Made by a program: the position numbers and the translations under genes
Source of the DNA: Escherichia coli
GTDB taxonomy: Bacteria > Pseudomonadota > Gammaproteobacteria > Enterobacterales > Enterobacteriaceae
Length of the DNA stretch: 64,000 nt
Strand: one strand, 5' to 3'
Assembly (NCBI RefSeq): GCF_013315695.1
Contig: NZ_CP054353.1
In this document: positions 1-64,000 of the stretch, one piece after another
How the letters are laid out: each line of letters starts with the position of its first letter
Position numbering within the stretch: the stretch's first letter is position 1
Notes under the pieces: generated by a model
Database searches by the model: none
The model's input: the letters and a program-made list of their open reading frames with translations, nothing else
Told to the model about the DNA's origin: nothing

Positions 1-632
1 TGGGCACCGCAGCTGGCCCACATCCTTATCCGACCATTGTCCGTGAGTTTCAGCGAATGATTGGCGAAGAAACCAAAGCACAGATTCTGGAAAGAGAAGG
101 TCGCCTGCCGGATGCGGTTATCGCCTGTGTTGGCGGCGGTTCGAATGCCATCGGCATGTTTGCAGATTTCATCAACGAAACCGACGTCGGCCTGATTGGT
201 GTGGAGCCTGGCGGCCACGGTATCGAAACTGGCGAGCACGGCGCACCGTTAAAACATGGTCGCGTGGGCATCTATTTCGGTATGAAAGCGCCGATGATGC
301 AAACCGAAGACGGGCAAATTGAAGAGTCTTACTCCATTTCTGCCGGGCTGGATTTCCCGTCCGTCGGCCCGCAACATGCGTATCTCAACAGCACTGGACG
401 CGCTGATTACGTGTCTATTACCGACGATGAAGCCCTGGAAGCCTTTAAAACGCTTTGCCTGCATGAAGGGATCATCCCGGCGCTGGAATCCTCCCACGCC
501 CTGGCCCATGCGCTGAAAATGATGCGCGAAAATCCGGAAAAAGAGCAGCTATTGGTGGTTAACCTTTCCGGTCGCGGCGATAAAGACATCTTCACCGTTC
601 ACGATATTTTGAAAGCACGAGGGGAAATCTGA
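1..632 (+). CDS. trpB: tryptophan synthase beta chain, 3' portion (5' end outside window)
   Basis: Frame open from window edge; translated C-terminus (...[13 protein letters not shown]...NLSGRGDKD...) is TrpB-like; stop overlaps next start as TGATG. Confidence 0.9.
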
Positions 633-1438
633 TGGAACGCTACGAATCTCTGTTTGCCCGTTTGAAGGAGCGCAAAGAAGGCGCATTCGTTCCTTTCGTC
701 ACCCTCGGTGATCCGGGCATTGAGCAGTCGCTGAAAATTATCGATGCGCTAATTGAAGCCGGTGCTGACGCGCTGGAGTTAGGCATCCCCTTCTCCGACC
801 CACTGGCAGATGGCCCGACGATTCAAAACGCCACACTGCGTGCCTTTGCGGCAGGTGTGACCCCGGCGCAGTGCTTTGAGATGCTGGCACTCATTCGCCA
901 GAAACACCCGACCATTCCCATTGGCCTGCTGATGTATGCCAACCTGGTGTTTAACAAAGGCATTGATGAGTTTTATGCCCAGTGCGAAAAAGTCGGCGTC
1001 GATTCGGTGCTGGTTGCCGATGTGCCCGTGGAAGAGTCCGCGCCCTTCCGCCAGGCCGCGTTGCGTCATAATGTCGCACCTATCTTTATCTGCCCGCCAA
1101 ATGCCGATGACGACCTGCTGCGCCAGATAGCCTCTTACGGTCGTGGTTACACCTATTTATTGTCGCGTGCGGGCGTGACCGGCGCAGAAAACCGCGCCGC
1201 GTTACCCCTCAATCATCTGGTCACGAAGCTGAAAGAATACAATGCTGCGCCTCCATTGCAGGGATTTGGTATTTCCGCCCCGGATCAGGTAAAAGCAGCG
1301 ATTGATGCAGGAGCTGCGGGCGCGATTTCTGGTTCGGCCATCGTTAAAATCATCGAGCAACATATTAATGAGCCAGAGAAAATGCTGGCGGCACTGAAAG
1401 CTTTTGTACAACCGATGAAAGCGGCGACGCGCAGTTAA
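632..1438 (+). CDS. trpA: tryptophan synthase alpha chain
   Basis: 268-aa [32 protein letters not shown]...; start overlaps trpB stop. Confidence 0.95.
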
Positions 1439-1445
1439 TCCCACA

Positions 1446-1472
1446 GCCGCCAGTTCCGCTGGCGGCATTTTT
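1446..1472 (+). terminator. intrinsic terminator after trpA (trp t)
   Basis: Stem GCCGCCAG/CTGGCGGC with 5-nt loop followed by a T-run, directly after the trpA stop. Confidence 0.7.
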
Positions 1473-1818
1473 ACTTTCTTTAACGAAGCCGGAAAAATCC
1501 TAAATTCATTTATTATTTATCTTTTTACCGTTTCGCTTACCCCTGTCGAACGTCAACTTACGTCTTTTTTCCGCCCAACAGTAATATAATCAAACAAATT
1601 AATCCCGCAACATAACACCAGTAAAGTCAATAATTTTCTCTAAGTCACTTATTCCTCAGGCAATTGTTAATATATCCAGAATGTTCCTCAAAATATATTT
1701 TTCCTCTTTTTTCTCGTTACGCTTAATTTGACTAATTCTCATTTGCGACTAATTTTAATGAGTGTCGACACACAACACTCATATTAATCAAACAATGCAG
1801 CGCAACGGGAGAAATAAC

Positions 1819-1998
1819 ATGGCCGAACATCGTGGTGGTTCAGGAAATTTCGCCGAAGACCGTGAGAAGGCATCCGACGCAGGCCGTAAAGGCGGTCAGC
1901 ATAGCGGCGGTAATTTTAAAAATGATCCGCAACGCGCATCTGAAGCAGGTAAAAAATGCGGTCAACAAAGCGGTGGTAATAAATCAGGAAAATCCTGA
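1819..1998 (+). CDS. yciG: small KGG-repeat stress protein
   Basis: 59-aa product MAEHRGGSGNFAEDREKASDAGRKGGQHSGGNF...; GGGAG 8 nt upstream; the ORF-track ORF starts earlier at 1762. Confidence 0.8.
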   Translation: MAEHRGGSGNFAEDREKASDAGRKGGQHSGGNFKNDPQRASEAGKKCGQQSGGNKSGKS

Positions 1999-2083
1999 TT
2001 CACCGTTCATTATTAATATCAGCTGATAAAGATAATTGCATCTGCGGGCCGTATGGCTCGCAGTGATTTCACTGGAGAAAAAT

Positions 2084-2584
2084 ATGAATATGAAGACCAT
2101 TGAAGATGTATTTATTCACCTGCTTTCAGACACCTACAGTGCAGAAAAACAATTAACACGTGCACTGGCAAAACTCGCTAGAGCAACATCAAACGAAAAA
2201 TTAAGTCAGGCTTTTCATGCGCACCTCGAGGAAACACATGGACAGATTGAACGTATTGATCAAGTTGTGGAATCAGAATCGAATCTGAAAATTAAGCGCA
2301 TGAAATGTGTGGCAATGGAAGGTCTTATTGAAGAAGCTAATGAGGTCATCGAAAGTACCGAGAAAAACGAAGTGCGTGATGCCGCACTGATTGCCGCAGC
2401 ACAGAAAGTCGAGCATTATGAGATTGCCAGTTACGGGACATTAGCGACGCTGGCTGAACAATTAGGTTACCGTAAAGCAGCTAAGCTTCTGAAAGAAACT
2501 CTTGAAGAAGAAAAGGCCACCGACATCAAACTAACTGATCTGGCCCTTAATAACGTAAATAAGAAAGCCGAAAATAAAGCCTGA
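2084..2584 (+). CDS. yciF: ferritin-like stress protein YciF
   Basis: 166-aa product from MNMKTIEDVFIHLLSDTYSAEKQ...; ORF-track ORF extends upstream to 2036. Confidence 0.85.
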   Translation: MNMKTIEDVFIHLLSDTYSAEKQLTRALAKLARATSNEKLSQAFHAHLEETHGQIERIDQVVESESNLKIKRMKCVAMEGLIEEANEVIESTEKNEVRDAALIAAAQKVEHYEIASYGTLATLAEQLGYRKAAKLLKETLEEEKATDIKLTDLALNNVNKKAENKA

Positions 2585-2629
2585 AATATGAACTTTAACT
2601 TTTAGTCATTTTATAAAGAGGACATTTTC

Positions 2630-2921
2630 ATGAATCGTATTGAACATTATCATGACTGGTTACGTGACGCCCACGCAATGGAAAAGCAAGCCGAATCTAT
2701 GCTTTAATCCATGGCCAGCCGTATAGATAATTATCCTGAACTACGCGCTCGTATTGAACAACATCTTAGTGAAACCAAAAACCGATTGTTCAACTGGAAA
2801 CTATTCTTGATCGTAATGACATTTCACGTTCAGTCATTAAAGATTCCATGAGTAAAATGGCTGCGCTTGGGCAGTCAATCGGTGGTATATTTCCTTCTGA
2901 TGAAATAGTCAAAGGCTCTAT
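2630..2921 (+). pseudogene. yciE: yciE remnant: in-frame stop, -1 frameshift and truncation by IS1
   Basis: ATG at 2630 gives MNRIEHYHDWLRDAHAMEKQAESML then TAA at 2705-2707; same frame continues SMASRIDNYPELRARIEQHLSETKN; homologous reading resumes in another frame (VQLETILDRNDISRSVIKDSMSKMAALGQSIGGIFPSDEIVKGS) and runs into the IS1 end at 2922. Confidence 0.7.
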
Positions 2922-2976
2922 GGTGATGCTGCCAACTTACTGATTTAGTGTATGATGGTGTTTTTGAGGTGCTCCA

Positions 2977-3252
2977 GTGGCTTCTGTTTCTATCAGCTGT
3001 CCCTCCTGTTCAGCTACTGACGGGGTGGTGCGTAACGGCAAAAGCACCGCCGGACATCAGCGCTATCTCTGCTCTCACTGCCGTAAAACATGGCAACTGC
3101 AGTTCACTTACACCGCTTCTCAACCCGGTACGCACCAGAAAATCATTGATATGGCCATGAATGGCGTTGGATGCCGGGCAACAGCCCGCATTATGGGCGT
3201 TGGCCTCAACACGATTTTACGTCACTTAAAAAACTCAGGCCGCAGTCGGTAA
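2977..3252 (+). CDS. insA: IS1 InsA
   Basis: 91-aa product [39 protein letters not shown]... Confidence 0.95.
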
Positions 3253-3674
3253 CCTCGCGCATACAGCCGGGCAGTGACGTCATCGTCTGCGCGGAAATGG
3301 ACGAACAGTGGGGCTATGTCGGGGCTAAATCGCGCCAGCGCTGGCTGTTTTACGCGTATGACAGGCTCCGGAAGACGGTTGTTGCGCACGTATTCGGTGA
3401 ACGCACTATGGCGACGCTGGGGCGTCTTATGAGCCTGCTGTCACCCTTTGACGTGGTGATATGGATGACGGATGGCTGGCCGCTGTATGAATCCCGCCTG
3501 AAGGGAAAGCTGCACGTAATCAGCAAGCGATATACGCAGCGAATTGAGCGGCATAACCTGAATCTGAGGCAGCACCTGGCACGGCTGGGACGGAAGTCGC
3601 TGTCGTTCTCAAAATCGGTGGAGCTGCATGACAAAGTCATCGGGCATTATCTGAACATAAAACACTATCAATAA
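3171..3674 (+). CDS. insB: IS1 InsB frame (expressed as InsAB' by -1 frameshifting)
   Basis: 167-aa frame overlapping the insA 3' end; sequence typical of IS1 transposase. Confidence 0.9.
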
Positions 3675-3888
3675 GTTGGAGTCATTACCGTGATAAACAT
3701 CCGGTTTCTTCCACCATCGCACCGGACAGGCGACTATGAGGGGACAACGCCGCGCTCCGTTAACGCGGTAAACCCCGGTGTGTATCGTTTTTGATTATCC
3801 CCGCACACTCGCGCAGAGGAGTCTCCCTGTCGGGCTGCGGTCTCTGTTAATGAGGGAATACAGCGACGATACGGCGCATCAACAAAAC

Positions 3889-4356
3889 TTATTTCAGGCA
3901 CTGAGTACGGATATATTCCTGCGCCCCTTCCAGTTGCTTCTGCATCGTCATCAGCCGCTCTCTGAGGGTGAAATAATCCCGTGTAACGGTGTCTGCCAGT
4001 TGGGGGCCGGTTGCATTATCCACGCGGGCGGTGCCGGTGGCTTCACGCACGGGACCTGGACAGGTGGCGTTGATACGCAGGCGCTTACGACCAGCGGCAA
4101 CGTCAGCGCGAAGAGTTTCATTTTCAGCTTTCGCATCAGCTAACTCCTTCGTGTATTTTGCATCGAGCGCAGCAACATCACGCTGACGCATCTGCATGTC
4201 AGTAATTGCCGCGTTCGCCAGCTTCAGTTCTCTGACATTTTTGTCGCGCTGGGCTTTGTAGGTAATGGCGTTATCACGGTAATGATTCAGCCCCAGACTA
4301 AGCGCACCACAGGCCACCAGCAGGGCAATGATGACCACGCACAGTACGCGGTTCAT
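3889..4356 (-). CDS. Rz i-spanin
   Basis: 155-aa product with N-terminal TM segment ([16 protein letters not shown]) and coiled-coil-like periplasmic part; contains an embedded Rz1 frame. Confidence 0.85.
3951..4136 (-). CDS. Rz1 o-spanin lipoprotein, embedded in Rz in another frame
   Basis: 61-aa frame with signal peptide plus lipobox-like LVVSAC and a proline-rich mature part. Confidence 0.7.
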
Positions 4357-4357
4357 T

Positions 4358-4456
4358 TCACCACCAGCGTATCTGACCGATGAAATAACCGGAGGCCATA
4401 ATCACAAACACCAGCCAGATAAGAATGAACTTCCAGGTGGATAATTTTTCAGCCAT
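4358..4456 (-). CDS. putative 32-aa single-TM peptide, translationally coupled to Rz
   Basis: ATG preceded by GGGAG at 9-nt spacing; product [32 protein letters not shown]; its TGA lies 1 nt before the Rz ATG. Confidence 0.35.
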
Positions 4457-4654
4457 CACTCGAATCTCCCGAATCAGTTTGCTAAAATCAAACACACTTT
4501 CTCCTTTGACTTTTCCGGAGTCAGGAAACACAAAACCCCGCTTGGTGCCAACAAACGGGGTTTTTACTTTTATTCACTTACGTTTCGCCAGTTCGCAGGA
4601 TTTCGTGTTATCCGCCCGCGTGGCCATGCCTTATTTTTCAGCAAAATATTCTGC

Positions 4655-5188
4655 TTATCTGTCGATTCCCCAGCACGCCAGCGCGCTCTCCTGGTCACGA
4701 CGGGATACCTGACCATAACAGTTGTTTGAGCGGATACGGCAGTCTCTGCCACCGTCCTTAATCCACCAGCGAATCGCCTCACACGCTCCCCTGCGATCAC
4801 CTGCATTAATTCGTTTATAAAACGTCGACGGGAAACACTTACCGGGACCAATGTTGTACGGACAGAATGACGCGATCCCCGCTTTCTGGGGTTCACTCAA
4901 TGGCACTCTGATGTTTTTCTCCACCCATGCCAGCGCCTCATCACGCTCAATGGCGTTAACCCGGTCGCATTTTTCCTTCGACAACTTCATGCCCGGAACG
5001 ACAGGTTTGCCATCCACCAGGATGGCACCGCGGCAGATGGTCCAGATACCCGCACCATCACGGTATGCCGTGGTGTGGTTACCTTCCTTTTCATCCAGAA
5101 ACTGGTCGAGAATGTCAGGCGCAGGCGCACCAGCGGCAATCAGCGCCAGAACGGCAGCCGACAGGCCGTATCTGATTTTTGCGTTCAT
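4655..5188 (-). CDS. SAR endolysin (phage lysozyme, T4-lysozyme family)
   Basis: 177-aa product; N-terminal weakly hydrophobic signal-anchor-release segment (YGLSAAVLALIAAGAPAP) followed by a lysozyme-like domain. Confidence 0.85.
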   Translation of the reverse strand: MNAKIRYGLSAAVLALIAAGAPAPDILDQFLDEKEGNHTTAYRDGAGIWTICRGAILVDGKPVVPGMKLSKEKCDRVNAIERDEALAWVEKNIRVPLSEPQKAGIASFCPYNIGPGKCFPSTFYKRINAGDRRGACEAIRWWIKDGGRDCRIRSNNCYGQVSRRDQESALACWGIDR

Positions 5189-5293
5189 GGATATTTATCA
5201 GGATTTATCGGTTTCTGAGCCCTGGATATGTTTATCAGTTCCAGCCTGTTGCCTCAGGCTGCTAACAGGTCAATACAATCATGAGGATTATTT

Positions 5294-5566
5294 ATGGACA
5301 ATAACACCATTTCTCTACAGGAGTTGCTCGACAGCATTTCCAGGCTTCGGGAAGACGTGAATACCCTTACCGTCGCCTTCTCATATCTGGCATTCTCAAT
5401 TCCAAGGGAACAGATGCAATCAACGCTGGCATCAATCCAGTTTGAATCATGCAATCCCAAATGGTCTCAGGAACAACAAGACTCTTTCAGGCGGCTTGCT
5501 GTATTACTGGATGAAAAATATGCTGGTAAAATTACCATTTCGGCGGACTCTTCAGAGAACCCGTAA
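5294..5566 (+). CDS. hypothetical protein (90 aa), opposite strand to the lysis genes
   Basis: ATG with GAGGA 6 nt upstream; no recognised domain; 3' end overlaps the convergent 114-aa ORF by 35 bp. Confidence 0.4.
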   Translation: MDNNTISLQELLDSISRLREDVNTLTVAFSYLAFSIPREQMQSTLASIQFESCNPKWSQEQQDSFRRLAVLLDEKYAGKITISADSSENP

Positions 5567-5876
5567 TTATTCCCGGTAGTTTTCCTCTGTAGGTTATCAA
5601 CACATCCTGCGCCTCTAAAATTACGGGGCGCTTTTCCGGCGACTGCTCATCCCCTTCACATAACCCGGCAGCAACATCCAGGAAGACCTGTCTGATGCTC
5701 CTTCTGGCTGCTGCCTCATAAAACTCCAGCGCGGCACCTTCAACACGGTCCAGCGAGATGTCCAGGTCAAAAATTTCACCGTCAAAGCGTTTTTTGTCCC
5801 GTAACGCTAAAGTTACCGTAACTTTATTCTCAAAATTGCGGATCCCTTTCACAATCAGTTCATAGTTTTGAGTCAT
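5532..5876 (-). CDS. hypothetical protein (114 aa) immediately downstream of the holin
   Basis: ATG 4 nt after the holin stop with GGGGAGAG as SD; soluble-looking product MTQNYELIVKGIRNFENKV...; no recognised domain. Confidence 0.55.
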   Translation of the reverse strand: MTQNYELIVKGIRNFENKVTVTLALRDKKRFDGEIFDLDISLDRVEGAALEFYEAAARRSIRQVFLDVAAGLCEGDEQSPEKRPVILEAQDVLITYRGKLPGIITGSLKSPPKW

Positions 5877-5880
5877 TGAA

Positions 5881-6096
5881 TTACTCTCCCCGTGCAGCCT
5901 TACGACGGTCCTCTCTGATTTTGAAATACAGGTTAGTCAGATATGTCAGCAGCCCAAACAGCAGACTCCCCAGCACGCCTATTGCCGCCCACTGAGACGG
6001 GGAAACCCTGTCCAGCAACTGCAGGAACCAGTAGCCCGTTCCCACCGCTGACGTGGTGTATGACACACCTGTTGTGATTTTTTCCATCTGGTACAT
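5881..6096 (-). CDS. class II pinholin, phage-21 S-like, dual start (71-aa and 68-aa forms)
   Basis: [13 protein letters not shown]... with two in-frame Met codons 3 codons apart (starts at 6096 and 6087); two TM segments; C-terminus ...[14 protein letters not shown]; ORF-track ORF extends to 6174. Confidence 0.8.
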
Positions 6097-6131
6097 ACCC
6101 CGTCTCCCGTTATCCGGAAGCTGACAACAAT

Positions 6132-6162
6132 AAAAAAAGCCACCAGTTAAGTACTGATGGCT
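6132..6162 (-). terminator. intrinsic terminator between esterase and holin
   Basis: On the minus strand, a 10-bp stem (one mismatch) followed by TTTTTTTATT. Confidence 0.45.
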
Positions 6163-6246
6163 CTGATAACTCATGCAGGCATCTCAGACGACCCACTGAC
6201 ACTACCGGTGAGTTTAACGATACCTTCCATTTGGCTGGCTCACTTT

Positions 6247-8100
6247 TTATGATGATGCCGGTGCATTTATCTCCAGCACCAGACTTTCTATCTCAACGCC
6301 ATACGCTGCATTTTTGGTAATATCCGTCAGCGTCAGCGCATTCAGCCCCAGTGTCAGACTGTCTTTTATGACCTGGAATGCCGGGCCAGCCACTCCATTC
6401 AGTTTCGGAGTAACCGTGGCACTGCCGGCGGTGAACACCAGCTCCAGCGTCTGCCAGTCGTTACTGTAATTCCCGAACTCGCCCAACTTTGTGTTTCCTG
6501 CTTTCTTGTGATGCATCAGATTCAGTTTGCCGTCTGTGGTCTGGGTGAAGAACGACATCAGGAACGGGTTACCAGTCCCGGTCATCGCCACGACGTCAGG
6601 TAACGCTACATCGGTATACAGATAAATTCCCAGACCGAACTGGTTGTTGGTCAGTGCGCCTGACAGTCGAAACTTACAGCTCAGTCTGCCACCCCGTGTC
6701 AGCAGGGAGACTGCGTCATCCACCGGGCGCGTCAGGGACCAGGCTTTATTGCTCTGCTTGGTGATCTTAAATACACCATCTGACAACTGAATTCCGCCAT
6801 TCTTAATGCTCCAGCCCTGCGCAGCAGCGTCTCCGGCTGTCGGCAACAGGGAGATTGTGCGTATGGATGCATCTTCAGACGGCCCCGATGGCGTGTCGCC
6901 GCCGGGCGAGGGTTTGATTTCCGGTGCCTTACCACTAATGAAGGCTAAGGTGCGACCGGCTACGTTCAGAATAGCAGTTGCCATACGATCGGGAATAATG
7001 CCACGACGCGCCCATGAGCTGAAATGCGTCGGGCGATTTGATGATACCCAGTTTTTGTTCGTTCGGGATGCCGAACCGTAATAACCAGACCCGGCAATAT
7101 CAGGATCTTCTGACGGGTTGTTTGTCGGTGTATTAACTCCGCTACCATCGGTCATAAAGGGAACAAAATAAATCTGCTGGGATTCTTTACCTTTATATGC
7201 ACCATATACCACTTCATATTGCGTACCGTGTTCTTGTTTCCACGCGTATGTCGTGTCGCCACAAATCCAGGGGACTGATGCCGGACTTCCACCGTGACAC
7301 TGCGCCGCCAGCCCGGCAAGGTCAGCACGGAACTGCTGTACCATTGCAAGAAATGCTGCTGGCTGCTGGGCGTAACTGGCATTCGTCATATCGAATTCCC
7401 CCTGCATCCAGCATATCGCCAGCAAAACGTTTTTCGGGTTTTTCTGCAATGCTGCCTTCGTGCGGAAAAGCAGATCCTGATATAACGGCTTACCCACTCC
7501 CCAGCGAGCCGAATCCTGACTGGCTCCCGTGGACTCGCTGAATGTCCCCTCCGTGCCCTGGGTGAATGCCGAACCACCACGACAGCATGGTACCAGCAGG
7601 ATCCCCGCATTATTAGGGATATACGGAAGCAGTTTTTTGGCAATATGTAAGCCCTGTCCGACACAGCCGTACTGCCCTTTGCTCAGGTCAGCCCGGGGAT
7701 GGTTAATCGTACTCATATCCTGAACATCATGCAGACAATGGTCAGCAGGAATGATGTCGTTAAATACGCATACTTCACCACCGGGAGTCACTGTGTTACG
7801 ACGGGCCAGTTGCTTAATGCGCGGATGGGGCGCATCGTATGAATCCGGAAGCGGAAGCCCTTCACCGTAAGCCATGGCATTGGATTGCCCGGCCAGTACG
7901 ATGACGTAGTACCACTCCGGCTCAGTTGCACCACTGACGACCACATCACCTTCTGCTGCAATCGCCTGCATCAGGGTATAAGGGGTTATGGCCACCGGAC
8001 TACCAAACGGCTGCCAGCCCTCCTTCAGTTTTTGTGTCAGTCGTTTCGCAAGGTCTGACGGCGATGCCGCCCTGACCACGTCATAGTGTTTAAATGCCAT
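6247..8100 (-). CDS. prophage sialate O-acetylesterase-like SGNH hydrolase (NanS-p-like)
   Basis: 617-aa product; LAGQSNAMAYGEG block typical of SASA/SGNH esterases; GGGAGGA SD 5 nt upstream; position between tRNA genes and holin as in Stx-type lambdoid phages. Confidence 0.65.
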   Translation of the reverse strand: MAFKHYDVVRAASPSDLAKRLTQKLKEGWQPFGSPVAITPYTLMQAIAAEGDVVVSGATEPEWYYVIVLAGQSNAMAYGEGLPLPDSYDAPHPRIKQLARRNTVTPGGEVCVFNDIIPADHCLHDVQDMSTINHPRADLSKGQYGCVGQGLHIAKKLLPYIPNNAGILLVPCCRGGSAFTQGTEGTFSESTGASQDSARWGVGKPLYQDLLFRTKAALQKNPKNVLLAICWMQGEFDMTNASYAQQPAAFLAMVQQFRADLAGLAAQCHGGSPASVPWICGDTTYAWKQEHGTQYEVVYGAYKGKESQQIYFVPFMTDGSGVNTPTNNPSEDPDIAGSGYYGSASRTNKNWVSSNRPTHFSSWARRGIIPDRMATAILNVAGRTLAFISGKAPEIKPSPGGDTPSGPSEDASIRTISLLPTAGDAAAQGWSIKNGGIQLSDGVFKITKQSNKAWSLTRPVDDAVSLLTRGGRLSCKFRLSGALTNNQFGLGIYLYTDVALPDVVAMTGTGNPFLMSFFTQTTDGKLNLMHHKKAGNTKLGEFGNYSNDWQTLELVFTAGSATVTPKLNGVAGPAFQVIKDSLTLGLNALTLTDITKNAAYGVEIESLVLEINAPASS

Positions 8101-8294
8101 GAATCCTCCCGGGCGGGATAATGTTGTGAGTCAGATAAGGAGCAGGCTGAAGTCCGGAAGTTACAGGACAATGGCAGAAGGGAGACTACAGCCCGCAATT
8201 CGAAAAAGACCGCGCAGTTGCGCAGAGTGATTACTATGGGGTATTATTCGCCAGCTGAAATATTACTTCACGTTTTATTGTTTATTCCTTGCCG

Positions 8295-8322
8295 CCCGCG
8301 TCTCCCAGCGCGGGCTTTTTTT
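8295..8322 (+). terminator. plus-strand intrinsic terminator
   Basis: CCCGCG-loop-CGCGGG hairpin followed by a T7 run. Confidence 0.4.
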
Positions 8323-8325
8323 GTC

Positions 8326-8562
8326 CATAAGAAAGCCCCTCCGGAGAGGGGCTAAAGCCGCGTATCTGTATCATCATGCACATGGTGCCGGGTGCCTCCC
8401 GGTGAGTTCAGCCCGGTGCCACTAAACCCGCGTCATTCTCGTTTTGATAATCAGAGATTATACCGTCACCAGTCGCCCCTCCGCTCAGGGGGATTCACCA
8501 TGCGAAATTTTTTTAACAAATGCCCAGTCTGACAGGCAACTGTCAACTTACTGAATTGTGAG
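8326..8562. repeat. direct repeat copy A (about 237 bp) in the late operon
   Basis: Shares with copy B the blocks AAAGCCCCTCCGGAGAGGGGCT, CATGGTGCCGGGTGCCTCCCGGTGA, GCCCCTCCGC-CAGGGGGATTCACCATGC, TTTTAACAAA and CTGAATTGTGAG. Confidence 0.6.
8335..8352 (-). terminator. hairpin GCCCCTC-CGGA-GAGGGGC with downstream U-rich tract on the minus strand (repeat A)
   Basis: Perfect 7-bp GC stem; in minus orientation followed by TTTCTT. Confidence 0.45.
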
Positions 8563-8812
8563 CAACATAGCATTTAACGGGGAACCTGTTTTCTGCAGTA
8601 AAAAGGCCCACCGGAGCGGATGGGCCTGGAAGGATAGCGGTCATGTGATGCCGGTTTCCCGGTAACTCAGCACCGGTATCTGAGTCAACGTTTTCTCTAC
8701 TGGGTCATTTCCGATACGCCCTGCCTGCTGACAGGCTTTCATCACATCTGAAAATATAGCACCCTGACTGATACTGTAGTACCTAAGGTTCCAGAAACTG
8801 TGATGTATCCGG

Positions 8813-9038
8813 CACAGAAAAGCCCCTCCGGAGAGGGGCTGGAGAGTGGCGCTATGTGCCATTGCATGGTGCCGGGTGCCTCCCGGTGAATTCAGTACCA
8901 GCACCTGAATCCGCGATTATCCCATATACCTACTCGCTGATTGCCCCTCCGCACAGGGGGATTCACCATGCCAGTTTCTTTTAACAAACTCCCCGCAAAC
9001 CAGACAACAGTCAACCGCCTGAATTGTGAGACATTTAA
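8813..9038. repeat. direct repeat copy B
   Basis: Imperfect copy of repeat A about 480 bp away. Confidence 0.6.
8822..8839 (-). terminator. hairpin GCCCCTC-CGGA-GAGGGGC with downstream U-rich tract on the minus strand (repeat B)
   Basis: Same hairpin as copy A; in minus orientation followed by TTTTCT. Confidence 0.45.
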
Positions 9039-9074
9039 AAAAAGCCCGCAAAAGCGAGCCAGGGAAAATAAGTG

Positions 9075-9151
9075 TGGCGCGTTGTACTGGATTCGAACCA
9101 GTGACCGATTGCTTAGAAGGCAATTGCTCTGTCCGGCTGAGCTAACAACGC
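9075..9151 (-). tRNA. tRNA-Arg (anticodon UCU)
   Basis: Manual fold of the reverse complement: acceptor GCGTTGT/ACAACGC, D-arm GCTC/GAGC, anticodon stem ATTGC/GCAAT with loop CTTCTAA, T-arm ACTGG-TTCGAAT-CCAGT, discriminator G, CCA encoded. Confidence 0.8.
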
Positions 9152-9164
9152 AGGATACAGATAA

Positions 9165-9241
9165 TGGACCGCCTTCGGGGACCCGAACTCCGCGCAACCA
9201 GCTTCGAAAGCTGGCGCTCTTTCCTGATGAGCTAATGGCGG
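9165..9241 (-). tRNA. tRNA-like gene, Arg-type (anticodon UCG by manual fold), possibly degenerate
   Basis: D-arm TAGCTCATCAGGAAAGAGC, anticodon stem CCAGC/GCTGG with loop TTTCGAA, CCA encoded; one mismatch in the acceptor stem and one in the T stem; T-loop TTCGGGT is non-consensus. Confidence 0.5.
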
Positions 9242-9248
9242 TATGTGA

Positions 9249-9324
9249 TGGTGGCCCTTGCTGGATTTGAACCAGCGACCTGGCGATTATGAGTCGCTCG
9301 CTCTCACCACTGAGCTAAAGGGCC
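9249..9324 (-). tRNA. tRNA with CAU anticodon, ileX-like (tRNA-Ile2/lysidine type; could be Met)
   Basis: Acceptor GGCCCTT/AAGGGCC perfect, anticodon loop CTCATAA, T-arm GCTGG-TTCAAAT-CCAGC, discriminator A, CCA encoded; closely resembles E. coli ileX from memory. Confidence 0.8.
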
Positions 9325-9373
9325 GGGAGCAGAATAATAATGGTGCGTAATTAATTCTGCAATCTCATCCGTT

Positions 9374-10423
9374 TCAAACGATTAAATCCTGAACTTCCCT
9401 GACTGTCTGCTCAAAACGTCCGGTCTCCAGTTCAACGCCAATCGCACGACGCCCAAGCGCCAGTGCCGCTTTTACCGTTGAACCTGAGCCCATAAAAAAA
9501 TCTGCAACCAGGTCACCCGGACGACTGCTTGCGCTGATTATCTGCTGCAGCATTTCTGCCGGTTTTTCGCACGGATGTTTCCCGGGATAGAACTGCACCG
9601 GTTTATGTGTCCACACATCCGTGTACGGCACCTGCGCCGTCACACCAAAATACCGCCGCAGATGCTTATATTCACTCTGCAGCTCCACATACTGCCGGTT
9701 CAGTGACGTATACGTATCCACCAGCTGGTGGTGGGGCTTTTCCAGTTCACCGCGCTGATGTTTCTCTTCTGCCACCCGGGCAAACAGCGACTGTAATTTC
9801 AGATAATCGCTTTCGTTCGGTAGCTGCCACTGACTGGCACTGAACCAGTGCGACACCATGTTTTTCTTTCCTGTGGCATCTGCAATCTGTTTTGCCGTTA
9901 TCCCCAGGGCAGCGCGCGCATCACGAAAGTAAGAAATCAGCGGGGCCATCACATGCTGTTTCAGTGCACTGCCCTTCGCCGCATACCCGGCATCTTTCGG
10001 ACGATACGGCCCCTGATAATGTTCCGCGAACAGAATGCGCTCTGTGGCGGGGAAATACGCCCGCAGGCTTTCCTTGTTGCATCCGTTCCAGCGTCCGGAC
10101 GGCTTCGCCCAGATAATATGGTTCAGCACACTGAAGCGTTCACGCATCATGATTTCGATATCAGATGCCAGGCGATGACCACAGAACAGGTAAAGACTTC
10201 CGACAGGTTTCAGCACCCGCCAGAACTGCGCCAGACACTGGTCCAGCCACTTCAGGTAATCATCGTCGCCCTTCCACTGGTTATCCCAGCCCTCAGGCTT
10301 CACTTTAAAGTACGGCGGGTCCGTGACTATCAGGTCAACAGAATTTTCGGGTAACGACCGGATAAATTCCAGGCAGTCGGCGTTGATTAACTCACAACTG
10401 GATATTTTTACAGTATTAAGCAT
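9374..10423 (-). CDS. orphan DNA methyltransferase (beta-class N6-adenine/N4-cytosine type)
   Basis: 349-aa product with catalytic DPPY motif near the N-terminus (LIVTDPPYF) and AdoMet motif FFMGSGST near the C-terminus; no adjacent restriction endonuclease gene. Confidence 0.8.
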   Translation of the reverse strand: MLNTVKISSCELINADCLEFIRSLPENSVDLIVTDPPYFKVKPEGWDNQWKGDDDYLKWLDQCLAQFWRVLKPVGSLYLFCGHRLASDIEIMMRERFSVLNHIIWAKPSGRWNGCNKESLRAYFPATERILFAEHYQGPYRPKDAGYAAKGSALKQHVMAPLISYFRDARAALGITAKQIADATGKKNMVSHWFSASQWQLPNESDYLKLQSLFARVAEEKHQRGELEKPHHQLVDTYTSLNRQYVELQSEYKHLRRYFGVTAQVPYTDVWTHKPVQFYPGKHPCEKPAEMLQQIISASSRPGDLVADFFMGSGSTVKAALALGRRAIGVELETGRFEQTVREVQDLIV

Positions 10424-10561
10424 GGATCATTAAGCCTGTCTCTGATAGGCTCATTCTGCTTTTGCGCAAAGCAGTGGGCCTGAGGTTTGCTTGTGAACCC
10501 AACGCATGAGCAGATGGCTGGTGGGTGCCCCTAACACCCACCAGCCGCCCATTTACCACAA

Positions 10562-10587
10562 ATAAAAAAGCCTTCAGGACTGAAGGC
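10562..10587 (-). terminator. intrinsic terminator after the 65-aa ORF
   Basis: Minus-strand hairpin GCCTTCAG-TC-CTGAAGGC followed by TTTTTTATTT; stem overlaps the last codons of the upstream ORF. Confidence 0.55.
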
Positions 10588-10771
10588 GTCTGTAACAACC
10601 GAACTGATAGTCTGCCAGACCCGCCATAACCAGCTGGGTCAGTATTAACTGGCAGCGTTCGCGTGAAAGGTAAGTATTCTGCGCTATCTCCCCGACTGTC
10701 GCCGGTTCGGTAACGCTTAATTCATTAAACACCACTCTGGCGGTTTCTGTCATATCCTGCTGTTTTAGCAT
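10574..10771 (-). CDS. small winged-helix-like protein (65 aa)
   Basis: ATG at 10771 preceded by AAGGAAAAAG; product MLKQQDMTETARVVFNELSVTEPATVGEIAQNTYLSRERCQLILTQLVMAGLADY...; ORF-track ORF extends to 10858. Confidence 0.45.
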   Translation of the reverse strand: MLKQQDMTETARVVFNELSVTEPATVGEIAQNTYLSRERCQLILTQLVMAGLADYQFGCYRRLQS

Positions 10772-10902
10772 GTCTTTTTCCTTTTTCCGGTTAACGTGAC
10801 ATACCAATAACTCTTGTCGAAAAAGCCAGCAAGCTGAAAGACCCGTATTCGCAACCACCAGCGTGTTTACTGTACTGACGCGATTTTGGGCATAAAAAAA
10901 AA

Positions 10903-10925
10903 CCGCCTGACGGCAGTTTTTTTTC
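10903..10925 (-). terminator. bidirectional intrinsic terminator just downstream of Q (tR'-like)
   Basis: Short GC hairpin CUGCC-GUCA-GGCGG flanked by A8 and T9 runs. Confidence 0.5.
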
Positions 10926-10929
10926 TTAC

Positions 10930-10985
10930 TTTGCCATCGCGTACAAAATCGGCAAAATATCAGATTTATATGAAACGTACGCTAT
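10930..10985 (-). promoter_or_regulatory. candidate late promoter PR' region
   Basis: Minus-strand TATAAA hexamer about 20 nt after the Q stop with weak TCAATT 17 nt upstream; position analogous to lambda PR'; not verified. Confidence 0.25.
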
Positions 10986-11675
10986 TTAATTGACTTTTGC
11001 AATATCTCGTCGTGAAAAAGTCGCTTTTTGTTGCGCTCTTATTTTCACGGTGCAAATCACAGATTCTCTATCGAGACTCTTAAAAATATCGCACATCTCA
11101 CGCCAGTAGTTCGCATAATTATGGCTCCAGTTATCAGGCTTAACTCCACACAGTCTGGCAAGCTCCTGTCTCTGGTAGACCTCACACCCGGTAATCCATC
11201 CTCTGACATCCTGTGCCGCCAGCCAGATCAACTTCTTCACGCGCTCCTGCGTTTTCCCTGCAATTTTTCTGGTGCCGTACCGGGTTTTAAATTCATTCCA
11301 CACCCACTGCGTTATCGCGATCTGATATTCCCAACAAATACTCCCGCTGTAACACCACAACAACCAGGCTTTATGATGTTCTTCAAGAGACAGAACAGCC
11401 CGCCGCCACGATGATGTCGAAAACTCAACCGGACTGACGAGAGGAATTGACACCCCCTTCGCCAGCGATTGCTTTCCCGGGATTGGTGGATTATCCCGCG
11501 TTATCATTTTTCCAGTCACTTCATCGCGGTACCGGATTTTTTTACGCCTGTAACGCCCTGTATCAAACATGGCATTCTCCTGCCAGGCCTCAAGCTGCCC
11601 TTTTGTTGATCCACTCAAATCGGCGGTGGCAATCATGAGTTGCTCACGAACAAACTGTAAATACTGGTTATTCAT
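10986..11675 (-). CDS. putative late-gene antiterminator Q
   Basis: 229-aa ORF in the canonical position (after rusA, before the terminator-rich late operon); Cys-rich central region; the family assignment is by position and my recall only. Confidence 0.55.
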   Translation of the reverse strand: MNNQYLQFVREQLMIATADLSGSTKGQLEAWQENAMFDTGRYRRKKIRYRDEVTGKMITRDNPPIPGKQSLAKGVSIPLVSPVEFSTSSWRRAVLSLEEHHKAWLLWCYSGSICWEYQIAITQWVWNEFKTRYGTRKIAGKTQERVKKLIWLAAQDVRGWITGCEVYQRQELARLCGVKPDNWSHNYANYWREMCDIFKSLDRESVICTVKIRAQQKATFSRRDIAKVN

Positions 11676-12037
11676 GCGTACTCCAGTTCTGTGATTTTTA
11701 TCCCCAACCGCCCACCAGGAACAAGCTGACCGCGCACAATATTAATTTCATCAAACTGCTCGTCGTCTATGAGCAGCCCCGCATGCGTCAGTACATCCAG
11801 TGGTGCCTTCAGGATATTGTCCAGGTCACGACGGCGCTTATCCGGTGGCTCTGCAATAATTTCTATTGCCGGCCTTCCGGACAGGTTTAATTTCAGTTGC
11901 TGCTGGCGAACAATAAGCGCCACATCACGGCGATAACGCTCACCGACTTTTGATACAAAATATGTGCTGCCACGACGTCGCCAGTAAGTGTTCACCGTTG
12001 GCGGGTAAGGCAAAACAAATTCTATGCGTTCAGTCAT
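11672..12037 (-). CDS. rusA: RusA-type Holliday junction resolvase
   Basis: 121-aa product MTERIEFVLPYPPTVNTYWRRRG...DKRRRDLDNILKAPLDVLTHAGLLIDDEQ... matches the RusA pattern. Confidence 0.8.
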   Translation of the reverse strand: MTERIEFVLPYPPTVNTYWRRRGSTYFVSKVGERYRRDVALIVRQQQLKLNLSGRPAIEIIAEPPDKRRRDLDNILKAPLDVLTHAGLLIDDEQFDEINIVRGQLVPGGRLGIKITELEYA

Positions 12038-13093
12038 TTATGCTTTCCACTTCAGAACACCCGAATTTCTCGCGTGCATTAAAAAACGAATCAGCAACAA
12101 CAGCTGGCTGCCGTGTTTTTCTTCAAAATCTTTTACCCCGGCGTGTAGTTCGCTATGGCATTTACGGCACAGCGGAATAACAAACAAATCATCAGCCTTT
12201 GTTCCCATCCCTCCCAGTCCATGACCAATGATGTGATGCGGATCATCTGCCTGATTGCCACACGTCATGCATTTCTGCGTTTTTACCCAACGCGTGTATA
12301 CAGGCATCTCTTCCCGTTGTGATTTCTGGCGCTGGAGATACTGAGCCGGTGACTCCGGATCAACGGCAATGCTGACCACCGTCTTTTCCTGTGGCGGGTT
12401 TTGCTGGTGGGCGTGAGGCAGCGGCGCAAGATTTTTTGTGCGCTGCTTCAGTATGCTGGTGGCGGTCTGCTCTCCCGGTACGATGTCGCTTTCACGGTAC
12501 ATTGAGCGGATTTTTTCCGCACGCAACCCCAGCGAACGACGTAATACCGCTTCCGGTAGCGCGTCCGCCACCTGATTGCGGACCGCCCACCAGGATAATT
12601 CAGCCAGCGATAATTCCCGTTCCTGCGAGCCATTCATTGCATGGCGTATGACGTCAATCATCCATGCAGACAGGTTTTGGTGAGCAAGTTGCCCGAGTGA
12701 TTCGGAGGTCTGGTCGCGCAGCTGGTTGTCGCAGTGCCAGCACAACACCATTGCGCCGGTACCATAACGGTGAATGACGGTTTCACTGTGGTGATAATCG
12801 CCGTGTGGCCACTGGCAGGATTTAACATGGCGCAGTAACCAGTCAGACAATGCGCCAGCGCCACCAGCAGCACGAATCACTCGTTCGTCGCTGAAAAATG
12901 GCAGTAATGATTTATCCTCCGCCAGCGGCTGGCGAACGGCAGGAACGACCCCGGACGGCAGATTACGCATGCTTTTCGGTTCCGGCTCCACCAGTACCCG
13001 GGTATTGTGGAATACCGGCATGGATTCACGGCCCGGCTTAACGATCACCAGCCCGAGTTCCGGTACCAGAACAGGTCGAAGTAATACCCGCAC
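12038..13093 (-). CDS. DUF968-type phage protein (YdfU-like) with C-terminal HNH/zinc-finger-like motif
   Basis: 351-aa product; C-terminal CMTCGNQADDPHHIIGHG...CRKCHSELH motif. Confidence 0.6.
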   Translation of the reverse strand: MRVLLRPVLVPELGLVIVKPGRESMPVFHNTRVLVEPEPKSMRNLPSGVVPAVRQPLAEDKSLLPFFSDERVIRAAGGAGALSDWLLRHVKSCQWPHGDYHHSETVIHRYGTGAMVLCWHCDNQLRDQTSESLGQLAHQNLSAWMIDVIRHAMNGSQERELSLAELSWWAVRNQVADALPEAVLRRSLGLRAEKIRSMYRESDIVPGEQTATSILKQRTKNLAPLPHAHQQNPPQEKTVVSIAVDPESPAQYLQRQKSQREEMPVYTRWVKTQKCMTCGNQADDPHHIIGHGLGGMGTKADDLFVIPLCRKCHSELHAGVKDFEEKHGSQLLLLIRFLMHARNSGVLKWKA

Positions 13094-13094
13094 G

Positions 13095-13367
13095 TTACCT
13101 CCAGATGCGTTGCTGGAATGTGCGGGACGGACGCGGTGGGCGTTCAGAGTAAGGAAGCCTGACGGAGATTATCCAGTGACGATAATCGAGGCTGAGGGCT
13201 TTCTTAATCTCGTATCCGCGTCTGCGGTAGTTATGAATTAGCCATTCGGCCTGTTCTTCAGTACATGGTGGGTGTTGGTACCAGTCGGTTTTAAATGCGT
13301 GTGAACGCCGCCCATGCCGGATGGCAAGGTCGGTATCAGAATTGTGAAATTTGGTTTTGTGCGCCAT
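13095..13367 (-). CDS. hypothetical phage protein (90 aa), position of Qin rem
   Basis: ORF between hok and the DUF968 gene; no recognised domain. Confidence 0.4.
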   Translation of the reverse strand: MAHKTKFHNSDTDLAIRHGRRSHAFKTDWYQHPPCTEEQAEWLIHNYRRRGYEIKKALSLDYRHWIISVRLPYSERPPRPSRTFQQRIWR

Positions 13368-13432
13368 CTGTTTTCTCTGCTGGCGCAGCAGGTGTCAGGT
13401 GTTCAGGCTGACGTGCGAATTGTAAACCAGAA

Positions 13433-13466
13433 TGCCAGAAAAAAACAAAACCCGCCGAAGCGGGTT
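13433..13466 (-). terminator. intrinsic terminator downstream of hok
   Basis: Minus-strand hairpin AACCCGC-UUCG-GCGGGUU followed by a U-rich tract. Confidence 0.6.
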
Positions 13467-13534
13467 AAGTGCGGGTGCGTTGAGGATGCCTGACACATCA
13501 GAGGTGGCGAGGGATTTCTCCCCCGCCAGGTCTC

Positions 13535-13690
13535 TTACTCCTCAGGTTCGTAAGCTGTGAAGACAGCGACCTCCGTCTGGCCGGTTCGGAGTCGTACCTC
13601 GCAGAGGTCTTTCCTCGTTACCAGTGCCGTCACTATGACGGTTAAACAGATGACGATCAGGGCGATTAACATCGCCTTTTGCTGCTTCAT
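13535..13690 (-). CDS. hok: Hok/Gef-family type I toxin (HokD-like)
   Basis: 51-aa product MKQQKAMLIALIVICLTVIVTALVTRKDLCEVRLRTGQTEVAVFTAYEPEE; the ORF-track ORF carries a 19-codon in-frame upstream extension. Confidence 0.85.
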   Translation of the reverse strand: MKQQKAMLIALIVICLTVIVTALVTRKDLCEVRLRTGQTEVAVFTAYEPEE

Positions 13691-13927
13691 AGCCTGCTTC
13701 CCCTTGCCTTTCGGCACGTAAGAGGCTAACCTACATTTGTGAGACATAGATTGGGCCTCAGATTAATGTTAAGCGTCTTGCAGGACGCGAAATGTTAACT
13801 GGGGCTTTTCTCTATCTGCCTTTCAGTGTTCATGCCTGAGACAGATAGCCTCAAGCACCCGCAGCCATTCTACTTAACTCACGTCACCTCGCCAATATGA
13901 AATCAATCAGAAAGGTGATCCATAAAA

Positions 13928-14614
13928 TCACTCCTTCTCTTCTTTTCCGTAGTGGAGTTGGCCAATTTTGATAAGAGGGCGTCCCTGAGATTTGCGGTGT
14001 AGATTGGTATCGCGCAGAGAATACACACAGCCACAATATTCCTGCTGATAGAATTTTTCGCGCTTGCTGATTTCAATCATACGGGACGAGCCGCCCTGCT
14101 TGCGCCAGTTATAATCCCAGTACACCATACCCGGATAATGCGCAACAGCTCGCCGCCCACACTCGTTAACCTGCTGCATATTTTTCCAGCGTGAAATGCC
14201 CAGTGAACTGCTGATCACACTGAAACCATTTTCAGCAGCGTACAACGCTGTCCGCTCAAAACGCATGTCAAAACACATGGTACAACGGATCCCCCTCTCA
14301 GGCTCCCATTCCATTCCTTTGGCACGTTCAAACCAGTTGTCGGTGTCGTAATCAGCATCGATAAACGGCACGCCGTGTTGTTCAGCAAAGCGAATATTTT
14401 CATCCTTACGAATTAAATACTCTTTCTGAGGATGAATGTTCGGGTTGTAGAAAAAGATGGTGTAGTCGATTCCCGAGGCCTGAAGCGCCTCCATCACTTC
14501 ACCGGAACATGGAGCACAGCAAGAGTGCAGTAGTAGTTTGTTTGCCCCGTTTGGGAGCTCCAATTTAGGCCGTTTGAAATCAGCAATAGTCATAAATATT
14601 TTTATTGGGGTCAT
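13928..14614 (-). CDS. QueH-like (DUF208) epoxyqueuosine reductase homologue
   Basis: 228-aa product with N-terminal [11 protein letters not shown] motif and further Cys motifs (CTMCF, YCGCVY) characteristic of the QueH/DUF208 family; true start may be the Met 7 codons downstream. Confidence 0.6.
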
Positions 14615-14767
14615 GAAAATAGCACAGAGTGTAGCATCAGAGCAGGTCTATCGGGAATATATGTCTAAATCTGGTAATATCTGGTTTTGACGCAAAGCGG
14701 ACAACCACGCTGGCTCTACCCTGCGCCATGAAAATGTCAATTCACATCTGAACTAATGCTCTTTAAT

Positions 14768-15208
14768 CTAGTAACGTCTAAAATACCTAACATTTCCTTG
14801 ATAAAATGCCAGTACACGCTGCATAGCTTCGCTCTTCCGGCACTCGCGACAGATTATATTCAGGCGCCTGTCGTAGCGGCGTATTTCGCCGTCTGGTAAC
14901 GACCAGATAAGGTCCGGATCAACCACTGCAGGTTTCTTCACCTTTGCCCTTGAGAGTTTTTTGCGAGCATTTTGCCAGTCCTTACGCGCCTGTTCAGACG
15001 GGAATAACCCGTAACCAGAGTTGTATACATCGCCACTGGCAACCAGCTCTCTGGCGAGAACACTCATCAGATATCTTGTCGCACCTGTCCTGGCTTCCAG
15101 TTGCCGCAACGTCTCGCGACCGCTCAGACGTACAAGTTCAACAACCTGCCCTTTAATTTTTTCCCGCTCTTCTTGTGTAAATACTTTTGCCATAAGCGCC
15201 TCCGGCAA
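14768..15208 (-). CDS. hypothetical phage protein (146 aa)
   Basis: ORF in the nin-like region; C-terminal CRECRK motif; no confident domain call. Confidence 0.5.
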   Translation of the reverse strand: MPEALMAKVFTQEEREKIKGQVVELVRLSGRETLRQLEARTGATRYLMSVLARELVASGDVYNSGYGLFPSEQARKDWQNARKKLSRAKVKKPAVVDPDLIWSLPDGEIRRYDRRLNIICRECRKSEAMQRVLAFYQGNVRYFRRY

Positions 15209-15979
15209 TCACTTTTCCGATACAACACGGCGGGAAGAATCAGTAATCTGTCGAACAATATCCCGGTGCTTGTTCAGCTCCCGCAGCGCGGCGCAGACTC
15301 GCTCCCACTTCTGAACATCACTTTTCGCCCTGCGCAGCGCCAGGTTTGCCCTGCGAAGGGACGGAAAAATCAGCTCATCTGCTTGCGTTTCGGTAAACGA
15401 TGGCAACGGCTGCACAATGTCCGCCACAGTTTCTGTTTTAATTTCTTCCTGTGTTGCGGCTTCCCGGACTGGTAACGCAGCACCTGCTGGCTGAGGAAAG
15501 GCCTTACCATCACTTTCCGTTACCAGCGCGGCTTTCGGCTCTGCTGGTAAATTATCGCCCGGCATGCAGTAACGAAATTTACCGTTCTGATTAACGCGTG
15601 CCAGCCGCCCCGTTGCGGTTACCACCGCCAGCGTGGAAGCAACCTTGCGAGTACTGACACCGAACTTACCCGCCAGTTCCTCACACGTTTTAGCCCCATC
15701 CTGACCGATAAACTCAATCATCATGTCTGCGGTAACTTTTTGTTCGACCTCCCCGGTCAGCATATCCTGTGCTTCAGATTTTACTGGCCGCTCTTCGGTT
15801 ACCCGGGATTCACCTTCGCCAGCCAGAAACCAGGTGTGACCAGTTTTATCAACGACGCCTTTTCTTTTGAGTTCCCACAGCTCGTTGACAGCCTCTTCAC
15901 GACTGATTCCAAGGCGAGCTGCCACCACATGTGAAGAGGCTTTTTTCAGTGCTTTCAGTGCGTCAGATACGGTTTCCAT
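15209..15979 (-). CDS. hypothetical phage protein (256 aa) with N-terminal winged-helix-like repeats
   Basis: ORF directly downstream of the DnaC-like gene; two similar N-terminal segments (SHVVAARLGISREEAVNELWELKRKG / KTCEELAGKFGVSTRKVASTLAVV). Confidence 0.5.
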   Translation of the reverse strand: METVSDALKALKKASSHVVAARLGISREEAVNELWELKRKGVVDKTGHTWFLAGEGESRVTEERPVKSEAQDMLTGEVEQKVTADMMIEFIGQDGAKTCEELAGKFGVSTRKVASTLAVVTATGRLARVNQNGKFRYCMPGDNLPAEPKAALVTESDGKAFPQPAGAALPVREAATQEEIKTETVADIVQPLPSFTETQADELIFPSLRRANLALRRAKSDVQKWERVCAALRELNKHRDIVRQITDSSRRVVSEK

Positions 15980-16000
15980 TAAAATTTCCTCCGGACAAAA

Positions 16001-16747
16001 TTACTTCACAACCCTCATATTGCTGACATTTGGACGCCAGCTATCCCAGTTAAACGTCACCCATCGACCACCGTTCATGGTCATGCGGTCCATAATCCTC
16101 TCACCAAGAAGCGTACTCATTGCGGCATGATTCAGGTTTGTTAACATCCCGACACTGCACAGTGATGCTGTCCGGCGATCAATTATCTGGTGCAATACCA
16201 CCTGCTCGTTTTTCGTCTCCCGCTGAACGCCTATTTCATCCAGGACCAGCAAATCAACCCCGCAAAGCTCCTGTAAAAATTTTTCCCCGGATTTGCCGTT
16301 GTCGTAGCTGTCATGCAACACGCTCATGACGTCAGACACGGTGACGATAATCACGCTGCGCCCCTTCACCATCAGCCGGTTGCCCATCGCCGCTGCAAGG
16401 TGATTTTTCCCGGTGCCGGTTTTACCGCTGAACACAAAATTCGTGCACCCGGTCATCAGTTCGTCAGCTATGGATTTGGCCTGGCTCAGCGCGTATTTTT
16501 GCCCGTCGTTCTGCACCTGATAATTTGCAAACGAGCATTTGCTGTGCAGAGGCTGGATGCCCGAACGATTCAGGATTTTTTCCACCCGCAACTGGCGATT
16601 CTGGCGGTTAATCTCCTCGCTGCGTTTTCGTCCTTCAGCAAGTTGCCATTCCCGCCACTCCTCCACCGTCCGGTACGGTGGAACCGACCCCTGTGGTGCA
16701 AGTCTGCGAATACGTTCAAGACCCCCAACTGCCGCAATGTTTTTCAT
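16001..16747 (-). CDS. phage replication protein, DnaC-like helicase loader (YdaV-like)
   Basis: 248-aa product with Walker A GKTGTGKNHLAAAMG and Walker B LLVLDEIG. Confidence 0.85.
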   Translation of the reverse strand: MKNIAAVGGLERIRRLAPQGSVPPYRTVEEWREWQLAEGRKRSEEINRQNRQLRVEKILNRSGIQPLHSKCSFANYQVQNDGQKYALSQAKSIADELMTGCTNFVFSGKTGTGKNHLAAAMGNRLMVKGRSVIIVTVSDVMSVLHDSYDNGKSGEKFLQELCGVDLLVLDEIGVQRETKNEQVVLHQIIDRRTASLCSVGMLTNLNHAAMSTLLGERIMDRMTMNGGRWVTFNWDSWRPNVSNMRVVK

Positions 16748-16753
16748 GACACG

Positions 16754-17731
16754 TCACCCCCTGAATCCCGGCGGTATTTCAGTGTCCGGTTCAGAAATGT
16801 GATTCACGCAACGCTGCGCAGGCGAACGCCCCAGGCGGATAACCAGTTCATCCCATTTTTCCCGGAGTTTTGCCGGACTCATGATGTTTTTTACCCAGAA
16901 CGAATCCCGCTGGAGACGCCCAAACATTTCACAAATTTGTCTGTGAGTTCTGCCATCCAGCATCCGCATTGTGCGAACGTCATTGGCCCATGCTGTCCAG
17001 TTGGGTTCTTTCGGTCTAGTGATCTCGCCATCATAGCTGGCCGCCTGCTCGTAAAGACTCACGATTCGTCCCCAGATCCACTGTGCGCACACCAAATCTT
17101 CCTGACTTCCCCACTGGCGTTTTTTCGCACTGAACACAACCGCGTCAGGGTGTCGGGTTAAAAAATCCTGTTCAGCCGTCTGCGGGTCCGGTTGCGAAGC
17201 GTCCGGACAAGAAGATCTTTTATCTGACGGATCAGGTTTTAATACTGACGGATCGGGGTCAATCATCGCCCCCCTAATCGGCAGTTTTTTATCAACAGTT
17301 GATCCATCAAAATTTGACGGGTCAACCGTTGAGGGGTCAATATTTGACGGGTCAACTGTTAACGGGTCATTTTTTGCCGGGCTAATTTTTCTTTTCGGTT
17401 TATATGACTCACGCGCCGCCGCCGCAGCTGCTTCGAGTTTTTCCACATTAAGCCGATAGATATTGCTTACATTACGCCCACCGACCTTACGCTCTTCCTT
17501 CGTCAGCCAGCCCTCTTTCGCCAGTTCTGCAATAGCCGATTTCACTGTGGATTCACTTCTTGCACCGATCTGACGCCGGATAGTTTCAATGGCAGGCCAT
17601 GACACGCCCTCGTCATTGCTGTAGTCTGCAAGACGGGCCATAACCGCCACCCTGGATAAGATCATGCCGGTGAAGGCGCACCCTTCCCAGACAAGACCAT
17701 GAAGCTTGCTGCTCATAAAACCCCCGAACAC
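16754..17731 (-). CDS. phage replication initiator, O-like (YdaU-like)
   Basis: 325-aa product with N-terminal HTH-like region; central repeated peptide DPSNIDPSTVDPSNFDGSTVD encoded by DNA iterons; immediately upstream of the DnaC-like gene. Confidence 0.6.
   Translation of the reverse strand: MFGGFMSSKLHGLVWEGCAFTGMILSRVAVMARLADYSNDEGVSWPAIETIRRQIGARSESTVKSAIAELAKEGWLTKEERKVGGRNVSNIYRLNVEKLEAAAAAARESYKPKRKISPAKNDPLTVDPSNIDPSTVDPSNFDGSTVDKKLPIRGAMIDPDPSVLKPDPSDKRSSCPDASQPDPQTAEQDFLTRHPDAVVFSAKKRQWGSQEDLVCAQWIWGRIVSLYEQAASYDGEITRPKEPNWTAWANDVRTMRMLDGRTHRQICEMFGRLQRDSFWVKNIMSPAKLREKWDELVIRLGRSPAQRCVNHISEPDTEIPPGFRG
17220..17400. repeat. replication-origin-like iteron array inside the O-like gene
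   Basis: Repeated TGACGGGTCAA-type units (TTGACGGGTCAACCG, TTGACGGGTCAACTG, CTGACGGATCGGGGTCAAT, GTTGAGGGGTCAAT, GTTAACGGGTCA) followed by an AT-rich tract. Confidence 0.6.
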
Positions 17732-17738
17732 CGTGCTT

Positions 17739-18164
17739 TTAGTGCATCACCACAGCATTCCCTGCCGGGCCGCCGCGATTCATCTGGTCATACAAAACAA
17801 CCGCTGACGCAACAAAATCATCGACATCCTTCACCAGCCGATCCCTCCGTTCGACGATCTCACGGTAATATTCAGAACTGTGGCTGCGCATACGGGCCAC
17901 CAGCAAAGGCGGCATCGCCTTTTCGATCGCCGGTAACAGAGCCTGCATTTTTTCAACAGCATCAGGGGGGGCTTTCTCTACCCAGCGGAAAATTTTCTGG
18001 GTATTGCGAGCCAGGGCTTCCGGATGGCTGTCGTCATACAGTTCCGGGAACGTCATACCCAACTCAAAATAAGCCTGGGTTATTCCAGCTGCTGGAACTT
18101 TTTCGCCATCAGGACGCGCCCAGGCATTCATCGCCATGCGGATGTGTTCATGCTTGATTTTCAT
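17739..18164 (-). CDS. YdaT-like CII-type regulator
   Basis: 141-aa product MKIKHEHIRMAMNAWARPDGEKVPAAG...; position after the cro-like gene; assignment from my recall of Rac YdaT. Confidence 0.6.
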   Translation of the reverse strand: MKIKHEHIRMAMNAWARPDGEKVPAAGITQAYFELGMTFPELYDDSHPEALARNTQKIFRWVEKAPPDAVEKMQALLPAIEKAMPPLLVARMRSHSSEYYREIVERRDRLVKDVDDFVASAVVLYDQMNRGGPAGNAVVMH

Positions 18165-18429
18165 GAATCAAGCTCCTAGAAAGTGGTTGTGTTAACGTTT
18201 TGGTATCTTCCAGCTCGGGCCAAATATTCATCCAATCAAAAGGCCTTAGTTGCTGACGTGTAACTTCACCATTACTGGCTCGCTCAATAAGGACACATAA
18301 CGATGCCCCTAACACTTGACCTTTACTCAATGCCTTTCTTAGATAACCGATGCTGGTACCACACTCGCATGCAAACATACGCTGTTCATCTGACGAAAGA
18401 GAATTGAGAAATATTCTTAATTCTTCCAT
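18148..18429 (-). CDS. Cro-like HTH regulator (YdaS-like)
   Basis: 93-aa ORF divergent from the repressor gene; first gene of the minus-strand early operon. Confidence 0.55.
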   Translation of the reverse strand: MEELRIFLNSLSSDEQRMFACECGTSIGYLRKALSKGQVLGASLCVLIERASNGEVTRQQLRPFDWMNIWPELEDTKTLTQPLSRSLIHENQA

Positions 18430-18458
18430 AGCTACTCCTTAGTAAACACAGCAAAGAA

Positions 18459-18536
18459 TACCCACAGGTAAACAAAAGCCAATACCCACAGGTTGTTTAC
18501 CTTGCGGTAATCGCATCTATTATTTACCTATGGACA
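18459..18536. promoter_or_regulatory. OR-like operator cluster between cro-like and repressor genes
   Basis: Three TACC-N4-GGTA-type sites: TACCCACAGGTA (18459-18470), TACCCACAGGTT (18483-18494), TACCTATGGACA (18525-18536, overlapping the repressor ATG). Confidence 0.55.
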
Positions 18537-18949
18537 AATATGAATTTAGACGACAGCAACTCATCAAAATTCGTGATGAGAAATGCGATGGTAAAGCGGT
18601 TAACGTGGCCAGAAAGATCGGGCGCGAGCCTTCTTATGTATCAAGAATGTTGTACCCAGAGGGGAAAAAGGGAAAAAAACGGATCGCTGATGATATGGTG
18701 GAGATTATCGAAGAGTCCTTTGGGTTACCCCGGGGATGGATGGATGGTATCGTTTCATCATCAACGAACACAGCCTCCAGTTATGAAACAAGGGTTCTAA
18801 CGCCACGACAACGTATTTTTTTAGATCTCTTAGACGAACTGCCAGAAAGTGAAGCGGATAAATTATTAAAAACTCTTGAAGAGAAAAAACAGTATTACAA
18901 TATGATCTACGAAGAAATCCGTAAAAAGAAAGCACAAAACGCATCATAG
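18530..18949 (+). CDS. prophage repressor (CI-like, HTH)
   Basis: 139-aa ORF divergent from the cro-like gene; N-terminal HTH-like segment AVNVARKIGREPSYVSRMLY. Confidence 0.55.
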   Translation: MDKYEFRRQQLIKIRDEKCDGKAVNVARKIGREPSYVSRMLYPEGKKGKKRIADDMVEIIEESFGLPRGWMDGIVSSSTNTASSYETRVLTPRQRIFLDLLDELPESEADKLLKTLEEKKQYYNMIYEEIRKKKAQNAS

Positions 18950-18990
18950 CTCACCAAACAACTAGTCACCAGTTAAGACACCGCAAAATT

Positions 18991-19027
18991 TACCCATGGG
19001 TATTTACTTTTTAAATACCTATGGGTA
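18991..19027. promoter_or_regulatory. OL-like operator pair downstream of the repressor gene
   Basis: Perfect palindrome TACCCATGGGTA (18991-19002) and TACCTATGGGTA (19016-19027), same TACC-N4-GGTA architecture as the OR sites. Confidence 0.55.
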
Positions 19028-19213
19028 TCCTTCTTTTCATACCAACCCACCCCGCCCCACAGAATGCAGGGCAATACTTCGAGTTACCAGGCAGTGGTCA
19101 GGGGTTAAGTAGCCAGCCCGAGGCGTAAGAACATGACGGCAGGGTTCAACTTTAATAACTATGCAGCAGGTTTTTGTTCCGCTACCCCGGCGTTAAGGGG
19201 AAATGAGGTCAGC

Positions 19214-19366
19214 ATGGATACTATCGATCTTGGCAACAGCGAATCTCTGGTATGTGGCGTGTTCCCCAACCAGGACGGTACGTTCACCGCGATGACGTAT
19301 ACCAGAAGCAAAACGTTTAAAACTGAAGCTGGCGCGCGTCGCTGGTTAACCAGAAACACTGACTGA
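19214..19366 (+). CDS. small early-left protein (50 aa)
   Basis: ATG with GAGG 5 nt upstream; C-terminal Arg-rich stretch; ORF-track ORF starts earlier at 19133. Confidence 0.4.
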   Translation: MDTIDLGNSESLVCGVFPNQDGTFTAMTYTRSKTFKTEAGARRWLTRNTD

Positions 19367-19377
19367 TGAGGTTGACG

Positions 19378-19779
19378 ATGGAATTTAAAGATTTACCAGT
19401 ACCATTCCAGGAAATGGCATCGAATGTGGTTCGCTCTCAACTGGCGACTCTTGACCTGAGTACCGTAGAAAAGGAAACCATCGATACTATATCCGGTAAC
19501 GTGCGTCGTGCCTTTATAGGTCTGTATGAAGAGAAGCGCCTATTCGGCGGACAGAATTCGCCTGAAAACAAGAATCAAGCAAATGATGAGAAGCTGAAAC
19601 ACATTATCGCCTTACTTTTGGAAGACGCAAAACGTCTACAGCAACTGGAACCAAATGCAGGCACAGAGGCCCGCATTTGGATTGCCATGAAATCACTCAA
19701 ATGTGAAAGCAGTGATTATTTCAAAACAACAATTAAAACTACTCAACTTTCGGGAGAGCTACTGAAGAAATTGCCATAA
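19378..19779 (+). CDS. hypothetical early-left protein (133 aa)
   Basis: ATG with GAGG upstream, 12 nt after the previous stop; no recognised domain. Confidence 0.45.
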   Translation: MEFKDLPVPFQEMASNVVRSQLATLDLSTVEKETIDTISGNVRRAFIGLYEEKRLFGGQNSPENKNQANDEKLKHIIALLLEDAKRLQQLEPNAGTEARIWIAMKSLKCESSDYFKTTIKTTQLSGELLKKLP

Positions 19780-20017
19780 GAGCATGGTCTTTCTCTTGTT
19801 CTGCAAGATGAGCATTAATACCTGGTATGGTTTTTTCAAATTTATCTATCTGTTGAATAACAACTTCGCGGTATACGTTTGTTTTTGTACCACCAAGCGC
19901 AGCCGTTAATGCAGAAAGCATATTTAGTATCATATCAGTGCGATATGAAAGAATCCTGATAGCTTCATCTTGTTCTTCAATAATAGATTGCAGGGCCTCA
20001 ATTTGCTTTTTATCCAT
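19739..20017 (-). CDS. hypothetical coiled-coil-like protein (92 aa), antisense to the early-left operon
   Basis: ATG preceded by perfect AGGAGG at 5-nt spacing; overlaps the 3' end of the convergent 133-aa gene by 41 bp; ORF-track ORF extends to 20056. Confidence 0.5.
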   Translation of the reverse strand: MDKKQIEALQSIIEEQDEAIRILSYRTDMILNMLSALTAALGGTKTNVYREVVIQQIDKFEKTIPGINAHLAEQEKDHALMAISSVALPKVE

Positions 20018-20588
20018 TTCACCCTCCTGAGGGTTGGTAATTAAGGAGTTCTCCACGGGTCAGGTGGAGTGCGTGCGCCGGACACGGGTGAGCATCCGGC
20101 ACTGACAGCTTACTGAAAGGATATGTCCCTGAAAAGTCAGGGCATAACGCGAAAGCGCACGGCGAAATTGGTCTCTCTGTACGGTGTCGTTAAATTTAGT
20201 TCGACCGTGCGCTTCCGGTTGTGGCACTCCGCGAAATGGCGCGGCGGTAAGTATGGCTGGGGTTTCCTCCATTGCTCCAGAAAATGCACCGGGTTGTCAG
20301 GTTGACCATACGCTTAAGTGACAACCCCGCTACAACGCCCTCTGTTATCAATTTTCTGGTGACATTTGGCGGTATCAGTTTTACTCCGTGACTGCTCTGC
20401 CGCCCTTTTTAAAGTGAATTTTGTGATGCGGTGAATGCGGCTATGCGCACGCGGAACAGTTAAAGCAGTAAGGCGGTATTTTACGGGCGTAACGAGCATC
20501 AACTAACCCGGCGTTAATTGTTAACTGGTTAACGTCACCTGGAGGCACCAGGCACTGCATCACAAAATTCATTGTTGAGGACGCGATA

Positions 20589-20777
20589 ATGGAAACGTTA
20601 TTACCAAACGTTAATACGTCTGAAGGTTGTTTTGATATTGGTGTTCTGCTCAGTAACCGGGAGTTTACTGAAGATGCCATTAATATGAGGAAATATGAGC
20701 CTTATCTGCTCAATGATAATTCCATACTTTCCCGAATTGCTCTTCTTGAACTTGGTATTTTCGGAGAACGTCAATGA
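20589..20777 (+). CDS. hypothetical small protein (62 aa)
   Basis: AT-rich ORF with GAGGA upstream; stop overlaps next start (ATGA). Confidence 0.4.
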   Translation: METLLPNVNTSEGCFDIGVLLSNREFTEDAINMRKYEPYLLNDNSILSRIALLELGIFGERQ

Positions 20778-20962
20778 CTTCAGCATTTGCACTGATGATG
20801 ACGGTTTTTCTTATAACGGGTGAATCACAGAATGTGATTACCGGAATTTATGCAAGTAAAGAATCCTGCCTCCAGGCAAGAGACGAGCAAAAAATTTCTG
20901 GTGAATGCCTCCCGCTAAAAAAAGTATCGCTGTACCTGAATAACGAAACACCGGCTGGATAA
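20774..20962 (+). CDS. hypothetical small protein (62 aa) with N-terminal hydrophobic segment
   Basis: Translationally coupled to the preceding ORF; N-terminus MTSAFALMMTVFLITG is signal/TM-like. Confidence 0.4.
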   Translation: MTSAFALMMTVFLITGESQNVITGIYASKESCLQARDEQKISGECLPLKKVSLYLNNETPAG

Positions 20963-21057
20963 CCCTCCAGCCATATTAACACCATACCAACGGATTAAAA
21001 ATGCCAGCAATGGCAGGGATTCGTTCACCCTGAAATCTGTAATGAGGTTAAAACAAA

Positions 21058-23529
21058 ATGAGTAAGGTCTTTATTTGCGCTGCTATTCCTGATGAACAGG
21101 CCATAAAAGAAGATAGCGCTGTTGCGGTGGCCACTGCCATTGAAGCTGGTGATGAGCGTCGCGCACGCGCAAAATTTCATTGGCAATTTCTGGAGCAATT
21201 CCCTGCAGCTCAGGACTGCGCTTATAAATTTATTGTCTGTGAGGATAAACCCGGCATACCCCGCCCTGCCCTCGATTCCTGGGATGCTGAATATATGCAG
21301 GAAAACCGCTGGGATGAGGAGTCTGCTTCCTTTGTCCCGGTTGAGACTGAATCCGATCCGATGAACGTCACTTTTGACAAGCTGGCCCCTGAAGTACAGA
21401 ACGCTGTCATGGTTAAGTTCGACACATGTGAAAACATCACCGTTGATATGGTTATTAGCGCACAGGAATTGTTGCAGGAAGACATGGCAACATTCGACGG
21501 ACATATCGTTGAAGCGTTGATGAAAATGCCAGAAGTTAACGCCATGTATCCGGAGCTTAAGCTGCATGCCATCGGGTGGGTTAAGCATAAATGTAAGCCT
21601 GGTGCCAAATGGCCCGAAATTCAGGCAGAGATGCGCATCTGGAAAAAACGTCGCGAAGGTGAACGTAAGGAAACCGGAAAATACACGTCTGTTATTGATC
21701 TCGCCCGCGCCAGAACCAATCAACAGCACAGTGAAAATTCAACAGGAAAAATCAGCCCGGTCATTGCTGCCATTCATCGCGAATACAAGCAGACATGGAA
21801 AACACTGGATGACGAACTGGCCTACGCTCTCTGGCCTGGTGATGTGGATGCCGGAAACATTGACGGCAGCATCCATCGCTGGGCAAAAAATGAAGTTATC
21901 GACAACGACCGCGAAGACTGGAAGCGTATCTCGGCATCAATGCGCAAACAGCCTGATGCCCTTCGCTACGACCGCCAAACTATTTTTGGCCTTGTCCGTG
22001 AGCGTCCGATCGACATTCACAAAGATCCCGTAGCACTGAACAAATATATCTGCGAATACCTGACGACAAAGGGCGTGTTTGAGAATGAAGAAACAGACCT
22101 GGGCACTGTTGATGTTCTCCAGTCATCAGAAACACAAACTGATGCAGTGGAAACTGAGGTATCTGATATCCCAAAAAATGAAACCGCGCCGGAAGCTGAA
22201 CCATCTGTAGAGCGTGAGGGGCCGTTCTATTTCCTCTTCGCAGATAAGGACGGAGAAAAATGCGGTCGCGCAAACAAACTTTCTGGTCTGGATAAGGCAC
22301 TGGCTGCTGGCGCCACTGAAATCACAAAAGAAGAATATTTTGCCCGAAAAAATGGCACATACACGGGCTTACCGCAAAATGTAGATACCGCTGAAGATTC
22401 AGAACAACCAGAGCCGATAAAAGTTACCGCTGACGAAGTAAACAAAATTATGCAGGCAGCCAATATCAGCCAGCCTGACGCCGATAAGTTGCTTGCTGCA
22501 TCACGTGGTGAATTTGTTGAAGGGATTAGTGACCCGAATGATCCGAAATGGGTTAAGGGGATCCAGACCCGCGATTCTGTGAACCAGAACCAGCATGAAT
22601 CGGAACGGAACTACCAAAAAGCGGAACAAAACAGCCCAAATGCGTTACAAAACGAGCCAGAAACGAAACAGCCTGAACCAGTGGCGCAACAGGAAGTGGA
22701 AAAAGTCTGCACCGCCTGCGGTCAGACCGGCGGCGGCAACTGCCCTGATTGTGGCGCGGTGATGGGCGACGCAACATACCAGGAAACATTCGATGAAGAG
22801 TATCAGGTTGAAGTTCAGGAAGATGATCCGGAGGAAATGGAAGGCGCTGAACATCCACACAAGGAGAACACTGGCGGCAATCAGCATCACGATAGCGATA
22901 ATGAAACTGGCGAGACGGCAGATCGCTCAATTAAGGTGAACGGTCATCACGAAATCACATCCACCAGCAGGACGTGTGACCATCTAATGATCGACCTTGA
23001 AACCATGGGAAAAAATCCTGATGCCCCGATCATCTCAATAGGTGCAATATTTTTCGATCCGCAAACCGGAGATATGGGACCGGAATTTAGTAAGACTATC
23101 GATCTGGAAACTGCTGGCGGAGTCATTGATCGGGACACCATTAAATGGTGGCTTAAGCAATCACGCGAAGCGCAATCTGCCATTATGACCGATGAAATCC
23201 CGTTAGATGATGCACTGTTACAATTGCGGGAATTTATCGACGAAAACTCCGGTGAATTTTTTGTTCAGGTTTGGGGAAATGGAGCCAACTTCGACAACAC
23301 GATTTTGCGCCGTTCATACGAACGGCAGGGGATCCCCTGCCCGTGGCGTTACTACAACGATCGCGATGTACGCACAATCGTTGAGCTGGGGAAAGCCATA
23401 GACTTCGATGCCAGAACGGCTATTCCATTCGAAGGTGAGCGCCATAATGCACTTGATGACGCCCGTTACCAGGCAAAATACGTTTCAGTTATCTGGCAAA
23501 AACTGATCCCGAGTCAGGCTGATTTTTAA
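21058..23529 (+). CDS. prophage exonuclease (823 aa) with C-terminal DnaQ-like DEDDh 3'-5' exonuclease domain
   Basis: C-terminal motifs MIDLETMG (Exo I), GNGANFDNTIL (Exo II), HNALDDARY (Exo III); central zinc-ribbon-like CTACGQTGGGNCPDCG; long acidic region; early-left operon position of recE. Confidence 0.6.
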   Translation: MSKVFICAAIPDEQAIKEDSAVAVATAIEAGDERRARAKFHWQFLEQFPAAQDCAYKFIVCEDKPGIPRPALDSWDAEYMQENRWDEESASFVPVETESDPMNVTFDKLAPEVQNAVMVKFDTCENITVDMVISAQELLQEDMATFDGHIVEALMKMPEVNAMYPELKLHAIGWVKHKCKPGAKWPEIQAEMRIWKKRREGERKETGKYTSVIDLARARTNQQHSENSTGKISPVIAAIHREYKQTWKTLDDELAYALWPGDVDAGNIDGSIHRWAKNEVIDNDREDWKRISASMRKQPDALRYDRQTIFGLVRERPIDIHKDPVALNKYICEYLTTKGVFENEETDLGTVDVLQSSETQTDAVETEVSDIPKNETAPEAEPSVEREGPFYFLFADKDGEKCGRANKLSGLDKALAAGATEITKEEYFARKNGTYTGLPQNVDTAEDSEQPEPIKVTADEVNKIMQAANISQPDADKLLAASRGEFVEGISDPNDPKWVKGIQTRDSVNQNQHESERNYQKAEQNSPNALQNEPETKQPEPVAQQEVEKVCTACGQTGGGNCPDCGAVMGDATYQETFDEEYQVEVQEDDPEEMEGAEHPHKENTGGNQHHDSDNETGETADRSIKVNGHHEITSTSRTCDHLMIDLETMGKNPDAPIISIGAIFFDPQTGDMGPEFSKTIDLETAGGVIDRDTIKWWLKQSREAQSAIMTDEIPLDDALLQLREFIDENSGEFFVQVWGNGANFDNTILRRSYERQGIPCPWRYYNDRDVRTIVELGKAIDFDARTAIPFEGERHNALDDARYQAKYVSVIWQKLIPSQADF

Positions 23530-23593
23530 TGTTCAACCCCGGTCGTTGCCCACCAGCTATAGTGGCGGCGACCATGATTAGCGAACGACGCCC

Positions 23594-23842
23594 ATGGCAA
23601 GACTTATTCTGCTCACTGAGTGGGCAAAAGAGGAATTCAGTGAACCGGTCCCTACTCCGAGTACGTTAAGTAAATACGCTAAAGCCGGAATGATATTTCC
23701 TCTCCCCAAAAAAGTTGGAAGACGCTGGCGAGTGGATCCGCAAGCTCGCTTTGTCGGAATGGTAAACAAGCCGGAGGTGATCGCCACAGATCACCCTGCT
23801 TTGAAGAGGATACTGGAAGATGGCGCGCCCGCGAAAATATAA
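23594..23842 (+). CDS. xis: excisionase (Xis-like)
   Basis: 82-aa ORF immediately upstream of and overlapping the integrase gene; contains ...GMIFPLPKKVGRRWRVDP... Confidence 0.6.
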   Translation: MARLILLTEWAKEEFSEPVPTPSTLSKYAKAGMIFPLPKKVGRRWRVDPQARFVGMVNKPEVIATDHPALKRILEDGAPAKI

Positions 23843-24950
23843 AACCGATGTTCCGGGATTATCTCCGTATTTTGACAAAAGAAATAACAAAGTTTACTGG
23901 CGTTACAGGCATCCCATAACAGGCAAAAATCACGGTCTCGGCAGTATTGACCAGAAACTGGCAGAAACTATTGCAGCAGAAGCGAACAGCCGTCTTGCCC
24001 GGCAGCAAATGGAACAAATGCTCAGTCTGCAGGAGAAAATTATTAGTGATACCGGCGGTTCATCAACCGTTACCATTTTTCTGAATAATTACAGAAAAAT
24101 TCAACAGGAAAGATATGAAAACGGCGAGATCAAACTCAACACGCTGAAACAGAAAGCAGCTCCTCTCAGGGTATTTGATGAACGTTTTGGCACCAGACCG
24201 TTAGATGCCATAACCGTAAAAGATGTGGTATCAGTACTGGAAGAGTACAAGGCCAGAGGACATAACAGAATGGGACAAATTTTCAGGAAAGTACTGATCG
24301 ATGTTTTCCGGGAAGCTCAGCAAACGGGCGATGTCCCGCCAGGCTTTAACCCTGCAGAATCGGCAAAAAAACCGCAGGTGCGGATATCAAGACAGCGACT
24401 GACTTTTGATGAGTGGATGATGATTTATAACGCAGCGGAAAAGGATGGTTACTTTTTACAGCGCGGTATGCTGCTGGCACTGATGACAGGCCAGCGCCTT
24501 TCAGATATTTGCAAAATGCAATTTTCGGATATCCGGGATGGTTATCTTCATGTCGAACAGCAAAAAACAGGAACCCGGATTGCCATCCCTCTGGCTCTGC
24601 GTTGCGATAAATTAAATCTCACCCTGGATGATGTGGTGTCATCCTGCCGCGATTGCGTTCTTAGTCCGTGGCTATTGCACCACCATCACGCGAAAGGGAC
24701 AGCTAAGCGCGGCGGGATGGTTAAGCCAGCAACATTAACCGTTGCATTTAAAAAAGCCCGGGATTCTGTGGATTACAACTGGCGTGCTAATGGCACCCCT
24801 CCCTCTTTCCATGAGCAGAGATCTTTATCAGAGCGATTGTTCAGAGAGCAGGGGGTTGATACCAAAATTTTGCTAGGCCATTCGAATCAAAAAATGACCG
24901 ATATTTACAACGACGCACGCGGTAAGGAATGGAAAAAACTGGTCATTTGA
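23820..24950 (+). CDS. int: tyrosine site-specific integrase (lambda Int family)
   Basis: 376-aa product; C-terminal catalytic-domain pattern (...RLSDICKMQFSDI...HEQRSLSERLF...LLGHSNQKMTDIY...) consistent with a tyrosine recombinase. Confidence 0.9.
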   Translation: MARPRKYKTDVPGLSPYFDKRNNKVYWRYRHPITGKNHGLGSIDQKLAETIAAEANSRLARQQMEQMLSLQEKIISDTGGSSTVTIFLNNYRKIQQERYENGEIKLNTLKQKAAPLRVFDERFGTRPLDAITVKDVVSVLEEYKARGHNRMGQIFRKVLIDVFREAQQTGDVPPGFNPAESAKKPQVRISRQRLTFDEWMMIYNAAEKDGYFLQRGMLLALMTGQRLSDICKMQFSDIRDGYLHVEQQKTGTRIAIPLALRCDKLNLTLDDVVSSCRDCVLSPWLLHHHHAKGTAKRGGMVKPATLTVAFKKARDSVDYNWRANGTPPSFHEQRSLSERLFREQGVDTKILLGHSNQKMTDIYNDARGKEWKKLVI

Positions 24951-24984
24951 TGACCAGTTTTGCAGAGGGGTTTTGCAGAGAAAA
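24951..24984. other. prophage-host junction (att region) between int stop and ompW stop
   Basis: 34-bp spacer containing the direct repeat TTTTGCAGAG x2; preceded by palindrome GGTCATTTGATGACC spanning the int stop. Confidence 0.4.
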
Positions 24985-25623
24985 TTAAAAACGATATCCT
25001 GCGGAGAACATAAACACCCACGGATCCAGTCGTACCGAGTCTTTTACGGTAGTAACACCAGATTTGTACTTAGCCGTGGTATCGATATCCATGTACCACA
25101 CTGACATGTTAACCAACCAGTCACGGTTAATCAGATAATCAACCCCCACCTGCCCGGCAGCTCCCCAGGAATCTTTCAGACTGAGATCGGAAAGCCCCGC
25201 CTCTTTGCCATGATCGTTAAATCCATTATCAAAGAAGGTGGTGTAGTTAATACCTGCCCCAACGTAAGGACGGAATTTGCTGCTGGCATCACCAAAATAC
25301 CACTGCGCCATCAGTGTTGGCGGCAGATGATGAACGGTTGCAATATCGCCGGTCGCCCGGGTGCCGATTTTATGGCGGAACGGCGTCGCAGCCAGTAATT
25401 CCACACCAATGTTGTCGGTCGCCATATAAGTAAACGTCAGGCCCAGTTGCGTGTTATTGGTCACGCTGAATCCACCCAGACTTCCTAACGTACCACCAGC
25501 ACCTTCTGTTGGACGTACGGTTGCAGACCCTGCACGCATAAAAAATTCGCCTGCTTCATGCGCATAGGCACTGCCAGAGAGAAGAGTTGTTACTGCCAAA
25601 GCCGCCACTGTTAACTTTTTCAT
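24985..25623 (-). CDS. ompW: outer membrane protein W
   Basis: 212-aa product MKKLTVAALAVTTLLSGSAYA... ending ...FSAGYRF; ORF-track ORF extends upstream to 25701. Confidence 0.95.
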   Translation of the reverse strand: MKKLTVAALAVTTLLSGSAYAHEAGEFFMRAGSATVRPTEGAGGTLGSLGGFSVTNNTQLGLTFTYMATDNIGVELLAATPFRHKIGTRATGDIATVHHLPPTLMAQWYFGDASSKFRPYVGAGINYTTFFDNGFNDHGKEAGLSDLSLKDSWGAAGQVGVDYLINRDWLVNMSVWYMDIDTTAKYKSGVTTVKDSVRLDPWVFMFSAGYRF

Positions 25624-25977
25624 ATCCGCTCCGTCGTTATGGTTATAAAAACGTGACGAATATACCCACATTGGAGTAACAAATGATCCTACACAGATCA
25701 CATTATATATGATAATTCACCCTTTATTGATCTGGATTAATTTAGAAGTTGCACTGTGAATCCTGGTTAATGTGATTTAAATCAATTCCTATATATTTCA
25801 CTACGCAAACATTAACTCGCTCGCCACTTGCTGCGGTTTGCCCATAGCTTAGACCCGCAATTACCTCCGCTTTACAAAGATATGCTTTTCCATACAAGAC
25901 CTGATGCTGCCACCCGAGGCTTAACCAGGGTACAATTGCCCGCTAATTAACACCTGCATAAAACTCAAGGAGAGTGC

Positions 25978-26721
25978 ATGTCTATCACGGCGCAGTCCGT
26001 ATACCGTGACACCGGAAATTTCTTCCGTAATCAATTTATGACCATTCTGTTGGTATCGTTGCTATGTGCGTTTATCACAGTGGTGTTAGGGCATGTTTTC
26101 TCACCCAGTGATGCACAGCTTGCTCAGCTCAATGACGGCGTGCCCGTTAGCGGCAGTAGTGGGTTGTTCGACCTGGTTCAGAATATGTCACCTGAACAGC
26201 AACAAATTTTGCTGCAGGCTTCAGCGGCGTCCACTTTTTCAGGATTAATCGGTAACGCCATTCTCGCCGGAGGCGTAATATTAATTATCCAGCTGGTGTC
26301 TGCGGGTCAGAGAGTCAGTGCGCTTCGAGCTATTGGTGCCAGTGCGCCGATATTGCCAAAGTTATTTATTCTGATTTTTCTGACTACCCTTTTAGTACAG
26401 ATTGGCATCATGCTGGTGGTCGTTCCGGGAATTATCATGGCCATTTTACTGGCTCTGGCACCGGTGATGTTGGTACAGGACAAAATGGGCATTTTTGCCT
26501 CGATGCGTAGCAGTATGCGGCTGACATGGGCGAATATGCGTCTGGTGGCACCCGCAGTACTGAGCTGGTTGCTGGCAAAAACACTGTTGCTGCTTTTTGC
26601 CTCTTCTTTTGCCGCATTAACCCCGGAAATTGGTGCCGTACTGGCGAACACCTTGAGCAACCTGATTTCAGCCGTATTGCTCATCTATCTGTTCCGCCTG
26701 TATATGTTGATTCGCCAATAA
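25978..26721 (+). CDS. yciC: inner membrane protein YciC (UPF0259)
   Basis: 247-aa multi-TM ORF. Confidence 0.9.
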
Positions 26722-26750
26722 CCTTAAGCATTTGATTACGGAATCGTAAA

Positions 26751-27290
26751 ATGAAGCAGTTTCTTGATTTTTTACCGCTGGTTGTCTTTTTCGCGTTCTA
26801 CAAGATTTATGACATCTATGCGGCTACTGCGGCGCTCATCGTCGCCACGGCGATTGTGCTTATCTATAGCTGGGTTCGCTTTCGTAAGGTTGAGAAGATG
26901 GCCCTGATCACTTTTGTTCTGGTGGTCGTCTTCGGTGGCTTAACGCTGTTCTTCCACAATGATGAGTTTATTAAATGGAAGGTTACTGTCATTTATGCCC
27001 TGTTTGCGGGTGCCCTGTTAGTCAGTCAATGGGTGATGAAAAAGCCGCTAATTCAGCGGATGCTGGGTAAAGAACTCACCCTGCCGCAATCGGTATGGTC
27101 GAAGCTGAATCTGGCCTGGGCTGTTTTCTTTATCCTTTGCGGCCTGGCAAACATCTACATCGCATTCTGGCTGCCGCAAAATATTTGGGTCAACTTTAAA
27201 GTCTTTGGCCTGACCGCCCTTACCTTAATCTTCACATTGTTAAGCGGTATCTATATCTACCGCCACATGCCGCAGGAAGATAAATCCTAA
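26751..27290 (+). CDS. yciB: inner membrane protein YciB (intracellular septation protein family)
   Basis: 179-aa multi-TM ORF. Confidence 0.9.
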
Positions 27291-27394
27291 CCAGACTGCC
27301 AGTCCTTCGGGGCTGGCGCTGTATCTCCTCTGTTCTCCTCAGGAAAATCATAGTAGCATCGCGCCTGTGATTTTCCTTTTAAGTCGGTTTTACC

Positions 27395-27793
27395 ATGTCT
27401 ACAACACATAACGTCCCTCAGGGCGATCTTGTTTTACGTACTTTAGCCATGCCCGCCGATACCAATGCCAATGGTGACATCTTTGGTGGTTGGTTAATGT
27501 CACAAATGGATATTGGCGGCGCTATTCTGGCGAAAGAAATTGCCCACGGTCGTGTAGTGACCGTGCGGGTTGAAGGAATGACTTTCTTACGACCGGTTGC
27601 GGTCGGCGATGTGGTGTGCTGCTATGCACGCTGTGTCCAGAAAGGGACGACATCGGTCAGCATTAATATTGAAGTGTGGGTGAAAAAAGTCGCGTCTGAA
27701 CCCATCGGGCAACGCTATAAAGCGACAGAAGCATTATTTAAGTATGTCGCGGTTGATCCTGAAGGAAAACCTCGCGCCTTACCTGTTGAGTAA
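27395..27793 (+). CDS. yciA: acyl-CoA thioesterase YciA
   Basis: 132-aa hotdog-fold-like ORF. Confidence 0.9.
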   Translation: MSTTHNVPQGDLVLRTLAMPADTNANGDIFGGWLMSQMDIGGAILAKEIAHGRVVTVRVEGMTFLRPVAVGDVVCCYARCVQKGTTSVSINIEVWVKKVASEPIGQRYKATEALFKYVAVDPEGKPRALPVE

Positions 27794-27796
27794 TAG

Positions 27797-27824
27797 TCAA
27801 AAGCCTCCGGTCGGAGGCTTTTGA
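27797..27824. terminator. bidirectional terminator between yciA and tonB
   Basis: Perfect 14-bp palindrome GTCAAAAGCCTCCG/CGGAGGCTTTTGAC between convergent genes. Confidence 0.8.
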
Positions 27825-27832
27825 CTTTATGC

Positions 27833-28549
27833 TTACTGAATTTCGGTAGTGCCGTTAATTTTAAACAGGATATTCACCACAATCCCACTGCCTGGCTTAC
27901 CCGGCTCATAACGCCATCTGCGCATCGCATTTTTCACTTCACGCTCAAACATGTTCGCAGGCTTGGCTGAGAGGATTTGTACGTTATCCACGCGACCATC
28001 TGGCGTGACATCAAATTTAACTTTAACCTGCCCTTCAATGCGCAATGCCTGTGCTCGTGCCGGATACTGCGGCTGATTACGGCTTAATGCGCGTGGTCCT
28101 GAAGCCACACTGGTAACCGGCTTGCTGGTTGCAGCCGTTGCCGTACTTGATGTCGGGCGCGCGGGTGCCGTATTTTCAAACGGTGATGCCGGACGCGACT
28201 CTACGGGTTTGACATCGCGTTTTGGCTGCTCCACCTTTTTCACCGGCTTCGGTTTTGGCTTAGGTTTCGGCTTCGGCTTTTCAATGACCACCGGAGCTTC
28301 TTTTGGCGGTTCAGGGATCGGCTCAGGTTCCGGTTCTGGCTCTACCACCGGCTCCGGTGGTGGTTGAACGGCTTGTGGCGGTTCGAGATCCGCTGGCGCA
28401 ACCATCGTGACAGAAATCGGCTGCGCGGGCGCAGGTAGTTCAATAACCTGATGTACCGAGGTATAGAGCAAACCCGCCACAACAGCACCATGAATGCAGA
28501 CCGAAAGTAACGTCGGCCAGGGGAAGCGGCGAGGTAAATCAAGGGTCAT
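27833..28549 (-). CDS. tonB: TonB energy transducer
   Basis: Product [28 protein letters not shown]... with (EP)n and (KP)n repeat tract; ORF-track ORF extends to 28600. Confidence 0.95.
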
Positions 28550-28772
28550 TGAAGTCATAATCATTTCAGTAGAAAAACCAGGCCCCGATTTTAAATGCAA
28601 ATAGCAATCATATTCAATAAGGCAAGACGATCAGGATCAGTGAAAATGTCATTTTTGGCGTAATTGACCTTACTTTATGCATGGTCTTAACAAAGACATC
28701 ATCTTTCCGTTGCAGATCTTCGCCCTTTCAAATAACGTACTTTACAACTTTCCCGAACAAGGAGTTGTGCCT

Positions 28773-29069
28773 GTGTTGTATGTTATTTACGCTCAAGACA
28801 AAGCTGATAGCCTCGAAAAACGCCTTTCCGTTCGTCCGGCACATTTAGCACGTTTACAGTTACTGCATGATGAAGGTCGTTTGTTGACCGCCGGTCCAAT
28901 GCCAGCAGTAGACAGTAACGATCCAGGGGCTGCGGGATTTACTGGCTCAACCGTTATTGCTGAATTTGAGTCGCTGGAAGCAGCTCAGGCCTGGGCCGAT
29001 GCTGACCCGTACGTAGCGGCAGGAGTCTATGAACACGTTTCAGTGAAACCATTTAAGAAAGTGTTTTGA
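28773..29069 (+). CDS. yciI: YciI-like protein
   Basis: GTG start 5 nt after AAGGAG; product [38 protein letters not shown]... Confidence 0.85.
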
Positions 29070-29221
29070 ATAAATTAAATATTATTTAAATTCAAAGCAA
29101 TAACGAAAGACAGTCAACATAATCAATAATAAAGGGCGCATTTAAGTACACATTAATCTAAGCGCCCCTTTTTTTTCGCTACGACTTATACTTTCAGTCT
29201 GACATCTGGCTGGAGGTTTCT

Positions 29222-29479
29222 ATGTGCGGACGCTTTTCACAGTCAATGACGCGTGAAGACTATCTCGCCCTTCTCGCAGATGAAGTCGAGCAAGACATTC
29301 CATATGACCCTGAACCGATCGGACGTTTCAACGTTGCGCCAGGCACCAAAGTTCTGCTTCTGAGCGAACGTGACGAGAAACTCCATCTTGATCCAGTTTT
29401 CTGGGGATACGCCCCGGATGGTGGGATAAACCTGGATTTTTACACATACCAAAGACAGATTAGATACTCTACTAATTAG
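29222..29479 (+). pseudogene. 5' fragment of an SRAP/YedK-family gene (about 70 codons), truncated
   Basis: MCGRFSQSMTREDYLALLADEVEQDIPYDPEPIGRFNVAPGTKVLLLSERDEKLHLDPVFWGYAP then unrelated AT-rich sequence and a stop; full-length family members are about 220 aa. Confidence 0.6.
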
Positions 29480-29587
29480 ATTTTAAACTCATGATTAGTA
29501 AGAGAGACTACCATGATTTATTTAACCAAAATGTCATTTTGTGATATTCTGCATAAAAGTTCATTATTCTAGAGATAGAGCATTAAT

Positions 29588-31381
29588 ATGAGTATCGGTT
29601 TGAGCAAAGTCGTTACAAGATATAAAAACTTAAAGTTGAAATCATATGTTTTCGACATTGTCAACGTTATGTTTTTATTGTACTTATTTTGTTTTCTAAA
29701 TCAGTCAATAGTTATCATAGGAAATATTGAACCGCCTAAAGAGTTAATTGGTGCAATATTGAATTTCATCTGGCGTTCATCCCCCATTTTGTTTATTTAT
29801 TTGTTATTTAGAATAATAAACATTCCAATTTTTCTATGTTCTTATTTATCAGGCATCGCAATTATAACATTGATGTTTGTGAACAGTACTAAAATGGCGT
29901 TAACCGGTGAGCCTTTATCATTTAATGACATTGTTTCTGGATTCAATTTGAGTGTCGCAGGAAAATACCTCAACTTATCATCCATTACTTACTCTGTCGC
30001 TATTCTAATTGGCGCAATAATCTCAATCCTACTTAGCAAAAAAACGGTCACAACAAGAAAAAATTATATATCGTTATTTCTTTTAATTATCATTACGATC
30101 CCCTTTTCATTCTACCCCTATATTGGAACCATTTTTAGCCCTAACAATAGGATTTCTGAAATCATAAACTCCAGCGCGAACAACTTAAATATAAAATATA
30201 TTTACTGGAATTGGTCTCAAAATATTGGCGTTAATGGCTTGCCAATGCATATAATACAAACAAGTGTCAGAAAATCTGTACCACATGCAACTGATGCAGA
30301 ACAATTAAGATATTTAGATGAAAAAAGATCTTTAGTATCCACTCATATAAAAAATAAAACCATTATTTATGTTTTATGTGAATCATGTTGGTATGATAAA
30401 AAAAACTTCCGAGAAAATTTCAAACCTGTTATTGATGAAGGTTACAGTGAATTACGGGCCATCTCACCAGTTTACGGTGGAGGTACCGCAAATGCCGAAT
30501 TTGAAATGCTGACAGGACTACCAAGTAATTCAGATAAAATATCAGGAATCATCTATCAAGAATATTCAGATGCATTCAAACCAAAAGTTGACGCATTACC
30601 TAATGCCCTGAAAAACAAAGGCTATATTACTTTCGCAGCACATAATTACCAAGCAGACTTTTGGTATAGGAATAAAATTTACCCTAAATTTGGATTTGAT
30701 AGATTTGATAGCATTATTAATATGGGAGATTTACCACCAGAGTATAGCAGTATTAAAAAACCATGGCAGTGGCAACCTGATGACTACCTGCTTTACAATG
30801 CAGCATTAAAAGCCATCCAAAATGCAGGAAACAAAGATATTTTTGTACATTTGATCACTATGTCAACTCATGGTCCTTATCAACACATTAATGATTATGG
30901 TGAAGGTGTTTATACCTATGAGATTAATGAGGCAGTCAAAAGATTCGTTCAATTTTCACAGCAAGTAGAAAAAATAGATCCAAATGCTGTAATCGTCTTT
31001 TACGGTGACCATAAACCACCACTAAATAAATATTTCGTCGAAAATGGGGTGCTACCAAGTAATATTTTCAACAAAATCGGAGAAGAAAAAGATGAAGATT
31101 TCGTCTTTAAAATGAGCACAACCCCACTCGATTTTGGTGATGTTCCTGTGCTTATTAAATCAAATGATAAAGACGCCATTAAAAAATTCATAACCGACGC
31201 CAATGGAAAACCTTTTTTCTGTGTATCTTCATTAGTTGATAAACATTTCATTCAATCTGGATTGGTATCATTTAATCACAACGCAAAGCATGTCTGTGAA
31301 AACAGTGATAACTTTAATTATGATAAGTTAATTAACATGACCCCGTCGTGGATTTATTCAATGTCATTATTTCACGATTAG
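29588..31381 (+). CDS. sulfatase-superfamily membrane protein (LTA-synthase / phosphoethanolamine-transferase-like), AT-rich
   Basis: 597-aa product; N-terminal multi-TM region, C-terminal domain with YVLCESCW and STHGPYQH motifs; codon usage strongly AT-biased. Confidence 0.6.
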   Translation: MSIGLSKVVTRYKNLKLKSYVFDIVNVMFLLYLFCFLNQSIVIIGNIEPPKELIGAILNFIWRSSPILFIYLLFRIINIPIFLCSYLSGIAIITLMFVNSTKMALTGEPLSFNDIVSGFNLSVAGKYLNLSSITYSVAILIGAIISILLSKKTVTTRKNYISLFLLIIITIPFSFYPYIGTIFSPNNRISEIINSSANNLNIKYIYWNWSQNIGVNGLPMHIIQTSVRKSVPHATDAEQLRYLDEKRSLVSTHIKNKTIIYVLCESCWYDKKNFRENFKPVIDEGYSELRAISPVYGGGTANAEFEMLTGLPSNSDKISGIIYQEYSDAFKPKVDALPNALKNKGYITFAAHNYQADFWYRNKIYPKFGFDRFDSIINMGDLPPEYSSIKKPWQWQPDDYLLYNAALKAIQNAGNKDIFVHLITMSTHGPYQHINDYGEGVYTYEINEAVKRFVQFSQQVEKIDPNAVIVFYGDHKPPLNKYFVENGVLPSNIFNKIGEEKDEDFVFKMSTTPLDFGDVPVLIKSNDKDAIKKFITDANGKPFFCVSSLVDKHFIQSGLVSFNHNAKHVCENSDNFNYDKLINMTPSWIYSMSLFHD

Positions 31382-31731
31382 TATCTAGAAAATAATTGTA
31401 ATAAATCATCATTAATTATGTAGACGCCTAAAATTAGGCATCTACATTTTATTAGAAAAGAGGTTGTCCTGACTAGGTTGTGGAAATGTGCATCGCATAA
31501 ATCAAGGCTATAGAGCATGAAAGTGCGTTCTTCCCCCTCTACCATTGATAAATATTTAAAAGTGCTCACGCTGGATTCGATCCAGGCATTAGCATCTTTG
31601 AGTGAGAATTCCCAGTTAACTTTGCTCAACCCCTGAACAAATCGCTGTGTAGTGACGGTCTTCCGGCCATTCGGCTCTTGCTGTATCGAAGAATACCAGG
31701 CTATTTCAATATCGCTGCGTCGTGGCATCAT
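31378..31731 (-). CDS. hypothetical protein (117 aa), possibly a gene fragment
   Basis: ATG pair with GAGGG upstream; divergent from the dinI-like gene; ORF-track ORF extends to 31977. Confidence 0.35.
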   Translation of the reverse strand: MMPRRSDIEIAWYSSIQQEPNGRKTVTTQRFVQGLSKVNWEFSLKDANAWIESSVSTFKYLSMVEGEERTFMLYSLDLCDAHFHNLVRTTSFLIKCRCLILGVYIINDDLLQLFSRY

Positions 31732-31771
31732 TACGCCCTCTCTTGAATACCGGATAAAAACACAGTATAAA

Positions 31772-31791
31772 TACTGTATATACACCCAGTA
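31772..31791. promoter_or_regulatory. LexA (SOS) box upstream of the dinI-like gene
   Basis: TACTGTATATACACCCAGTA: CTGT-N8-CCAG, one mismatch from the CTGT-N8-ACAG core; overlapping palindrome ACAGTATAAATACTGT just upstream. Confidence 0.6.
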
Positions 31792-31806
31792 AAGAGGCAA
31801 TGAGCA

Positions 31807-32034
31807 ATGTTCGTGGAACTCGTTTATGGCAAAAGGAATTTTGATGGACTGCCCGGTGCAAAAGATATCATTCTGGGCGAGTTGACCAAGAGGGTTCACC
31901 GGATTTTCCCCGGCGCTGATGTCCGGGTTAAACCGATGATGACATTGCCGGCGATCAACACTGACGCCAACAAGCATGAGAATGAACAGATAAGCCGTAC
32001 TGTTCAGGAAATGTTTGAAGAGACTGATATGTAG
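31807..32034 (+). CDS. DinI-like protein
   Basis: 75-aa product MFVELVYGKRNFDGLPGAKDIILGELTKRVHRIFPGADVRVKPMMTLPAINTDANKHENEQISRTVQEMFEETDM; AGAGG RBS; LexA box upstream. Confidence 0.7.
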   Translation: MFVELVYGKRNFDGLPGAKDIILGELTKRVHRIFPGADVRVKPMMTLPAINTDANKHENEQISRTVQEMFEETDM

Positions 32035-32122
32035 CTGTTTTCAGATTAAACGCCTTGAACCGTCACACTGATTAAGTACAATCCGGCGTGGTTGCGGCTT
32101 CCAGATTATAAGAATGATTCCC

Positions 32123-32550
32123 TTACTCACTTTTCAGCGCATTCACTTCTTCTCGTAATTCACTGAGTTCGTTCATTAGTACCAGAATCGCTTCATGATG
32201 CAACGCTGCCGCAACGCCGTAAGTATCTGGAGAGAGTACTCCTTCCACCATAGTTCCATCAGGAAGTTGACGATCACCTCCCTCAGTTACTGCCTGGGGG
32301 AAGATTTTCTTAACATCCTGCGCGATAAACCCAATCCCCCATTGTCCGGTATCTTTTCGCGTCCAGGAACAACCTTTTAGCATTTCCATCTTACTGAGCG
32401 GGTCTCCAATTCTGGACACTCCATCTTTCAGGCGGCCATCTGAATTCGGAACCCATGCTCCAGGCGCTACAGCGTTACCAGTTGATTTCATAAAGCTCCA
32501 TGTGGTTCCTGAGCTTGCGTTTGCTACCTGAATATTCCCTGATAAAGAAC
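32123..32550 (-). pseudogene. C-terminal fragment of a phage tail-fibre protein (intramolecular chaperone-type domain), 5' end removed by IS insertion
   Basis: ...GQWGIGFIAQDVKKIFPQAVTEGGDRQLPDGTMVEGVLSPDTYGVAAALHHEAILVLMNELSELREEVNALKSE; the frame runs upstream into the IS inverted repeat. Confidence 0.6.
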
Positions 32551-33473
<923 letters not shown>

Positions 33474-33602
33474 GTATCGGTAGAAAAAAGAAACTTTACC
33501 AGCCTGACTGATCCTTGCGTTCAGCCCATGAGAATCTGAAATGGTTTCGATATCATCTCGTTTCTTGCCCAGGGACTTCCTGAGCTTTGTGTCGGTAATC
33601 AT
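33474..33602 (-). pseudogene. N-terminal fragment (43 codons) of a P4-type integrase, cut by the IS element
   Basis: [43 protein letters not shown] resembles the DUF4102-type N-terminus of P4-family integrases; frame runs into the IS right end. Confidence 0.5.
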
Positions 33603-34105
33603 TGAATGTGTACACATCTGGCTTGCGAGTACGCAAAAGTGTACACAAAACTCGTTGCTCAAAGATACCCGCAATGTAACACTTGTACTCGAAGTGTGAT
33701 GGCTTAGGGGCTGAAAGGCAGATGGCGTAAGGGTTCAACGTAACAGAACGTTTTTATGCGAAATTCTTCGAAATGGTCTGAATGACATTTTAAGAAAGTG
33801 TTCTGAATAGAAATTCAATATTTAAGGGCACGGTTTTTGCAACCGTGTTCTTGTTTGGCCTTTCCTTATAGGTCGGTCAGTGCATTCACCACCACAAGCA
33901 GATAATAACTTTATCTGTATTTCTTTATATGATGTGAACATATTCAGGAAAATGCCCTTTCCTGACGCAGAGTTGCTCACTCAAAACCTTTGATTACTGC
34001 GGATAAAGTCATCTACTATTGTTTAACACATTCACGCGCTGCATGTATGTTCAGAAAATGTGCACGTTGAGATAATTAAACAAAATTGTGGTTACAGAGG
34101 TATCA

Positions 34106-35359
34106 GTGAGTCACTGGACTACATTCAAACAAACAGCAACAAAGTTATGGGTGACCCTACGGCACGACATTCTCGCGCTGGCCGTCTTTTTAAATGGATT
34201 GCTTATTTTTAAAACAATCTATGGTATGTCGGTCAATTTGCTTGATATTTTCCATATCAAAGCATTTTCAGAGCTGGATCTCTCCTTGCTGGCAAACGCC
34301 CCACTATTTATGCTCGGCGTATTTCTTGTCCTGAACTCCATTGGCTTACTGTTCCGGGCAAAGCTCGCATGGGCAATCAGTATCATTTTGTTGTTGATAG
34401 CGCTAATTTACACTCTGCATTTTTATCCCTGGCTGAAATTTAGTATTGGATTTTGCATTTTTACGCTGGTGTTTTTGCTGATACTGCGCAAAGACTTCTC
34501 CCACAGTAGCGCAGCAGCCGGGACAATTTTCGCATTTATTAGTTTCACGACGTTACTGTTTTACTCCACTTACGGTGCGCTTTATTTAAGCGAAGGTTTT
34601 AATCCGCGAATAGAAAGTTTGATGACCGCGTTCTATTTTTCGATAGAAACCATGTCAACCGTCGGCTATGGCGATATTGTCCCTGTTTCTGAATCAGCAC
34701 GATTGTTCACTATTTCGGTCATTATTTCCGGCATTACCGTTTTTGCCACCTCTATGACCTCAATTTTTGGTCCGCTTATCCGCGGGGGATTCAACAAACT
34801 TGTAAAAGGAAACAATCATACAATGCATCGTAAAGATCATTTTATTGTTTGCGGACATTCGACTCTCGCCATCAATACGATCCTGCAACTGAATCAACGC
34901 GGACAAAACGTTACGGTTATCAGCAACTTGCCTGAAGATGATATCAAGCAACTTGAGCAACGCTTAGGCGATAACGCCGATGTTATCCCCGGTGACAGTA
35001 ATGACAGTTCAGTGTTAAAGAAAGCGGGAATCGATCGTTGCCGGGCCATTCTGGCGCTGAGTGATAACGATGCAGATAACGCGTTTGTTGTACTCTCGGC
35101 AAAAGATATGAGCAGTGATGTCAAAACAGTTCTCGCCGTCAGTGATAGCAAAAACCTGAATAAGATTAAGATGGTACATCCGGATATCATTCTCTCACCA
35201 CAACTGTTTGGCAGCGAAATTCTGGCGCGAGTTTTAAATGGTGAAGAGATTAATAATGATATGCTCGTTTCAATGTTGTTGAACTCCGGTCATGGCATTT
35301 TCAGCGATAACGATGAACAAGAAACGAAAGCTGAAAGTAAAGAATCGGCGCAAAAATAG
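34106..35359 (+). CDS. kch: voltage-gated potassium channel Kch
   Basis: GTG start; product VSHWTTFKQTATKLWV... with selectivity filter TVGYGD and C-terminal RCK-like domain. Confidence 0.9.
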   Translation: MSHWTTFKQTATKLWVTLRHDILALAVFLNGLLIFKTIYGMSVNLLDIFHIKAFSELDLSLLANAPLFMLGVFLVLNSIGLLFRAKLAWAISIILLLIALIYTLHFYPWLKFSIGFCIFTLVFLLILRKDFSHSSAAAGTIFAFISFTTLLFYSTYGALYLSEGFNPRIESLMTAFYFSIETMSTVGYGDIVPVSESARLFTISVIISGITVFATSMTSIFGPLIRGGFNKLVKGNNHTMHRKDHFIVCGHSTLAINTILQLNQRGQNVTVISNLPEDDIKQLEQRLGDNADVIPGDSNDSSVLKKAGIDRCRAILALSDNDADNAFVVLSAKDMSSDVKTVLAVSDSKNLNKIKMVHPDIILSPQLFGSEILARVLNGEEINNDMLVSMLLNSGHGIFSDNDEQETKAESKESAQK

Positions 35360-35413
35360 AGTTTAAAGACGGAAAAGTAAACTTATTGGGCACCGAAATG
35401 GTGCCCAGAACAT

Positions 35414-35587
35414 TTAGATATTGTAGATCGCAAACAATAACGAGTTACGCTGTTTGTTTAGAATGCACTTCCTGATGCTGTGGATACGCATATTTCGGCG
35501 CGACTGCCCCTCAAGCCAACGCGATTTACGTCGGCTAGCCTGACGCTGCATGCGCCAGCGCCCCACTTCCGTTCTACTCCGCTTCAT
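35414..35587 (-). CDS. yciY: small protein YciY (57 aa)
   Basis: MKRSRTEVGRWRMQRQASRRKSRWLEGQSRRNMRIHSIRKCILNKQRNSLLFAIYNI; ORF-track ORF extends to 35698. Confidence 0.6.
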   Translation of the reverse strand: MKRSRTEVGRWRMQRQASRRKSRWLEGQSRRNMRIHSIRKCILNKQRNSLLFAIYNI

Positions 35588-35729
35588 GTTAACTACTCTA
35601 TGCAATAACAGAATGGTCATTATACCCCCGCCCCCGACGCTGACCAGTGCTTTTCCCGCGTTTTTATTTGCCAGATGAATCCATATGCGTAAACTCATAA
35701 CAATGCGCTTTCAAAAGGATTTCTAATCT

Positions 35730-37554
<1,825 letters not shown>

Positions 37555-37576
37555 ATAATCGCTTTTGGAGTGAAAA

Positions 37577-37598
37577 AGGGCTGACAACTGTCAGCCCT
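37577..37598. terminator. bidirectional terminator between yciU and oppF
   Basis: Palindrome AGGGCTGACA-AC-TGTCAGCCCT between convergent genes. Confidence 0.7.
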
Positions 37599-37606
37599 TA
37601 TTGTGT

Positions 37607-38611
37607 TTAAAGCGGATCGACTTTCAGGCAAGAAACGGCGTGTCTGAAACTCCCCTCCAGCACAGGACGTGTTTTGGCACACTCCGGACCGGCAATCGGA
37701 CAACGGGTACGGAAAACACAACCGGAAGGCGGGTTGATCGGCGACGGTAATTCCCCTTCCAGTAACTGGATGGTTTTGTTCTTCTCCAGATCCGGATCAG
37801 GTATGGGGACTGCCGACATCAATGCCCTGGTGTAAGGATGTAGTGGATTGTGGTAGACCTCATCATAGGTCCCCAGTTCTACCGCATGGCCGAGATACAT
37901 CACTAACACACGATCGGAAATGTGTTTTACCACGGCCAGGTCGTGAGCGATAAAAATTAATGACAATCCCATCTCACGTTGTAACTGCTGGAGCAGGTTG
38001 ACCACCTGCGCCTGAATTGACACATCCAGCGCCGACACCGGCTCATCACAGATAATCAGCTTCGGTTCAAGAATAAGTGCACGTGCAATCCCGATACGCT
38101 GGCACTGCCCACCAGAGAACTCATGCGGATAGCGGTTAATCAGGTTAGGCAATAACCCGACTTTCAGCATCATCGCCTTCACGCGCTCGCGAACTTCCTG
38201 GCGTGACATTTTCGGATGATAAGTACGCAGTGGTTCAGCGATGATCTCGCCGATGGTCATACGCGGGTTCAGCGATGCCAACGGATCCTGGAAAATCATC
38301 TGAATATCACTGCGAACGGCACGCCATTCATCGGGCTTCATGCCCAGCAACTCTTTACCTAACCAGGCAACATGACCGTCGGTCGCCTTGACCAAACCGA
38401 TGATGGCGCGAGCAAAGGTGGACTTACCGCATCCCGATTCCCCTACCACACCTAATGTTTCCCCTTCATACAGGCGAAGAGTTACACCATCGACGGCTTT
38501 GAGCGTTTTCGGCGGTTGCCAGAACCACTGTTTGCCATCTTTGATTTCAAAGTGCACTTTCAGATCGGCGATTTCGAGGAGGACTTTTCTTCCTTCGGTT
38601 ACAGCATTCAT
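37607..38611 (-). CDS. oppF: oligopeptide ABC transporter ATP-binding protein OppF
   Basis: 334-aa ABC ATPase (Walker A GESGCGKST). Confidence 0.95.
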   Translation of the reverse strand: MNAVTEGRKVLLEIADLKVHFEIKDGKQWFWQPPKTLKAVDGVTLRLYEGETLGVVGESGCGKSTFARAIIGLVKATDGHVAWLGKELLGMKPDEWRAVRSDIQMIFQDPLASLNPRMTIGEIIAEPLRTYHPKMSRQEVRERVKAMMLKVGLLPNLINRYPHEFSGGQCQRIGIARALILEPKLIICDEPVSALDVSIQAQVVNLLQQLQREMGLSLIFIAHDLAVVKHISDRVLVMYLGHAVELGTYDEVYHNPLHPYTRALMSAVPIPDPDLEKNKTIQLLEGELPSPINPPSGCVFRTRCPIAGPECAKTRPVLEGSFRHAVSCLKVDPL

Positions 38612-39621
38612 AACAGTTCCTCCACCGGTTTAAAGCAAGCACGCAGACGGCCAGGCGTAAACTCTTCCAGCGGCGGTGCGCTACTACAAATTTCCATCGC
38701 ATGCGGACAACGTGGCTGGAACGGGCAACCTTTCGGTAATCGCAGCAGGTTTGGCGGATTACCCGGAATAGTCAACATTGTTTCACCTTCCGCATCGAGA
38801 CGCGGCACCGCGTTGAGCAAACCGATAGAATAAGGATGAACGGGTTGATAAAAGACATCGCGCGCGTTGCCATATTCCATCGTGCGCCCGGCGTACATTA
38901 CCAGCACTTTGTCGCAGATCCCCGCCACCACGCCAAGATCGTGGGTGATCATAATGATGGCGGTATTAAATTCCCGCTTCAGTTCATTCAATAGCGTCAT
39001 GATCTGCGCCTGTACGGTGACGTCCAGCGCAGTAGTGGGTTCATCCGCAATCAGCAGCTTAGGTCGACATAGCAACGCCATCGCAATCATGACTCGCTGA
39101 CGCATGCCGCCAGAAAATTCGTGCGGGTACATTTTCATGCGTTTACGCGCTTCCGGCATTTTTACCGCATCGAGCATCCGCACCGACTCTTCAAACGCCT
39201 CAGCTTTGCTCATGTTCTTATGCAGCATCAGCACTTCCATCAACTGCTCACCGACGCGCATATAGGGATTCAACGAAGTCATTGGGTCCTGAAAAATCAT
39301 TGAGATTTGTTCAGCTCGCAGTTTATTGAGTTCACGCTCTGGCAAATTGAGGATTTCACGCCCATTGAAGGTTGCCGATCCGCCAATACGTCCGTTGGCA
39401 GCCAACAGGCCCATCAACGCAAATGCGGTTTGCGATTTGCCCGAACCAGACTCACCTACGATGCCCAGCGTTTCTCCGGCACGTAGGGAAAAATTCAGAT
39501 CATTGACCGCCGTGACGTCGCCGTCCGGGGTATTAAAGGTGACACGCAAATCTTTCACGTTCAGCAGTGCGTCAGCCTGTTGTTGTGCGAGCGGCACAGT
39601 TGCAGTTTCAATTACGCTCAT
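38608..39621 (-). CDS. oppD: oligopeptide ABC transporter ATP-binding protein OppD
   Basis: 337-aa ABC ATPase (GESGSGKSQ). Confidence 0.95.
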   Translation of the reverse strand: MSVIETATVPLAQQQADALLNVKDLRVTFNTPDGDVTAVNDLNFSLRAGETLGIVGESGSGKSQTAFALMGLLAANGRIGGSATFNGREILNLPERELNKLRAEQISMIFQDPMTSLNPYMRVGEQLMEVLMLHKNMSKAEAFEESVRMLDAVKMPEARKRMKMYPHEFSGGMRQRVMIAMALLCRPKLLIADEPTTALDVTVQAQIMTLLNELKREFNTAIIMITHDLGVVAGICDKVLVMYAGRTMEYGNARDVFYQPVHPYSIGLLNAVPRLDAEGETMLTIPGNPPNLLRLPKGCPFQPRCPHAMEICSSAPPLEEFTPGRLRACFKPVEELL

Positions 39622-39632
39622 GGCTGCACTCC

Positions 39633-40541
39633 TTAACGATCTTTCGGGTCGAGGGCATCACGCAAGCCATCGCCGATAAAGTTGAAACAAAATAGCGTCA
39701 CCACGAGGAATCCCGCTGGGAACAACAGTAACCATGGAGAGACTTCCATCGAGTTCGCGCCATCACTCAGCAATGCGCCCCAGCTGCTTAACGGCTCTTG
39801 CGTCCCCAACCCCAGGAAGCTAAGGAAAGATTCAAAGAGGATCATGCTGGGCACCAATAGCGATGCGTAGACCACCACCACACCGAGTACGTTCGGCACA
39901 ATGTGGCGAATAACAATGCCCGGCGTCGATACACCGCCAACTTGTGCCGCCTCAATAAACTCTTTGCGCTTCAGACTCAGGGTTTGCCCACGCACAATAC
40001 GAGCCATATCCAGCCAGGAAACCATGCCAATCGCCACGAAAATCAGCAGGATGTTTTGACCGAAAAAGGTCACCAGCAAAATGACGAAGAACATGAATGG
40101 GAAGGAGTTGAGGATTTCCAGCAGACGCATCATTACCGAATCCACTTTACCGCCCAGATAACCGGAAAGCGAACCATAAAGTGTCCCCACGACCACTGCC
40201 ACCAGTGCCGCAGCAACACCGACCATGAGTGAGATACGCCCGCCAATCGCAACGCGCACAAGCAGGTCGCGACCAGATGAGTCAGTACCAAAGTAGTGAC
40301 CGGACTCCATATCCGGGGCGCTGGACATCATCGCCCAGTCAGTATCGTCATAGGCAAACTGCGAAAGCATCGGTGCCAGGATGACAAATAACGCGATCAG
40401 CACCAGCACTATCAGACTGGCAACCGCCGCACGGTTATGCATAAAACGTCGACGTGCGTCCTGCCACAAGCTGCGCCCTTCGACCTCCAGCTTTTCACTG
40501 AAATTTTCCAGCGTCTCGCTGTTTTTCTTACTTAACATCAT
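39633..40541 (-). CDS. oppC: oligopeptide ABC transporter permease OppC
   Basis: 302-aa multi-TM permease. Confidence 0.95.
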   Translation of the reverse strand: MMLSKKNSETLENFSEKLEVEGRSLWQDARRRFMHNRAAVASLIVLVLIALFVILAPMLSQFAYDDTDWAMMSSAPDMESGHYFGTDSSGRDLLVRVAIGGRISLMVGVAAALVAVVVGTLYGSLSGYLGGKVDSVMMRLLEILNSFPFMFFVILLVTFFGQNILLIFVAIGMVSWLDMARIVRGQTLSLKRKEFIEAAQVGGVSTPGIVIRHIVPNVLGVVVVYASLLVPSMILFESFLSFLGLGTQEPLSSWGALLSDGANSMEVSPWLLLFPAGFLVVTLFCFNFIGDGLRDALDPKDR

Positions 40542-40555
40542 CGCGAGCTCCAGTA

Positions 40556-41476
40556 TCAGTAACGGATTTTCGGGTCGATAACCGCATATAGCACATCGAC
40601 AATGGCATTAAACAAAATGGTTAAAGCACCAACCAGGATGGTCAGGCTTAACACTAAGGAATAGTCACGGTTCAATGCACCATTAACGAACAATTGCCCA
40701 ATCCCCGGCAAACCATAAATGGTTTCGATGACCATAGAACCGGTAATAATGCCGACAAATGCAGGGCCCATATAGGAGAGCACGGGTAACAGAGCAGGTT
40801 TTAATGCGTGGCGTAAAATGATCCGCCGCATAGGTAACCCTTTCGCCCGGGCAGTACGAATAAAGTTGGAGTGTAATACTTCAATCATAGAGCCACGGGT
40901 AATACGCGCAATACTGGCGATATAGGCGAGTGACAACGCCACCATTGGCAGTATCATGAATTTAAGCGCACCACCATTCCAGCCACCGCCCGGCAGCCAA
41001 TGCAAAATGATCGCAAATATCATGACTAATAATGGCGCAACCACAAAACTGGGGATAACAACCCCGGTCATTGCCAGCCCCATCACGGTATAGTCCCATT
41101 TGGTGTTTTGTTTTAATGCGGCAATAACGCCAGCACTAACACCCAGTATTACCGCAAGGAAAAATGCTGCGGCTCCCAGTTTGGCAGAAACGGGAAAACT
41201 GGATGCAACCAGGTCATTGACCGAATAATCTTTATATTTAAACGATGGACCGAAATCGCCATGCGCCAGTTGTTTCAGGTAGCTGAAATACTGTGTCATG
41301 ATCGGATCATTAAGATGATATTTCGCTTCGATATTGGCCATCACTTCCGGTGGTAAAGTACGTTCGCCGGTAAAAGGACTGCCCGGCGCGAGGCGCATCA
41401 TAAAGAACGAAATAGTAATAAGAATAAATAGCGTCGGAATCGCTTCCAGACAGCGACGTAGAATAAATTTTAACAT
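40556..41476 (-). CDS. oppB: oligopeptide ABC transporter permease OppB
   Basis: 306-aa multi-TM permease. Confidence 0.95.
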   Translation of the reverse strand: MLKFILRRCLEAIPTLFILITISFFMMRLAPGSPFTGERTLPPEVMANIEAKYHLNDPIMTQYFSYLKQLAHGDFGPSFKYKDYSVNDLVASSFPVSAKLGAAAFFLAVILGVSAGVIAALKQNTKWDYTVMGLAMTGVVIPSFVVAPLLVMIFAIILHWLPGGGWNGGALKFMILPMVALSLAYIASIARITRGSMIEVLHSNFIRTARAKGLPMRRIILRHALKPALLPVLSYMGPAFVGIITGSMVIETIYGLPGIGQLFVNGALNRDYSLVLSLTILVGALTILFNAIVDVLYAVIDPKIRY

Positions 41477-41561
41477 TGCCCTACCTTCTGGCCTGTGCCT
41501 TCTGTAATGCGATAAAAATCAGACACCGTGGAGCAGGACACTCCTGCCCCACGTATTGCCA

Positions 41562-43193
41562 TTAGTGCTTCACAATGTACATATTCCGGGTGTAGGTATT
41601 ATCCAGCGGATCTTTGCCGGTATAGCCACCAACCCACGGTTTCACCAGACGCGCATTCACGTAGTAATAAACAGGAACAATGGCCGAATCCTTATCCAGC
41701 TGTTGTTCTGCTTTAGTGTACAGAGCTGTGCGCTGCGCCTCGTCAGTCGCTTTCAGCGTTTCCGCCATAATGCTGTCAAAGGCCGGGCTCTTATAATGCG
41801 CGGTATTCATCGAGCTGTTCGACAGCATGGTGTTCAGGAAGGAAGTTGGTTCGTTGTAGTCTGCACACCAGCCTGCACGGGCCACATCAAAAGTGCCCTG
41901 GTGACGGGTGTCGAGGAACGTTTTCCACTCCTGGTTAACCAGTTTGACGTTTACACCAATGTTTTTCTTCCACAATGAAGAGGCAGCAATCGCCAGCTTT
42001 TTATGCAGATCGGAGGTGTTATACAACAGGTTGATGGTTAACGGTTTGTCTGCGGTATAACCCGCTTCAGCCAGCAGTTTTTTCGCTTCTTCGTTACGTT
42101 TTTCCTGGCTCCAGCCAAACCATTCCGGCTGAGTCAATTTTGCGCCATCAGTATATGGTGGAGTGTAACCATAGGCGGGCATGTCGCCCTGCGCTTTCAC
42201 TTTATTAACAATGATATCGCGGTCCATACCCAATTTCAGTGCGGTACGCACACGCACGTCATTAAATGGCGGTTTCTGGTTGTTAATTTCGTAATAGTAA
42301 GTGCACAGGTATGGATCAACGTGAACTTCGTCCGGGATCTCTTTTTTCAGCTTCTGGAACAATTCGATCGGCATGTTGTTATAAGTCATGTCGATTTCAC
42401 CACTACGGTAGCGGTTGACATCGGTAACTTCAGAAGCAATAGGCAAATAGGTTACCTGGTTAATAACGGTTTTCGCGTTGTTCCAGTAGGTCGGGCTGCG
42501 TTCAAGAACGATTCGTTCGTTTACGACCCAATCTTTTAAGGTATAGGCACCGTTGGTGACGATATTACCAGGCTGGGTCCATTTTTCGCCGAATTTCTCG
42601 ATAGCGGCTTTTGGCACCGGTGAAGTTGATGGGTGAACAAGTAATTTATAGAAGTACGGAACAGGTTCACTTAAGGTGACTTCTAATGTGTGATCATCAA
42701 TAGCTTTCACGCCGAGATCGGTAATCGGTTTTTTCCCTTCAAGAATTTCATCAATACCGGCGATATGCCCATATTGCAGATAACTGGCATACGGAGAAGC
42801 AGTGTTTGGATCAACAGAACGTTGCCAGCTATACACAAAGTCTTGTGCTGTGACTGGCGTGCCATCAGACCATTTCGCATCTTTACGCAAATGGAAGGTC
42901 CAGACTTTCGCGTCTTTATTATCCCAGGATTCAGCGACGCCAGGTGCCGGATGGCCGTCAAGATCGCTAACCAGTAAGCCTTCAAACAGGTCTCGGCTGA
43001 TATTAGACTCCGGAACACCTTCAATTTTGTGCGGATCTAATGACTGAACTTCTGAACCATTGTTACGTACCAGCGTTTGTTTTTCCGCCAGTGTGACACC
43101 TGCGGGTACATCAGCTGCCAGCGCGACATTCCCTGCCATAAGCGCAGCCAAAACGCCAGCTGCTACTAAACTTCTCTTGGTGATGTTGGTCAT
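41562..43193 (-). CDS. oppA: periplasmic oligopeptide-binding protein OppA
   Basis: 543-aa product from MTNITKRSLVAAGVLAALMAGNVALA (signal peptide); ORF-track ORF extends to 43265. Confidence 0.95.
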   Translation of the reverse strand: MTNITKRSLVAAGVLAALMAGNVALAADVPAGVTLAEKQTLVRNNGSEVQSLDPHKIEGVPESNISRDLFEGLLVSDLDGHPAPGVAESWDNKDAKVWTFHLRKDAKWSDGTPVTAQDFVYSWQRSVDPNTASPYASYLQYGHIAGIDEILEGKKPITDLGVKAIDDHTLEVTLSEPVPYFYKLLVHPSTSPVPKAAIEKFGEKWTQPGNIVTNGAYTLKDWVVNERIVLERSPTYWNNAKTVINQVTYLPIASEVTDVNRYRSGEIDMTYNNMPIELFQKLKKEIPDEVHVDPYLCTYYYEINNQKPPFNDVRVRTALKLGMDRDIIVNKVKAQGDMPAYGYTPPYTDGAKLTQPEWFGWSQEKRNEEAKKLLAEAGYTADKPLTINLLYNTSDLHKKLAIAASSLWKKNIGVNVKLVNQEWKTFLDTRHQGTFDVARAGWCADYNEPTSFLNTMLSNSSMNTAHYKSPAFDSIMAETLKATDEAQRTALYTKAEQQLDKDSAIVPVYYYVNARLVKPWVGGYTGKDPLDNTYTRNMYIVKH

Positions 43194-43930
43194 TGTTTTT
43201 TGGACTCCCTCATTATAATTACTGGTATTAACCAGCATGTGTAATCCCGGATTGGGACCCTGCACAGGCTCGGAGACTTTCTGCTGTCAGGTTACTTTAT
43301 CGTTACGTATTACTATCACCGACTTTATTAATTCTGGTGATTCAGACGATCACCTTATGTCGATTCGTACTGTGTCTCCCCTGTCGAGACACATTATTCT
43401 TTCGCGACGATCTTTAATTGTTAATTATTCTCATTACCAATAAAGAATCGCCTTGCGGTTGCCCGGAAAGTACCAAATGCGGTTCTTACTCGCCAATACA
43501 TTTTGCAAAATTGTTAAGCAATTCTCTTTTATTGACCGTATCAGAATCTATAGCTTGCATCCATGCCTTAACAAACATCTTTCAATTCAATCAAATAGAG
43601 GTTGGTTAAGCATGTCTCTCTTTTCTGATTACAGTTCCAGTAGTGAAATGCACAATAATTTAACAATTGATTATTATTTAGCACTTTCCTCTGCCAAAGG
43701 CAGTGGAATTACTAATATCATTTCAATTATTCTTCAGCAAGCCCAGGATTATGATGTGGCGAAAATAACATGATGGTGAGGAGAAGCAGTTGAGGAAATC
43801 CTTATAACTAACTGTAATTTGAGAAGAATATTTTTACCTACTCCTTTTGCTTTTGATAACTGCGCAGGAACAAAGTAAAAATAATGACGAAGTAAACGGA
43901 GCATGGCAGCTCCGTTTCAATTGAAAGGAA

Positions 43931-44578
43931 TTAATTAAGCAGGCCGGGGAAAATCCCCTTAATACCAGTAACGATAAATTCAATCCCCAATGCCATCAGC
44001 AATAGCCCCATAATACGCGTAATCACGTTGATGCCGGTCTGGCGTAAAACCCGTACCAGCCACGGTGCCATGCGAAACAATCCCCAGCAACATAAAGCGA
44101 ACAATGCAATAGCCACAAAGAAACCAAACAGATAGCTAATGCTGTGATAACGCGTACCCCAGACGATGGTAGAACTGATCGCCCCTGGCCCCGCCATCAA
44201 CGGCAACGCCAATGGCACCACACCAATGCTTTCACGTACCGCGGTTTCTGATTTTTCTTGCTTGTTCTGTTTATCCTCACCAAGCTTGCCGCTGATCATC
44301 GACATCGCTATTGTCACCACCAGGATGCCCCCGGCGATACGGAATGAATCAATTGATATACCAAAAAGTTGTAGAATCGTGTCGCCGAGAAAAAGCGAGA
44401 TCCACAAGATAATGGCCACAGACAGGTTGGCTGTAAGGTTCGTTTTGTTTCGCGCTGCCGCTGTCTGATAACTGGTCATGCTGATAAAGACGGGAATAAT
44501 CCCTACCGGGTTGACCAGCGCAAATAACCCGATGAAAAATTTGAAGTAAACGGGAAAATCAAAAAGGGTCTGAATCAC
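43931..44578 (-). CDS. ychE: MarC-family inner membrane protein YchE
   Basis: 215-aa multi-TM ORF. Confidence 0.9.
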   Translation of the reverse strand: MIQTLFDFPVYFKFFIGLFALVNPVGIIPVFISMTSYQTAAARNKTNLTANLSVAIILWISLFLGDTILQLFGISIDSFRIAGGILVVTIAMSMISGKLGEDKQNKQEKSETAVRESIGVVPLALPLMAGPGAISSTIVWGTRYHSISYLFGFFVAIALFALCCWGLFRMAPWLVRVLRQTGINVITRIMGLLLMALGIEFIVTGIKGIFPGLLN

Positions 44579-45054
44579 GGTTAGCTCCGAAGCAAAAGCC
44601 GGATAATGTTAGCCATAAATAAGGTTGAAAAGACGCGCTGACAATACGCCTTTTGACAGCATTTTTCACCTCCTAACTACTTAAAATTGCTATCATTCGT
44701 TATTGTTATCTAGTTGTGCAAAACATGCTAATGTAGCCAACAAATCATACTACAATTTATTAACTGTTAGCTATAATGGCGAAAAGCCATGCTGAAAGGT
44801 GTCAGCTTTGCAAAATTTTGATTTGGATCACGTAATCAGTACCCAGAAGTGAGTAATCTTGCTTACGCCACCTGGAAGTGACGCATTAGAGATAATAACT
44901 CTAATGTTTAAACTCTTTTAGTAAATCACAGTGAGTGTGAGCGCGAGTAAGCTTTTGATTTCCATCGGTTAAGCAAATCATCACCGCACTGACTATACTC
45001 TCGTATTCGAGCAGATGATTTACTAAAAAAGTTTAACATTATCAGGAGAGCATT

Positions 45055-47730
45055 ATGGCTGTTACTAATGTCGCTGAACTTAACGCACTCGTAGAGCGTG
45101 TAAAAAAAGCCCAGCGTGAATATGCCAGTTTCACTCAAGAGCAAGTAGACAAAATCTTCCGCGCCGCCGCTCTGGCTGCTGCAGATGCTCGAATCCCACT
45201 CGCGAAAATGGCCGTTGCCGAATCCGGCATGGGTATCGTCGAAGATAAAGTGATCAAAAACCACTTTGCTTCTGAATATATCTACAACGCTTATAAAGAT
45301 GAAAAAACCTGTGGTGTTCTGTCTGAAGACGACACTTTTGGTACCATCACTATCGCTGAACCCATCGGTATTATTTGCGGTATCGTTCCGACCACTAACC
45401 CGACTTCAACTGCTATCTTCAAATCGCTGATCAGCCTGAAGACCCGTAACGCCATTATCTTCTCCCCGCACCCGCGTGCAAAAGATGCAACCAACAAAGC
45501 GGCTGATATCGTTCTGCAGGCTGCTATCGCTGCCGGTGCTCCGAAAGATCTGATCGGCTGGATCGATCAACCTTCGGTTGAACTGTCTAACGCACTGATG
45601 CACCACCCAGACATCAACCTGATCCTCGCGACTGGTGGTCCGGGCATGGTTAAAGCCGCATACAGCTCCGGTAAACCAGCTATCGGCGTAGGCGCGGGCA
45701 ACACTCCGGTTGTTATCGATGAAACTGCTGATATCAAACGTGCAGTTGCATCTGTACTGATGTCCAAAACCTTCGACAACGGCGTAATCTGTGCTTCTGA
45801 ACAGTCTGTTGTTGTTGTTGACTCTGTTTATGACGCAGTACGTGAACGTTTCGCAACCCACGGCGGCTATCTGTTGCAGGGTAAAGAGCTGAAAGCTGTT
45901 CAGGACGTTATCCTGAAAAACGGTGCGCTGAACGCAGCTATCGTTGGTCAGCCAGCCTATAAAATTGCTGAACTGGCAGGCTTCTCTGTACCAGAAAACA
46001 CCAAGATTCTGATCGGTGAAGTGACCGTTGTTGATGAAAGCGAACCGTTCGCACATGAAAAACTGTCCCCAACTCTGGCAATGTACCGCGCTAAAGATTT
46101 CGAAGACGCGGTAGAAAAAGCAGAGAAACTGGTTGCTATGGGCGGTATCGGTCATACCTCTTGCCTGTACACTGACCAGGATAACCAACCGGCTCGCGTT
46201 TCTTACTTCGGTCAGAAAATGAAAACGGCTCGTATCCTGATTAACACCCCGGCTTCTCAGGGTGGTATCGGTGACCTGTATAACTTCAAACTCGCACCTT
46301 CCCTGACTCTGGGTTGTGGTTCCTGGGGTGGTAACTCCATCTCTGAAAACGTTGGTCCGAAACACCTGATCAACAAGAAAACCGTTGCTAAGCGAGCTGA
46401 AAACATGTTGTGGCACAAACTTCCGAAATCTATCTACTTCCGCCGTGGCTCCCTGCCAATCGCGCTGGATGAAGTGATTACTGATGGCCACAAACGTGCG
46501 CTCATCGTGACTGACCGCTTCCTGTTTAACAATGGTTATGCTGATCAGATCACTTCCGTACTGAAAGCAGCAGGCGTTGAAACTGAAGTCTTCTTCGAAG
46601 TAGAAGCTGACCCGACCCTGAGCATCGTTCGTAAAGGTGCAGAACTGGCAAACTCCTTCAAACCAGACGTGATTATCGCGCTGGGTGGTGGTTCCCCGAT
46701 GGACGCCGCGAAGATCATGTGGGTTATGTACGAACATCCGGAAACTCACTTCGAAGAGCTGGCGCTGCGCTTTATGGATATCCGTAAACGTATCTACAAG
46801 TTCCCGAAAATGGGCGTGAAAGCGAAAATGATCGCTGTCACCACCACTTCTGGTACAGGTTCTGAAGTCACTCCGTTTGCGGTTGTAACTGACGACGCTA
46901 CTGGTCAGAAATATCCGCTGGCAGACTATGCGCTGACCCCGGATATGGCGATTGTCGATGCCAATCTGGTTATGGACATGCCGAAGTCCCTGTGTGCTTT
47001 CGGTGGTCTGGACGCAGTAACTCACGCCATGGAAGCTTATGTTTCTGTACTGGCATCTGAGTTCTCTGATGGTCAGGCTCTGCAGGCGCTGAAACTGCTG
47101 AAAGAATATCTGCCAGCGTCCTACCACGAAGGATCTAAAAATCCGGTAGCGCGTGAACGTGTTCACAGTGCAGCAACTATCGCGGGTATCGCGTTTGCGA
47201 ACGCCTTCCTGGGTGTATGTCACTCAATGGCGCACAAACTGGGTTCCCAGTTCCATATTCCGCACGGTCTGGCAAACGCCCTGCTGATTTGTAACGTTAT
47301 TCGCTACAACGCGAACGACAACCCGACCAAGCAGACTGCATTCAGCCAGTATGACCGTCCGCAGGCTCGCCGTCGTTATGCTGAAATTGCTGACCACCTG
47401 GGTCTGAGCGCACCGGGCGACCGTACTGCTGCTAAGATCGAGAAACTGCTGGCATGGCTGGAAACGCTGAAAGCTGAACTGGGTATTCCGAAATCTATCC
47501 GTGAAGCTGGCGTTCAGGAAGCAGACTTCCTGGCGAATGTGGATAAACTGTCTGAAGATGCATTCGATGACCAGTGCACCGGCGCTAACCCGCGTTACCC
47601 ACTGATCTCCGAGCTGAAACAGATTCTGCTGGATACCTACTACGGTCGTGATTATGTAGAAGGTGAAACTGCAGCGAAAAAAGAAGCCGCTCCGGCTAAA
47701 GCTGAGAAAAAAGCGAAGAAATCCGCTTAA
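45055..47730 (+). CDS. adhE: bifunctional aldehyde/alcohol dehydrogenase
   Basis: 891-aa product [35 protein letters not shown]...; aldehyde dehydrogenase N-domain plus iron-type alcohol dehydrogenase C-domain. Confidence 0.97.
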
Positions 47731-47771
47731 TCAGTAGCGCTGTCTGGCAACATAAACGGTCCCTTCTGGGG

Positions 47772-49197
47772 TAATGCCAGTCAGTTAAGCAACTGACTGG
47801 CTCTTTTTCGGGGCTGTGGGGTATTTCCAGGGCCTCTCCTTTACCACTCTCGGGAAGGCCCTTTCCCTTCTTGTCGGTAATTTCACAAGTTGTCCCATAC
47901 TTGCAAGATCGCGCATCAGCTCCGGTATACGTCCCGGTGAAGCGCCCTGCAATGTCATCAGCATTCTCATCACCATTCCGCATGATTCTGAGAAACTCAG
48001 TTGATTCGGCCAGTAACCTTTCAGATGTTCCGCCATTTTAATCATCTGATATCTCACCAGATTATAAGCCAGTAAGACACCCCACAGCTCTTGCTCCACA
48101 AGCTCCGGTTTTTTACTTCTCAGCGTCAGCCTGCTCAGTTGCATCGTCTGTTTTATCTCCCTGTATCCCAGTTCGATTTCCCAGCGATGACTGTACAGAT
48201 CCGCCATTTCTCCTCCGGGGAAGCGCATGGCGTCCGTCATCGACGTCAGCAGATGGCAGACTTTTCCTTTGCGCGTCACGGTCAGCAGGCGGGCTGTCAC
48301 TTCATTTCCCAGTCCCGGCCACTTTTTTCGTGCCTGCGGGCTGGTTTTCAGCTTCACCAGATGATCGCCTTTACCCAGTTTTCTGATCTCTTCATATTGC
48401 GCTCCCTTTCTGAGAGGTATCATCCAGTGGCGGTGTTCTCCCGCCAGGCTCCAGGCATTTAACAGTCCCAGTGAGTAATAACCTTTATCCATTAACGTCA
48501 GAGTGTTATCGCCGGTTTGTTCTATAAGTTGCTCAGCAAGCTCATTTTCGCTGTTCTTCATCGTGCCGAAGGCTGCAGCCGTCAGCAGATGGCTGGTCAG
48601 TTCCATCTGGCAGACCATTTTGACCTGCGGGTAGAGCGCCGGGTTCCCGGCATGTGTCTGGCGGGGGAAGGCTGCATCGTTCTCTGGTGTATCCGGTGTG
48701 CGCCAGAACACACCATCGATGGCCAGCAGGGTCAGGCCGCACCAGTGCGGATGCGGCGTGGCGTTATGCCAGAGCTGCGCTGTTTTCGTGAACACGCGGC
48801 GGACAGCCTCACTTCCCAGGCGCTGGCGGGCCTGAATAACGGCACTGGGGGCAACGAAGGGGCGATTGCCCGGCAGCATGATGTCCAGGCGATTCACAAT
48901 CTGGTGAAGAGGTTCTTTACGCTCAAGCGCCATGCCAACAATACACCAGACCATCATTTCGAGGGGAAGACGGCGCTTGCGTAGCGTTACAGTACCTGAT
49001 TCGGCAAGGCAACGAGAGATGAGTTCGGGGTCGAGGTAATCCCCCAGAGAAGTCAGTGGGTTACGCAGAGAATCGTAACGGGATACCAGATCAAGAGCCT
49101 GTCCAATGTGCATAAAAAAATCCGGAAACAAGTGAGCGTTTCCGGATTCTTACACAGCCACTGGATCGGTCAACTGATCCTTAACTGATCGGCATTA
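47772..49197 (-). mobile_element. IS4 insertion sequence (1426 bp) with 12-bp target-site duplication
   Basis: Terminal inverted repeats TAATGCCAGTCAGTTAAG... (47772-) and ...CTTAACTGATCGGCATTA (-49197); TCCCTTCTGGGG present on both flanks (47760-47771 and 49198-49209). Confidence 0.9.
47785..49113 (-). CDS. insG: IS4 transposase
   Basis: 442-aa product [40 protein letters not shown]...; ORF-track ORF adds 6 upstream codons. Confidence 0.9.
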
Positions 49198-49470
49198 TCC
49201 CTTCTGGGGCCGTTTTTTTGTTTTACCCAAAGCAACTTTCCCATAAACCGACAGCATTTGCCTTCATCATATTTACGGCGATGTATAACGCCTACACACA
49301 GCGATATTGTACTTTACAGGTTACAAGTCAACGTCACTGTAAAAGCGCTCTGTGAGGGGTATAGTGGCGTTAAAGAACTGTCGAGAAGGGTATATACACC
49401 GGATGAAGTGAGTAAAACGAACTGACAGGATAAAAGCGCCCTGCTCACCCTGTCAGTAAAGAAATTCTTA

Positions 49471-50088
49471 TTAATCGTGGCGATGCCTTTCCTGAATAGC
49501 CGTTAATGAGCCGACTTCTAACGCTTCTTTATAGTGTTTACGGCATACAGAAACGTAGCGTTCATTACCACCAATAACCACCTGCTCACCTTCGTTATAA
49601 GGTCTGCCTGCTTGATCAAGACGCAGCACCATGCTTGCTTTGCGGCCACAAAAACAGATGGTTTTTAATTCAACCAGTTTGTCGGACCATGCCAGTAAGT
49701 ATTGGCTGCCAATAAATAACTCACCTCGAAAATCGGTACGTAAACCATAACAAAGTACGGGTATATCGAGTTGATCGACAACCTCCGATAATTCATATAC
49801 TTGTTGTCTGGTTAAAAACTGGCATTCATCAACCAGTACGCAATGAATTGCCTGCTGTTCATGTTCCGCACGAATCTCATCAAATAATGATGAATTTTGG
49901 TTAAATAATTTTGCAGGCGATGACAAACCTATACGCGAGCTGACTTTCCCGGCACCAAAGCGATCATCAATTTCTGCCGTATATACGACAGTGCGCATGC
50001 CGCGTTCCTGGTAATTGTATGAAGATTGCAACAATGCTGTAGACTTACCCGCATTCATTGCGGAATAGTAGAAATATAGCTGTGCCAT
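49471..50088 (-). CDS. tdk: thymidine kinase
   Basis: 205-aa product [30 protein letters not shown]... Confidence 0.95.
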
Positions 50089-50691
50089 CAGCCACAGGCC
50101 CTCAATGATATGAATTAAAGTTGGCTGGAGTTTATCATAATTCGTCAGTTTTACAGCTCAACAGTATGCACAGAAGTGGTATATGCGTTCTCCCTTACGA
50201 AGCCTTGCATAATCCTTCTGAGCTATCATTACAACTGCCTCGCTTGTTATAAGCGGGTAAATGACTGCTGGTAACTATTCACAATCTTTAACCTGTTGCG
50301 CAAGTAATAGCCCTCTGTTGACCTCCTGGAGATAGTGCAATACTAAGTCCCTGCTCTTATTGCGACTGTTCTACTTTTCATCATTCGCTTAATAGGGAAT
50401 TCTCGTAAACACGACTAATACAGAAGACTGAAAGGTCGTCAGCCTACGATAATCTCCCCATAAAATGTGACATGAATCAGGAAGTTTTAACCTCACGTGC
50501 TGCGAAATCATCGGTGCAAATAGGGCTATATGCCGCGTCTTTTCTGGCTAATTTTATGAAAAGATATTTATTGGCGGCACAAAATAAAGAACAATTTTGA
50601 ATTCCTTACATTCCTGGCTATTGCACAACTGAATTTAAGGCTCTATTATTACCTCAACAAACCACCCCAATATAAGTTTGAGATTACTACA

Positions 50692-51105
50692 ATGAGCGAA
50701 GCACTTAAAATTCTGAACAACATCCGTACTCTTCGTGCGCAGGCAAGAGAATGTACACTTGAAACGCTGGAAGAAATGCTGGAAAAATTAGAAGTTGTTG
50801 TTAACGAACGTCGCGAAGAAGAAAGCGCGGCTGCTGCTGAAGTTGAAGAGCGCACTCGTAAACTGCAGCAATATCGCGAAATGCTGATCGCTGACGGTAT
50901 TGACCCGAACGAACTGCTGAATAGCCTTGCTGCCGTTAAATCTGGCACCAAAGCTAAACGTGCTCAGCGTCCGGCAAAATATAGCTACGTTGACGAAAAC
51001 GGCGAAACTAAAACCTGGACTGGCCAGGGCCGTACTCCAGCTGTAATCAAAAAAGCAATGGATGAGCAAGGTAAATCCCTCGACGATTTCCTGATCAAGC
51101 AATAA
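50692..51105 (+). CDS. hns: nucleoid-associated protein H-NS
   Basis: 137-aa product [41 protein letters not shown]...TWTGQGRTP... Confidence 0.97.
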
Positions 51106-51130
51106 TCTTTTGTAGATTGCACTTGCTTAA

Positions 51131-51158
51131 AAATCCCGCCATCGGCGGGATTTTTTAT
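51131..51158 (+). terminator. hns intrinsic terminator
   Basis: AATCCCGCC-ATCG-GCGGGATT hairpin followed by a T-run. Confidence 0.8.
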
Positions 51159-51195
51159 TGTCCGGTTTAAGACAATTTAATAAGAATAAGCTATA

Positions 51196-51228
51196 AAAAA
51201 ACGGCGTCGATTGCTCAACGCCGTTTCG
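51196..51228 (-). terminator. galU intrinsic terminator
   Basis: Minus-strand hairpin AACGGCGT...ACGCCGTT followed by a T-run. Confidence 0.7.
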
Positions 51229-51249
51229 TGGATAACACCGATACGGATG

Positions 51250-52158
51250 TTACTTCTTAATGCCCATCTCTTCTTCAAGCCAGGCTTTAAATTCCGAGCC
51301 AAGGGTGTTATGACGAATACCGTATTCAACGAAGGCCTGCATGTAACCTAATTTATTACCGCAGTCATGGCTCTTCCCTTTCATATGATAGGCTTCCACC
51401 GTTTCTTTTTCGATCAGCATATCAATTGCGTCGGTGAGCTGAATTTCATCACCAGCACCCGGAGGGGTTTTTGCCAGCAACGGCCAAATATCCGCGCTAA
51501 GAACGTAACGACCCACAATAGCGAGATTAGACGGCGCAACATCCGCTTTTGGTTTTTCAACCACGCCAACCATCGGTACGCTTTCACCCGGCGCTAATTC
51601 AACGCCTTTGCAATCCACAACGCCATATGCGGTCACATCAGCAACCGGTTCAACCATGATCTGGCTATGACCCGTTTCATCAAAGCGGCGGATCATCTCT
51701 GCCAGGTTATCCTGTGACAAATCGGATTCATATTCATCCAGAATAACGTCAGGCAAAATAACAGCCACAGGTTCATCACCCACTACCGGGTGAGCACACA
51801 ATACCGCGTGTCCCAGGCCTTTCGCCAGCCCCTGACGAACTTGCATAATAGTCACGTGCGGCGGACAAATAGACTGCACTTCATCAAGCAGTTGACGTTT
51901 TACACGTTTTTCCAGCATTGCTTCCAGTTCAAAACTGGTATCAAAGTGGTTTTCAATAGAGTTTTTAGATGAGTGAGTAACCAGCACAATTTCAGTAATG
52001 CCAGCCGCAATACATTCATTCACGACGTATTGAATTAATGGCTTATCGACAAGTGGCAGCATCTCTTTCGGGATGGCTTTCGTCGCCGGCAACATCCTGG
52101 TTCCTAATCCCGCAACGGGGATAACGGCTTTTTTGACTTTCGTATTAATGGCAGCCAT
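51250..52158 (-). CDS. galU: UTP--glucose-1-phosphate uridylyltransferase
   Basis: 302-aa product [35 protein letters not shown]... Confidence 0.95.
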
Positions 52159-52359
52159 TTAAATTCTCCTGGACTGTTCGTGTTTTGAACGTGTTCATAT
52201 TTCTGTATCGCATCCCAGTATATCAGTACCCCGAAGGGGCTAAGTTCTGAAAAGGAGGCGAGTTAGCATAATTAAGACAATTACTTATACGAATGGCGAC
52301 GATAGTACCACCAGCCGACATTAGCAGGTAATGCAAATTTAGCCCGCGTTATCGTTTGC

Positions 52360-53373
52360 TCATTCTGCAGACAACATCAAGCGCAGCCGACCACCGGTTC
52401 CCCATATTTGGCATTGCCAGGCATCGCATCGCTGGCTCAATTGATTCAAATAAGCGTTACCTAAAGTGCCTAACGGAACACCATTACTGATTTGTACCTG
52501 GTGTTCGCCGGTATTTAACGTCGCATTCAGACCCGCAGAAACCAGAATGAGATTTTTCAGTTCGCGATGATAATAGCCAACTAATAGCGGAAACTGCCCC
52601 GGCAGATTGGCCTGACGGAGTAAATGGTTTACCTGCTTCAATAACGCGCCCAACTCTGGCAACCGTTGATTTTGGTGTGCAAGCTGTTCCTGTAATAATC
52701 CGTTAAACAATGCGCGTAATAACAAGGCAGCAAGTACGCCATTATGTCCAGCTCGGGTGACATCAAGGCAATAAAATGCCAGATCGTTTTCCGAAAGTGC
52801 GGCAATATCAAGCACCAGGCCGGGTTTGTCCGCGGCAACCAATTGACGATAATTAACCCGGCAATGGGAAATCACCTGCTGAACCGGCGGTTGCAATTCC
52901 TGTAATAATTTCGCCGCTGCGGCAGGGTTATCAACCATTGCATCCCAGTCGCGAAAAAGCCTTTCCTCTTCCTCAACGCGGGAATTAAACATGCTGGGAT
53001 AGAGACAGGCAAAAACCATCTCGCGCAAGCGATTCAGATCTTTAACTGGTTTCAGCAAAACATCTTCAACGCCCAGACGTAACGCTTTGGCAATATCTGC
53101 CATATTTTCAGTGGCAGATATCACCAGAACCGGTGTCTGGTCACCTCTGTTGCGCATATGTTCCAGCAGTTTAAGCCCGTTCATTCTGGGCATCGCGATA
53201 TCACATATCATCAGGTCTGGAGTGAAACCTCCCAGCAACTCAAGGGCATCCACCCCATCAGCCGCCAGTACCGTTGTCGCTCCCAATGAGGAAAACCACG
53301 AATCCAGAAGCGAGCGAAATACCTGCTCATCTTCAACAATGAGAATCTGTTTTCCGACCAATGGCTGCGTCAT
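52360..53373 (-). CDS. rssB: RpoS-proteolysis adaptor response regulator RssB
   Basis: 337-aa product with N-terminal receiver domain (ILIVEDE...DLMICDIAMPRMNG). Confidence 0.95.
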   Translation of the reverse strand: MTQPLVGKQILIVEDEQVFRSLLDSWFSSLGATTVLAADGVDALELLGGFTPDLMICDIAMPRMNGLKLLEHMRNRGDQTPVLVISATENMADIAKALRLGVEDVLLKPVKDLNRLREMVFACLYPSMFNSRVEEEERLFRDWDAMVDNPAAAAKLLQELQPPVQQVISHCRVNYRQLVAADKPGLVLDIAALSENDLAFYCLDVTRAGHNGVLAALLLRALFNGLLQEQLAHQNQRLPELGALLKQVNHLLRQANLPGQFPLLVGYYHRELKNLILVSAGLNATLNTGEHQVQISNGVPLGTLGNAYLNQLSQRCDAWQCQIWGTGGRLRLMLSAE

Positions 53374-53464
53374 GTTCTCTCCCCTGACTGGCTTTACTCA
53401 ATAGTGGCATGCTATTGCCACCTGCGCCTGTCAGAATTAACTTAAGTGTAGATAAAAATTCTGG

Positions 53465-54370
53465 TCAAATGTTGGTGCGTACCAACGGCAAAAGTTCGTC
53501 CATTTTCTTTTCCACTGCCAGCTGCCCAGCCGCAATGGCAGCGTGCGCGCGATGGAAATCAAGCGTAGATATTTGCGGGCAAACAGGTTGAATCAGAATA
53601 TCGGGCGGATCACCTGCCATGCGGTTCCTTTTAAGGCGGTTCTCCAGCACCTGGATAGAAGTGGTCATAATCTCTGTTGCCGTTGGCGCTGTCACCGCCC
53701 GACGTGTCGTTATGCTGCCCAACCTTTCTTTCAGACGCGCATGCCACGGCAGAGAATCACCATTCTCGCTATTTTCTTCACTGACATTAAAGGAGAGCAG
53801 ATCTTGTTGCATCAAATGAGCATCGTGCTGCAGGTCGACCGCTATCACAATATCAGCACCCAATGCACGCGTGAGCGAAATAGGAATTGGGTTAACTACA
53901 GCGCCATCAACCAGCCAGTAGCCGTTATGCGCAACGGGTGCCATTAGTCCTGGAATACTGCATGATGCACGAATAGCAAGATGGAGATCGCCTTCAGTAA
54001 ACCATAATTCGCGCCCAGTACTTAAATTGGTGGCAACAGCCGCGAAGCGACGGGAACAATTTTCGATCTCTGTTTCCGGCATTATTTCGCGATATTGATT
54101 GAAGACACGCTCGCCGCGCAGTAACCCACCGCGCTGCCAGGAGAGATCCATCAGGCGTAAAACATCCCAATAACTGAAAGAGGTTACCCAATCTTCCAGC
54201 GCAGATAATCGATCGCATGCATAGGCCGCGCCCACCAGCGAACCAATTGAGCATCCTGCAACGATATCAATTTCAATACCCACTTTTTTTAGCGCATTAA
54301 TAACGCCAATATGCGACCAACCTCTCGCCGCGCCAGATCCCAGCGCCAGCCCTATTTTTATCTTTCTCAT
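53465..54370 (-). CDS. rssA: patatin-like phospholipase RssA
   Basis: 301-aa product MRKIKIGLALGSGAARGWSHIG...GCSIGSLVGA; ORF-track ORF extends to 54409. Confidence 0.9.
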   Translation of the reverse strand: MRKIKIGLALGSGAARGWSHIGVINALKKVGIEIDIVAGCSIGSLVGAAYACDRLSALEDWVTSFSYWDVLRLMDLSWQRGGLLRGERVFNQYREIMPETEIENCSRRFAAVATNLSTGRELWFTEGDLHLAIRASCSIPGLMAPVAHNGYWLVDGAVVNPIPISLTRALGADIVIAVDLQHDAHLMQQDLLSFNVSEENSENGDSLPWHARLKERLGSITTRRAVTAPTATEIMTTSIQVLENRLKRNRMAGDPPDILIQPVCPQISTLDFHRAHAAIAAGQLAVEKKMDELLPLVRTNI

Positions 54371-54482
54371 TATTCCCGCAAGATTCCCCTGGAATGCAAT
54401 CGTAGCCACATCGCTACTGCTCGGTTAACATAGTGCTACTCAGGCGGTTAATACGCCGTTATTGTTTCCAGGGAGATTATTT

Positions 54483-54941
54483 GTGTCTCAGCTTTGTCCC
54501 TGTGGTAGTGCTGTCGAGTATAGCCTATGTTGCCACCCTTATGTGTCTGGTGAAAAGGTTGCACCTGATCCAGAACATCTCATGCGTTCGCGTTACTGCG
54601 CTTTTGTGATGCAAGACGCAGATTATTTAATAAAGACCTGGCATCCATCTTGTGGAGCAGCGGCGTTACGTGCCGAATTGATGGCCGGATTTGCGCATAC
54701 TGAATGGTTGGGATTGACCGTATTTGAACATTGTTGGCAGGACGCCGACAATATCGGATTTGTCAGTTTTGTTGCTCGATTTACCGAAGGTGGCAAAACA
54801 GGTGCAATCATTGAACGTTCGCGATTTTTGAAAGAAAACGGTCAATGGTACTATATTGACGGTACACGTCCGCAGTTTGGCCGCAACGATCCCTGCCCTT
54901 GTGGTTCAGGTAAAAAATTTAAAAAGTGCTGCGGCCAATAA
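54483..54941 (+). CDS. ychJ: UPF0225 SEC-C-motif protein YchJ
   Basis: GTG start; product [20 protein letters not shown]... with C-terminal [14 protein letters not shown]. Confidence 0.85.
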
Positions 54942-54990
54942 TGGTTGACGGTACGGTTTAGCAAACACTCTCAACAAGGTTTTTCCAGCA

Positions 54991-55833
54991 ATGCATTCAC
55001 TCCAACGTAAAGTTCTGCGTACTATTTGTCCGGACCAAAAAGGTCTGATCGCACGTATCACCAATATTTGCTACAAGCACGAGTTAAATATCGTACAGAA
55101 CAATGAATTTGTTGATCACCGTACCGGGCGCTTTTTTATGCGCACGGAACTGGAAGGGATTTTTAATGATTCCACCCTGCTGGCGGATCTCGATAGCGCA
55201 TTGCCAGAAGGCTCCGTACGTGAGCTGAATCCTGCCGGTCGTCGCCGGATAGTGATTCTGGTCACTAAAGAGGCGCATTGCCTTGGCGATTTGTTGATGA
55301 AAGCCAATTACGGCGGCCTGGATGTCGAAATCGCGGCAGTTATTGGTAACCACGATACTTTACGTTCTCTGGTTGAGCGTTTTGATATTCCGTTTGAGCT
55401 GGTAAGCCATGAAGGGTTAAGCCGCAACGAGCACGATCAAAAGATGGCGGATGCCATTGATGCTTATCAGCCTGACTACGTGGTGCTGGCGAAGTATATG
55501 CGGGTATTAACGCCAGAATTTGTGGCACGCTTCCCGAATAAGATCATCAATATTCACCATTCATTCCTGCCAGCGTTTATCGGCGCACGTCCTTATCACC
55601 AGGCCTATGAACGTGGCGTGAAGATTATTGGCGCAACCGCTCACTATGTGAATGACAATCTGGACGAAGGTCCAATCATCATGCAGGACGTTATTCATGT
55701 CGATCATACCTACACAGCTGAAGATATGATGCGCGCAGGTCGTGACGTCGAGAAAAACGTCTTAAGTCGCGCACTCTACAAAGTACTGGCGCAGCGCGTC
55801 TTTGTTTACGGTAATCGGACGATTATTCTTTAA
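54991..55833 (+). CDS. purU: formyltetrahydrofolate deformylase
   Basis: 280-aa product with N-terminal ACT-like region and formyltransferase domain. Confidence 0.95.
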   Translation: MHSLQRKVLRTICPDQKGLIARITNICYKHELNIVQNNEFVDHRTGRFFMRTELEGIFNDSTLLADLDSALPEGSVRELNPAGRRRIVILVTKEAHCLGDLLMKANYGGLDVEIAAVIGNHDTLRSLVERFDIPFELVSHEGLSRNEHDQKMADAIDAYQPDYVVLAKYMRVLTPEFVARFPNKIINIHHSFLPAFIGARPYHQAYERGVKIIGATAHYVNDNLDEGPIIMQDVIHVDHTYTAEDMMRAGRDVEKNVLSRALYKVLAQRVFVYGNRTIIL

Positions 55834-55992
55834 TCGCCAGCAAAAATAACTGGTTACCTTTAATCCGTTACGGATGAAAATTACGCAACCAGTTCATTTT
55901 TCTCAACGTAACACTTTACAGCGGCGCGTCATTTGATATGATGCGCCCCGCTTCCCGATAAGGGAGCAGGCCAGTAAAAAGCATTACCCCGT

Positions 55993-56076
<84 letters not shown>

Positions 56077-56110
56077 TCTCAAGCATTACCTCAAAATTTG
56101 AATTACCCTT

Positions 56111-56195
<85 letters not shown>

Positions 56196-56333
56196 TTACT
56201 TCCTGAAATACTCAAAACCTGTTACTCCGAGCTAATTCTGCCCGATGGCACCGCGTTTACCGGACCTAAAATATCCTCCCCTGAAGTTCGGATAAGCGAA
56301 GCGCATCCGACAACTCACCCCGCACCGTGCCCA

Positions 56334-56357
56334 TAAAAAAACCCCGCCGAAGCAGGG
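56334..56357 (-). terminator. intrinsic terminator after narI
   Basis: Minus-strand hairpin CCCTGC-UUCG-GCGGGG followed by a U7 run. Confidence 0.7.
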
Positions 56358-56378
56358 TCTGTGTGAACTAAAATTCGC

Positions 56379-57056
56379 TTAGTGACGAGCGCGCACCAGC
56401 TGGTACTTACGTGTCAGATACTCCACCGGGACGCTCCAGATGTGTACCAGACGTGAGAACGGGAACAGCAGGAATAACGTCATCCCCAACACCAGGTGCA
56501 GACGGAAGATAAATGCCACACCATCAAGATGTTGAGAAGCACCACCGTGGAAGGTCACTACCGACTGCGCCCAGCCAACCAGTTTCATCATCTCGCTACC
56601 GTCCATATGCTGGGCTGAGAACGGAATGGTCAGCAAGCCCAGCGCGCACTGGATAACGAGCAGCGACAGGATCAGGATATCCGCTCCGGTAGTGGTTGCA
56701 CGCACGCGTGGGCTGAACAGACGACGCTTCAGCAACAGCACGCCGCCAATCAGACACAGCACACCGCTGGCACCACCAGCAAACATCGCCATTTTCTGTT
56801 TCACTTCAATCGGCAGCCAGGCTTCATACATCCAGTGCGGCGTCAGCATACCGAAGAAGTGACCGACAAAAATCCCCAGAATACCGATATGGAACAGGTT
56901 CGACGCCAGGTTCATCCCTTTGCGATCCAGCATCTGGCTGGACGCCGCGCGCCAGGTGTACTGCCCGTAGTCATAACGCAGCCAGCTACCAATCAGGAAG
57001 ACCGCCCCGGCTATGTACGGGTAGATATCAAAGAAGAACATATTCAGGAATTGCAT
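56379..57056 (-). CDS. narI: respiratory nitrate reductase 1 gamma subunit
   Basis: 225-aa multi-TM product [35 protein letters not shown]... Confidence 0.95.
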
Positions 57057-57766
57057 TAGTGCTGTCCTCCGGTGGTGATATTCAGATATTGCGGCGCGAC
57101 GGCACCGGCAAAGCGACGCTGATGAGCAGTGATTGCTGAATCACCGCAGCCTTTGTCAGCAAAGAATTTAACCTGCTCTTCTTCCCAGACGGCATCCAGC
57201 GCCTGCGGCGTATCGTCGCGCGCTTCGTCGGCAATTTTTTCCGCCACTTTGTCGCTGTCGATAGCGGTATTCGCCAGTTTCAGCAGCAGATCAAACAGCA
57301 CGGCATAACGGCTTTCACGCTGTTGCAGACGCGCACTCAGCAATGCCAGAATCGGCGCAATATCTTTCAAACCCTCCACGGCTTCGCTTTGCGGCAGCTG
57401 CGCCAGGTACTCCAGATACAGCGGCAGATGGTCGGGCAATTCGCGGCTGTTTAACTGCAAACCGTGCTGCTCATACTGCGCCAGCAGGTCTACCATCGCC
57501 TGACCGCGGTCGCGGGATTCACCGTGCACATGTTCAAACAGCAACAGTGACGTGGCACGGCCACGGTCGAACAGTTCGCTGTACTGGGCCTGAGCATCGA
57601 GCGGATCCATCGCCGTTAAATCGCGCAGGAAAATGCCCAGCGCATGGGCATCTTCTTTCGACAGATTTTTCGACGCGGCAATCGCCTCAAACATCTCTTG
57701 TTGATGCTGCCATAAGGCAGCATCCGGATATTCAAGGAGACGCGATACAATCACGAGTTCGATCAT
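57056..57766 (-). CDS. narJ: nitrate reductase molybdenum cofactor assembly chaperone
   Basis: 236-aa ORF between narH and narI; start overlaps narI stop. Confidence 0.95.
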
Positions 57767-59301
57767 GGGTGCGGCTCCGTTTTGCTGGTTACGTCGATGG
57801 CATCGATACGGCGGCTGTTGAACAGATTGAATTTGGTATCTGAACCGTGGCAGCCATCACCAAAGGTAAAGCCGCAGCCATTTTTCTCCGGGAAGGCTTC
57901 CCGCGCCAGTTCACGATGACTACTCGGCACCACAAAGCGATCTTCGTAGTTAGCAATCGCCAGATAACGGTACATCTCCTGTGCCTGGGCTTCGGTCAGA
58001 CCGACCTCTTCCAGCGCACGGGTATCCACTTTCCCGTCAACGGTTTCAGCACGTTTATAATGACGCATCGCCAGCATACGTTTCAGCGCGCGCAGTACCG
58101 GTTTGGTATCACCGGCGGTCAGCAGATTCGCCAGATACTGTACCGGAATACGCAGGCTTTCGACGTCTGGCAGAATGCCGTTGCTGCCCAGCTCACCCGC
58201 ATCTGCTGCAGACTGAATCGGAGACAGAGGCGGCACGTACCAGACCATCGGCAGTGTGCGATATTCCGGATGCAGCGGCAGCGCCAGTTTCCATTCCATC
58301 GCCATTTTATAAACCGGCGACTGCTGTGCGGCTTCAATAACGCTCAGCGGAATACCGTCTTTAATCGCCTGCTCGATGACTTTCGGATCGTTCGGATCGA
58401 GGAACACGTCCAGCTGACGCTGGTAAAGATCTTTCTCGTTCTCAGTGCTGGCTGCACGTTCAATAGCGTCGGCATCGTACAACAGCACGCCGAGATAACG
58501 GATACGACCGACACAGGTTTCTGAGCACACGGTCGGCTGACCCGCTTCAATACGCGGATAGCAGAAGATGCACTTCTCAGACTTACCGCTCTTCCAGTTG
58601 AAATAGATTTTTTTGTACGGGCATCCGGTGATGCACATACGCCAGCCACGGCATTTATCCTGGTCGATCAGAACGATGCCATCTTCTTCACGCTTGTAAA
58701 TCGCACCGCTCGGGCAGGTCGCCACACATGCCGGGTTCAGGCAGTGTTCGCACAGGCGCGGCAAATACATCATGAAGGTGTTTTCGAACTGGCTATACAT
58801 CGCCTTCTGGATGTTGTCGAAGTTCTTGTCTTTCGCCAGCTTGTCGAACTCACCGCCCAGGTCATCTTCCCAGTTCGGCCCTTTTTCGATTTTCGCCATC
58901 CGTTCGCCGGTAATCAGCGAACGCGGACGGGCAATCGGCTGCGACTTGCTGCCTTCCGGCGCGGTATGCAGGTTCTGATAGTCAAAATCGAACGGCTCGT
59001 AATAATCGTCGATCCCCGGCAGATGCGGGTTAGCGAAGATTTTACCCAGCAGCATGGCGCGGTTACCCATGCGCGGCTGCAGTTTGCCGTTGATTTTACG
59101 GATCCAGCCGCCTTTGTATTTTTCCTGGTTTTCCCAGTCAGTCGGGAAGCCCTGGCCCGGCTTGGTTTCCACGTTGTTGAACCACGCGTATTCCACGCCT
59201 TCGCGGCTGGTCCAGACGTTTTTACAGGTAACTGAACAGGTGTGGCAGCCGATGCACTTATCGAGATTCAGCACCATGCCGACTTGTGAACGAATTTTCA
59301 T
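57763..59301 (-). CDS. narH: respiratory nitrate reductase 1 beta subunit
   Basis: 512-aa Cys-rich iron-sulfur protein (CIGCHTCSVTC..., CEHCLNPACVATCP...). Confidence 0.95.
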   Translation of the reverse strand: MKIRSQVGMVLNLDKCIGCHTCSVTCKNVWTSREGVEYAWFNNVETKPGQGFPTDWENQEKYKGGWIRKINGKLQPRMGNRAMLLGKIFANPHLPGIDDYYEPFDFDYQNLHTAPEGSKSQPIARPRSLITGERMAKIEKGPNWEDDLGGEFDKLAKDKNFDNIQKAMYSQFENTFMMYLPRLCEHCLNPACVATCPSGAIYKREEDGIVLIDQDKCRGWRMCITGCPYKKIYFNWKSGKSEKCIFCYPRIEAGQPTVCSETCVGRIRYLGVLLYDADAIERAASTENEKDLYQRQLDVFLDPNDPKVIEQAIKDGIPLSVIEAAQQSPVYKMAMEWKLALPLHPEYRTLPMVWYVPPLSPIQSAADAGELGSNGILPDVESLRIPVQYLANLLTAGDTKPVLRALKRMLAMRHYKRAETVDGKVDTRALEEVGLTEAQAQEMYRYLAIANYEDRFVVPSSHRELAREAFPEKNGCGFTFGDGCHGSDTKFNLFNSRRIDAIDVTSKTEPHP

Positions 59302-62300
59302 TTTACGCTCTCCTGTACCTGGTCATTGCCTTCGCCATCTAACCAGTCAATGTTCTTCATCTTACGCACTACAACAAACTCATCGCGGTTAGAACCTACG
59401 GTGCCGTAGTAGTTAAAGCCGTATGCCAGATGGGCATAGCCGCCGATCATATGCGTCGGTTTCGGCGTGATACGGGTGACCGAGTTATGGATACCACCAC
59501 GCTGTTGGGTAATTTCCGAACCAGGCAGGTTAACGATACGTTCCTGCGCGTGGTACATCATGGTCATCCCTGCCGGAACACGCTGGCTGACAACCGCACG
59601 GGCAGTCAGAGCACCGTTGCTGTTGAAGACTTCAATCCAGTCGTTATCGGCAATGCCCAGATCTTTGGCATCGGCTTCACTCAGCCAGACCACCGGACCA
59701 CCGCGACCTAAAGTCAGCATCAGCAGGTTGTCGCTGTAGGTGGAGTGGATACCCCACTTCTGGTGCGGCGTCAGGAAGTTGAGCGCTTTTTCCGGGTTGC
59801 CGTTGGATTTCTGCCCCATCACTTCTTTCACCGAACGGGTGTCGATCGGCGGACGATAAACCAGCAGGCTTTCACCGAAATCACGCATCCACTGGTGATC
59901 CTGATACAGTTGCTGACGACCAGAGAGCGTACGCCATGGGATCAGCTCGTGAACGTTGGTGTAACCGGCGTTGTAAGAAACGTGTTCATCTTCCAGACCA
60001 GACCAGGTCGGGCTGGAGATAATTTTGCGCGGCTGTGCCTGAATATCGCGGAAGCGGATCTTCTCGTCTTCTTTATTCAGCGCCAGATGCGTATGGTCAC
60101 GACCGGTAAATTCGCTCAGGGCAGCCCAGGCTTTTACAGCTACCTGACCATTGGTTTCCGGTGCCAGCGTCAGGATCATCTCTGCTGCATCAATTGCGGT
60201 ATTGAGCATCGGCTGACCTTTTGCCGGACCTTCCGCTTTGGTGTAGTTGAGCTTACGCAGCAGATCCATCTCGCTCTGGGTGTTCCAGGCAATCCCTTTA
60301 CCGCCATTACCGATTTTCTCCATCAGCGGGCCGATAGAGGTAAAGCGTTCGTAAGTCGCCGGATAATCGCGCTCTACGACCATAATGTGCGGTGCAGTTT
60401 TACCTGGGATCAGGTCGCATTCGCCTTTTTTCCAGTCTTTCACATCCAGCGGCTGTGCCAGTTCAGCGGCAGAGTCGTGCTGGATAGGCAGCGTGACGAT
60501 GTCGGTTTCTTTACCCAGATGACCAACGCACACTTCGGAGAATTTCCTGGCGATGGCTTTGTAGATTTCCCAGTCGCTTTTCGCTTCCCAGGCCGGATCG
60601 ACCGCCGCAGACAGCGGGTGAATAAACGGATGCATATCCGAAGTATTCATGTCGTCTTTTTCGTACCAGGTCGCCGTCGGCAAAATGATGTCGGAATAGA
60701 GACAGGTGCTCGACAGACGGAAGTCCAGCGTCACCACCAGATCCAGCTTGCCTTCCAGACCATTGTCCTGCCAGTCCACTTCTTCCGGCTTCACGCCGCC
60801 CTGCTGCCCCAGATCTTTACCCTGGATACCGTGCTCCGTCCCCAGCAGGTACTTGAGCATAAACTCATGACCTTTACCGGAAGAACCGAGCAGGTTAGAA
60901 CGCCAGATGAACAGGTTACGCGGGTGGTTTTTACCGTTTTCCGGCTGTTCCGCAGCGAAACGGATAGAACCCTCTTTCAGGGATTTCACCGTATAGTCCA
61001 CCGGATTCATCCCGGCTTTTTCTGCTTCGCGAGCGATAGTCAGCGGGTTAGTGCCTAACTGCGGTGCAGACGGCAGCCAGCCCATGCGTTCCGCACGGAC
61101 GTTAAAGTCGATCAGGTGTCCGGTATAACGGGATTTATCCGCCATCGGTGACAGCAACTCTTCCGCCGTGACGGTTTCATAACGCCACTGGCTGGAGTGG
61201 TTATAGAAATAAGAAGTGCTGTTCATGTGACGCGCCGGACGCTGCCAGTCAAGGGCAAACGCCAGCGGCTGCCAGCCGGTTTGCGGACGCAGTTTTTCCT
61301 GACCTACATAGTGCGCCCAGCCACCCCCGCTCTGACCGACACAGCCGCAGAAAATCAGCATGTTGATCAGACCACGATAGTTCATGTCCAGGTGATACCA
61401 GTGGTTCAGTCCCGCACCGACGATAATCATCGAACGACCGTGCGTTTTATCAGCGTTATCGGCAAATTCACGGGCGATGCGAATAATCTGGCTGCGAGAA
61501 ACGCCAGTGATTTGCTCGGCCCACGCCGGAGTGTAAGCTTTCACATCGTCATAGCTGGCTGCACAGTTAACGTCGTTCAGGCCACGTTCCAGACCATAGT
61601 TTGCCAGCGTCAGATCATAAACGGTGGTCACCAGGGCGGTGCTGCCATCAGCCAGTTGCAAGCGTTTCACCGGCAGCTTGTGCAGCAGCACGTTTTCCAG
61701 TTCCACTTTGTTGAAGTGTTCCGTGCCGTCGCCACCAAAGTACGGGAAGCCCACCTCAGCGATCTCATCCTGGCTACCCAGCAGGCTCAGTTGCAGCTCG
61801 GTTTCTTCGCCAGTTTTGCCGTCGCGCTGCTCAAGATTCCATTTGCCCTTCTCGCCCCAGCGGAAGCCAATAGAACCGTTCGGCGCAACCATTTCGCCAT
61901 TGGTATTAAAGGCGACAGTTTTCCATTCCGGATTGTTTTCCTGGCCCAGCGCATCCACCAGATCGGCAGCGCGCAGCATACGACCTGCGGCGTAGTAACC
62001 GTCGCGTTCTTCCAGCATCACCAGCATCGGCATGTCGGTGTAGCGACGCACATAGTCGGTGAAATACTGGCTTGGGTTGTCGAGGTGGAATTCACGCAGC
62101 ATTACGTGACCCATTGCCAGCGCCATTGCCGCATCGGTGCCCTGTTTCGGTGCCAGCCACAGATCGCACAGTTTGGCGATTTCAGCGTAGTCTGGTGTGA
62201 CGGCAACAGTTTTGGTGCCTTTGTAACGCACTTCAGTAAAGAAGTGAGCATCCGGGGTACGCGTCTGCGGCACGTTTGAACCCCAAGCGATGATGTAGCT

Positions 62301-63041
62301 GGAGTTGTACCAGTCAGCAGATTCCGGTACGTCAGTTTGCTCGCCCCAGGTTTGCGGAGACGCAGGAGGCAGGTCGCAGTACCAGTCGTAGAAGCTTAAG
62401 CAAGTACCGCCAATCAGCGAAAGATAGCGTGCACCCGATGCGTAAGAAACCATCGACATTGCCGGAATTGGCGAGAAGCCAGCGACGCGGTCCGGGCCGT
62501 AGTTTTTGATGGTGTAAACGTTAGAGGCGGCGATCAGTTCATTCACTTCCTGCCAGGAAGAACGAACAAAACCACCGCGTCCACGCGCCTGCTTAAAGCT
62601 TTTCGCTTTATCGGCGTCTTCAATGATAGAAGCCCATGCCTCAACCGGATCGCTATGCAGCGCCTTCGCTTCACGCCACATTTTCATCAGGCGTTTGCGC
62701 ATCATTGGGTATTTCAGGCGGTTGGCGCTGTAAAGATACCAGGAGTAGCTGGCACCGCGCGGGCAGCCGCGAGGTTCATGGTTTGGCAGGTCCGGGCGAG
62801 TACGCGGATAGTCAGTCTGCTGGGTTTCCCAGGTCACCAGACCGTTTTTGACGTAGATTTTCCAGCTGCAGGAGCCGGTGCAGTTTACCCCGTGGGTAGA
62901 GCGGACGATTTTGTCATGCTGCCAACGCTGGCGATATCCATCCTCCCAGTCACGGTTGGTATTGAGAAGCTGGCCATGCCCATCGGCAAAGGTTTCACCC
63001 TTCTGTTTGAAGTAGCGAAACCGGTCCAGGAATTTACTCAT
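59298..63041 (-). CDS. narG: respiratory nitrate reductase 1 alpha subunit
   Basis: 1247-aa molybdopterin oxidoreductase MSKFLDRFRYFKQKGETFADGHGQ... Confidence 0.97.
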   Translation of the reverse strand: MSKFLDRFRYFKQKGETFADGHGQLLNTNRDWEDGYRQRWQHDKIVRSTHGVNCTGSCSWKIYVKNGLVTWETQQTDYPRTRPDLPNHEPRGCPRGASYSWYLYSANRLKYPMMRKRLMKMWREAKALHSDPVEAWASIIEDADKAKSFKQARGRGGFVRSSWQEVNELIAASNVYTIKNYGPDRVAGFSPIPAMSMVSYASGARYLSLIGGTCLSFYDWYCDLPPASPQTWGEQTDVPESADWYNSSYIIAWGSNVPQTRTPDAHFFTEVRYKGTKTVAVTPDYAEIAKLCDLWLAPKQGTDAAMALAMGHVMLREFHLDNPSQYFTDYVRRYTDMPMLVMLEERDGYYAAGRMLRAADLVDALGQENNPEWKTVAFNTNGEMVAPNGSIGFRWGEKGKWNLEQRDGKTGEETELQLSLLGSQDEIAEVGFPYFGGDGTEHFNKVELENVLLHKLPVKRLQLADGSTALVTTVYDLTLANYGLERGLNDVNCAASYDDVKAYTPAWAEQITGVSRSQIIRIAREFADNADKTHGRSMIIVGAGLNHWYHLDMNYRGLINMLIFCGCVGQSGGGWAHYVGQEKLRPQTGWQPLAFALDWQRPARHMNSTSYFYNHSSQWRYETVTAEELLSPMADKSRYTGHLIDFNVRAERMGWLPSAPQLGTNPLTIAREAEKAGMNPVDYTVKSLKEGSIRFAAEQPENGKNHPRNLFIWRSNLLGSSGKGHEFMLKYLLGTEHGIQGKDLGQQGGVKPEEVDWQDNGLEGKLDLVVTLDFRLSSTCLYSDIILPTATWYEKDDMNTSDMHPFIHPLSAAVDPAWEAKSDWEIYKAIARKFSEVCVGHLGKETDIVTLPIQHDSAAELAQPLDVKDWKKGECDLIPGKTAPHIMVVERDYPATYERFTSIGPLMEKIGNGGKGIAWNTQSEMDLLRKLNYTKAEGPAKGQPMLNTAIDAAEMILTLAPETNGQVAVKAWAALSEFTGRDHTHLALNKEDEKIRFRDIQAQPRKIISSPTWSGLEDEHVSYNAGYTNVHELIPWRTLSGRQQLYQDHQWMRDFGESLLVYRPPIDTRSVKEVMGQKSNGNPEKALNFLTPHQKWGIHSTYSDNLLMLTLGRGGPVVWLSEADAKDLGIADNDWIEVFNSNGALTARAVVSQRVPAGMTMMYHAQERIVNLPGSEITQQRGGIHNSVTRITPKPTHMIGGYAHLAYGFNYYGTVGSNRDEFVVVRKMKNIDWLDGEGNDQVQESVK

Positions 63042-63132
63042 CGGTTTTCTCCTGTGGGAGCCTGTCGGCCCTCTGATAAATCGACATTGCTAATGTTTAA
63101 GGGCAAAGTAACGCTCTGAAACAGCGTGAGAA

Positions 63133-63146
63133 TTGATAACGATCAA
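63133..63146. promoter_or_regulatory. FNR box in the narG promoter
   Basis: Perfect TTGAT-AACG-ATCAA about 92 bp upstream of the narG start codon; NarL-heptamer-like TACCCCT further upstream (about 63184-63190). Confidence 0.7.
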
Positions 63147-63434
63147 GAGTGATGGGGATGAAAAATAAAGTAAATTCCTAAGATACCCCTTTAGGATAAT
63201 TAGCAGTTACAGCATAACACGCTGTAAATTAAGACGTTTTATACCTGTAGTTATTTAAACTATTAAGATTTTTATGCAGATGGGTATTAAGGAGTATTCC
63301 CCATGGGTAACATATTAATGGCTCTTAATGAAATCCGGCGAAATAAGCCAATATAATATGAGTATGTTGTAACTAAATGACGCATAAAAAAAGCGCGACA
63401 TCATGCCGCGCAAAGGATAATCAAATATTAAGAT

Positions 63435-64000
63435 TTATTTTTTAGAATGCCGACCATATACCGCCCAGGTAATCACCACGCAGGCGATATAGAAAATCAA
63501 AAATACTTTCATTGCGCCGACTGGCGAACCCGTTAATGCCAGCGAGCTACCAAACGCTTTCGGGATAAAGAAGCCACCAATCGCGCCAATCGCAGAGATG
63601 AAACCCAGCGCCGCCGCCGTGTCGGTTGCCGCTTCACGCATCGCACGTTCGTCAGAACCCCCTTCTGCTTTCACGCGATCCATTGTCAGTTTACGGAAGA
63701 TCACGGAAATCATCTGGAAAGTGGAACCACTACCCAGCCCAGCTGTCAGGAACAGCGCCAGGAAGACTGCGAAGAACGCCATGAAGCTTCCGCCCTGTCC
63801 GTCAGTCGGTAAGGTCAGGAACAGCAGGCCGCTGAAAATCGCCATCAGGATAAAGTTCACCAGCGTGACACGAGTTCCGCCCAGACGGTCAGATAATGCA
63901 CCACCTGCAGAACGCGCCAGCGCACCAATAAACGGCCCGAAGAAAGCGTATTGCAGAATCTGAACATCCGGGAACTGCGTTTTTGACAGCATCGCAAAGC
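63435..64000 (-). CDS. narK: nitrate/nitrite antiporter NarK, 3' portion (5' end outside window)
   Basis: MFS-type membrane ORF running off the window end, upstream of narG on the same strand. Confidence 0.85.
   Translation of the reverse strand, partial: FAMLSKTQFPDVQILQYAFFGPFIGALARSAGGALSDRLGGTRVTLVNFILMAIFSGLLFLTLPTDGQGGSFMAFFAVFLALFLTAGLGSGSTFQMISVIFRKLTMDRVKAEGGSDERAMREAATDTAAALGFISAIGAIGGFFIPKAFGSSLALTGSPVGAMKVFLIFYIACVVITWAVYGRHSKK

Follow-up and report, generated by a model that had tools for sequence, protein, structure and literature searches.

What do the two genes between the helicase-loader gene and the QueH gene of this Escherichia coli prophage encode, and do they belong with the replication genes in front of them or with the variable genes behind? 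An earlier note on this DNA, made from the letters alone, could name neither protein and took the pair for accessory genes in a nin-type hotspot. The window, by which we mean the whole 64,000-nucleotide stretch that was analysed, does hold two minus-strand ORFs within positions 14768 to 15979, confirmed at the coordinates where that note had read them. Contrary to it, both products belong to named families. The first is a DUF1627 protein of the YdaW family (PHROG 630), and the second is a DUF977 protein of the family also called LygF or Ren-like (PHROG 142).

The first product, of 256 aa, scores 328 bits against Pfam DUF1627 (PF07789; cut-off 28.1, E = 9.8e-99) over model positions 1-155 of 155, matches PHROG 630 with E = 9e-133 over positions 1-252 of 253, and is identical to the RefSeq protein WP_000450998.1. 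The second scores 97.4 bits against Pfam DUF977 (PF06163; cut-off 22.1, E = 9e-28) over model positions 1-133 of 134, and its RefSeq entry is WP_001151165.1. The dN/dS ratio, 0.13-0.25 for the DUF977 gene and 0.29-0.54 for the DUF1627 gene, half of which encodes disordered linker, shows purifying selection on both. Because the Pfam scores are far above the cut-offs, and because of these dN/dS values, we regard the pair as real genes and not chance ORFs. The length of the second gene needs a correction. Taking the first TTG (15208) as the start gives an ORF at 14768-15208 that encodes 146 aa, which is the length first proposed, but the ATG at 15193 has GGAGG 5 nt ahead of it and the identical gene in RefSeq is annotated at 141 aa. 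For these two reasons we prefer 141 aa, and the C-terminal CRECRK motif pointed out together with the longer form is retained at residues 115-120 of the shorter one. The features of the locus are collected in Table 1.

Table 1. Coordinates of the two genes, their domains and their neighbours in the window
Feature	Coordinates	Strand	Evidence or remark
DUF1627 / YdaW-family gene, 256 aa	15209..15979	-	ORF; stop TGA 15209-15211
DUF977 / LygF / Ren-like gene, 141 aa	14768..15193	-	Pfam, PHROG, RefSeq, hhalign
Shine-Dalgarno GGAGG, DUF1627 gene	15988..15992	-	Sequence read; in the 21-nt gap after the DnaC-like gene
Shine-Dalgarno GGAGG, DUF977 gene	15199..15203	-	Sequence read; in the 15 nt between the DUF1627 stop and ATG 15193
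DnaC/IstB-like helicase-loader gene (YdaV homologue), directly upstream	16001..16747	-	Pfam IstB_IS21, E = 7e-19
QueH gene, variable slot after the pair	13928..14614 (RefSeq start: 13928-14593)	-	Pfam QueH, E = 1e-65
DUF1627 protein, winged helix 1, residues 1-52	15824..15979	-	AlphaFold pLDDT 95-97, H-H-H-E-E pattern
DUF1627 protein, winged helix 2, residues 84-138	15566..15730	-	AlphaFold pLDDT 95-97
DUF1627 protein, acidic Pro/Ala-rich disordered linker, residues 139-207, ending in IPxF...LIxP	15359..15565	-	pLDDT 52-57
DUF1627 protein, basic C-terminal helical hairpin, residues 208-256	15212..15358	-	AlphaFold helices 208-237 and 239-255, pLDDT 89-96
DUF977 protein, winged helix, residues 1-66	14996..15193	-	AlphaFold pLDDT 90-94
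DUF977 protein, conserved C-terminal Ren motif EIRRYDRRLNIICRECRKSEAMQRVLAFYQG, residues 103-133	14795..14887	-	BLASTP to lambda Ren
DUF977 protein, CRECRK, residues 115-120	14834-14851	-	Part of the Ren motif

Along the minus strand come first the cro-like and YdaT/cII-like genes, then the O-like initiator and DnaC/IstB-like loader genes, then the 256-aa gene and the 141-aa gene; a gap of 153 nt separates the last of these from QueH, behind which lie hok/sok, a 90-aa ORF, DUF968, RusA and Q. Gaps in the replication block are 6-21 nt. The DUF1627 and DUF977 genes each have their own GGAGG and lie 15-21 nt from the preceding stop, an arrangement by which induction or infection would yield the pair along with the replication proteins. 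The early rightward replication operon of the prophage ends with these two, which occupy the position of lambda ren; in lambda, the pR replication operon ends in the order O, P, ren. One difference is that lambda ren directly follows the loader gene, whereas here the DUF977 gene follows the DUF1627 gene. A simple promoter and terminator scan of the adjacent non-coding DNA gives no more than the shuffled expectation. For the gap between DUF977 and QueH, the RNA fold has a z-score of -0.08 and Rfam gave sok alone, and we dropped the idea of a regulatory RNA or terminator there. We also dropped that of a programmed read-through fusion: the two ORFs share one frame, with a single TGA between them, but just 3 of 7 divergent phage arrangements keep that frame relation. 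Many complete E. coli genomes have this 1.3 kb at 100% identity, and the copy in strain CE10 lies within a lambdoid prophage adjoining ompW.

In lambdoid phages the stretch from the replication genes to Q is mosaic, with QueH and hok/sok in it and, in related phages, Paa/AdfO, and on that ground the pair might be horizontally acquired cargo ("moron") genes in a nin-region hotspot, much as the earlier note had it. A synteny sample of 80 viral contigs whose DUF1627 gene is at least 91% identical speaks against this. The DUF977 gene is found at exactly the same junction spacing in 76 of the 80, with alleles that are 58-100% identical, and QueH is present in only about 20 of the 80 contigs that share the pair. 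In O157-type ompW prophages (PPompW), the adhesin gene paa/adfO occupies the downstream slot instead. Since the downstream gene varies and the pair is kept, the cargo slot comes after the pair, and in this prophage it is QueH that fills it. Neither protein has a match to the Nin family (NinB-NinI) in Pfam, PHROG or NCBIfam. Related copies are also abundant, with DUF1627 matches in 2766 of 5426 complete E. coli genomes (51%; near full-length in 1569, and up to 9 copies per genome) and DUF977 matches in 4039 (74%; near full-length in 3933, and up to 5 copies per genome). With these counts, no separate promoter or terminator signals, and starts so close behind the preceding genes, an origin as cargo is highly improbable. 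The pair is a conserved end-piece of early replication/recombination operons, and the hotspot description applies to the slot downstream of it. By its own account, the earlier note would be contradicted by assignment to common families with known housekeeping roles in phage replication; common the families are, but no known housekeeping role comes with the names.

Upstream of the pair, the 80 contigs have a DnaC-like gene in 46 cases and a lambda-P-like helicase loader in 33. More distant contexts were sampled one by one for nine DUF1627 homologues at 22-34% identity. Three of these lie behind lambda-P or DnaT-type replication modules, four overlap the 3' end of ExoVIII/RecE-family genes by 11 nt in P2-like early operons, and for the other two the flanking sequence is too short to judge. 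In phage PhiR46_1, a DUF977 homologue begins on the last base of the ExoVIII gene.

Such a location, right behind the initiator and the loader with spacing of the translational-coupling type, invites the view that the two are accessory DNA-binding components of phage replication, which would bind the origin, the forks or the replisome and tune initiation or a later mode. The winged-helix folds described below would suit it, as would the basic character of the DUF1627 hairpin and of the DUF977 protein as a whole, and the early replication/recombination operons in which P2-like phages carry the distant homologues. But the pair is retained while the loader switches between unrelated families, and in phage HannyBb a Ren-like gene lies directly behind an O-like gene, with no loader. 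That the pair keeps its slot with a DnaC-like or a lambda-P-like loader, and that DUF1627 homologues alone also follow DnaT-type modules, argues against a replication role specific to the loader. The alleles of DUF1627 and DUF977 re-assort freely in phage records and related loci, and each gene goes without its partner in about half of the phage records (both genes in 12, DUF1627 alone in 12 and DUF977 alone in 12). As to Ren itself, lambda ren is dispensable for growth. Lambda-fragment experiments in the literature led to the conclusion that neither replicative killing nor P-lethality is due to Ren. Weighing both sides, we consider a part in replication somewhat unlikely.

The P2-like contexts suggest something else, namely that DUF1627 is the partner of a RecE-type exonuclease, an annealing or targeting subunit that replaces RecT, the copy behind the loader having been relocated. 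The 11-nt overlap with the ExoVIII stop in the four contexts is at the site of recT in Rac, and Pfam flags no RecT, Erf or Rad52-type gene in those four loci. We find this very unlikely, however. The AlphaFold model shows winged helices and a hairpin alone, with no annealase fold; the DUF1627 gene of lambdoid prophages is in another operon, far from recE; and K-12 Rac has both recE and ydaW, with recT immediately upstream of recE as well.

The DUF1627 family is small, with 154 cluster representatives at 50% identity among 1.84 billion proteins. An alignment of 39 representatives at 21-65% identity spans the full 256-aa length, and the AlphaFold model was built on this alignment. Model and alignment agree on a common architecture, in which two winged helices, each followed by a linker, precede the C-terminal helices. 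The first winged helix is the best-conserved part of the family (L8, K13, A14, A20, L34 and W50), and a disordered stretch of residues ~55-83 leads from it to the second. The two align with each other by hhalign at 93% (E = 3e-7), so that the pair of N-terminal winged-helix-like repeats proposed in the earlier note is upheld, with pLDDT of about 95-97 and with Foldseek, which matches the model to generic tandem winged-helix proteins and to MarR, ArsR and Z-alpha folds. The second winged helix also aligns with that of Ren/DUF977 (hhalign 91%), and residues 84-137 match PHROG 142 with E = 3e-6. Relatedness between the DUF1627 and DUF977 proteins is limited to the winged helices. A C-terminal homology of the two, picked out by eye as "DLIxP...EIRR" plus a helix, was discarded, as hhalign on the sub-alignments gave <1% and E = 0.1-0.3. 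Two gene calls in ENA, of 403 and 372 aa, run DUF1627 and DUF977 together as one fused gene.

The middle of the protein had been described as acidic and rich in Pro and Ala, and its composition agrees: the 68 residues from 140 to 207 hold 12 D+E versus 4 K+R, with 9 Pro and 11 Ala, and are predicted to be disordered. The linker varies across the family in both length and sequence, save for the IPSF/LIxP stretch. Reading the IPxF motif as a clamp-binding or SSB-tail element was a judgement by eye that we rejected, the Gln not being conserved and the motif being internal. The C-terminal hairpin has 14 K+R in 49 residues, with the consensus EIRRTKxKLxxLE and a nearly invariant R216. The nearest named relative is YdaW of K-12 Rac (b1361, 186 aa), which is 55% identical over residues 1-154, covering both winged helices, and is likewise encoded directly behind a DnaC-like gene, ydaV. 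It differs in having neither the conserved IPxF motif nor the basic C-terminal hairpin, and the gene next to it in Rac is rzpR, with no DUF977 gene after ydaW. The 256-aa gene is thus the intact, full-length form of the truncated K-12 Rac ydaW.

The 141-aa protein leads to lambda Ren (NP_040633, 96 aa). PHROG 142, annotated "Ren-like exclusion protein", is matched by the window protein with E = 5e-46 and by lambda Ren with E = 1.6e-41. An hhalign profile-profile comparison of the DUF977 and Ren alignments gives a probability of 95.8% (E = 7e-9), aligning residues 29-132 with Ren 19-93, and this match covers both the winged helix and the C-terminal motif. The stretch around CRECRK is 60% identical to Ren residues 73-92, NLVFKECRQSAAMKRVLAVY, by BLASTP (E = 5e-7). 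Common to the two proteins are an N-terminal winged helix and the motif N-x-x-[FC]-x-E-C-R-x-S-x-x-M-x-R-V-L-x-x-Y, in which N112, E117, C118, S121, M124, R126, L128 and Y131 are invariant across the DUF977 and Ren sequences. C118 is the sole invariant Cys. A zinc site at CRECRK was therefore set aside, as the protein has just two Cys and both Ren and some DUF977 alleles have Phe in place of C115. Unlike Ren, the window protein has an N-terminal extension and an insertion of ~29 residues (roughly 77-105) between the wing and the C-terminal motif, and the Pfam DUF977 model matches the window protein and not lambda Ren. By sequence and by gene position it belongs to the Ren family, as a longer relative of lambda Ren.

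An earlier paper recognised DUF977 as a winged helix. AlphaFold gives the 141-aa protein a confident winged helix at 7-66, a helix at 67-82 and then a disordered stretch, with short low-confidence helices at the C-terminal motif, and Foldseek finds MarR, ArsR, GntR and AspA folds for it. Within the winged helix there is a variable cassette, residues 29-52, in which only 8 of 24 positions are identical between alleles, whereas the flanks are 82-97% identical. Phage records label the protein variously LygF, YdaW-family or Ren-like. LygF, a name from the Sdf region of Salmonella Enteritidis, denotes the same family, and the 141-aa protein is 70-95% identical to lygF-annotated genes in Rac-SA53, mEp460 and the Shigella Stx phages 75/02 and POCJ13. 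No functional work on LygF was found in the literature searched.

The folds by themselves would allow ordinary MarR/ArsR-type transcription factors that act on phage or host promoters, for example those of the downstream cargo or of late functions. The best structural matches include MarR, ArsR, GntR and IclR, and YdaW has been listed among the uncharacterised E. coli transcription factors as of MarR type. The variable helices of the DUF977 alleles could alter operator specificity. The likeness to MarR/ArsR factors, and to tandem winged-helix proteins such as the SelB C-terminus, ScpB and DDRGK1, extends to the domain fold and the tandem arrangement. The window proteins differ in their long disordered linkers, which make up half of the DUF1627 protein, in their family-specific C-terminal elements, and in the MarR dimerisation scaffold, whose N- and C-terminal helices are absent from both AlphaFold models. 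Among Pfam models for MarR, ArsR and other regulators, none reaches its curated cut-off for either protein, the best being HTH_Crp_2 at 21 versus 27 bits. The adjacent non-coding DNA has nothing notable to the simple promoter/terminator scan or to RNA folding, and the genes downstream differ among phages that share the pair. We judge a regulator of this type unlikely.

Other searches give little beyond the fold. Foldseek against the PDB and viral models returns generic winged-helix matches alone, and a sequence search of solved structures finds nothing below E = 0.07. Neither protein has an enzymatic domain. In PADLOC, whose models do not take in anti-defence proteins, DUF977 has no match, and DUF1627 has weak matches alone, to the Cas-associated CARF3, Csa3 and CasR (E = 8e-4 or worse), all within the winged helices.

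The explanation that we favor, at less than even confidence and by analogy, is that the pair are expressed early and work against the abortive-infection or exclusion systems of the host. Ren reportedly protects lambda from Rex exclusion. The homology of the 141-aa protein to Ren, its place in the ren slot and the escape from RexAB exclusion attributed to Ren together point this way. No rexAB is seen near the repressor gene of this prophage, so that the documented partner of Ren is not present in cis, and this counts against counter-defence.

The second line of evidence comes from a genome-wide overexpression screen (TIC/TAC), in which five prophage genes, ydaW among them, blocked RcaT, the toxin of retron-Sen2. 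As a hit for the K-12 form of DUF1627, with its two winged helices, this also argues for counter-defence. The same work identified RecE as a trigger of the retron and described racC-recE as a linked pair of blocker and trigger. RacC offers a functional analogy alone, being a small prophage protein encoded beside the RecE gene that blocks RcaT and that came from the same screen as ydaW; its gene, unlike those of the pair, lies upstream of recE in a leftward operon. The ydaW hit was obtained by plasmid overexpression of a truncated protein, and the list of hits included chaperones and unrelated genes, which is a point on the opposing side.

Third, the linkage of homologues to RecE-type genes and the independence of the slot from the type of loader are consistent with counter-defence. 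The swapped cassette at residues 29-52 of DUF977 likewise fits a specificity determinant under conflict. Two observations weigh the other way: the allele swap may be ordinary lambdoid mosaicism, and winged helices are classic DNA-binding domains, with whose fold a regulator role is equally compatible.

If counter-defence is the function, the DUF1627 and DUF977 proteins would act as early adaptors or decoys. They would shield the phage from abortive-infection or exclusion systems, belonging to the host or to co-resident prophages, that are set off by the replication and recombination activities of the phage. To do so they might bind the defence protein or toxin itself, or mask the DNA-protein intermediate that it senses. 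The pair would be dispensable for replication itself.

RefSeq already lists both proteins under DUF names, and the finding adds little that is new. Its useful outcome is that scattered labels are merged, YdaW being DUF1627 while LygF, DUF977 and "Ren-like" are one family, and that the pair is placed in the slot of lambda ren irrespective of the replication module. A broader proposal, which we hold doubtful, is that DUF1627/YdaW and DUF977/Ren-like proteins are a widespread class of phage counter-defence blockers, hard-wired to the activities that trip abortive-infection sensors, namely replication initiation and loading and RecE-type exonuclease. A general trigger-blocker module would then consist of a loader or RecE with a winged-helix blocker behind it, and the defence protein to be neutralised would depend on the swapped cassette. 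Should the anti-exclusion reading be true, these abundant genes may help to explain the spread of lambdoid and Stx phages among strains in which Rex-like, retron or other abortive-infection systems are already present.

The DUF977 alleles that were compared differ sharply in one part of the protein, the helix 2-3 region of its winged helix, where 8 of the 24 residues are identical while the flanks stay at 82-97%. The variable residues are 25-48 in the numbering of the 146-aa ORF, which correspond to 29-52 in that of the allele comparison. The pattern is a cassette-like swap of the putative recognition helix.

The DUF977 ORF is in frame with the TGA stop codon of the neighboring DUF1627 gene (15193-15211, minus strand), and 2 ENA gene calls fuse both domains, P0002 at 403 aa and P0004 at 372 aa. 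Only 3 of the 7 divergent phage arrangements keep the two in the same frame, and a conserved read-through from DUF1627 into DUF977 is therefore unlikely.

Outside the lambdoid phages, in P2-like and other phages, the genes of distant DUF1627 homologues share 11 nt with the 3′ end of an ExoVIII/RecE-family gene; in one locus a DUF977 homologue starts on the last base of such a gene. This is the position that recT occupies in the Rac prophage. Two of these loci, L084 and L086, also have a Dam-type methylase gene a few genes further downstream. A DUF1627 gene is also found at 10071-10806 of phage record PP818812.1 ("Actinobacillus phage vB_Apl-pPE4"), with 78% protein and 84% DNA identity to the E. 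coli copy; the Actinobacillus host label is surprising for an E. coli-type lambdoid module.

Coordinates of the features discussed, in the window unless a locus is named
Feature	Location	Strand	Evidence or relation
Variable cassette, DUF977 winged helix	15050-15121	-	Allele comparison
QueH gene	13928-14614	-	Pfam E 1e-65
hok/sok type I toxin-antitoxin locus, complete	13535-13860	-	
sok RNA	13685-13860		Rfam RF01794, 120 bits
hokD	13535-13690		
Intrinsic-terminator-like hairpin	13449-13466		
paa/adfO (phage PPompW_132418 locus)	L092 5606-6352		After DUF1627 gene
ExoVIII/RecE-family gene + distant DUF1627 homologue	L084 2777-5756		11-nt overlap
Same	L086 3026-5768		11-nt overlap
Same	L094 1401-4278		11-nt overlap
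Same	L093 2-1544		11-nt overlap
ExoVIII/RecE-family gene + DUF977 homologue	L091 3402-4420		DUF977 start on last base of ExoVIII/RecE-family gene

The slot directly after the pair holds a QueH gene, found in only about 20 of the 80 related loci (viral contigs with a DUF1627 gene at least 91% identical), and this gene is variable cargo. O157-type prophages at the same ompW site have the adhesin gene paa/adfO after DUF1627 in place of DUF977 and QueH, which shows that virulence or metabolic cargo is exchanged downstream of the replication operon. QueH is a cobalamin-independent epoxyqueuosine reductase. Because QueG, E. coli's native enzyme for this step, is B12-dependent, the prophage-encoded QueH could make a difference to queuosine maturation in tRNA under B12 limitation.

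Follow-up and report, generated by a model that had tools for sequence, protein, structure and literature searches.

A candidate replication origin formed by phased palindromic repeats inside the initiator gene of a lambdoid Escherichia coli prophage

Does a run of short repeats inside the initiator gene of a lambdoid Escherichia coli prophage serve as its replication origin, or does it only encode a repetitive peptide? In phage lambda, the origin consists of iterons and an AT-rich tract in the middle of gene O. The iterons are inverted repeats, each occupied by a dimer of O, a protein that binds DNA with its N-terminal domain and P with its C-terminal domain, the two being joined by a flexible linker (PMC7466680; PMC6022878). 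The locus analysed here lies in a 64,000-nucleotide stretch of E. coli DNA (the window) and had been picked out in a sequence-only reading, which proposed that an ori-lambda-like array in the initiator gene marks the probable origin. This proposal passed all of our computational tests, and we consider it likely that the region of about 17209–17386, inside the part of the initiator gene encoding its linker, is the replication origin of the prophage. Such a lambda-style origin is supported by inference, with the array located between a winged-helix domain and a domain of the lambda O type (Table 1).

Table 1. Position of the initiator gene, its domains, the repeat array and neighbouring features in the window
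Feature	Positions	Strand	Remarks
DnaC-like helicase-loader gene	16001–16747	minus	immediately 3' of the initiator gene
Initiator gene	16754–17716	minus	320 aa from the ATG at 17716
DnaT-like tail	16757–16819	minus	last 21 residues, AQRCVNHISEPDTEIPPGFRG; matches the extreme C-terminus of E. coli DnaT
C-terminal domain	16817–17173	minus	aa 182–300; homologous to the C-terminal, P-binding domain of lambda O
Predicted disordered linker	17192–17389	minus	aa 110–175; pLDDT <50 (AlphaFold2); contains the array and the GATC boxes
N-terminal winged-helix DNA-binding domain	17402–17716	minus	aa 1–105; AlphaFold2, Foldseek, Pfam HTH_36
Least stable 40-mer of the gene	17209–17248		68% AT, z = 2.1
Third GATC	17214–17217		within AGATCT, just before the mosaic joint
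GATCCGTCAG boxes (two)	17224–17233, 17245–17254	minus	exact, 21 bp apart
Terminal half unit GTTGATAAAAAACTG	17282–17296	minus	left half-site alone retained, then an A run (read from the sequence)
Iteron array	17297–17386	minus	six in-frame 15-bp units, codons 111–140
Fourth GATC	17301–17304		inside the array
Palindromic cores TTGACNNGTCAA	17299–17310, 17314–17325, 17329–17340, 17344–17355, 17359–17370		exactly 15 bp apart
AT-rich tract of the sequence-only reading	17366–17405		67.5% AT; encodes KPKRKISPAKN; 5' of the array in gene orientation
cII-like/YdaT-like gene	17739–18164	minus	same operon, upstream of the initiator gene
cro-like/YdaS-like gene	18148–18429	minus	same operon, upstream of the initiator gene
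Divergent repressor-like gene	18530–18949	plus	PHROG 5736 'transcriptional regulator'

The initiator gene, whose open reading frame can be extended to a GTG at 17731 according to the list of open reading frames, is annotated in E. coli genomes as a 'helix-turn-helix domain-containing protein'. Phage records label the genes of this family merely 'replication protein O' or 'primosomal protein'. Among 5426 complete genomes, 1513 contain a copy that spans 80% or more of the gene. Its product gives a full-length match to the profile PHROG 391 'replication initiation O-like' (E 2e-115, residues 6–325), and its C-terminal domain corresponds to residues about 171–277 of lambda O (BLASTP: 39% identity over 119 aa, E 5e-26). 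The AlphaFold2 model of the N-terminal domain, with the order H-H-H-H-strand-strand-H and block-mean pLDDT values of 73–90, agrees with a Pfam HTH_36 match of 27.8 bits (cut-off 25). All Foldseek matches of this domain are DNA-binding proteins of the winged-helix type, among them MarR, ArsR and PadR; the fold search thus returned generic winged helices and no specific initiator. When solved structures were searched by sequence, the DnaT-like tail alone gave a match.

The N-terminal domain is the presumed iteron-binding part of the protein. It belongs to HTH_36 and not, as in lambda O, to PF04492 (Phage_rep_O): the latter is matched by lambda O (E 6e-36) and by P22 gp18 (E 7e-38), not by the initiator of the window. 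Alignment of the domain with lambda O by hhalign gave a probability of 0.1%. No sequence similarity to lambda O could be detected in the N-terminal domain, and binding of the repeats by the initiator is therefore assumed. The sequence-only reading had named a lack of DNA-binding similarity to O-type initiators as counter-evidence; such a lack applies here only with respect to fold class.

The gene order is cro-like, cII-like, initiator and DnaC-like, which resembles the early rightward operon of lambda, where a helicase-loader gene likewise comes after the initiator gene; transcription from the early promoter would cross the array. The DnaC-like product (NCBIfam PRK12377, E 1e-151; DnaC, E 6e-89; PHROG 50) is 80% identical to YdaV of the Rac prophage. 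Here lambda differs, since its partner protein is P; the partner in the window does not fall in the lambda P family. In at least one host, E. coli CE10, the prophage carries an IS insertion and frameshifted genes and may therefore not be inducible.

On the sense strand the array reads, unit by unit, ATTAGCCCGGCAAAA (degenerate), AATGACCCGTTAACA, GTTGACCCGTCAAAT, ATTGACCCCTCAACG, GTTGACCCGTCAAAT and TTTGATGGATCAACT. The statement that at least five repeats lie inside the initiator gene is borne out by five phased 12-mers, 15 bp apart, at 17299–17370. Their cores have dyad symmetry, TTGAC-NN-GTCAA, which implies a dimer-binding site, and repeat finders report a period of 15 with a super-period of 30. 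In a search of the window for the 12-mer TTGACNNGTCAA with at most two mismatches, two core copies, those at 17314 and 17344, were exact (TTGACGGGTCAA); the remaining 18 matches in the window are scattered and occur at or below the chance rate. A lone TGACACGTCA at 16747–16756, across the stop of the initiator gene and the start of the DnaC-like gene, is probably due to chance; relatives differ at this junction. Two further copies proposed earlier, CTGACGGATCAGG and CTGACGGATCGGG at 17224–17257, proved to be real and correspond to the two exact GATCCGTCAG boxes. In 5000 codon shuffles of the initiator gene the longest phased chain had a length of 2, compared to 5 observed, and when codons were redrawn from the pool of the gene itself, with the protein unchanged, a chain of 5 arose in only 6 of 5000 trials. 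Chance is excluded as the source of the array, and its regularity exceeds what a peptide repeat needs.

Read in the frame of the gene, the units encode NDPLT-VDPSN-IDPST-VDPSN-FDGST-VD, so that the repeated DPSxxD-type peptide described in the sequence-only reading does exist, with a period of 5 residues. This raises the question of whether the pentapeptide linker DPSxx was itself selected, the DNA periodicity being passive and without function. Such an explanation would fit the reading frame and the period-5 peptide, the location of the segment in a predicted disordered linker and a copy number that varies as expected of a slippage-prone coding repeat. We nevertheless regard it as extremely unlikely, given the redrawing of synonymous codons, which broke the phased chain in 4994 of 5000 trials, and the pattern of conservation among relatives.

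The comparison included 11 lineage representatives from phages of E. coli, Shigella, Klebsiella, Citrobacter and Yersinia, whose N-terminal regions are 44–60% identical to that of the window initiator. All 11 carry an array in the equivalent place, again with a period of 15 bp, the copy number ranging from 3 to 8 and always in whole units. The repeats are thus conserved in homologous initiators from five genera. Base information was computed from 55 units, collected with a pattern filter allowing at most three mismatches, which could bias the edges of the arrays. The bases conserved across lineages, T-GA-N4-TCA-A, run across the borders between codons, and two of them are wobble bases. Information is highest (1.69 bits) for the wobble T in codon 1, compared to only 0.41 and 0.58 bits for the first and second positions of the same codon, which encodes mainly S, F, I or V. 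High values are also seen for GA in codon 2, for TCA in codon 4, whose wobble A carries 1.69 bits, and for the A that opens codon 5. Codon 3 encodes mainly P, A, G or T and codon 5 mainly K, T, N or E. Serine is written TCA in 44 of 47 array codons and in 29 of 231 codons elsewhere in the same genes (Fisher, 6e-28). As a control, wobble positions in the N-terminal domain have a mean information of 0.68 bits, and in none of its 90 columns does conservation of the wobble base far exceed that of positions 1 and 2.

Against selection for the peptide alone, the amino acids are the variable part of the units, whereas two wobble bases, the T of codon 1 and the A of TCA, are near-invariant across lineages in which other synonymous sites are randomised. 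Slippage of tandem repeats homogenises the units of an array and makes them look more alike than they otherwise would, an effect that does not extend to comparisons between lineages. Recent horizontal transfer was ruled out as the cause of the wobble conservation by the strong divergence between lineages at the variable unit positions. In addition, a distant Pseudomonas relative has repeats of 17 and 22 nt at the place of the array, and these cannot be a peptide repeat because of their periods. Since the conserved bases cross codons and include wobble positions while the amino acids vary, the data indicate that the repeats are selected as DNA, beyond any coding requirement. The peptide repeat DPSxx would be a tolerated by-product: a disordered linker can accept whatever the binding sites encode.

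A nucleic-acid hairpin, in mRNA or in single-stranded DNA, could also be the conserved feature and act in translation control or as a structural signal. Indeed, a 121-nt stretch folds much more strongly than shuffled sequences (z = -5.8 as RNA and -4.2 as DNA), and the arrays of all 11 lineages fold strongly (z from -3.8 to -8.3). Palindromic units must fold in this way, however, and the fold is not independent evidence. Moreover, the paired TGA and TCA are invariant and show no covariation, which fits a sequence-specific binding site, while details of the stem vary between lineages. A hairpin as the primary selected feature was rejected on these grounds, as a consequence of palindromic units with invariant half-sites, and we hold it to be very improbable.

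The array also behaves as part of a module. The O genes of mEp460 and HannyBb share with the window a C-terminal segment that is 86% identical at the DNA level and differ from it in their N-terminal halves; that of mEp460 O is unrelated and lacks such an array. Conversely, the N-terminal domain, array and boxes occur together with a lambda-O-like C-terminus in the window and in SfIV, with a Phg_2220_C C-terminus in phiNP and with a third, unrelated C-terminal sequence in phiP27. The array and the 2–3 GATCCGTCA boxes downstream of it form a single cassette that is passed on together with the N-terminal domain.

Each GATCCGTCAG box of the window retains the right half of an iteron together with a Dam site (GATC). 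In all 11 lineage representatives, 2–3 GATCCGTCA boxes are found within 120 nt after the array, with GAT as the Asp codon of the boxes in 25 of 25 cases. It is these 2–3 downstream GATC boxes, and not an AT-rich tract, that form the conserved element flanking the array. The AT-rich tract that had been placed after the repeats is indeed richer in AT than the gene as a whole (67.5% compared to 48%), but it is weak, lies on the 5' side of the array and is specific to its lineage, the equivalent 40 nt in other lineages having 45–55% AT. Immediately behind the repeats there is no strongly AT-rich stretch of some 40 bp; the best 40-mers reach 68–70% AT (z about 2), whereas the lambda tract has 78–80%. 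The least stable 40-mer of the gene (Table 1) is a candidate unwinding region and occupies the same position relative to the iterons as the AT-rich tract of lambda; 4% of the 40-mers of the window are at least as unstable. In most other lineages, too, the most AT-rich 30-mers of the gene (63–70% AT) include some in the box region.

Selection at the DNA level is binding-site-like and silent on the role of the site. The array could therefore be a protein-binding site with initiation taking place elsewhere, whether for autoregulation, for copy control by titration or handcuffing, or as the target of another factor of the phage or the host. In iteron plasmids such arrays also act in copy-number control, and here no strong AT-rich unwinding element adjoins the array. 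On the other hand, the array is located between the initiator domains, as are ori-lambda and the annotated origin of P22, and it is co-inherited with the DNA-binding domain. No second cluster of the motif is present in the window or in homologous loci; in loci of 3.5–4.5 kb almost all exact TGACNNGTCA sites fall inside the array. Nor does any promoter-like site overlap the array: a scan for internal promoters, in which TTGAC might have served as a -35 element, found none in or near it, and this candidate was rejected. A binding site that is not an origin appears unlikely in view of these observations.

As an origin, the array would resemble ori-lambda in several respects. It lies inside the initiator gene, between the parts encoding the DNA-binding and C-terminal regions, it consists of tandem repeats each with internal dyad symmetry, it encodes a flexible linker and it is followed by a C-terminal domain homologous to that of lambda O. 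The differences are equally clear. Lambda has four 18-bp iterons 20–24 bp apart, compared to cores of 10–12 bp at a strict 15-bp period here, and the 2–3 conserved GATC boxes take the place of a tract of 78–80% AT after the repeats. The window initiator also ends in a DnaT-like tail. In P22, the initiator gene 18 has an annotated internal rep_origin with repeats in mid-gene and illustrates the mosaic build of lambdoid initiators from N-terminal and C-terminal modules. Nevertheless, the N-terminal domain of gp18 is of the lambda type (PF04492), the protein has no significant similarity to the window initiator, its repeats are of the TTACC...GGTAAAA type and are followed by a clearly AT-rich tract, and the partner is a DnaB-like helicase.

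The Rac prophage of E. coli K-12, stated to carry an active origin, oriJ (PMC3945230), had been suggested for comparison. Its gene order (ydaS-ydaT-ydaU-ydaV) is the same, with YdaS-like and YdaT-like genes upstream in the window, and YdaU ends in a DnaT-like tail as does the window initiator. However, YdaU is a DUF1376 protein with only its last 19 residues in common with that initiator, and a phased array of the TGAC type was found neither in ydaU nor in its flanks. With a different initiator and no such array, Rac was rejected as a model.

Iterons of plasmids and of P1 (oriR) are tandem initiator-binding repeats recognised by winged-helix Rep proteins. Those of plasmids are usually direct repeats of 17–22 bp, spaced by about two helical turns and located outside the rep gene. 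The array differs from such origins (RepA, pi or TrfA type) in that its units are palindromic, 15 bp apart and coding, and it is accompanied by a single non-conserved DnaA-box-like site and no strong AT-rich tract. This DnaA box, TTTTCCACA at 17439–17447, is unproven, the total of 5 in the window being at chance level, and on reading the sequences it is absent from the SfIV-like and Klebsiella lineages. For dimeric winged-helix proteins, a 15-bp period with half-sites 6–8 bp apart is unusual.

By analogy with lambda O at ori-lambda, dimers of the N-terminal winged-helix domain would occupy the palindromic units and form a nucleoprotein complex. Again as in lambda, the site would be activated by transcription that starts at the early promoter and crosses the cro-like and cII-like genes, the duplex could open in the modestly AT-rich region of the GATC boxes (about 17209–17260), and the C-terminal domain with its DnaT-like tail would recruit the host DnaB helicase through the adjacent DnaC-like loader. 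At P1 oriR and at E. coli oriC, initiation is sensitive to both Dam methylation and SeqA owing to GATC sites clustered in the unwinding region or close to it. The GATC sites of the prophage probably link firing or re-firing to the same two factors. A bolder proposal is that the lambdoid origin of this family has no classical AT-rich unwinding element and relies on the GATCCGTCA half-iteron Dam-site boxes, with (re)initiation gated by methylation and SeqA and with the half-sites coated by a filament. We consider this conceivable though rather doubtful. Twelve alternating half-sites 7–8 bp apart may carry a continuous winged-helix filament instead of discrete dimers. If it were true, gating by methylation and SeqA could account for the adenine methyltransferase gene found directly after the initiator gene in several relatives.

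A search for iterons of SfII, SfIV or related phages and for the motif strings returned nothing on this initiator family in the literature outside subscription journals. The arrangement is ordinary for a lambda-like phage and leaves the understanding of phage replication unchanged. It gives, however, an exact candidate origin for a very common type of E. coli prophage, and a repeat consensus for an initiator family defined by an HTH_36 N-terminal domain and a T-GA-N4-TCA-A array with a 15-bp period. These may be of use in prophage annotation, in the design of marker-frequency or plasmid replication assays and in predicting replication specificity (incompatibility) among mosaic lambdoid phages. 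The locus is also a clear case of wobble bases better conserved than codon positions 1 and 2, since the DNA encoding a disordered linker doubles as a binding site.

The array lies in a prophage initiator gene whose product matches PHROG 391 ('replication initiation O-like', E 2e-115) and also Pfam HTH_36. In the AlphaFold2 model, residues 1–105 form a winged helix, for which Foldseek retrieved generic winged-helix DNA binders only, and residues 110–175 form a disordered segment which is exactly what the array and the GATC boxes (short elements located past the array in gene orientation) encode. Residues 182–300 are homologous to the lambda O C-terminal domain (39% identity, E 5e-26), described as P-binding (PMC6022878). 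A relation of the N-terminal domain to lambda O and P22 gp18 (both PF04492) is undetectable. The O-type initiator proposed in the sequence-only reading is thus correct for the C-terminal domain but not for the N-terminal domain, which is HTH_36. The terminal DnaT-like residues match PDB entries 2ru8, 6aep and 9zbt and NCBIfam DnaT. They also end the SfIV and Klebsiella group (...GFRG) proteins and Rac YdaU, whose N-terminus is unrelated, and explain the label 'primosomal protein I' on phage relatives. The tail may be a DnaT mimic that engages the DnaB/DnaC machinery of the host.

Features of the initiator gene, its array and the neighbouring genes (window coordinates)
Feature	Position	Strand	Remarks
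Repressor-like gene	18530-18949		divergent
cro-like/YdaS-like gene	18148-18429	minus	first of four in gene order
cII-like/YdaT-like gene	17739-18164	minus	between cro-like gene and initiator
Initiator gene	16754-17716	minus	320 aa from RefSeq-annotated ATG; ORF extends to GTG at 17731
Six consecutive in-frame 15-bp units	17297-17386	minus	sense-strand reading
Two exact GATCCGTCAG boxes	17224-17254		21 bp apart
Further GATC sites	17214-17217; 17301-17304		latter within array
DnaT-like tail	16757-16819	minus	last 21 residues (AQRCVNHISEPDTEIPPGFRG); matches extreme C-terminus of E. coli DnaT
DnaC-like loader gene	16001-16747	minus	follows initiator

On the sense strand, unit 1 is degenerate (ATT AGC CCG GCA AAA) and is followed by unit 2 (AAT GAC CCG TTA ACA), the identical units 3 and 5 (GTT GAC CCG TCA AAT), unit 4 (ATT GAC CCC TCA ACG), unit 6 (TTT GAT GGA TCA ACT) and directly by a half unit, GTT GAT. 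Copies of the plus-strand 12-mer TTGACNNGTCAA, allowing up to 2 mismatches, are found at 17299, 17314, 17329, 17344 and 17359, at a spacing of exactly 15 bp, and the 18 further matches in the 64-kb window are dispersed and do not exceed the chance rate. Repeat finders gave a period of 15 and a super-period of 30. No phased chain exceeded 2 in 5000 codon shuffles of the initiator gene, versus 5 observed. When the protein was held fixed and codons were drawn anew from those of the gene itself, a pool biased towards array codons, the chain of 5 was kept in 6 of 5000 trials. The repeats noticed inside the O-like gene are therefore a real phased, in-frame array, and its regularity at the DNA level goes beyond the needs of the DPSxx peptide repeat.

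Relatives were collected by tblastn with the N-terminal 180 residues (135 phage records) and by a viral-contig scan (80 additional loci). The resulting sample held 62 distinct sequences and 11 lineage representatives, covering the window type, its 80% and 65% relatives, the Klebsiella group, SfIV, 733R5, LLS, Yersinia YeP1 and phiP27; phage phiNP was looked at in addition. All 11 representatives carry a 15-bp-period array at the same place, straight after the winged helix, and the repeats are thus conserved in homologous initiators, as the sequence-only reading had required. Arrays comprise 3 to 8 units and close relatives differ by whole units. IMG/VR relatives 84–99% identical to the window gene (L010–L074) have 3 to 6 whole 15-bp units (e.g. 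L067, L072, L058), so that array copy number is polymorphic within E. coli prophages.

The encoded peptides vary between lineages (VDPSN, SDASK, FEGSK, IDPPT) while the DNA core is constant. Across 55 units, gathered under a limit of 3 mismatches which, the arrays being contiguous, could introduce bias at their edges only, the wobble T of codon 1 carries 1.69 bits against 0.41 and 0.58 bits at its positions 1 and 2, the codon being mainly S, F, I or V. Values are also high for G and A of codon 2 (1.47 and 1.77 bits), T, C and wobble A of codon 4 (1.47, 1.62 and 1.69 bits) and the first A of codon 5 (1.36 bits). TCA accounts for 44 of 47 serine codons in arrays but for 29 of 231 in the remainder of these genes (Fisher 6e-28). 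Over 90 aligned codons of the N-terminal domain, mean wobble information is 0.68 bits (0.71 bits at invariant residues), with no column in which wobble is far better conserved than positions 1 and 2. The conserved unit is thus T-GA-N4-TCA-A, a palindrome spanning codon boundaries which, as judged from these alignments, is characteristic of a DNA binding site and not of a selected peptide. That the array is a peptide repeat and nothing else is contradicted by both the wobble pattern and the recoding test and is extremely improbable. Recent horizontal transfer of the array as the cause of wobble conservation was ruled out because the remaining unit positions have diverged between lineages. Selection for a hairpin, to which the strong fold in all lineages would lend itself, is very improbable, since the fold follows from the palindromic units and the half-sites are invariant, without covariation. 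The phased palindromic sites themselves are under selection at the DNA level.

The array is inherited together with the N-terminal domain. Compared with the O genes of phages mEp460, HannyBb and PhiR42_1, the window gene shows DNA similarity in 16761-17221 only (86% identity), and the mosaic joint is located just beyond the last GATC box; mEp460 O has the C-terminal half in common with the window gene, but its N-terminal half is unrelated and an array of the window type is absent. The combination of the window-type N-terminal domain, the array and the boxes recurs with a lambda-O-like C-terminus in the window, SfIV and 733R5, with Phg_2220_C in phiNP and with a third and unrelated C-terminal sequence in the case of phiP27. 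Such a pattern agrees with the classical rule for lambdoid phages, by which the specificity of the origin is tied to the N-terminal half of the initiator. In homologous loci, exact TGACNNGTCA sites are almost exclusively within the array. A distant HTH_36 relative from Pseudomonas phage phi2 (L093, 1525-2271) has tandem repeats of 17- and 22-nt period (gene nt 229-366) directly after the winged helix, as in the window gene. Since neither period keeps to the reading frame, the repeats cannot be a peptide repeat and probably represent another set of iterons occupying this position.

The array stands in the early operon and is followed by the DnaC-like gene. DNA-level conservation, cassette inheritance and gene order support the proposed origin. 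The alternative of a binding site with a regulatory role, the true origin lying elsewhere, is unlikely: array position and cassette behaviour disfavour it, and a second motif cluster is absent from the 64-kb window and homologous loci.

The AT-rich tract reported after the repeats (17366-17405) does have 67.5% AT, but, read along the gene, it comes before the array and not after it, and the equivalent 40 nt have 45–55% AT in other lineages. In lambda a 40-mer of 78–80% AT comes straight after iteron 4, and the P22 tract is similar. Downstream of the array, all 11 lineages share 2–3 conserved GATCCGTCA boxes (including the linker regions of loci L001–L008 and L073–L081), and the window has four GATC sites in 91 bp (17214-17304). 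The box Asp codon is GAT in 25 of 25 cases, though GAC is commoner for Asp within arrays, and the phiP27 box retains GATCC despite an S to Q change. The box region 17209-17248 is the gene's least stable 40-mer (68% AT, z = 2.1), a modest effect as 4% of the window's 40-mers are at least as unstable; in most other lineages the gene's most AT-rich 30-mers (63–70% AT) include some in the box region. We therefore place the candidate unwinding region there. The GATC sites would probably link the origin to Dam and SeqA. An adenine methyltransferase gene lies directly, or one gene, after the initiator in 733R5 (PF02086) and in phiNP and YeP1 (PF05869), and an N6_N4_Mtase gene is also present in the window prophage (9374-10423); an origin-methylation link is possible. 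A lambdoid origin that is gated by methylation and lacks a classical AT-rich element is a tentative and rather doubtful proposal. A DnaA-box-like TTTTCCACA (17439-17447), which precedes the array by about 55 bp in the direction of the gene, is absent from SfIV-like and Klebsiella lineages, and the 5 matches of this type in 64 kb are at chance level.

If lambda is taken as the model (PMC7466680, PMC6022878), initiator dimers would bind the units to form a nucleoprotein complex, early transcription running through the array would activate the site, the duplex would open at the box region, and the C-terminal domain and DnaT-like tail would bring in DnaB via the DnaC-like loader. Since conserved TGA and TCA blocks alternate at 7 and 8 bp, binding could equally well take place in the register TGA-N4-TCA or TCAA-N3-TTGA.

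Of the known systems, ori-lambda comes closest, with a common logic and homologous C-terminal domains, but the window element differs in DNA-binding domain family, repeat size and spacing, loader type, the presence of GATC boxes and the lack of a strong AT tract. In P22 the mosaic is the other way round: its N-terminus is of the lambda type and its C-terminus differs. Rac, suggested as a comparison, shares the flanking genes and has an 80% identical DnaC-like protein but proved unsuitable: its initiator is DUF1376 and an array of the window type was not found. The feature is an uncharacterised example of a well-known kind of origin; no description of the motif or origins of this HTH_36/PHROG 391 initiator family was found in literature outside subscription journals.

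The window has 100% identical matches in E. coli chromosomes. A copy of the gene with at least 80% coverage is present in 1513 of 5426 complete genomes, and in strain CE10 the gene sits in a lambdoid prophage adjoining ompW. The cro-like and cII-like genes overlap by 17 nt (18148-18164); Pfam calls their YdaS-like and YdaT-like families 'toxins', in conflict with the PHROG names (repressor, CII-like activator). A lone exact TGACACGTCA (16747-16756) spans the initiator stop and DnaC-like start codons and is probably due to chance, as relatives differ in sequence at this junction. Directly after the DnaC-like gene, on the minus strand, are DUF1627 (15209-15979) and DUF977 (14768-15208) genes, with weak HTH-like matches and without a known role in the replication module. 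Downstream of the module, also on the minus strand, a QueH (epoxyqueuosine reductase) gene (13928-14614) is, by its Pfam match (PF02677, E 1e-65), a tRNA-modification gene carried as prophage cargo.

Follow-up and report, generated by a model that had tools for sequence, protein, structure and literature searches.

A probable TACC-N4-GGTA operator family in the predicted immunity region of a Qin/Rac-like prophage of Escherichia coli

Results

Genes of the immunity region

The window analyzed here is a stretch of 64,000 nucleotides (64 kb) from Escherichia coli, part of which appears to be a Qin/Rac-like lambdoid prophage integrated beside ompW. Within it, a 100-bp gap separates a repressor gene from a divergently oriented Cro-like gene.

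18530-18949, plus strand: repressor gene, 139 aa, with a putative XRE-like helix-turn-helix (HTH) domain and a DicA-like tail
18148-18429, minus strand: Cro-like gene, 93 aa, YdaS family (PF15943, E 9e-6, below the Pfam cutoff; phrog_35)
17739-18164, minus strand: YdaT/CII-like gene, second in the PR operon (PF06254, phrog_163)

The Cro-like gene is the first gene of the PR operon, and is followed on that side by YdaT/CII-like, replication and DnaC-like genes. DUF1391, dicB, exonuclease, xis and int genes lie on the other side. The prophage portion within the window has no annotated antirepressor, and the sole exact match to the LexA box CTGT-N8-ACAG in the window sits inside adhE.

The repressor is a "hypothetical protein" in all RefSeq records listed. 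It can be divided into a putative XRE-like HTH domain (residues 1 to ~76), a linker (77-87) and a helical, DicA-like tail (88-139). It shows no Pfam match, neither to an HTH family nor to PF00717 (S24 peptidase); PF00717 is present in many relatives that share its N-terminal domain. The AF2 model of the repressor has a pLDDT of 87 (>90 for the N-terminal domain) and places helices of this domain at residues 3-18, 23-30, 34-40 and 54-63. Using Foldseek, we found resemblance of the N-terminal domain to SPC32H Rep (the best match), C.Esp1396I and HigA with probabilities of 0.9-1.0, though at weak E values (1e-3 to 0.3). A PDB sequence search with the repressor returned no meaningful match, and solved repressors share no detectable sequence similarity with its DNA-binding domain. 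Across the repressor-domain family, conservation of the putative recognition helix SYVSRML is 90% or higher, and Tritos has a different sequence there. As for the tail, residues 86-136 match the NCBIfam DicA model at E 1.9e-5, with a score (24.5 bits) that is below the cutoff of 101, and pairwise BLASTP aligns the tail with DicA residues 84-129 (E 6e-7); the N-terminal domains of the two proteins are unrelated.

Five operator-like sites in the window

A preliminary description of this region had placed three sites of a TACC-N4-GGTA family between the Cro-like and repressor genes and two more just downstream of the repressor gene. The coordinates and a motif search bear this arrangement out, as listed below for the five candidate operators, none of which is assigned a strand.

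18459-18470, no strand: O1 (OR1-like operator), TACCCACAGGTA, exact match, weight-matrix rank 2
18483-18494, no strand: O2 (OR2-like operator), TACCCACAGGTT, one-mismatch match, right half degenerate
18498-18509, no strand: O3 (OR3-like operator), TACCTTGCGGTA, exact match
18991-19002, no strand: OL-a operator, TACCCATGGGTA, exact match, weight-matrix rank 1
19016-19027, no strand: OL-b operator, TACCTATGGGTA, exact match

The motif TACCNNNNGGTA has four exact matches in the 64-kb window, starting at 18459, 18498, 18991 and 19016. All of them fall within 18459-19027 and the exact motif is absent from the rest of the window. Only 0.28 matches are expected from shuffled sequences, and none of 100 shuffles reaches four. 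The third intergenic site, TACCCACAGGTT, has one mismatch to TACCNNNNGGTA. When one mismatch is allowed, the count over the whole window is near chance (21 found vs. 13 expected), and the signal therefore rests on clustering and exactness. In a weight matrix whose training sites were taken from other loci only, the five sites rank 1, 2, 3, 5 and 7 in the window. As had been claimed, the site at 18991, TACCCATGGGTA, is a perfect palindrome of 12 bp. The two downstream sites are located 42-78 nt past the repressor stop codon. We also considered a further site that would cover the repressor start codon (18525-18536, TACCTATGGACA), as RacR O3 suggested; the weight matrix places it 19th and no relative conserves it, and it was rejected.

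Probable right operator set and two predicted divergent promoters

We retrieved homologous loci with the DNA-binding domain alone, yielding 29 loci from species-representative genomes plus phages mEp043 and CharmingMan. The layout statistics are from 26 non-redundant loci encoding relatives of the repressor N-terminal domain. Relative to the repressor ATG, sites in these 26 loci are at about -72, -47 and -32, and 23 of the loci also have a downstream pair spaced by 25-26 bp. The TACC and GGTA positions carry 1.6-2.0 bits each and those of the N4 core 0-1.1 bits; the core varies freely, with 47 different cores among 115 sites. Three homolog loci are without the motif: L024 (Nitrosomonas), L031 and L034 (Advenella). 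Conservation of the module extends from Enterobacterales to Neisseria, Burkholderia and Xanthomonas.

The three intergenic sites overlap two predicted divergent promoters, the hexamers of which are in fixed register across 20-24 loci. In the window, these are:

18477-18482, minus strand: inferred PR -35 hexamer TTGGCT, directly abutting O2
18455-18460, minus strand: inferred PR -10 hexamer TATTCT, after a 16-nt spacer
18496-18501, plus strand: PRM -35 hexamer TTTACC (promoter scan), inside or overlapping O3
18518-18523, plus strand: PRM -10 hexamer TATTAT (promoter scan), ending 6 nt before the repressor ATG

O1 is located at -71 from the ATG (-71 to -75 in 25 relatives). On the left it shares 2 nt with the inferred PR -10, the first two bases of the hexamer being the end of O1. 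O2 adjoins the PR -35, with its center at about -41.5 relative to the repressor ATG; both its position (-47/-48) and its degenerate right half (GGTT or GGGA) recur in 20 loci. O3 lies at -32, as in the relatives, and overlaps the PRM -35 hexamer. The distance between O2 and O3 is 15 bp, center to center.

For PR, at least four of the six bases agree with TTGACA at the -35 position in 17 of 20 loci, typically as TTGAyt, and the TCAA beside O2 carries 2.0 bits across loci. The -10 hexamer of the relatives, at a fixed position, reads TAAnnT or TAnnnT. Across the 20 loci PR can be summarized as TTGAyt, a spacer of 16-17 nt and TAAnnT, and the -10 is followed by the Shine-Dalgarno sequence AAGGAG and the cro ATG. 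For PRM, TTTACC is found at the -35 position in 18 of 24 loci, followed by a spacer of 16-18 nt and a TAnAAT-like -10. The gap between this -10 and the ATG is 5-7 nt in all 24 loci, which implies a leaderless repressor mRNA. Leaderless repressor mRNAs have been shown experimentally for racR (PMC9638921) and for paaR2 (PMC8630535). One locus (L005) is out of register in the promoter alignment, as its start is annotated 9 nt ahead of MDKYE; the sites of this locus are clearly recognizable. A generic promoter scan of the window called PRM only and missed PR and PL; the PR hexamers match the consensus at only 4/6 and 4/6, and those of PL likewise.

Probable left operator pair, a putative PL and a predicted RNA hairpin

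The pair downstream of the repressor gene is associated with the following features:

19003-19008, plus strand: inferred PL -35 hexamer TTTACT (4/6)
19026-19031, plus strand: inferred PL -10 hexamer TATCCT (4/6), after a 17-nt spacer
18991-19037, plus strand: terminator-like RNA hairpin formed from the two OL sites (terminator scan), with a 16-bp stem, a 5-nt loop and the T-rich tail TCCTTCTTTT

OL-a, the first site of the pair that is present in 23 of the 26 loci, abuts the PL -35, and OL-b fills the PL spacer, its last TA beginning the -10. The two sites are 25 bp apart, as in 17 of the 23 loci. Among the 22 other loci with the pair, 15 have a match of at least 4/6 to TTGACA at the -35 position. 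The predicted PL reads into the operon of DUF1391 (ydfA-like), dicB, exo, xis and int, and the GenBank record of mEp043 annotates a putative PL at the equivalent place.

The pair at 18991-19027 could instead be merely the intrinsic terminator of the repressor gene, with an incidental likeness to the intergenic sites and no OL or PL at all. The hairpin does begin 42 nt after the repressor stop with no other terminator between, and its folding energy (-23.4 kcal/mol, z -5.4) makes it the most stable among 23 loci; together with the scan match and the weak PL hexamers in the window, this speaks for a terminator. However, both arms are exact copies of an 8-base motif that is found nowhere in the 64 kb outside 18459-19027. 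In the relatives, as much as 1.8 kb with intervening genes can separate the pair from the repressor stop, the hairpins are much weaker (-4 to -17 kcal/mol), and TTGAC and TAnnnT are found in fixed register. Moreover, a distinct canonical terminator precedes the pair in mEp043, and the pair in the window lies inside a swapped immunity cassette with its right boundary at ~19043. We thus consider a terminator without operator function improbable. A dual role is part of the explanation we favor: the pair very probably serves as operator and, in this prophage, its hairpin is probably also the terminator of the repressor transcript.

Co-inheritance of the motif with the DNA-binding domain

In the reverse direction, 120 viral contigs were retrieved by the bare pair pattern. 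The repressor domain is encoded in 87 of them, at a median distance of 795 bp, and the Cro family in 83. The other 33 loci have no domain homolog at E <= 1e-5, and some of these have the pair at the locus edge. Tritos serves as a control, sharing the flanks and the repressor tail and differing in the DNA-binding domain. TACC sites are missing from it, and a repeat of its own, ACTTTTAGTACAT, is present at both places. Rac and Qin also have their own sites at the equivalent places. The cassette itself was found in 821 of 5,426 complete E. coli genomes (15%).

These results support the OR/OL layout of a lambdoid immunity region that the preliminary description had proposed. Its further claim, that a distinctive operator defines the immunity specificity of this prophage, holds in part. 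The operator changes with the DNA-binding domain in the forward and reverse comparisons and in the Tritos, Rac and Qin controls, but it is not distinctive to this prophage, being common to mEp043, CharmingMan and prophages of Gamma- and Betaproteobacteria.

It is also conceivable that the 139-aa protein acts elsewhere and that the Cro-like YdaS-family protein or the YdaT/CII-like protein alone recognizes the sites. Cro homologs with the motif CGTSIGYLRKA accompany the operators in 22 of the 26 genome loci, the family is encoded in 83 of the 120 viral loci, Cro binds the same operators in lambda-type switches, and the YdaS of CP-933P binds its intergenic region (PMC8630535). Nevertheless, O1, O3 and the downstream pair are present along with the repressor domain in four Klebsiella loci that lack a Cro homolog and any minus-strand ORF upstream, which indicates that the motif follows the repressor. 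Tritos loses the motif together with the swap of the repressor N-terminal domain, although its Cro is swapped too and the two are not separated there. As for YdaT, mEp043 has a lambda-type CII in its place yet the same sites, and the YdaT of CP-933P binds a different sequence, TTGATTN6AATCAA (PMC9986795). The YdaT/CII-like protein is a context gene product here and very probably not a binder of the TACC-N4-GGTA sites, and recognition by these proteins to the exclusion of the repressor is highly improbable. The repressor remains the favored binder, and the Cro-like protein probably acts through these sites as well.

It is hardly credible that the sites are targets of a host regulator (candidates NarL/NarP) or a chance cluster: the half-site TACCCAT fits the NarL heptamer, TACYYMT, and the next-best weight-matrix matches are at 63035-63309, upstream of narG in a region expected to contain NarL heptamers, but chance is excluded by the shuffles, and the layout is conserved far from Enterobacteriaceae and tracks the phage repressor domain in both search directions. 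The matches in the narG region all have mismatches and a different spacing, and that near-match cluster was considered unrelated to the prophage sites.

Discussion

A predicted lambda-type lysogeny switch

The five TACC-N4-GGTA sites are, very probably, the OR and OL sets of a lambda-type lysogeny switch, as predicted from their arrangement and inheritance. In such a switch, dimers of the 139-aa repressor would bind the 12-bp dyad TACC-N4-GGTA (half-site TACCYR) via the N-terminal XRE-like helix-turn-helix. With O1 overlapping the -10 and O2 abutting the -35 of the leftward PR, filling of both sites would turn off lytic transcription, that is, the expression of the cro-like, ydaT/cII-like and replication genes that PR is predicted to drive. 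O2 would be centered at about -41.5 from the start of the rightward PRM, the position from which lambda CI activates PRM. Binding at O3, which covers the PRM -35, would lead to negative autoregulation at high repressor levels. The geometry at the left would be as at PR, with two OL sites 25 bp apart that flank the -35 and occupy the spacer of a rightward PL; this promoter would serve the operon of the ydfA-like gene, dicB, the exonuclease gene, xis and int. Both the order of filling and an activating role of O2 are conjectural, since O2 and O3 are only 15 bp apart, unlike the sites in lambda. Given the DicA-like tail of the repressor and its lack of an S24 self-cleavage domain, RecA-stimulated cleavage is not a likely route of induction; the switch is probably induced by an antirepressor or by a Cro-driven flip.

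Comparison with known systems

As in the OR/OL region of phage lambda, the repressor and cro genes are divergent, there are three OR sites with one near -42 of PRM, the repressor mRNA would start from its AUG, a second operator set is located on the early leftward promoter past the repressor unit, and paired sites are ~24-25 bp apart. The differences are that the lambda dyad is 17 bp rather than 12 bp, that lambda has three OL sites rather than two, and that here O2 and O3 are spaced by 15 bp with a middle site that is systematically half-degenerate. Unlike lambda CI, the repressor here is without the S24 self-cleavage domain. Phage 933W has three OR sites and two OL sites, which we mention as background and not as evidence.

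In gene order, the closest precedent is dicA/dicC/dicBp of Qin, rather than Rac. The cro-like gene, the repressor, DUF1391 (ydfA) and dicB follow in the same order, the repressor is short in both, with a tail here that resembles DicA residues 84-129, and upstream of ydfA, the Qin promoter has an operator in front of its -35 and another between the hexamers, as at the predicted PL here. The dicF gene is annotated in both Qin and Tritos. DicA represses dicBp upstream of ydfA and is antagonized by the antirepressor Rem (bioRxiv 10.1101/2023.04.14.536235). Qin differs in the N-terminal DNA-binding domain and in the operator sequence, and TACC-N4-GGTA is not found in the Qin immunity region.

Rac shares the YdaS- and YdaT-family neighbors. 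The racR locus has three intergenic operators, (T/A)TAGGC-n3-GCCTA(T/A), and a leaderless repressor promoter (PMC9638921), and one further RacR-type site is located downstream of racR, toward the DUF1391 gene. The preliminary description had pointed to the racR operators for comparison, and these turned out to be a different sequence: TAGGC-n3-GCCTA is absent from the 64-kb window, and TACC-N4-GGTA is absent from Rac. No significant BLASTP similarity was found between RacR and the repressor here. With different sequences and no significant BLASTP match, operator identity with RacR and homology to RacR were both rejected.

In CP-933P, the paaR2/ydaS/ydaT locus has been shown experimentally to be a bistable lambda-like switch, with PR, PRM, a PL/OL analog and a leaderless repressor (PMC8630535). 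Its operators are 18-bp palindromes with the half-site GTTTAGTAA, its repressor belongs to a different family, and the repressor is co-transcribed with a toxin-antitoxin pair.

The cI of mEp043 (also of CharmingMan) has a DNA-binding domain of the same family, with 65% identity. The two phages also share the operator motif, the three-plus-two layout, the spacings and a homologous Cro. The mEp043 cI differs in being 228 aa long with a LexA/S24-type C-terminal half, and mEp043 also differs in having a separate terminator before OL and lambda-type CII and N. Literature searches for the mEp043 operators and for the motif text found nothing relevant. The TACC-N4-GGTA specificity appears to be undescribed, but the kind of system is ordinary, with no new kind of regulation.

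Implications

The same DNA-binding domain is found in a variant with an S24 tail, in mEp043 and many Salmonella, Klebsiella and Pantoea prophages, and in the variant with the DicA-like tail here. We tentatively suggest, as one possible wider reading, that a single specificity with its Cro has been coupled by domain exchange to either S24 self-cleaving or DicA-like tail modules, and that the OL pair is dual. If the specificity is shared, hosts of the prophage, the cassette of which is in 15% of complete E. coli genomes, would be immune to S24-type phages such as mEp043. If the wider reading is true, the prophage would also stay uninduced by the SOS signal that induces S24-type phages, and the OL pair would be both protein-binding DNA and an RNA terminator that insulates the toxic dicB operon from readthrough.

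With the operator defined by its TACCYR half-site, three-plus-two layout and promoter register, immunity type could be annotated automatically, and it could be predicted which prophages exclude which phages. The locus may also serve as a system to study the pairing of a single DNA-binding specificity with different induction modules and the silencing of the cell-division inhibitors dicB/dicF downstream of PL.

Operator-like sites around the repressor gene

The preliminary description had placed three operator sites between the divergent Cro-like and repressor genes and two more just past the repressor gene, and both placements are borne out by the gene coordinates:

18148-18429, minus strand: Cro-like gene, YdaS-family
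18459, 18483 and 18498: O1, O2 and O3, the three sites, all in the 100-bp gap between the Cro-like gene and the 139-aa gene
18530-18949, plus strand: 139-aa (repressor) gene, PHROG "transcriptional regulator"
18991 and 19016: OL-a and OL-b, the downstream pair, starting 42 nt past the stop codon of the 139-aa gene

The motif search proposed in the same description returns four exact matches to TACCNNNNGGTA in the 64-kb window (18459, 18498, 18991 and 19016), whereas dinucleotide-preserving shuffles give a mean of 0.28 and never reach four. A fifth copy, TACCCACAGGTT at 18483, has one mismatch. Because one-mismatch matches in the whole window are near chance (21 found versus 13 expected), the evidence lies in the close grouping of exact copies. 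Three one-mismatch look-alikes (TCCCCATGGGTA, TACCTGTAGTTA and TACTCATCGGTT) are found at 63035-63309 in the narK-narG intergenic region, upstream of narG. These look-alikes resemble the NarL heptamer, TACYYMT, which the operator half-site TACCCAT fits as well, probably by coincidence.

The sites belong to the early region of a lambdoid prophage of the Qin/Rac type, which adjoins ompW. Leftward lie genes for the YdaS-family Cro-like protein, a YdaT/CII-like protein, an O-like replication initiator and a DnaC-like loader, and rightward those for the 139-aa protein, a DUF1391/ydfA-like protein, dicB, a 3'-5' exonuclease, xis and int. By itself, the 616-bp cassette occurs in 821 of 5,426 complete E. 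coli genomes, nearly always in one copy each, and the repressor is labelled "hypothetical protein" in all cassette rows listed. Three tRNA genes (Arg, Arg and Ile; 9075-9324, from the matching RefSeq record, which has the same CDS coordinates as the window) belong to the late region of the prophage, with the lysis genes on one side and, downstream of Q, a DNA methyltransferase gene on the other.

Conservation of the sites with the DNA-binding domain

The repressor is built of two modules. Residues 1 to about 76 match, at 64-82% identity, the N-terminal end of LexA/S24-type repressors of 221-242 aa, which are found in Salmonella, Edwardsiella, Yersinia, Klebsiella, Pantoea and others; coliphage mEp043 cI also belongs to these relatives. 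Residues 88-139 are similar to the DicA C-terminus and recur in phage Tritos CI, whose N-terminal half is unrelated. The 139-aa protein has neither an S24 domain nor a Pfam match. In its AlphaFold model (pLDDT 87), a compact helical N-domain is joined by a disordered linker (77-87) to a pair of C-terminal helices, of which one is long. No N-domain homolog is detectable by sequence among solved structures; the top structural matches are XRE-type HTH proteins, though with weak E-values, led by the Rep repressor of Salmonella phage SPC32H (also a weak E-value), solved in complex with its antirepressor.

Scanning the N-domain alignment against one genome per species yielded 29 loci, which were compared together with mEp043 and phage CharmingMan; 26 non-redundant loci were used for information content and counts. 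The layout is strikingly fixed across this set: relative to the repressor ATG, the first site is at about -72, the second at -47/-48 and the third at -32/-33, and the second has a degenerate right half (GGTT or GGGA), exactly like that in the window. Hosts in this set include Aeromonas, Xanthomonas, Neisseria, Paraburkholderia, Herbaspirillum and Ferrovum. The downstream pair is present in 23 of the 26 loci, 25 bp apart in 17 and 26 bp in 6, and its distance downstream of the repressor stop codon runs from 42 to 1,837 bp. Information content is 1.6-2.0 bits at each of the eight specified bases and 0-1.1 bits in the central four, where the 115 sites show 47 different cores and no bias beyond a preference for pyrimidine-purine. 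TACC/GGTA itself is therefore under selection. Across the family, conservation of the putative recognition helix SYVSRML is 90% or higher, paralleling the invariant half-site.

No TACC-N4-GGTA is found near the gene in L024 (Nitrosomonas marina), L031 and L034 (Advenella), whose domain homologs show 68%, 42% and 38% identity, respectively; the upstream regions of L031 and L034 have in common a different conserved stretch with ataccg...cggt. Another locus (JAIJJM010000125.1, MAG: Collinsella sp.) has an immunity region essentially identical to that of the window, with the same sites and a protein domain of 100% identity, and is most likely E. coli prophage DNA in an actinobacterial MAG, a binning contaminant.

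In a reverse test, viral contigs were scanned for the bare pair (16 specified bases), which gave at least 120 loci. Among the 120 pair matches listed, 87 encode the N-domain (E <= 1e-5; median distance 795 bp) and 83 the Cro family. Two viral contigs (L082 and L101) have two separate TACC-N4-GGTA pairs each and no domain homolog at E <= 1e-5; their repressor may be more divergent, with the same specificity.

Homologous Cro-like proteins, with a conserved motif CGTSIGYLRKA, are encoded in 22 of the 26 loci and, by analogy with lambda and CP-933P, probably bind the same sites. Four Klebsiella loci retain the repressor domain, O1, O3 and the downstream pair in the absence of both Cro and O2, so the motif follows the repressor. 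In this variant architecture (L009, L011, L012 and L014, about 2925-3000), the repressor is S24-type with the same DNA-binding domain, there is no divergent Cro gene, O1 and O3 are 40 bp apart with a conserved stretch gttttgctatatttt in place of O2, and the downstream-pair spacer is of the type tttatttttaa, like that of the window.

Tritos resembles the window in its flanking ydaT-like and DUF1391 sequences and its repressor tail; its DNA-binding domain and its Cro, however, are different. Its immunity region contains no TACC-N4-GGTA; its own repeat, ACTTTTAGTACAT, occurs between cro and cI and again just before the right boundary common to both (about 19043 in the window), which indicates that the downstream pair lies inside the exchangeable immunity cassette. 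The TACC motif is also absent from the Rac and Qin immunity regions. The comparison with the racR operators that had been called for separates the two systems: the Rac sites are of the form TAGGC-n3-GCCTA, located between racR and ydaS with an additional one past racR, and the window holds no RacR-type site. This additional RacR-type dyad, ATAGGCTATGCCTAA at locus positions 355-369 of K-12 Rac (L156), is downstream of racR in the direction of ydaG and the DUF1391 gene ydaF, a position equivalent to that of the OL pair in the window; the available part of PMC9638921 treats only the three intergenic operators.

Register with three predicted promoters

In the relatives, PR has a -35 of TTGAyt on the Cro strand, six bases abutting O2, and after 16-17 nt a -10 of TAAnnT, the first two bases of which are the end of O1; the flanking bases that are conserved, A2 and T6, are those important in a sigma-70 -10. 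On the repressor strand, PRM has TTTACC overlapping O3 and, after 16-18 nt, a TAnAAT-like hexamer, with 5-7 nt between the hexamer and the ATG in all 24 of 24 loci. This geometry puts the O2 centre near -41.5 and implies a leaderless repressor mRNA; leaderless mRNAs have been shown experimentally for paaR2 (PMC8630535) and for racR (PMC9638921). The -35 of PL (TTGACn in most loci) directly follows site a, site b fills the spacer, and the last TA of site b begins the -10. A putative PL is annotated independently at the equivalent position in the mEp043 GenBank record. The window has the following candidates:

18482-18477 (TTGGCT), 16-nt spacer, 18460-18455 (TATTCT), Cro strand: PR, with a good Shine-Dalgarno and then the cro ATG downstream
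18496 (TTTACC), 16-nt spacer, TATTAT ending at 18523, repressor strand: PRM
19003-19008 (TTTACT), 17-nt spacer, 19026-19031 (TATCCT): PL

The PL hexamers of the window are weaker than those of the relatives, and a generic promoter scan made no PL call. The predicted PR and PL thus have a common design, namely operator, -35, operator in the spacer and -10. Qin dicBp has the same design, made from DicA-type sites.

A possible second role of the downstream pair

Since its two sites are near-identical palindromes, the downstream pair also forms a hairpin. In the window, the spacer contributes to the stem, which reaches 16 bp; the fold has a free energy of -23.4 kcal/mol (z -5.4), and TCCTTCTTTT comes after it. 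This hairpin is the most stable among the 23 loci (-4.4 to -17.1 kcal/mol in the others). The window pair also has the shortest stop-codon distance of the 23, with no other terminator between. That the pair is a terminator only is rejected, given the weaker hairpins of the relatives and, unlike the window, a separate GC-rich terminator before the pair in mEp043. That the operator pair serves in addition as repressor-gene terminator in this prophage is plausible, with the chances about evenly balanced; such a role would be sensible, since transcription running past the repressor gene would otherwise reach the dicB operon.

Proposed regulation and its scope

Sequence comparison establishes the five sites, their register with three predicted promoters and their co-inheritance with the DNA-binding domain. 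Repressor dimers on O1 and O2 and on OL-a and OL-b would, on good grounds, occlude PR and PL. By analogy, O2 may activate PRM, O3 may mediate its autorepression, and pairs at about 25-bp spacing may be bound cooperatively. Domain content, together with the precedents of DicA/Rem (bioRxiv 10.1101/2023.04.14.536235) and the Gifsy repressors (PMC3121763), suggests that induction would take place via an antirepressor or a Cro flip rather than self-cleavage; no antirepressor was found in the prophage part within the window. Elsewhere, a near-consensus LexA box (TACTGTATATACACCCAGTA, 31772-31791) is directly upstream of a DinI-like gene (31818-32045, plus strand). This gene is part of a second phage remnant, which is degraded and contains tail-fibre and integrase fragments along with an IS3 transposase (about 32.1-33.6 kb); no ORF for an antirepressor was seen there.

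Systems of this kind are textbook material, and the operator specificity appears undescribed; in the literature searched, we found no paper on this motif or on mEp043 operators. The operator had been called distinctive and taken to define the specificity of this prophage: it does define an immunity type, but one that is common to many phages and prophages in two proteobacterial classes. What makes the system interesting is above all how prevalent and how deeply conserved it is, and that induction modules have been exchanged naturally on a single DNA-binding specificity.

Follow-up and report, generated by a model that had tools for sequence, protein, structure and literature searches.

A candidate antisense expression slot in the dicBF-type early-left operon of an Escherichia coli prophage

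A dicBF-type operon beside ompW

Between the repressor and the exonuclease of an Escherichia coli prophage lie five small open reading frames (ORFs), one of them antisense to the others, and the question raised by this locus is what they encode and how the antisense ORF is expressed. An earlier note, made from the DNA letters, had considered all five as unknown genes and as candidates for undescribed exclusion, anti-defence or toxin functions. We examined them within a window of 64,000 nucleotides of contig NZ_CP054353.1 (assembly GCF_013315695.1). The ORFs of 50, 133, 62 and 62 aa on the plus strand and of 92 aa on the minus strand exist as that note described, and the same five are called by PGAP, which predicts no other coding sequence at this locus in a 100% identical RefSeq genome. 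The order annotated there is DUF1391, hypothetical, hypothetical, dicB, DUF1482, exonuclease, xis, int and ompW. Judged by sequence, the region is a dicBF-type early-left operon in a PPompW-like lambdoid prophage integrated beside ompW. The operon and its control elements comprise the following features.

18530-18949, plus strand: 139-aa CI/DicA-like repressor of the prophage, oriented like the early-left operon (PHROG 5736 transcriptional regulator, E=6e-70)
18991-19031, plus strand: left operator pair, palindromes TACCCATGGGTA at 18991-19002 and TACCTATGGGTA at 19016-19027, flanking the candidate early-left promoter
19003-19008 and 19026-19031, plus strand: candidate early-left promoter, TTTACT, 17-nt spacer, TATCCT (read by eye; 8/12 positions match)
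19214-19366, plus strand: ydfA-like gene, 50 aa, first dicBF gene (PGAP 'DUF1391 family protein'; PHROG 751)
20354-20405, plus strand: DicF sRNA gene with intrinsic terminator (Rfam RF00039, 77 bits vs a gathering score of 48, E=5e-16)
20589-20777, plus strand: dicB, 62 aa (NCBIfam NF049927, 114.2 bits vs a cutoff of 100; dicB in PGAP)
20774-20962, plus strand: ydfD-like gene, 62 aa (PGAP 'DUF1482 family protein'; PHROG 1092)
21058-23529, plus strand: exonuclease, 823 aa, the next early-left gene, after which xis and int adjoin ompW (PGAP annotation of the identical locus; ORF list)

As assigned by these matches, the operon reads ydfA-like, 133-aa gene, DicF sRNA, dicB and ydfD-like. The description of five unknown genes therefore does not hold for the three ORFs that fall into the named families YdfA/DUF1391, DicB and YdfD/DUF1482; for these, confident homology, which the earlier note had itself named as grounds against its proposal, removes the idea of an undescribed function. 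The idea survives, undemonstrated, for the 133-aa and 92-aa genes. Identity to the K-12 products is 87.8% for YdfA, 62.9% for DicB and 43.5% over 62 aa for the YdfD lysis protein, and dicF carries a single substitution (51/52 nt identical). The dicB gene lies directly 3' of dicF and is followed by the ydfD-like gene. These last two ORFs are AT-rich, as claimed (37.6% and 41.8% GC), and their ATGA overlap indicates translational coupling. The hydrophobic N-terminus of the last product was also confirmed (AFALMMTVFLITG; hydropathy maximum at residues 4-22).

Functions have been published for parts of the dicBF operon (PMC5069750, PMC6832061, PMC10448788, PMC9438474). Among the mRNAs that the DicF sRNA represses is ftsZ (PMC5069750), DicB inhibits cell division and also excludes lambda (PMC6832061), and YdfD is a lysis protein according to work cited in PMC10448788. 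The DicB homolog scores above the cutoff of its curated family and would confer a MinC-dependent division block by homology; the YdfD-like protein agrees with YdfD in its length of about 63 aa, hydrophobic segment and family and would act in lysis by homology. The Kil-equivalent role in the operon is filled by DicB and DicF, and no functional match to Kil/KilR was found for the 133-aa and 92-aa proteins in Pfam, NCBIfam or PHROG.

The placement of these genes in an early-left position where host-takeover, exclusion or toxin genes are expected was borne out by the operators at 18991 and 19016 and by the CI/DicA-like repressor. The C-terminal part of the repressor shows a weak likeness to DicA (NF007257, below cutoff), and its counterpart in phage Tritos is annotated 'CI repressor'. 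The operator pattern TACCYAYRGGTA gave 10 matches against 0.73 expected, with one cluster at 18991/19016, in the gap from the repressor gene to ydfA, and another at 18459/18483 within the divergent promoter region. An early-left promoter is inferred between the operators, its hexamers being below the threshold of the standard promoter scan. By homology, the repressor bound to TACCyAyrGGTA operators would hold the operon off in the lysogen, and derepression would yield a single transcript of ydfA, the 133-aa gene, dicF, dicB, ydfD, exo, xis and int. As in K-12 Qin, DicF would be freed by termination and RNase E/III processing and would then repress ftsZ and other mRNAs, DicB would block division through MinC and exclude lambda-type phages, and YdfD would cause lysis.

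The order, orientation and upstream repressor match those of K-12 Qin (dicA/dicC, ydfA-ydfB-ydfC-dicF-dicB-ydfD), with which the locus is collinear apart from 19346-20031. No similarity to ydfB or ydfC was found between ydfA and dicF; in their place stands this 686-bp cassette with the 133-aa and antisense 92-aa genes, which are the only uncharacterized members of the operon. Variation among strains at the ydfB-ydfC spot has been described (PMC5069750). Unlike Qin, which is decayed, the prophage here looks intact (exo, xis and int beside ompW), and its repressor is a different CI-type protein with weak similarity to DicA.

The antisense 92-aa gene and its convergent neighbor

The cassette holds two overlapping ORFs, and the Shine-Dalgarno (SD) sequence and convergent overlap reported in the earlier note are both present.

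19378-19779, plus strand: 133-aa early-left gene encoding two helical modules
19739-20017, minus strand: 92-aa antisense ORF, SD AGGAGG at 20028-20023 five nt before the ATG, 41-bp convergent overlap with the 133-aa gene

On the basis of its substitution pattern, the 92-aa ORF is a real gene; its product is an orphan, acidic protein with three predicted helices. Comparison with Salmonella homologs gave 19, 9 and 29 substitutions at codon positions 1, 2 and 3 and dN/dS of 0.08-0.25, and homologs at 33-45% identity retain the length and a C-terminal SVALPKxE motif. That the ORF is a chance product over-predicted by PGAP is hardly credible. Such a reading could point to the lack of a known domain, to the location of a small ORF in a 37% GC segment (36.6% for the ORF vs about 50-54% in the flanks) in which long antisense ORFs readily appear, and to a plus-strand ORF that likewise stays open; it is already contradicted by the third-position excess confined to the minus frame, and the homologs down to 33% identity, the consensus SD at optimal spacing and the conserved leader also argue against it. 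The plus-strand ORF in question (41 aa, 19784-19909) is open across species and was rejected as a real gene (omega 0.60, wrong codon periodicity). A GTG at 20056 was considered as an alternative start (105 aa) and set aside in favor of the ATG at 20017, as it lies inside the 3' arm of a leader hairpin (hairpin 2) and is not conserved with an SD.

The family is small: sets of 1.84 billion and 5.8 billion proteins contain 13 representatives and 45 clusters of it, respectively, every label being hypothetical, and a scan of GTDB representative genomes found no more relatives. An AF2 model (pLDDT 72) predicts three helices, the N-terminal one being long (residues 3-41); the coiled-coil-like character ascribed to the product by the earlier note is compatible with this helix, here as part of a three-helix protein. 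Foldseek searches of PDB, BFVD and AFDB50 were empty, the only AFDB50 match being the protein itself. The protein is acidic and soluble, and its maximum hydropathy of 0.93 indicates no transmembrane segment.

The 133-aa protein is modular. Its N-module (aa 1-62) is widespread in dicBF operons, its C-module (aa ~70-120) corresponds to a stand-alone 71-aa gene of Salmonella Rac-like prophages (dN/dS of 0.19-0.55 when aligned to that protein), and PHROG matches are likewise split into N and C parts, with families of unknown function only. The first 160 bp of the gene are present in 1457 genomes; of 5426 complete E. coli genomes, 123 have the entire cassette. AF2 (pLDDT 66) predicts helices at 8-23, 32-56, 65-90 and 94-108 and a disordered tail (aa 111-133), which extends into the antisense gene. 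The 133-aa protein has no match in Pfam, NCBIfam or PDB sequences, and searches of Pfam, NCBIfam, PADLOC, PDB sequences and fold libraries suggested no function for either protein. No SieB match was obtained for either in Pfam scans, and neither has a hydrophobic stretch of transmembrane grade. A check for defence proteins, proposed in the earlier note, gave no match among the window proteins, with only noise in PADLOC-DB v2 (E>=0.02).

The earlier note had also suggested a functional pair at 19378-20017, and we considered that the two genes might form a dedicated module, such as a toxin-antitoxin or effector-immunity system coupled via the 41-bp overlap. They move as one block in E. coli, including an insertion after ydfC (locus L005); in Salmonella Rac-like prophages a 93-aa homolog overlaps the homolog of the 133-aa C-module by exactly 41 bp; and the overlap is the most conserved segment (6-7 substitutions in 41 nt). 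The suggestion is nevertheless weakened, because the two genes are found apart in other prophages. At L004 the 133-aa gene stands opposite another antisense ORF, of 57 aa, whereas homologs of the 92-aa gene occur with no partner and a replaced C-terminus at L010, without any overlapping gene at L016 and L017, and with an unrelated 214-aa HTH partner and the same 41-bp overlap at L013. The length of the overlap is explained by where the stop codons fall in the conserved 3' end coding for SVALPKxE. Additionally, the overlapped tail of the 133-aa protein is predicted to be disordered, and neither protein matches a toxin-antitoxin or defence family. A type II system is disfavored by the lack of a toxin or antitoxin domain and by the separate occurrence of the genes, and a type I toxin by the length (92 aa), acidity and solubility of the product and by a leader that shows no sign of SD occlusion. 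We consider a dedicated pair very improbable. We propose that the 92-aa product most likely acts by binding and inhibiting another protein. Our best guess at its purpose, and the weakest step of the argument, is phage exclusion or counter-defence.

A conserved two-hairpin leader and the ORFs behind it

A stretch of 570 bp (20018-20588) separates the antisense ORF from dicB. Although passed over in the earlier note, it holds the DicF sRNA gene together with a structured leader of the antisense gene.

20107-20135, minus strand: candidate sigma-70 promoter of the antisense unit, TTTTCA, 17-nt spacer, TAAGCT (-10 hexamer at 20107-20112)
20018-20102, minus strand: antisense 5' leader with hairpin 1 (20102-20075), hairpin 2 (20069-20051) and the SD
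20140-20353, plus strand: conserved spacer of the dicBF precursor, untranslated, separating the antisense promoter from dicF

The candidate promoter is the top minus-strand PWM match upstream of the ORF, with a score of 7.7 that is not significant alone (about 246 equal or better matches per 64-kb strand), and the standard promoter scan returned no minus-strand promoter reaching its threshold. Its -10 hexamer, TAAGCT here, is TAAACT in most copies. A -10-like hexamer also lies 5-8 nt before hairpin 1 in unrelated upstream contexts (TGtTATTAT at L013, TAAAAT at L012 and TGcTATAGA at L178). The predicted antisense start at ~20100-20102 falls at the foot of hairpin 1, and its K-12 counterpart is NC_000913.3 ~1,649,128-1,649,132, minus strand.

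Both hairpins form in 37/37 distinct leader variants, and RNAalifold returns a consensus structure for the leader. Hairpin 1 has an 11-bp stem with invariant U.G wobbles and is predicted to be more stable on the minus strand (-14.7 vs -11.6 kcal/mol), whereas hairpin 2, which occurs with at least five different stem sequences, shows no strand preference and is at least as stable on the plus strand. The leader has no Rfam match. Occlusion of the SD by a conserved anti-SD was considered and rejected: RNAalifold drew a CUCCU/AGGAG helix with a U-A to A-U swap, but the pairing probability of the SD was 0.66, lower than the 0.80 of shuffled leaders. Beyond the end of the 92-aa ORF, no terminator was detected on the minus strand.

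The ORF behind this leader varies. The hairpin-1 motif was found in at least 120 viral contigs of IMG/VR, counts that do not represent independent events because the loci are mostly closely related E. coli prophages. At least 14 unrelated ORFs have their SD and ATG 54-65 nt 3' of hairpin 1, a fixed spacing. When different cargos are compared, identity is 95-100% over the final 60 nt of the leader and 26-35%, the random level, over the first 150 nt of the ORFs. As judged from these alignments, unrelated small ORFs are exchanged exactly at the ATG behind a conserved leader. The other cargos show dN/dS of 0.10-0.43, and the combination of purifying selection, strong SDs and exchange exactly at the ATG implies that the protein products matter. 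The PPompW phages and phage Evi, which are the closest relatives, carry a 77-aa ORF behind the same leader. The leader also accompanies the 92-aa ORF family at loci without dicF, in Salmonella Rac-like prophages and a P2/186-like element (L007, L012 and L013). Searches of PHROGs, NCBIfam, PADLOC and PDB gave only sub-threshold YmfI-like and ECs1072-like similarities for other cargos, ten of which had no PADLOC match.

These observations are best explained by a dicBF operon with an independent antisense unit, in which the conserved promoter and leader serve as an expression slot for swappable accessory genes, a reading to which we assign a probability of roughly 0.6. The unit would consist of a sigma-70-type promoter and a transcript that opens with a stable 5' stem-loop and continues through another hairpin and a strong SD into a small ORF. 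Promoter and leader would belong to the dicBF backbone and the ORF would be interchangeable, with the 92-aa ORF here, the 77-aa ORF in PPompW, at least a dozen unrelated ones elsewhere and none in K-12, such that the leader would act as a slot for 'moron'-type accessory genes. The 5' hairpins would stabilize the mRNA, the orientation would let the cargo be made while the lytic operon is repressed, and convergent transcription on induction would shut it off.

In about half of the sampled loci, K-12 among them, no ORF follows the leader, which may therefore serve some separate function, either in the plus-strand dicF precursor or as an antisense regulator. According to the first possibility, the hairpin block would be part of the plus-strand dicBF transcript, acting in processing or stabilization of the DicF precursor or as a put-like antiterminator past the dicF terminator into dicB-ydfD-exo-xis-int, and the antisense ORFs would exploit a conserved recombination boundary. 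In nearly every dicBF operon, also where an antisense ORF is lacking, dicF indeed follows the hairpins at a constant distance of ~250 nt, and the variable zone runs from ydfA to the hairpin. The region 20032-20450, which spans the leader region and the spacer, is 88-90% identical to K-12 Qin and phage Tritos, and the spacer upstream of dicF corresponds to the long untranslated region described in PMC5069750. DicF biogenesis needs RNase III/E processing of a polycistronic RNA, with RNase III affecting the stability of its upstream part (PMC10448788), and the internal intrinsic terminator requires the downstream genes to have some route to expression. The stability of hairpin 2 on the plus strand, at least equal to that on the minus strand, also agrees with this possibility. 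However, the leader travels with the 92-aa family to the dicF-less loci, and hairpin 1 keeps its fixed spacing to the SD and ATG of the unrelated ORFs. The invariant U.G pairs of hairpin 1 become A.C mismatches on the plus strand, where the stem is about 3 kcal/mol weaker. Unlike put sites, the element has no second copy downstream of the rightward promoter, and no put-like copy was found elsewhere within the window; the lack of an Rfam match also counts against a plus-strand role. We regard this role as unlikely.

According to the second possibility, the antisense unit would be mainly regulatory, with constitutive convergent transcription, or the antisense RNA itself, limiting leakage from the toxic dicF-dicB-ydfD genes in the lysogen and the ORFs being secondary passengers. 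Lambda oop RNA, P22 sar RNA and convergent-promoter interference in phage 186 offer parallels for such damping. Promoter and leader are present, without an annotated feature, in 3108 of 5426 complete E. coli genomes (57%) and are far more widespread and conserved than any cargo (2%). The unit persists without an ORF in K-12-type loci, where it would read antisense into ydfC; it is placed between the early-left promoter and the toxic genes; and the 41-bp convergent overlap would yield a double-stranded RNase III substrate. Purifying selection on the cargo ORFs, their strong SDs and their exchange at precisely the ATG nevertheless argue that the protein products matter, and we hold a mainly regulatory unit to be somewhat unlikely. 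Such regulation is compatible with the preferred reading and does not exclude an expression slot.

Relation to known systems and implications

The antisense leader is the new observation here, the operon functions of DicF, DicB and YdfD being already described; a literature search found nothing on these protein accessions or on any antisense unit in dicBF. As in K-12 Qin, the untranslated block from the variable zone to dicF is conserved, hairpin leader included. The PPompW prophages of EHEC O26 (e.g. LC567822) and phage Evi share the ompW-adjacent integration, the exonuclease, dicB, ydfD and the leader (94.6% identity over all 112 nt). They differ in that their 77-aa ORF is unrelated to the 92-aa one and the convergent 135-aa gene has another C-terminus, and phage Evi has a Kil gene where dicB stands.

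Several known arrangements resemble the antisense unit in part. The sieB genes of Rac and lambda/P22 are separately expressed genes within the early-left operon near the immunity region, and sieB of Rac is encoded on the other strand from kilR and recE. SieB, at about 160-190 aa, is a membrane protein, whereas the 92-aa protein has neither a transmembrane segment nor a Pfam SieB match. Morons of lambdoid phages, as described by Juhala, Hendrix and colleagues, are independent promoter-gene-terminator units between backbone genes. The unit resembles them in presence or absence among relatives (the cassette in 123 and the leader in 3108 of 5426 genomes), in lower GC (36.6%), in its own SD and putative promoter and in an orientation independent of the host operon. 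It departs from them in that promoter and structured leader are conserved backbone, the ORF alone is exchanged at the start codon, and no terminator was found. Like accessory hotspots, such as the P2/P4 defence hotspots and anti-CRISPR loci with a conserved promoter and aca, the locus combines a fixed position and conserved regulation with variable, unrelated small genes; unlike them, it has no cargo matching a known defence or anti-defence protein, sits antisense inside a lytic operon and has two 5' hairpins as its mark in place of a conserved regulator gene. Finally, lambda oop RNA and P22 sar RNA are likewise short convergent units that overlap an early gene at its 3' end and are read from a promoter of constitutive type, here a candidate one. 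They are non-coding, whereas the antisense ORF here is under purifying selection, and K-12-type loci may make a non-coding version.

Extended beyond this prophage, the proposal becomes more tentative, and we place it at somewhat less than even odds. Most enterobacterial dicBF-type operons would contain a previously unannotated antisense promoter and two-hairpin plug-in slot, at which small ORFs of 30-99 aa from at least 14 families, nearly all lacking an assigned function, are swapped at the start codon, such that each prophage could express a different small effector from within a repressed toxic operon. The locus would then be a new hotspot, possibly for exclusion or counter-defence, and K-12 Qin, where the slot is empty, would produce a non-coding RNA antisense to ydfC.

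Most E. coli genomes contain dicBF-type loci, frequently several of them. If the proposal is true, the slot offers a defined and easily cloned collection of prophage 'dark-matter' genes, and the common regulation of the cargos suggests a common kind of task. It would also explain the variable C-termini of the proteins encoded upstream, as their genes read into the antisense of whichever cargo is present. DicF and DicB, with their effects on cell division, metabolism, phage resistance and EHEC virulence, would in addition have a convergent transcription unit as part of their regulation.

Identity of the operon

All of the open reading frames that the earlier note had placed in 19133-20962 were found there, with products of 50, 133, 62 and 62 aa on the plus strand and a 92-aa ORF on the minus strand (19739-20017), which carries AGGAGG 5 nt before its ATG and overlaps the 133-aa gene by 41 bp. 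Both 62-aa ORFs are coupled by an ATGA overlap and are AT-rich (37.6% and 41.8% GC), and the second has the hydrophobic N-terminus ascribed to it. The same five coding sequences, and no others, are called by the NCBI pipeline in a 100% identical chromosome. However, their description as five unknown genes does not hold, as three of the five are members of named families, one of them well characterized. The 570-bp stretch 20018-20588, which had been taken as empty, contains the DicF small-RNA gene. The surroundings are as follows.

20354-20405, DicF small-RNA gene (Rfam RF00039, 77 bits against a gathering score of 48)
Upstream of the operon, CI-type repressor of 139 aa
Downstream, in series, 823-aa exonuclease, xis, int and then chromosomal ompW

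Homology identifies DicF, DicB and YdfD, and with them a dicBF-type early-left operon. The region is collinear with prophage Qin of K-12, which runs dicC, dicA, ydfA, ydfB, ydfC, dicF, dicB, ydfD. Similarity to Qin covers 19176-19345 and resumes from 20032 to beyond 21100, whereas the ydfB-ydfC segment of Qin is replaced in the window by an unrelated 686 bp (19346-20031). The window dicF differs from that of K-12 at one position. Of the encoded proteins, the 50-aa one has 88% identity with YdfA and the first 62-aa one 63% with DicB (114 bits, above the curated NCBIfam threshold of 100), and the second, annotated as DUF1482, has 44% with the lysis protein YdfD. The dicBF operon is published as DicA-repressed, YdfD is cited as a lysis protein in PMC10448788, and ydfA, ydfB and ydfC have no function assigned (PMC5069750). 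The downstream series of exonuclease, xis, int and ompW indicates a prophage of the PPompW type, described for EHEC O26. The view of this region as a set of undescribed accessory genes is borne out in part. A known operon had in large part been rediscovered, and the orphan 133-aa and 92-aa genes remain as its two real unknowns.

A 12-bp palindrome, TACCyAyrGGTA, lies in four copies on both sides of the repressor gene (18459, 18483, 18991 and 19016), and the pattern gives 10 matches on both strands against 0.73 expected. This immunity type probably has its right and left operators in these four palindromes (18459-18494 and 18991-19027). The pair at 18991 and 19016 brackets a weak candidate promoter for the operon, which was read by eye. 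The left pair also folds as a hairpin with a 16-bp stem followed by a T-rich run, and was flagged by the terminator scan. In the rightward early region (17739-18429, minus strand), genes for a Cro-like regulator and a YdaT-family protein ("toxin YdaT family" in PGAP) are followed by genes for a replication-organiser-like protein and an IstB/DnaC-like ATPase.

Further elements were found elsewhere in the window. Inside the prophage, a match to the Rfam sok antitoxin RNA (13685-13860, minus strand, 120 bits) points to a type I toxin-antitoxin locus of the hok/sok kind. Three tRNA genes are adjoined by two tandem STnc100 sRNA matches (8323-9324, minus strand, 165 and 136 bits), as is typical of Stx-like lambdoid phages in their late-regulatory region. 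Beyond the ompW-side prophage end, an isrC sRNA match (145 bits) and two additional tRNA genes (32619-32741 and 55993-56192, both plus strand) may mark other mobile elements.

The antisense gene and its plus-strand neighbor

In order to assess coding, the 92-aa ORF was compared with homologs of 71-74% identity from Salmonella and a metagenome. Substitutions at codon positions 1/2/3, counted in the part outside the overlap with the 133-aa gene, were 19/9/29 and 18/9/27, and Nei-Gojobori dN/dS for three pairs was 0.25, 0.17 and 0.08. This comparative pattern shows the antisense ORF to be coding and contradicts an origin of the frame by chance. The family is small, with 13 matches in 1.84 billion representative proteins and, by profile search, 45 clusters in 5.8 billion, from E. 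coli, Salmonella and Klebsiella; all 45 are labeled "hypothetical" and none has a Pfam domain. Distant relatives (33-45% identity) are likewise about 90 aa long and retain the central motif and SVALPKxE at the C-terminus, and a 91-aa protein is a remote relative (hhalign probability 96%). The AlphaFold model (pLDDT 72) consists of three helices, the N-terminal one long, and Foldseek searches of PDB, BFVD and AFDB50 returned only the protein itself. Separately, an open plus-strand ORF of 41 aa showed an omega of 0.60 and the wrong periodicity and was set aside as a by-product.

The 133-aa protein (19378-19779), which had no match in Pfam, NCBIfam, PADLOC or PDB, is modular. Its PHROG matches divide at residue ~65, and in Salmonella Rac-like (RecET) prophages a homolog of residues ~70-133 exists as a separate protein of 71 aa. 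The AlphaFold model (pLDDT 66) places two helical hairpins around a disordered linker, with a disordered tail at residues 111-133. Among 5426 complete E. coli genomes, 1457 have the first ~160 bp of the gene and 123 the whole cassette.

The earlier note had treated the 133-aa and 92-aa genes as a possible pair. They do travel together in E. coli (prophage locus L005), and in Salmonella a 93-aa homolog overlaps the 71-aa homolog by, again, exactly 41 bp. However, each is also found apart. In locus L004, a different antisense ORF of 57 aa accompanies the 133-aa gene; in the Salmonella prophage L010, the 92-aa homolog has no partner and a replaced C-terminus; in the P2/186-like element L013, a family member overlaps an unrelated 214-aa HTH protein, also by 41 bp; and in two lambda-like contigs, a member adjoins a cI gene with no overlapping gene. 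The constant overlap follows from conservation of the antisense gene at its 3' end, since any plus-strand gene that enters this end stops at the same codon. With the partners separable and the 41 bp accounted for, a dedicated pair is unlikely.

A leader with interchangeable cargo

Approximately 90 nt upstream of the 92-aa ORF are conserved even in distant homologs and fold as two hairpins followed by the Shine-Dalgarno (SD) sequence. The parts of this leader and its candidate promoter are as follows.

20135-20107, minus strand, candidate antisense promoter (TTTTCA, 17-nt spacer, TAAGCT), with the start predicted at the foot of hairpin 1
20102-20075, minus strand, hairpin 1, 11-bp stem GUGCCGGAUGC/GUGUCCGGCGC
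20069-20051, minus strand, hairpin 2

A search of viral contigs with the hairpin-1 motif identified at least 120 loci. In leader orientation, at least 14 unrelated ORFs (30-99 aa) follow the motif, with their SD and ATG at a fixed distance of 54-65 nt from it, and about half of the loci among the matches listed, including K-12 Qin, have the leader without an ORF. The leader has two main alleles, each with several unrelated ORFs behind it. When loci with different cargos (the small ORFs behind the leader) are aligned, identity is 95-100% over the last 60 leader nt and 26-35%, the random level, over the first 150 nt of the ORFs, which places the exchange point at the start codon. The leader is thus shown to be conserved and its cargo interchangeable. 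Coding evolution is also seen in the other cargos (dN/dS 0.10-0.43, on small counts), and a known function was found for none of the cargos. In the closest relatives of the window prophage, the PPompW phages and phage Evi, the leader is 94.6% identical over 112 nt but is followed by a 77-aa ORF instead of the 92-aa ORF. Of 5426 complete E. coli genomes, 3108 contain the promoter-leader block, in up to five copies each, and the block carries no annotated feature.

The variable zone of the operon lies between ydfA and the hairpin, which stands constantly ~250 nt upstream of dicF. The N-module family of the 133-aa gene (P0093-P0148) ranges over 106-166 aa with many differing C-termini, because in several loci the upstream gene reads into the antisense of the adjacent cargo ORF, with overlaps of 11-41 nt (11-32 nt in loci with other antisense ORFs). 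The tails of these proteins therefore look like by-products of cargo exchange.

Two further arrangements were observed. In a Salmonella prophage (L010, 3361-3720, and L106), the leader is directly preceded by a coiled-coil-like ORF of 119 aa that has the orientation of the 92-aa homolog, so the antisense unit can carry two tandem genes. In L005 (3960-5060), dicF is followed by a dicB fragment, isrK-like and C4 antisense RNA matches, a Rha antirepressor gene and then a full dicB, which is a second insertion hotspot within the operon.

Expression and possible role of the proposed antisense slot

An alternative is that the hairpins act in the plus-strand precursor of DicF, for its processing or for antitermination. 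Use on the minus strand is supported by the fixed hairpin-SD/ATG spacing, by linkage of the leader to the 92-aa family in loci without dicF, by invariant U.G pairs in hairpin 1, and by the mean stability of hairpin 1 over 13 variants (-14.7 kcal/mol on the minus strand versus -11.6 on the plus strand). For hairpin 2, neither strand is favored; its pairing is maintained, as at least five different stem sequences occur. The candidate promoter is the best minus-strand match upstream of the 92-aa ORF, in a window where such scores are common, so that the score proves nothing alone; positional support comes from a -10-like hexamer 5-8 nt before hairpin 1 in unrelated upstream contexts. The antisense unit is predicted to be transcribed. 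The terminator scan found no terminator after the 92-aa ORF. A palindrome with a 6-bp stem (20120-20140, plus strand CCCTGAAAAGTCAGGG), conserved in dicBF-type loci, overlaps the -35 hexamer of the candidate promoter and may either bind a protein or fold as a small hairpin in one or the other transcript.

5'-terminal stem-loops shield E. coli mRNAs from 5'-end-dependent decay, and the leader hairpins may protect the antisense mRNA in this way. A conserved anti-SD hiding the SD was rejected, as the idea failed its control, with an SD pairing probability of 0.66 versus 0.80 in shuffles.

We propose that promoter and leader would form an autonomous antisense expression slot. Its cargo would be expressed while the prophage is repressed, and induction would shut it off through convergent transcription. 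The 92-aa product would be soluble and bind a host or phage protein, and its most plausible theme is exclusion or counter-defence, considering its patchy spread (2% of genomes), low GC and a site near the immunity region, comparable to that of sieB in Rac. The unit could also be mainly an antisense brake on a toxic operon, with the ORFs as passengers; the empty slots favor this reading, which is compatible with the expression slot proposed here.

In the literature searched, no description was found of an antisense slot with start-codon-precise cargo exchange, and the conserved slot appears to be undescribed so far. It is best classed as a variant under the moron or accessory-hotspot theme. In K-12 Qin (L003, 3063-3190; NC_000913.3 ~1,649,060-1,649,190, minus strand), the same candidate antisense promoter and two-hairpin leader lie between ydfC and dicF, with no SD or ORF behind them and no feature annotated there. 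If this candidate promoter is active, K-12 would produce a non-coding RNA antisense to ydfC, with a predicted start at ~1,649,128-1,649,132 on the minus strand.
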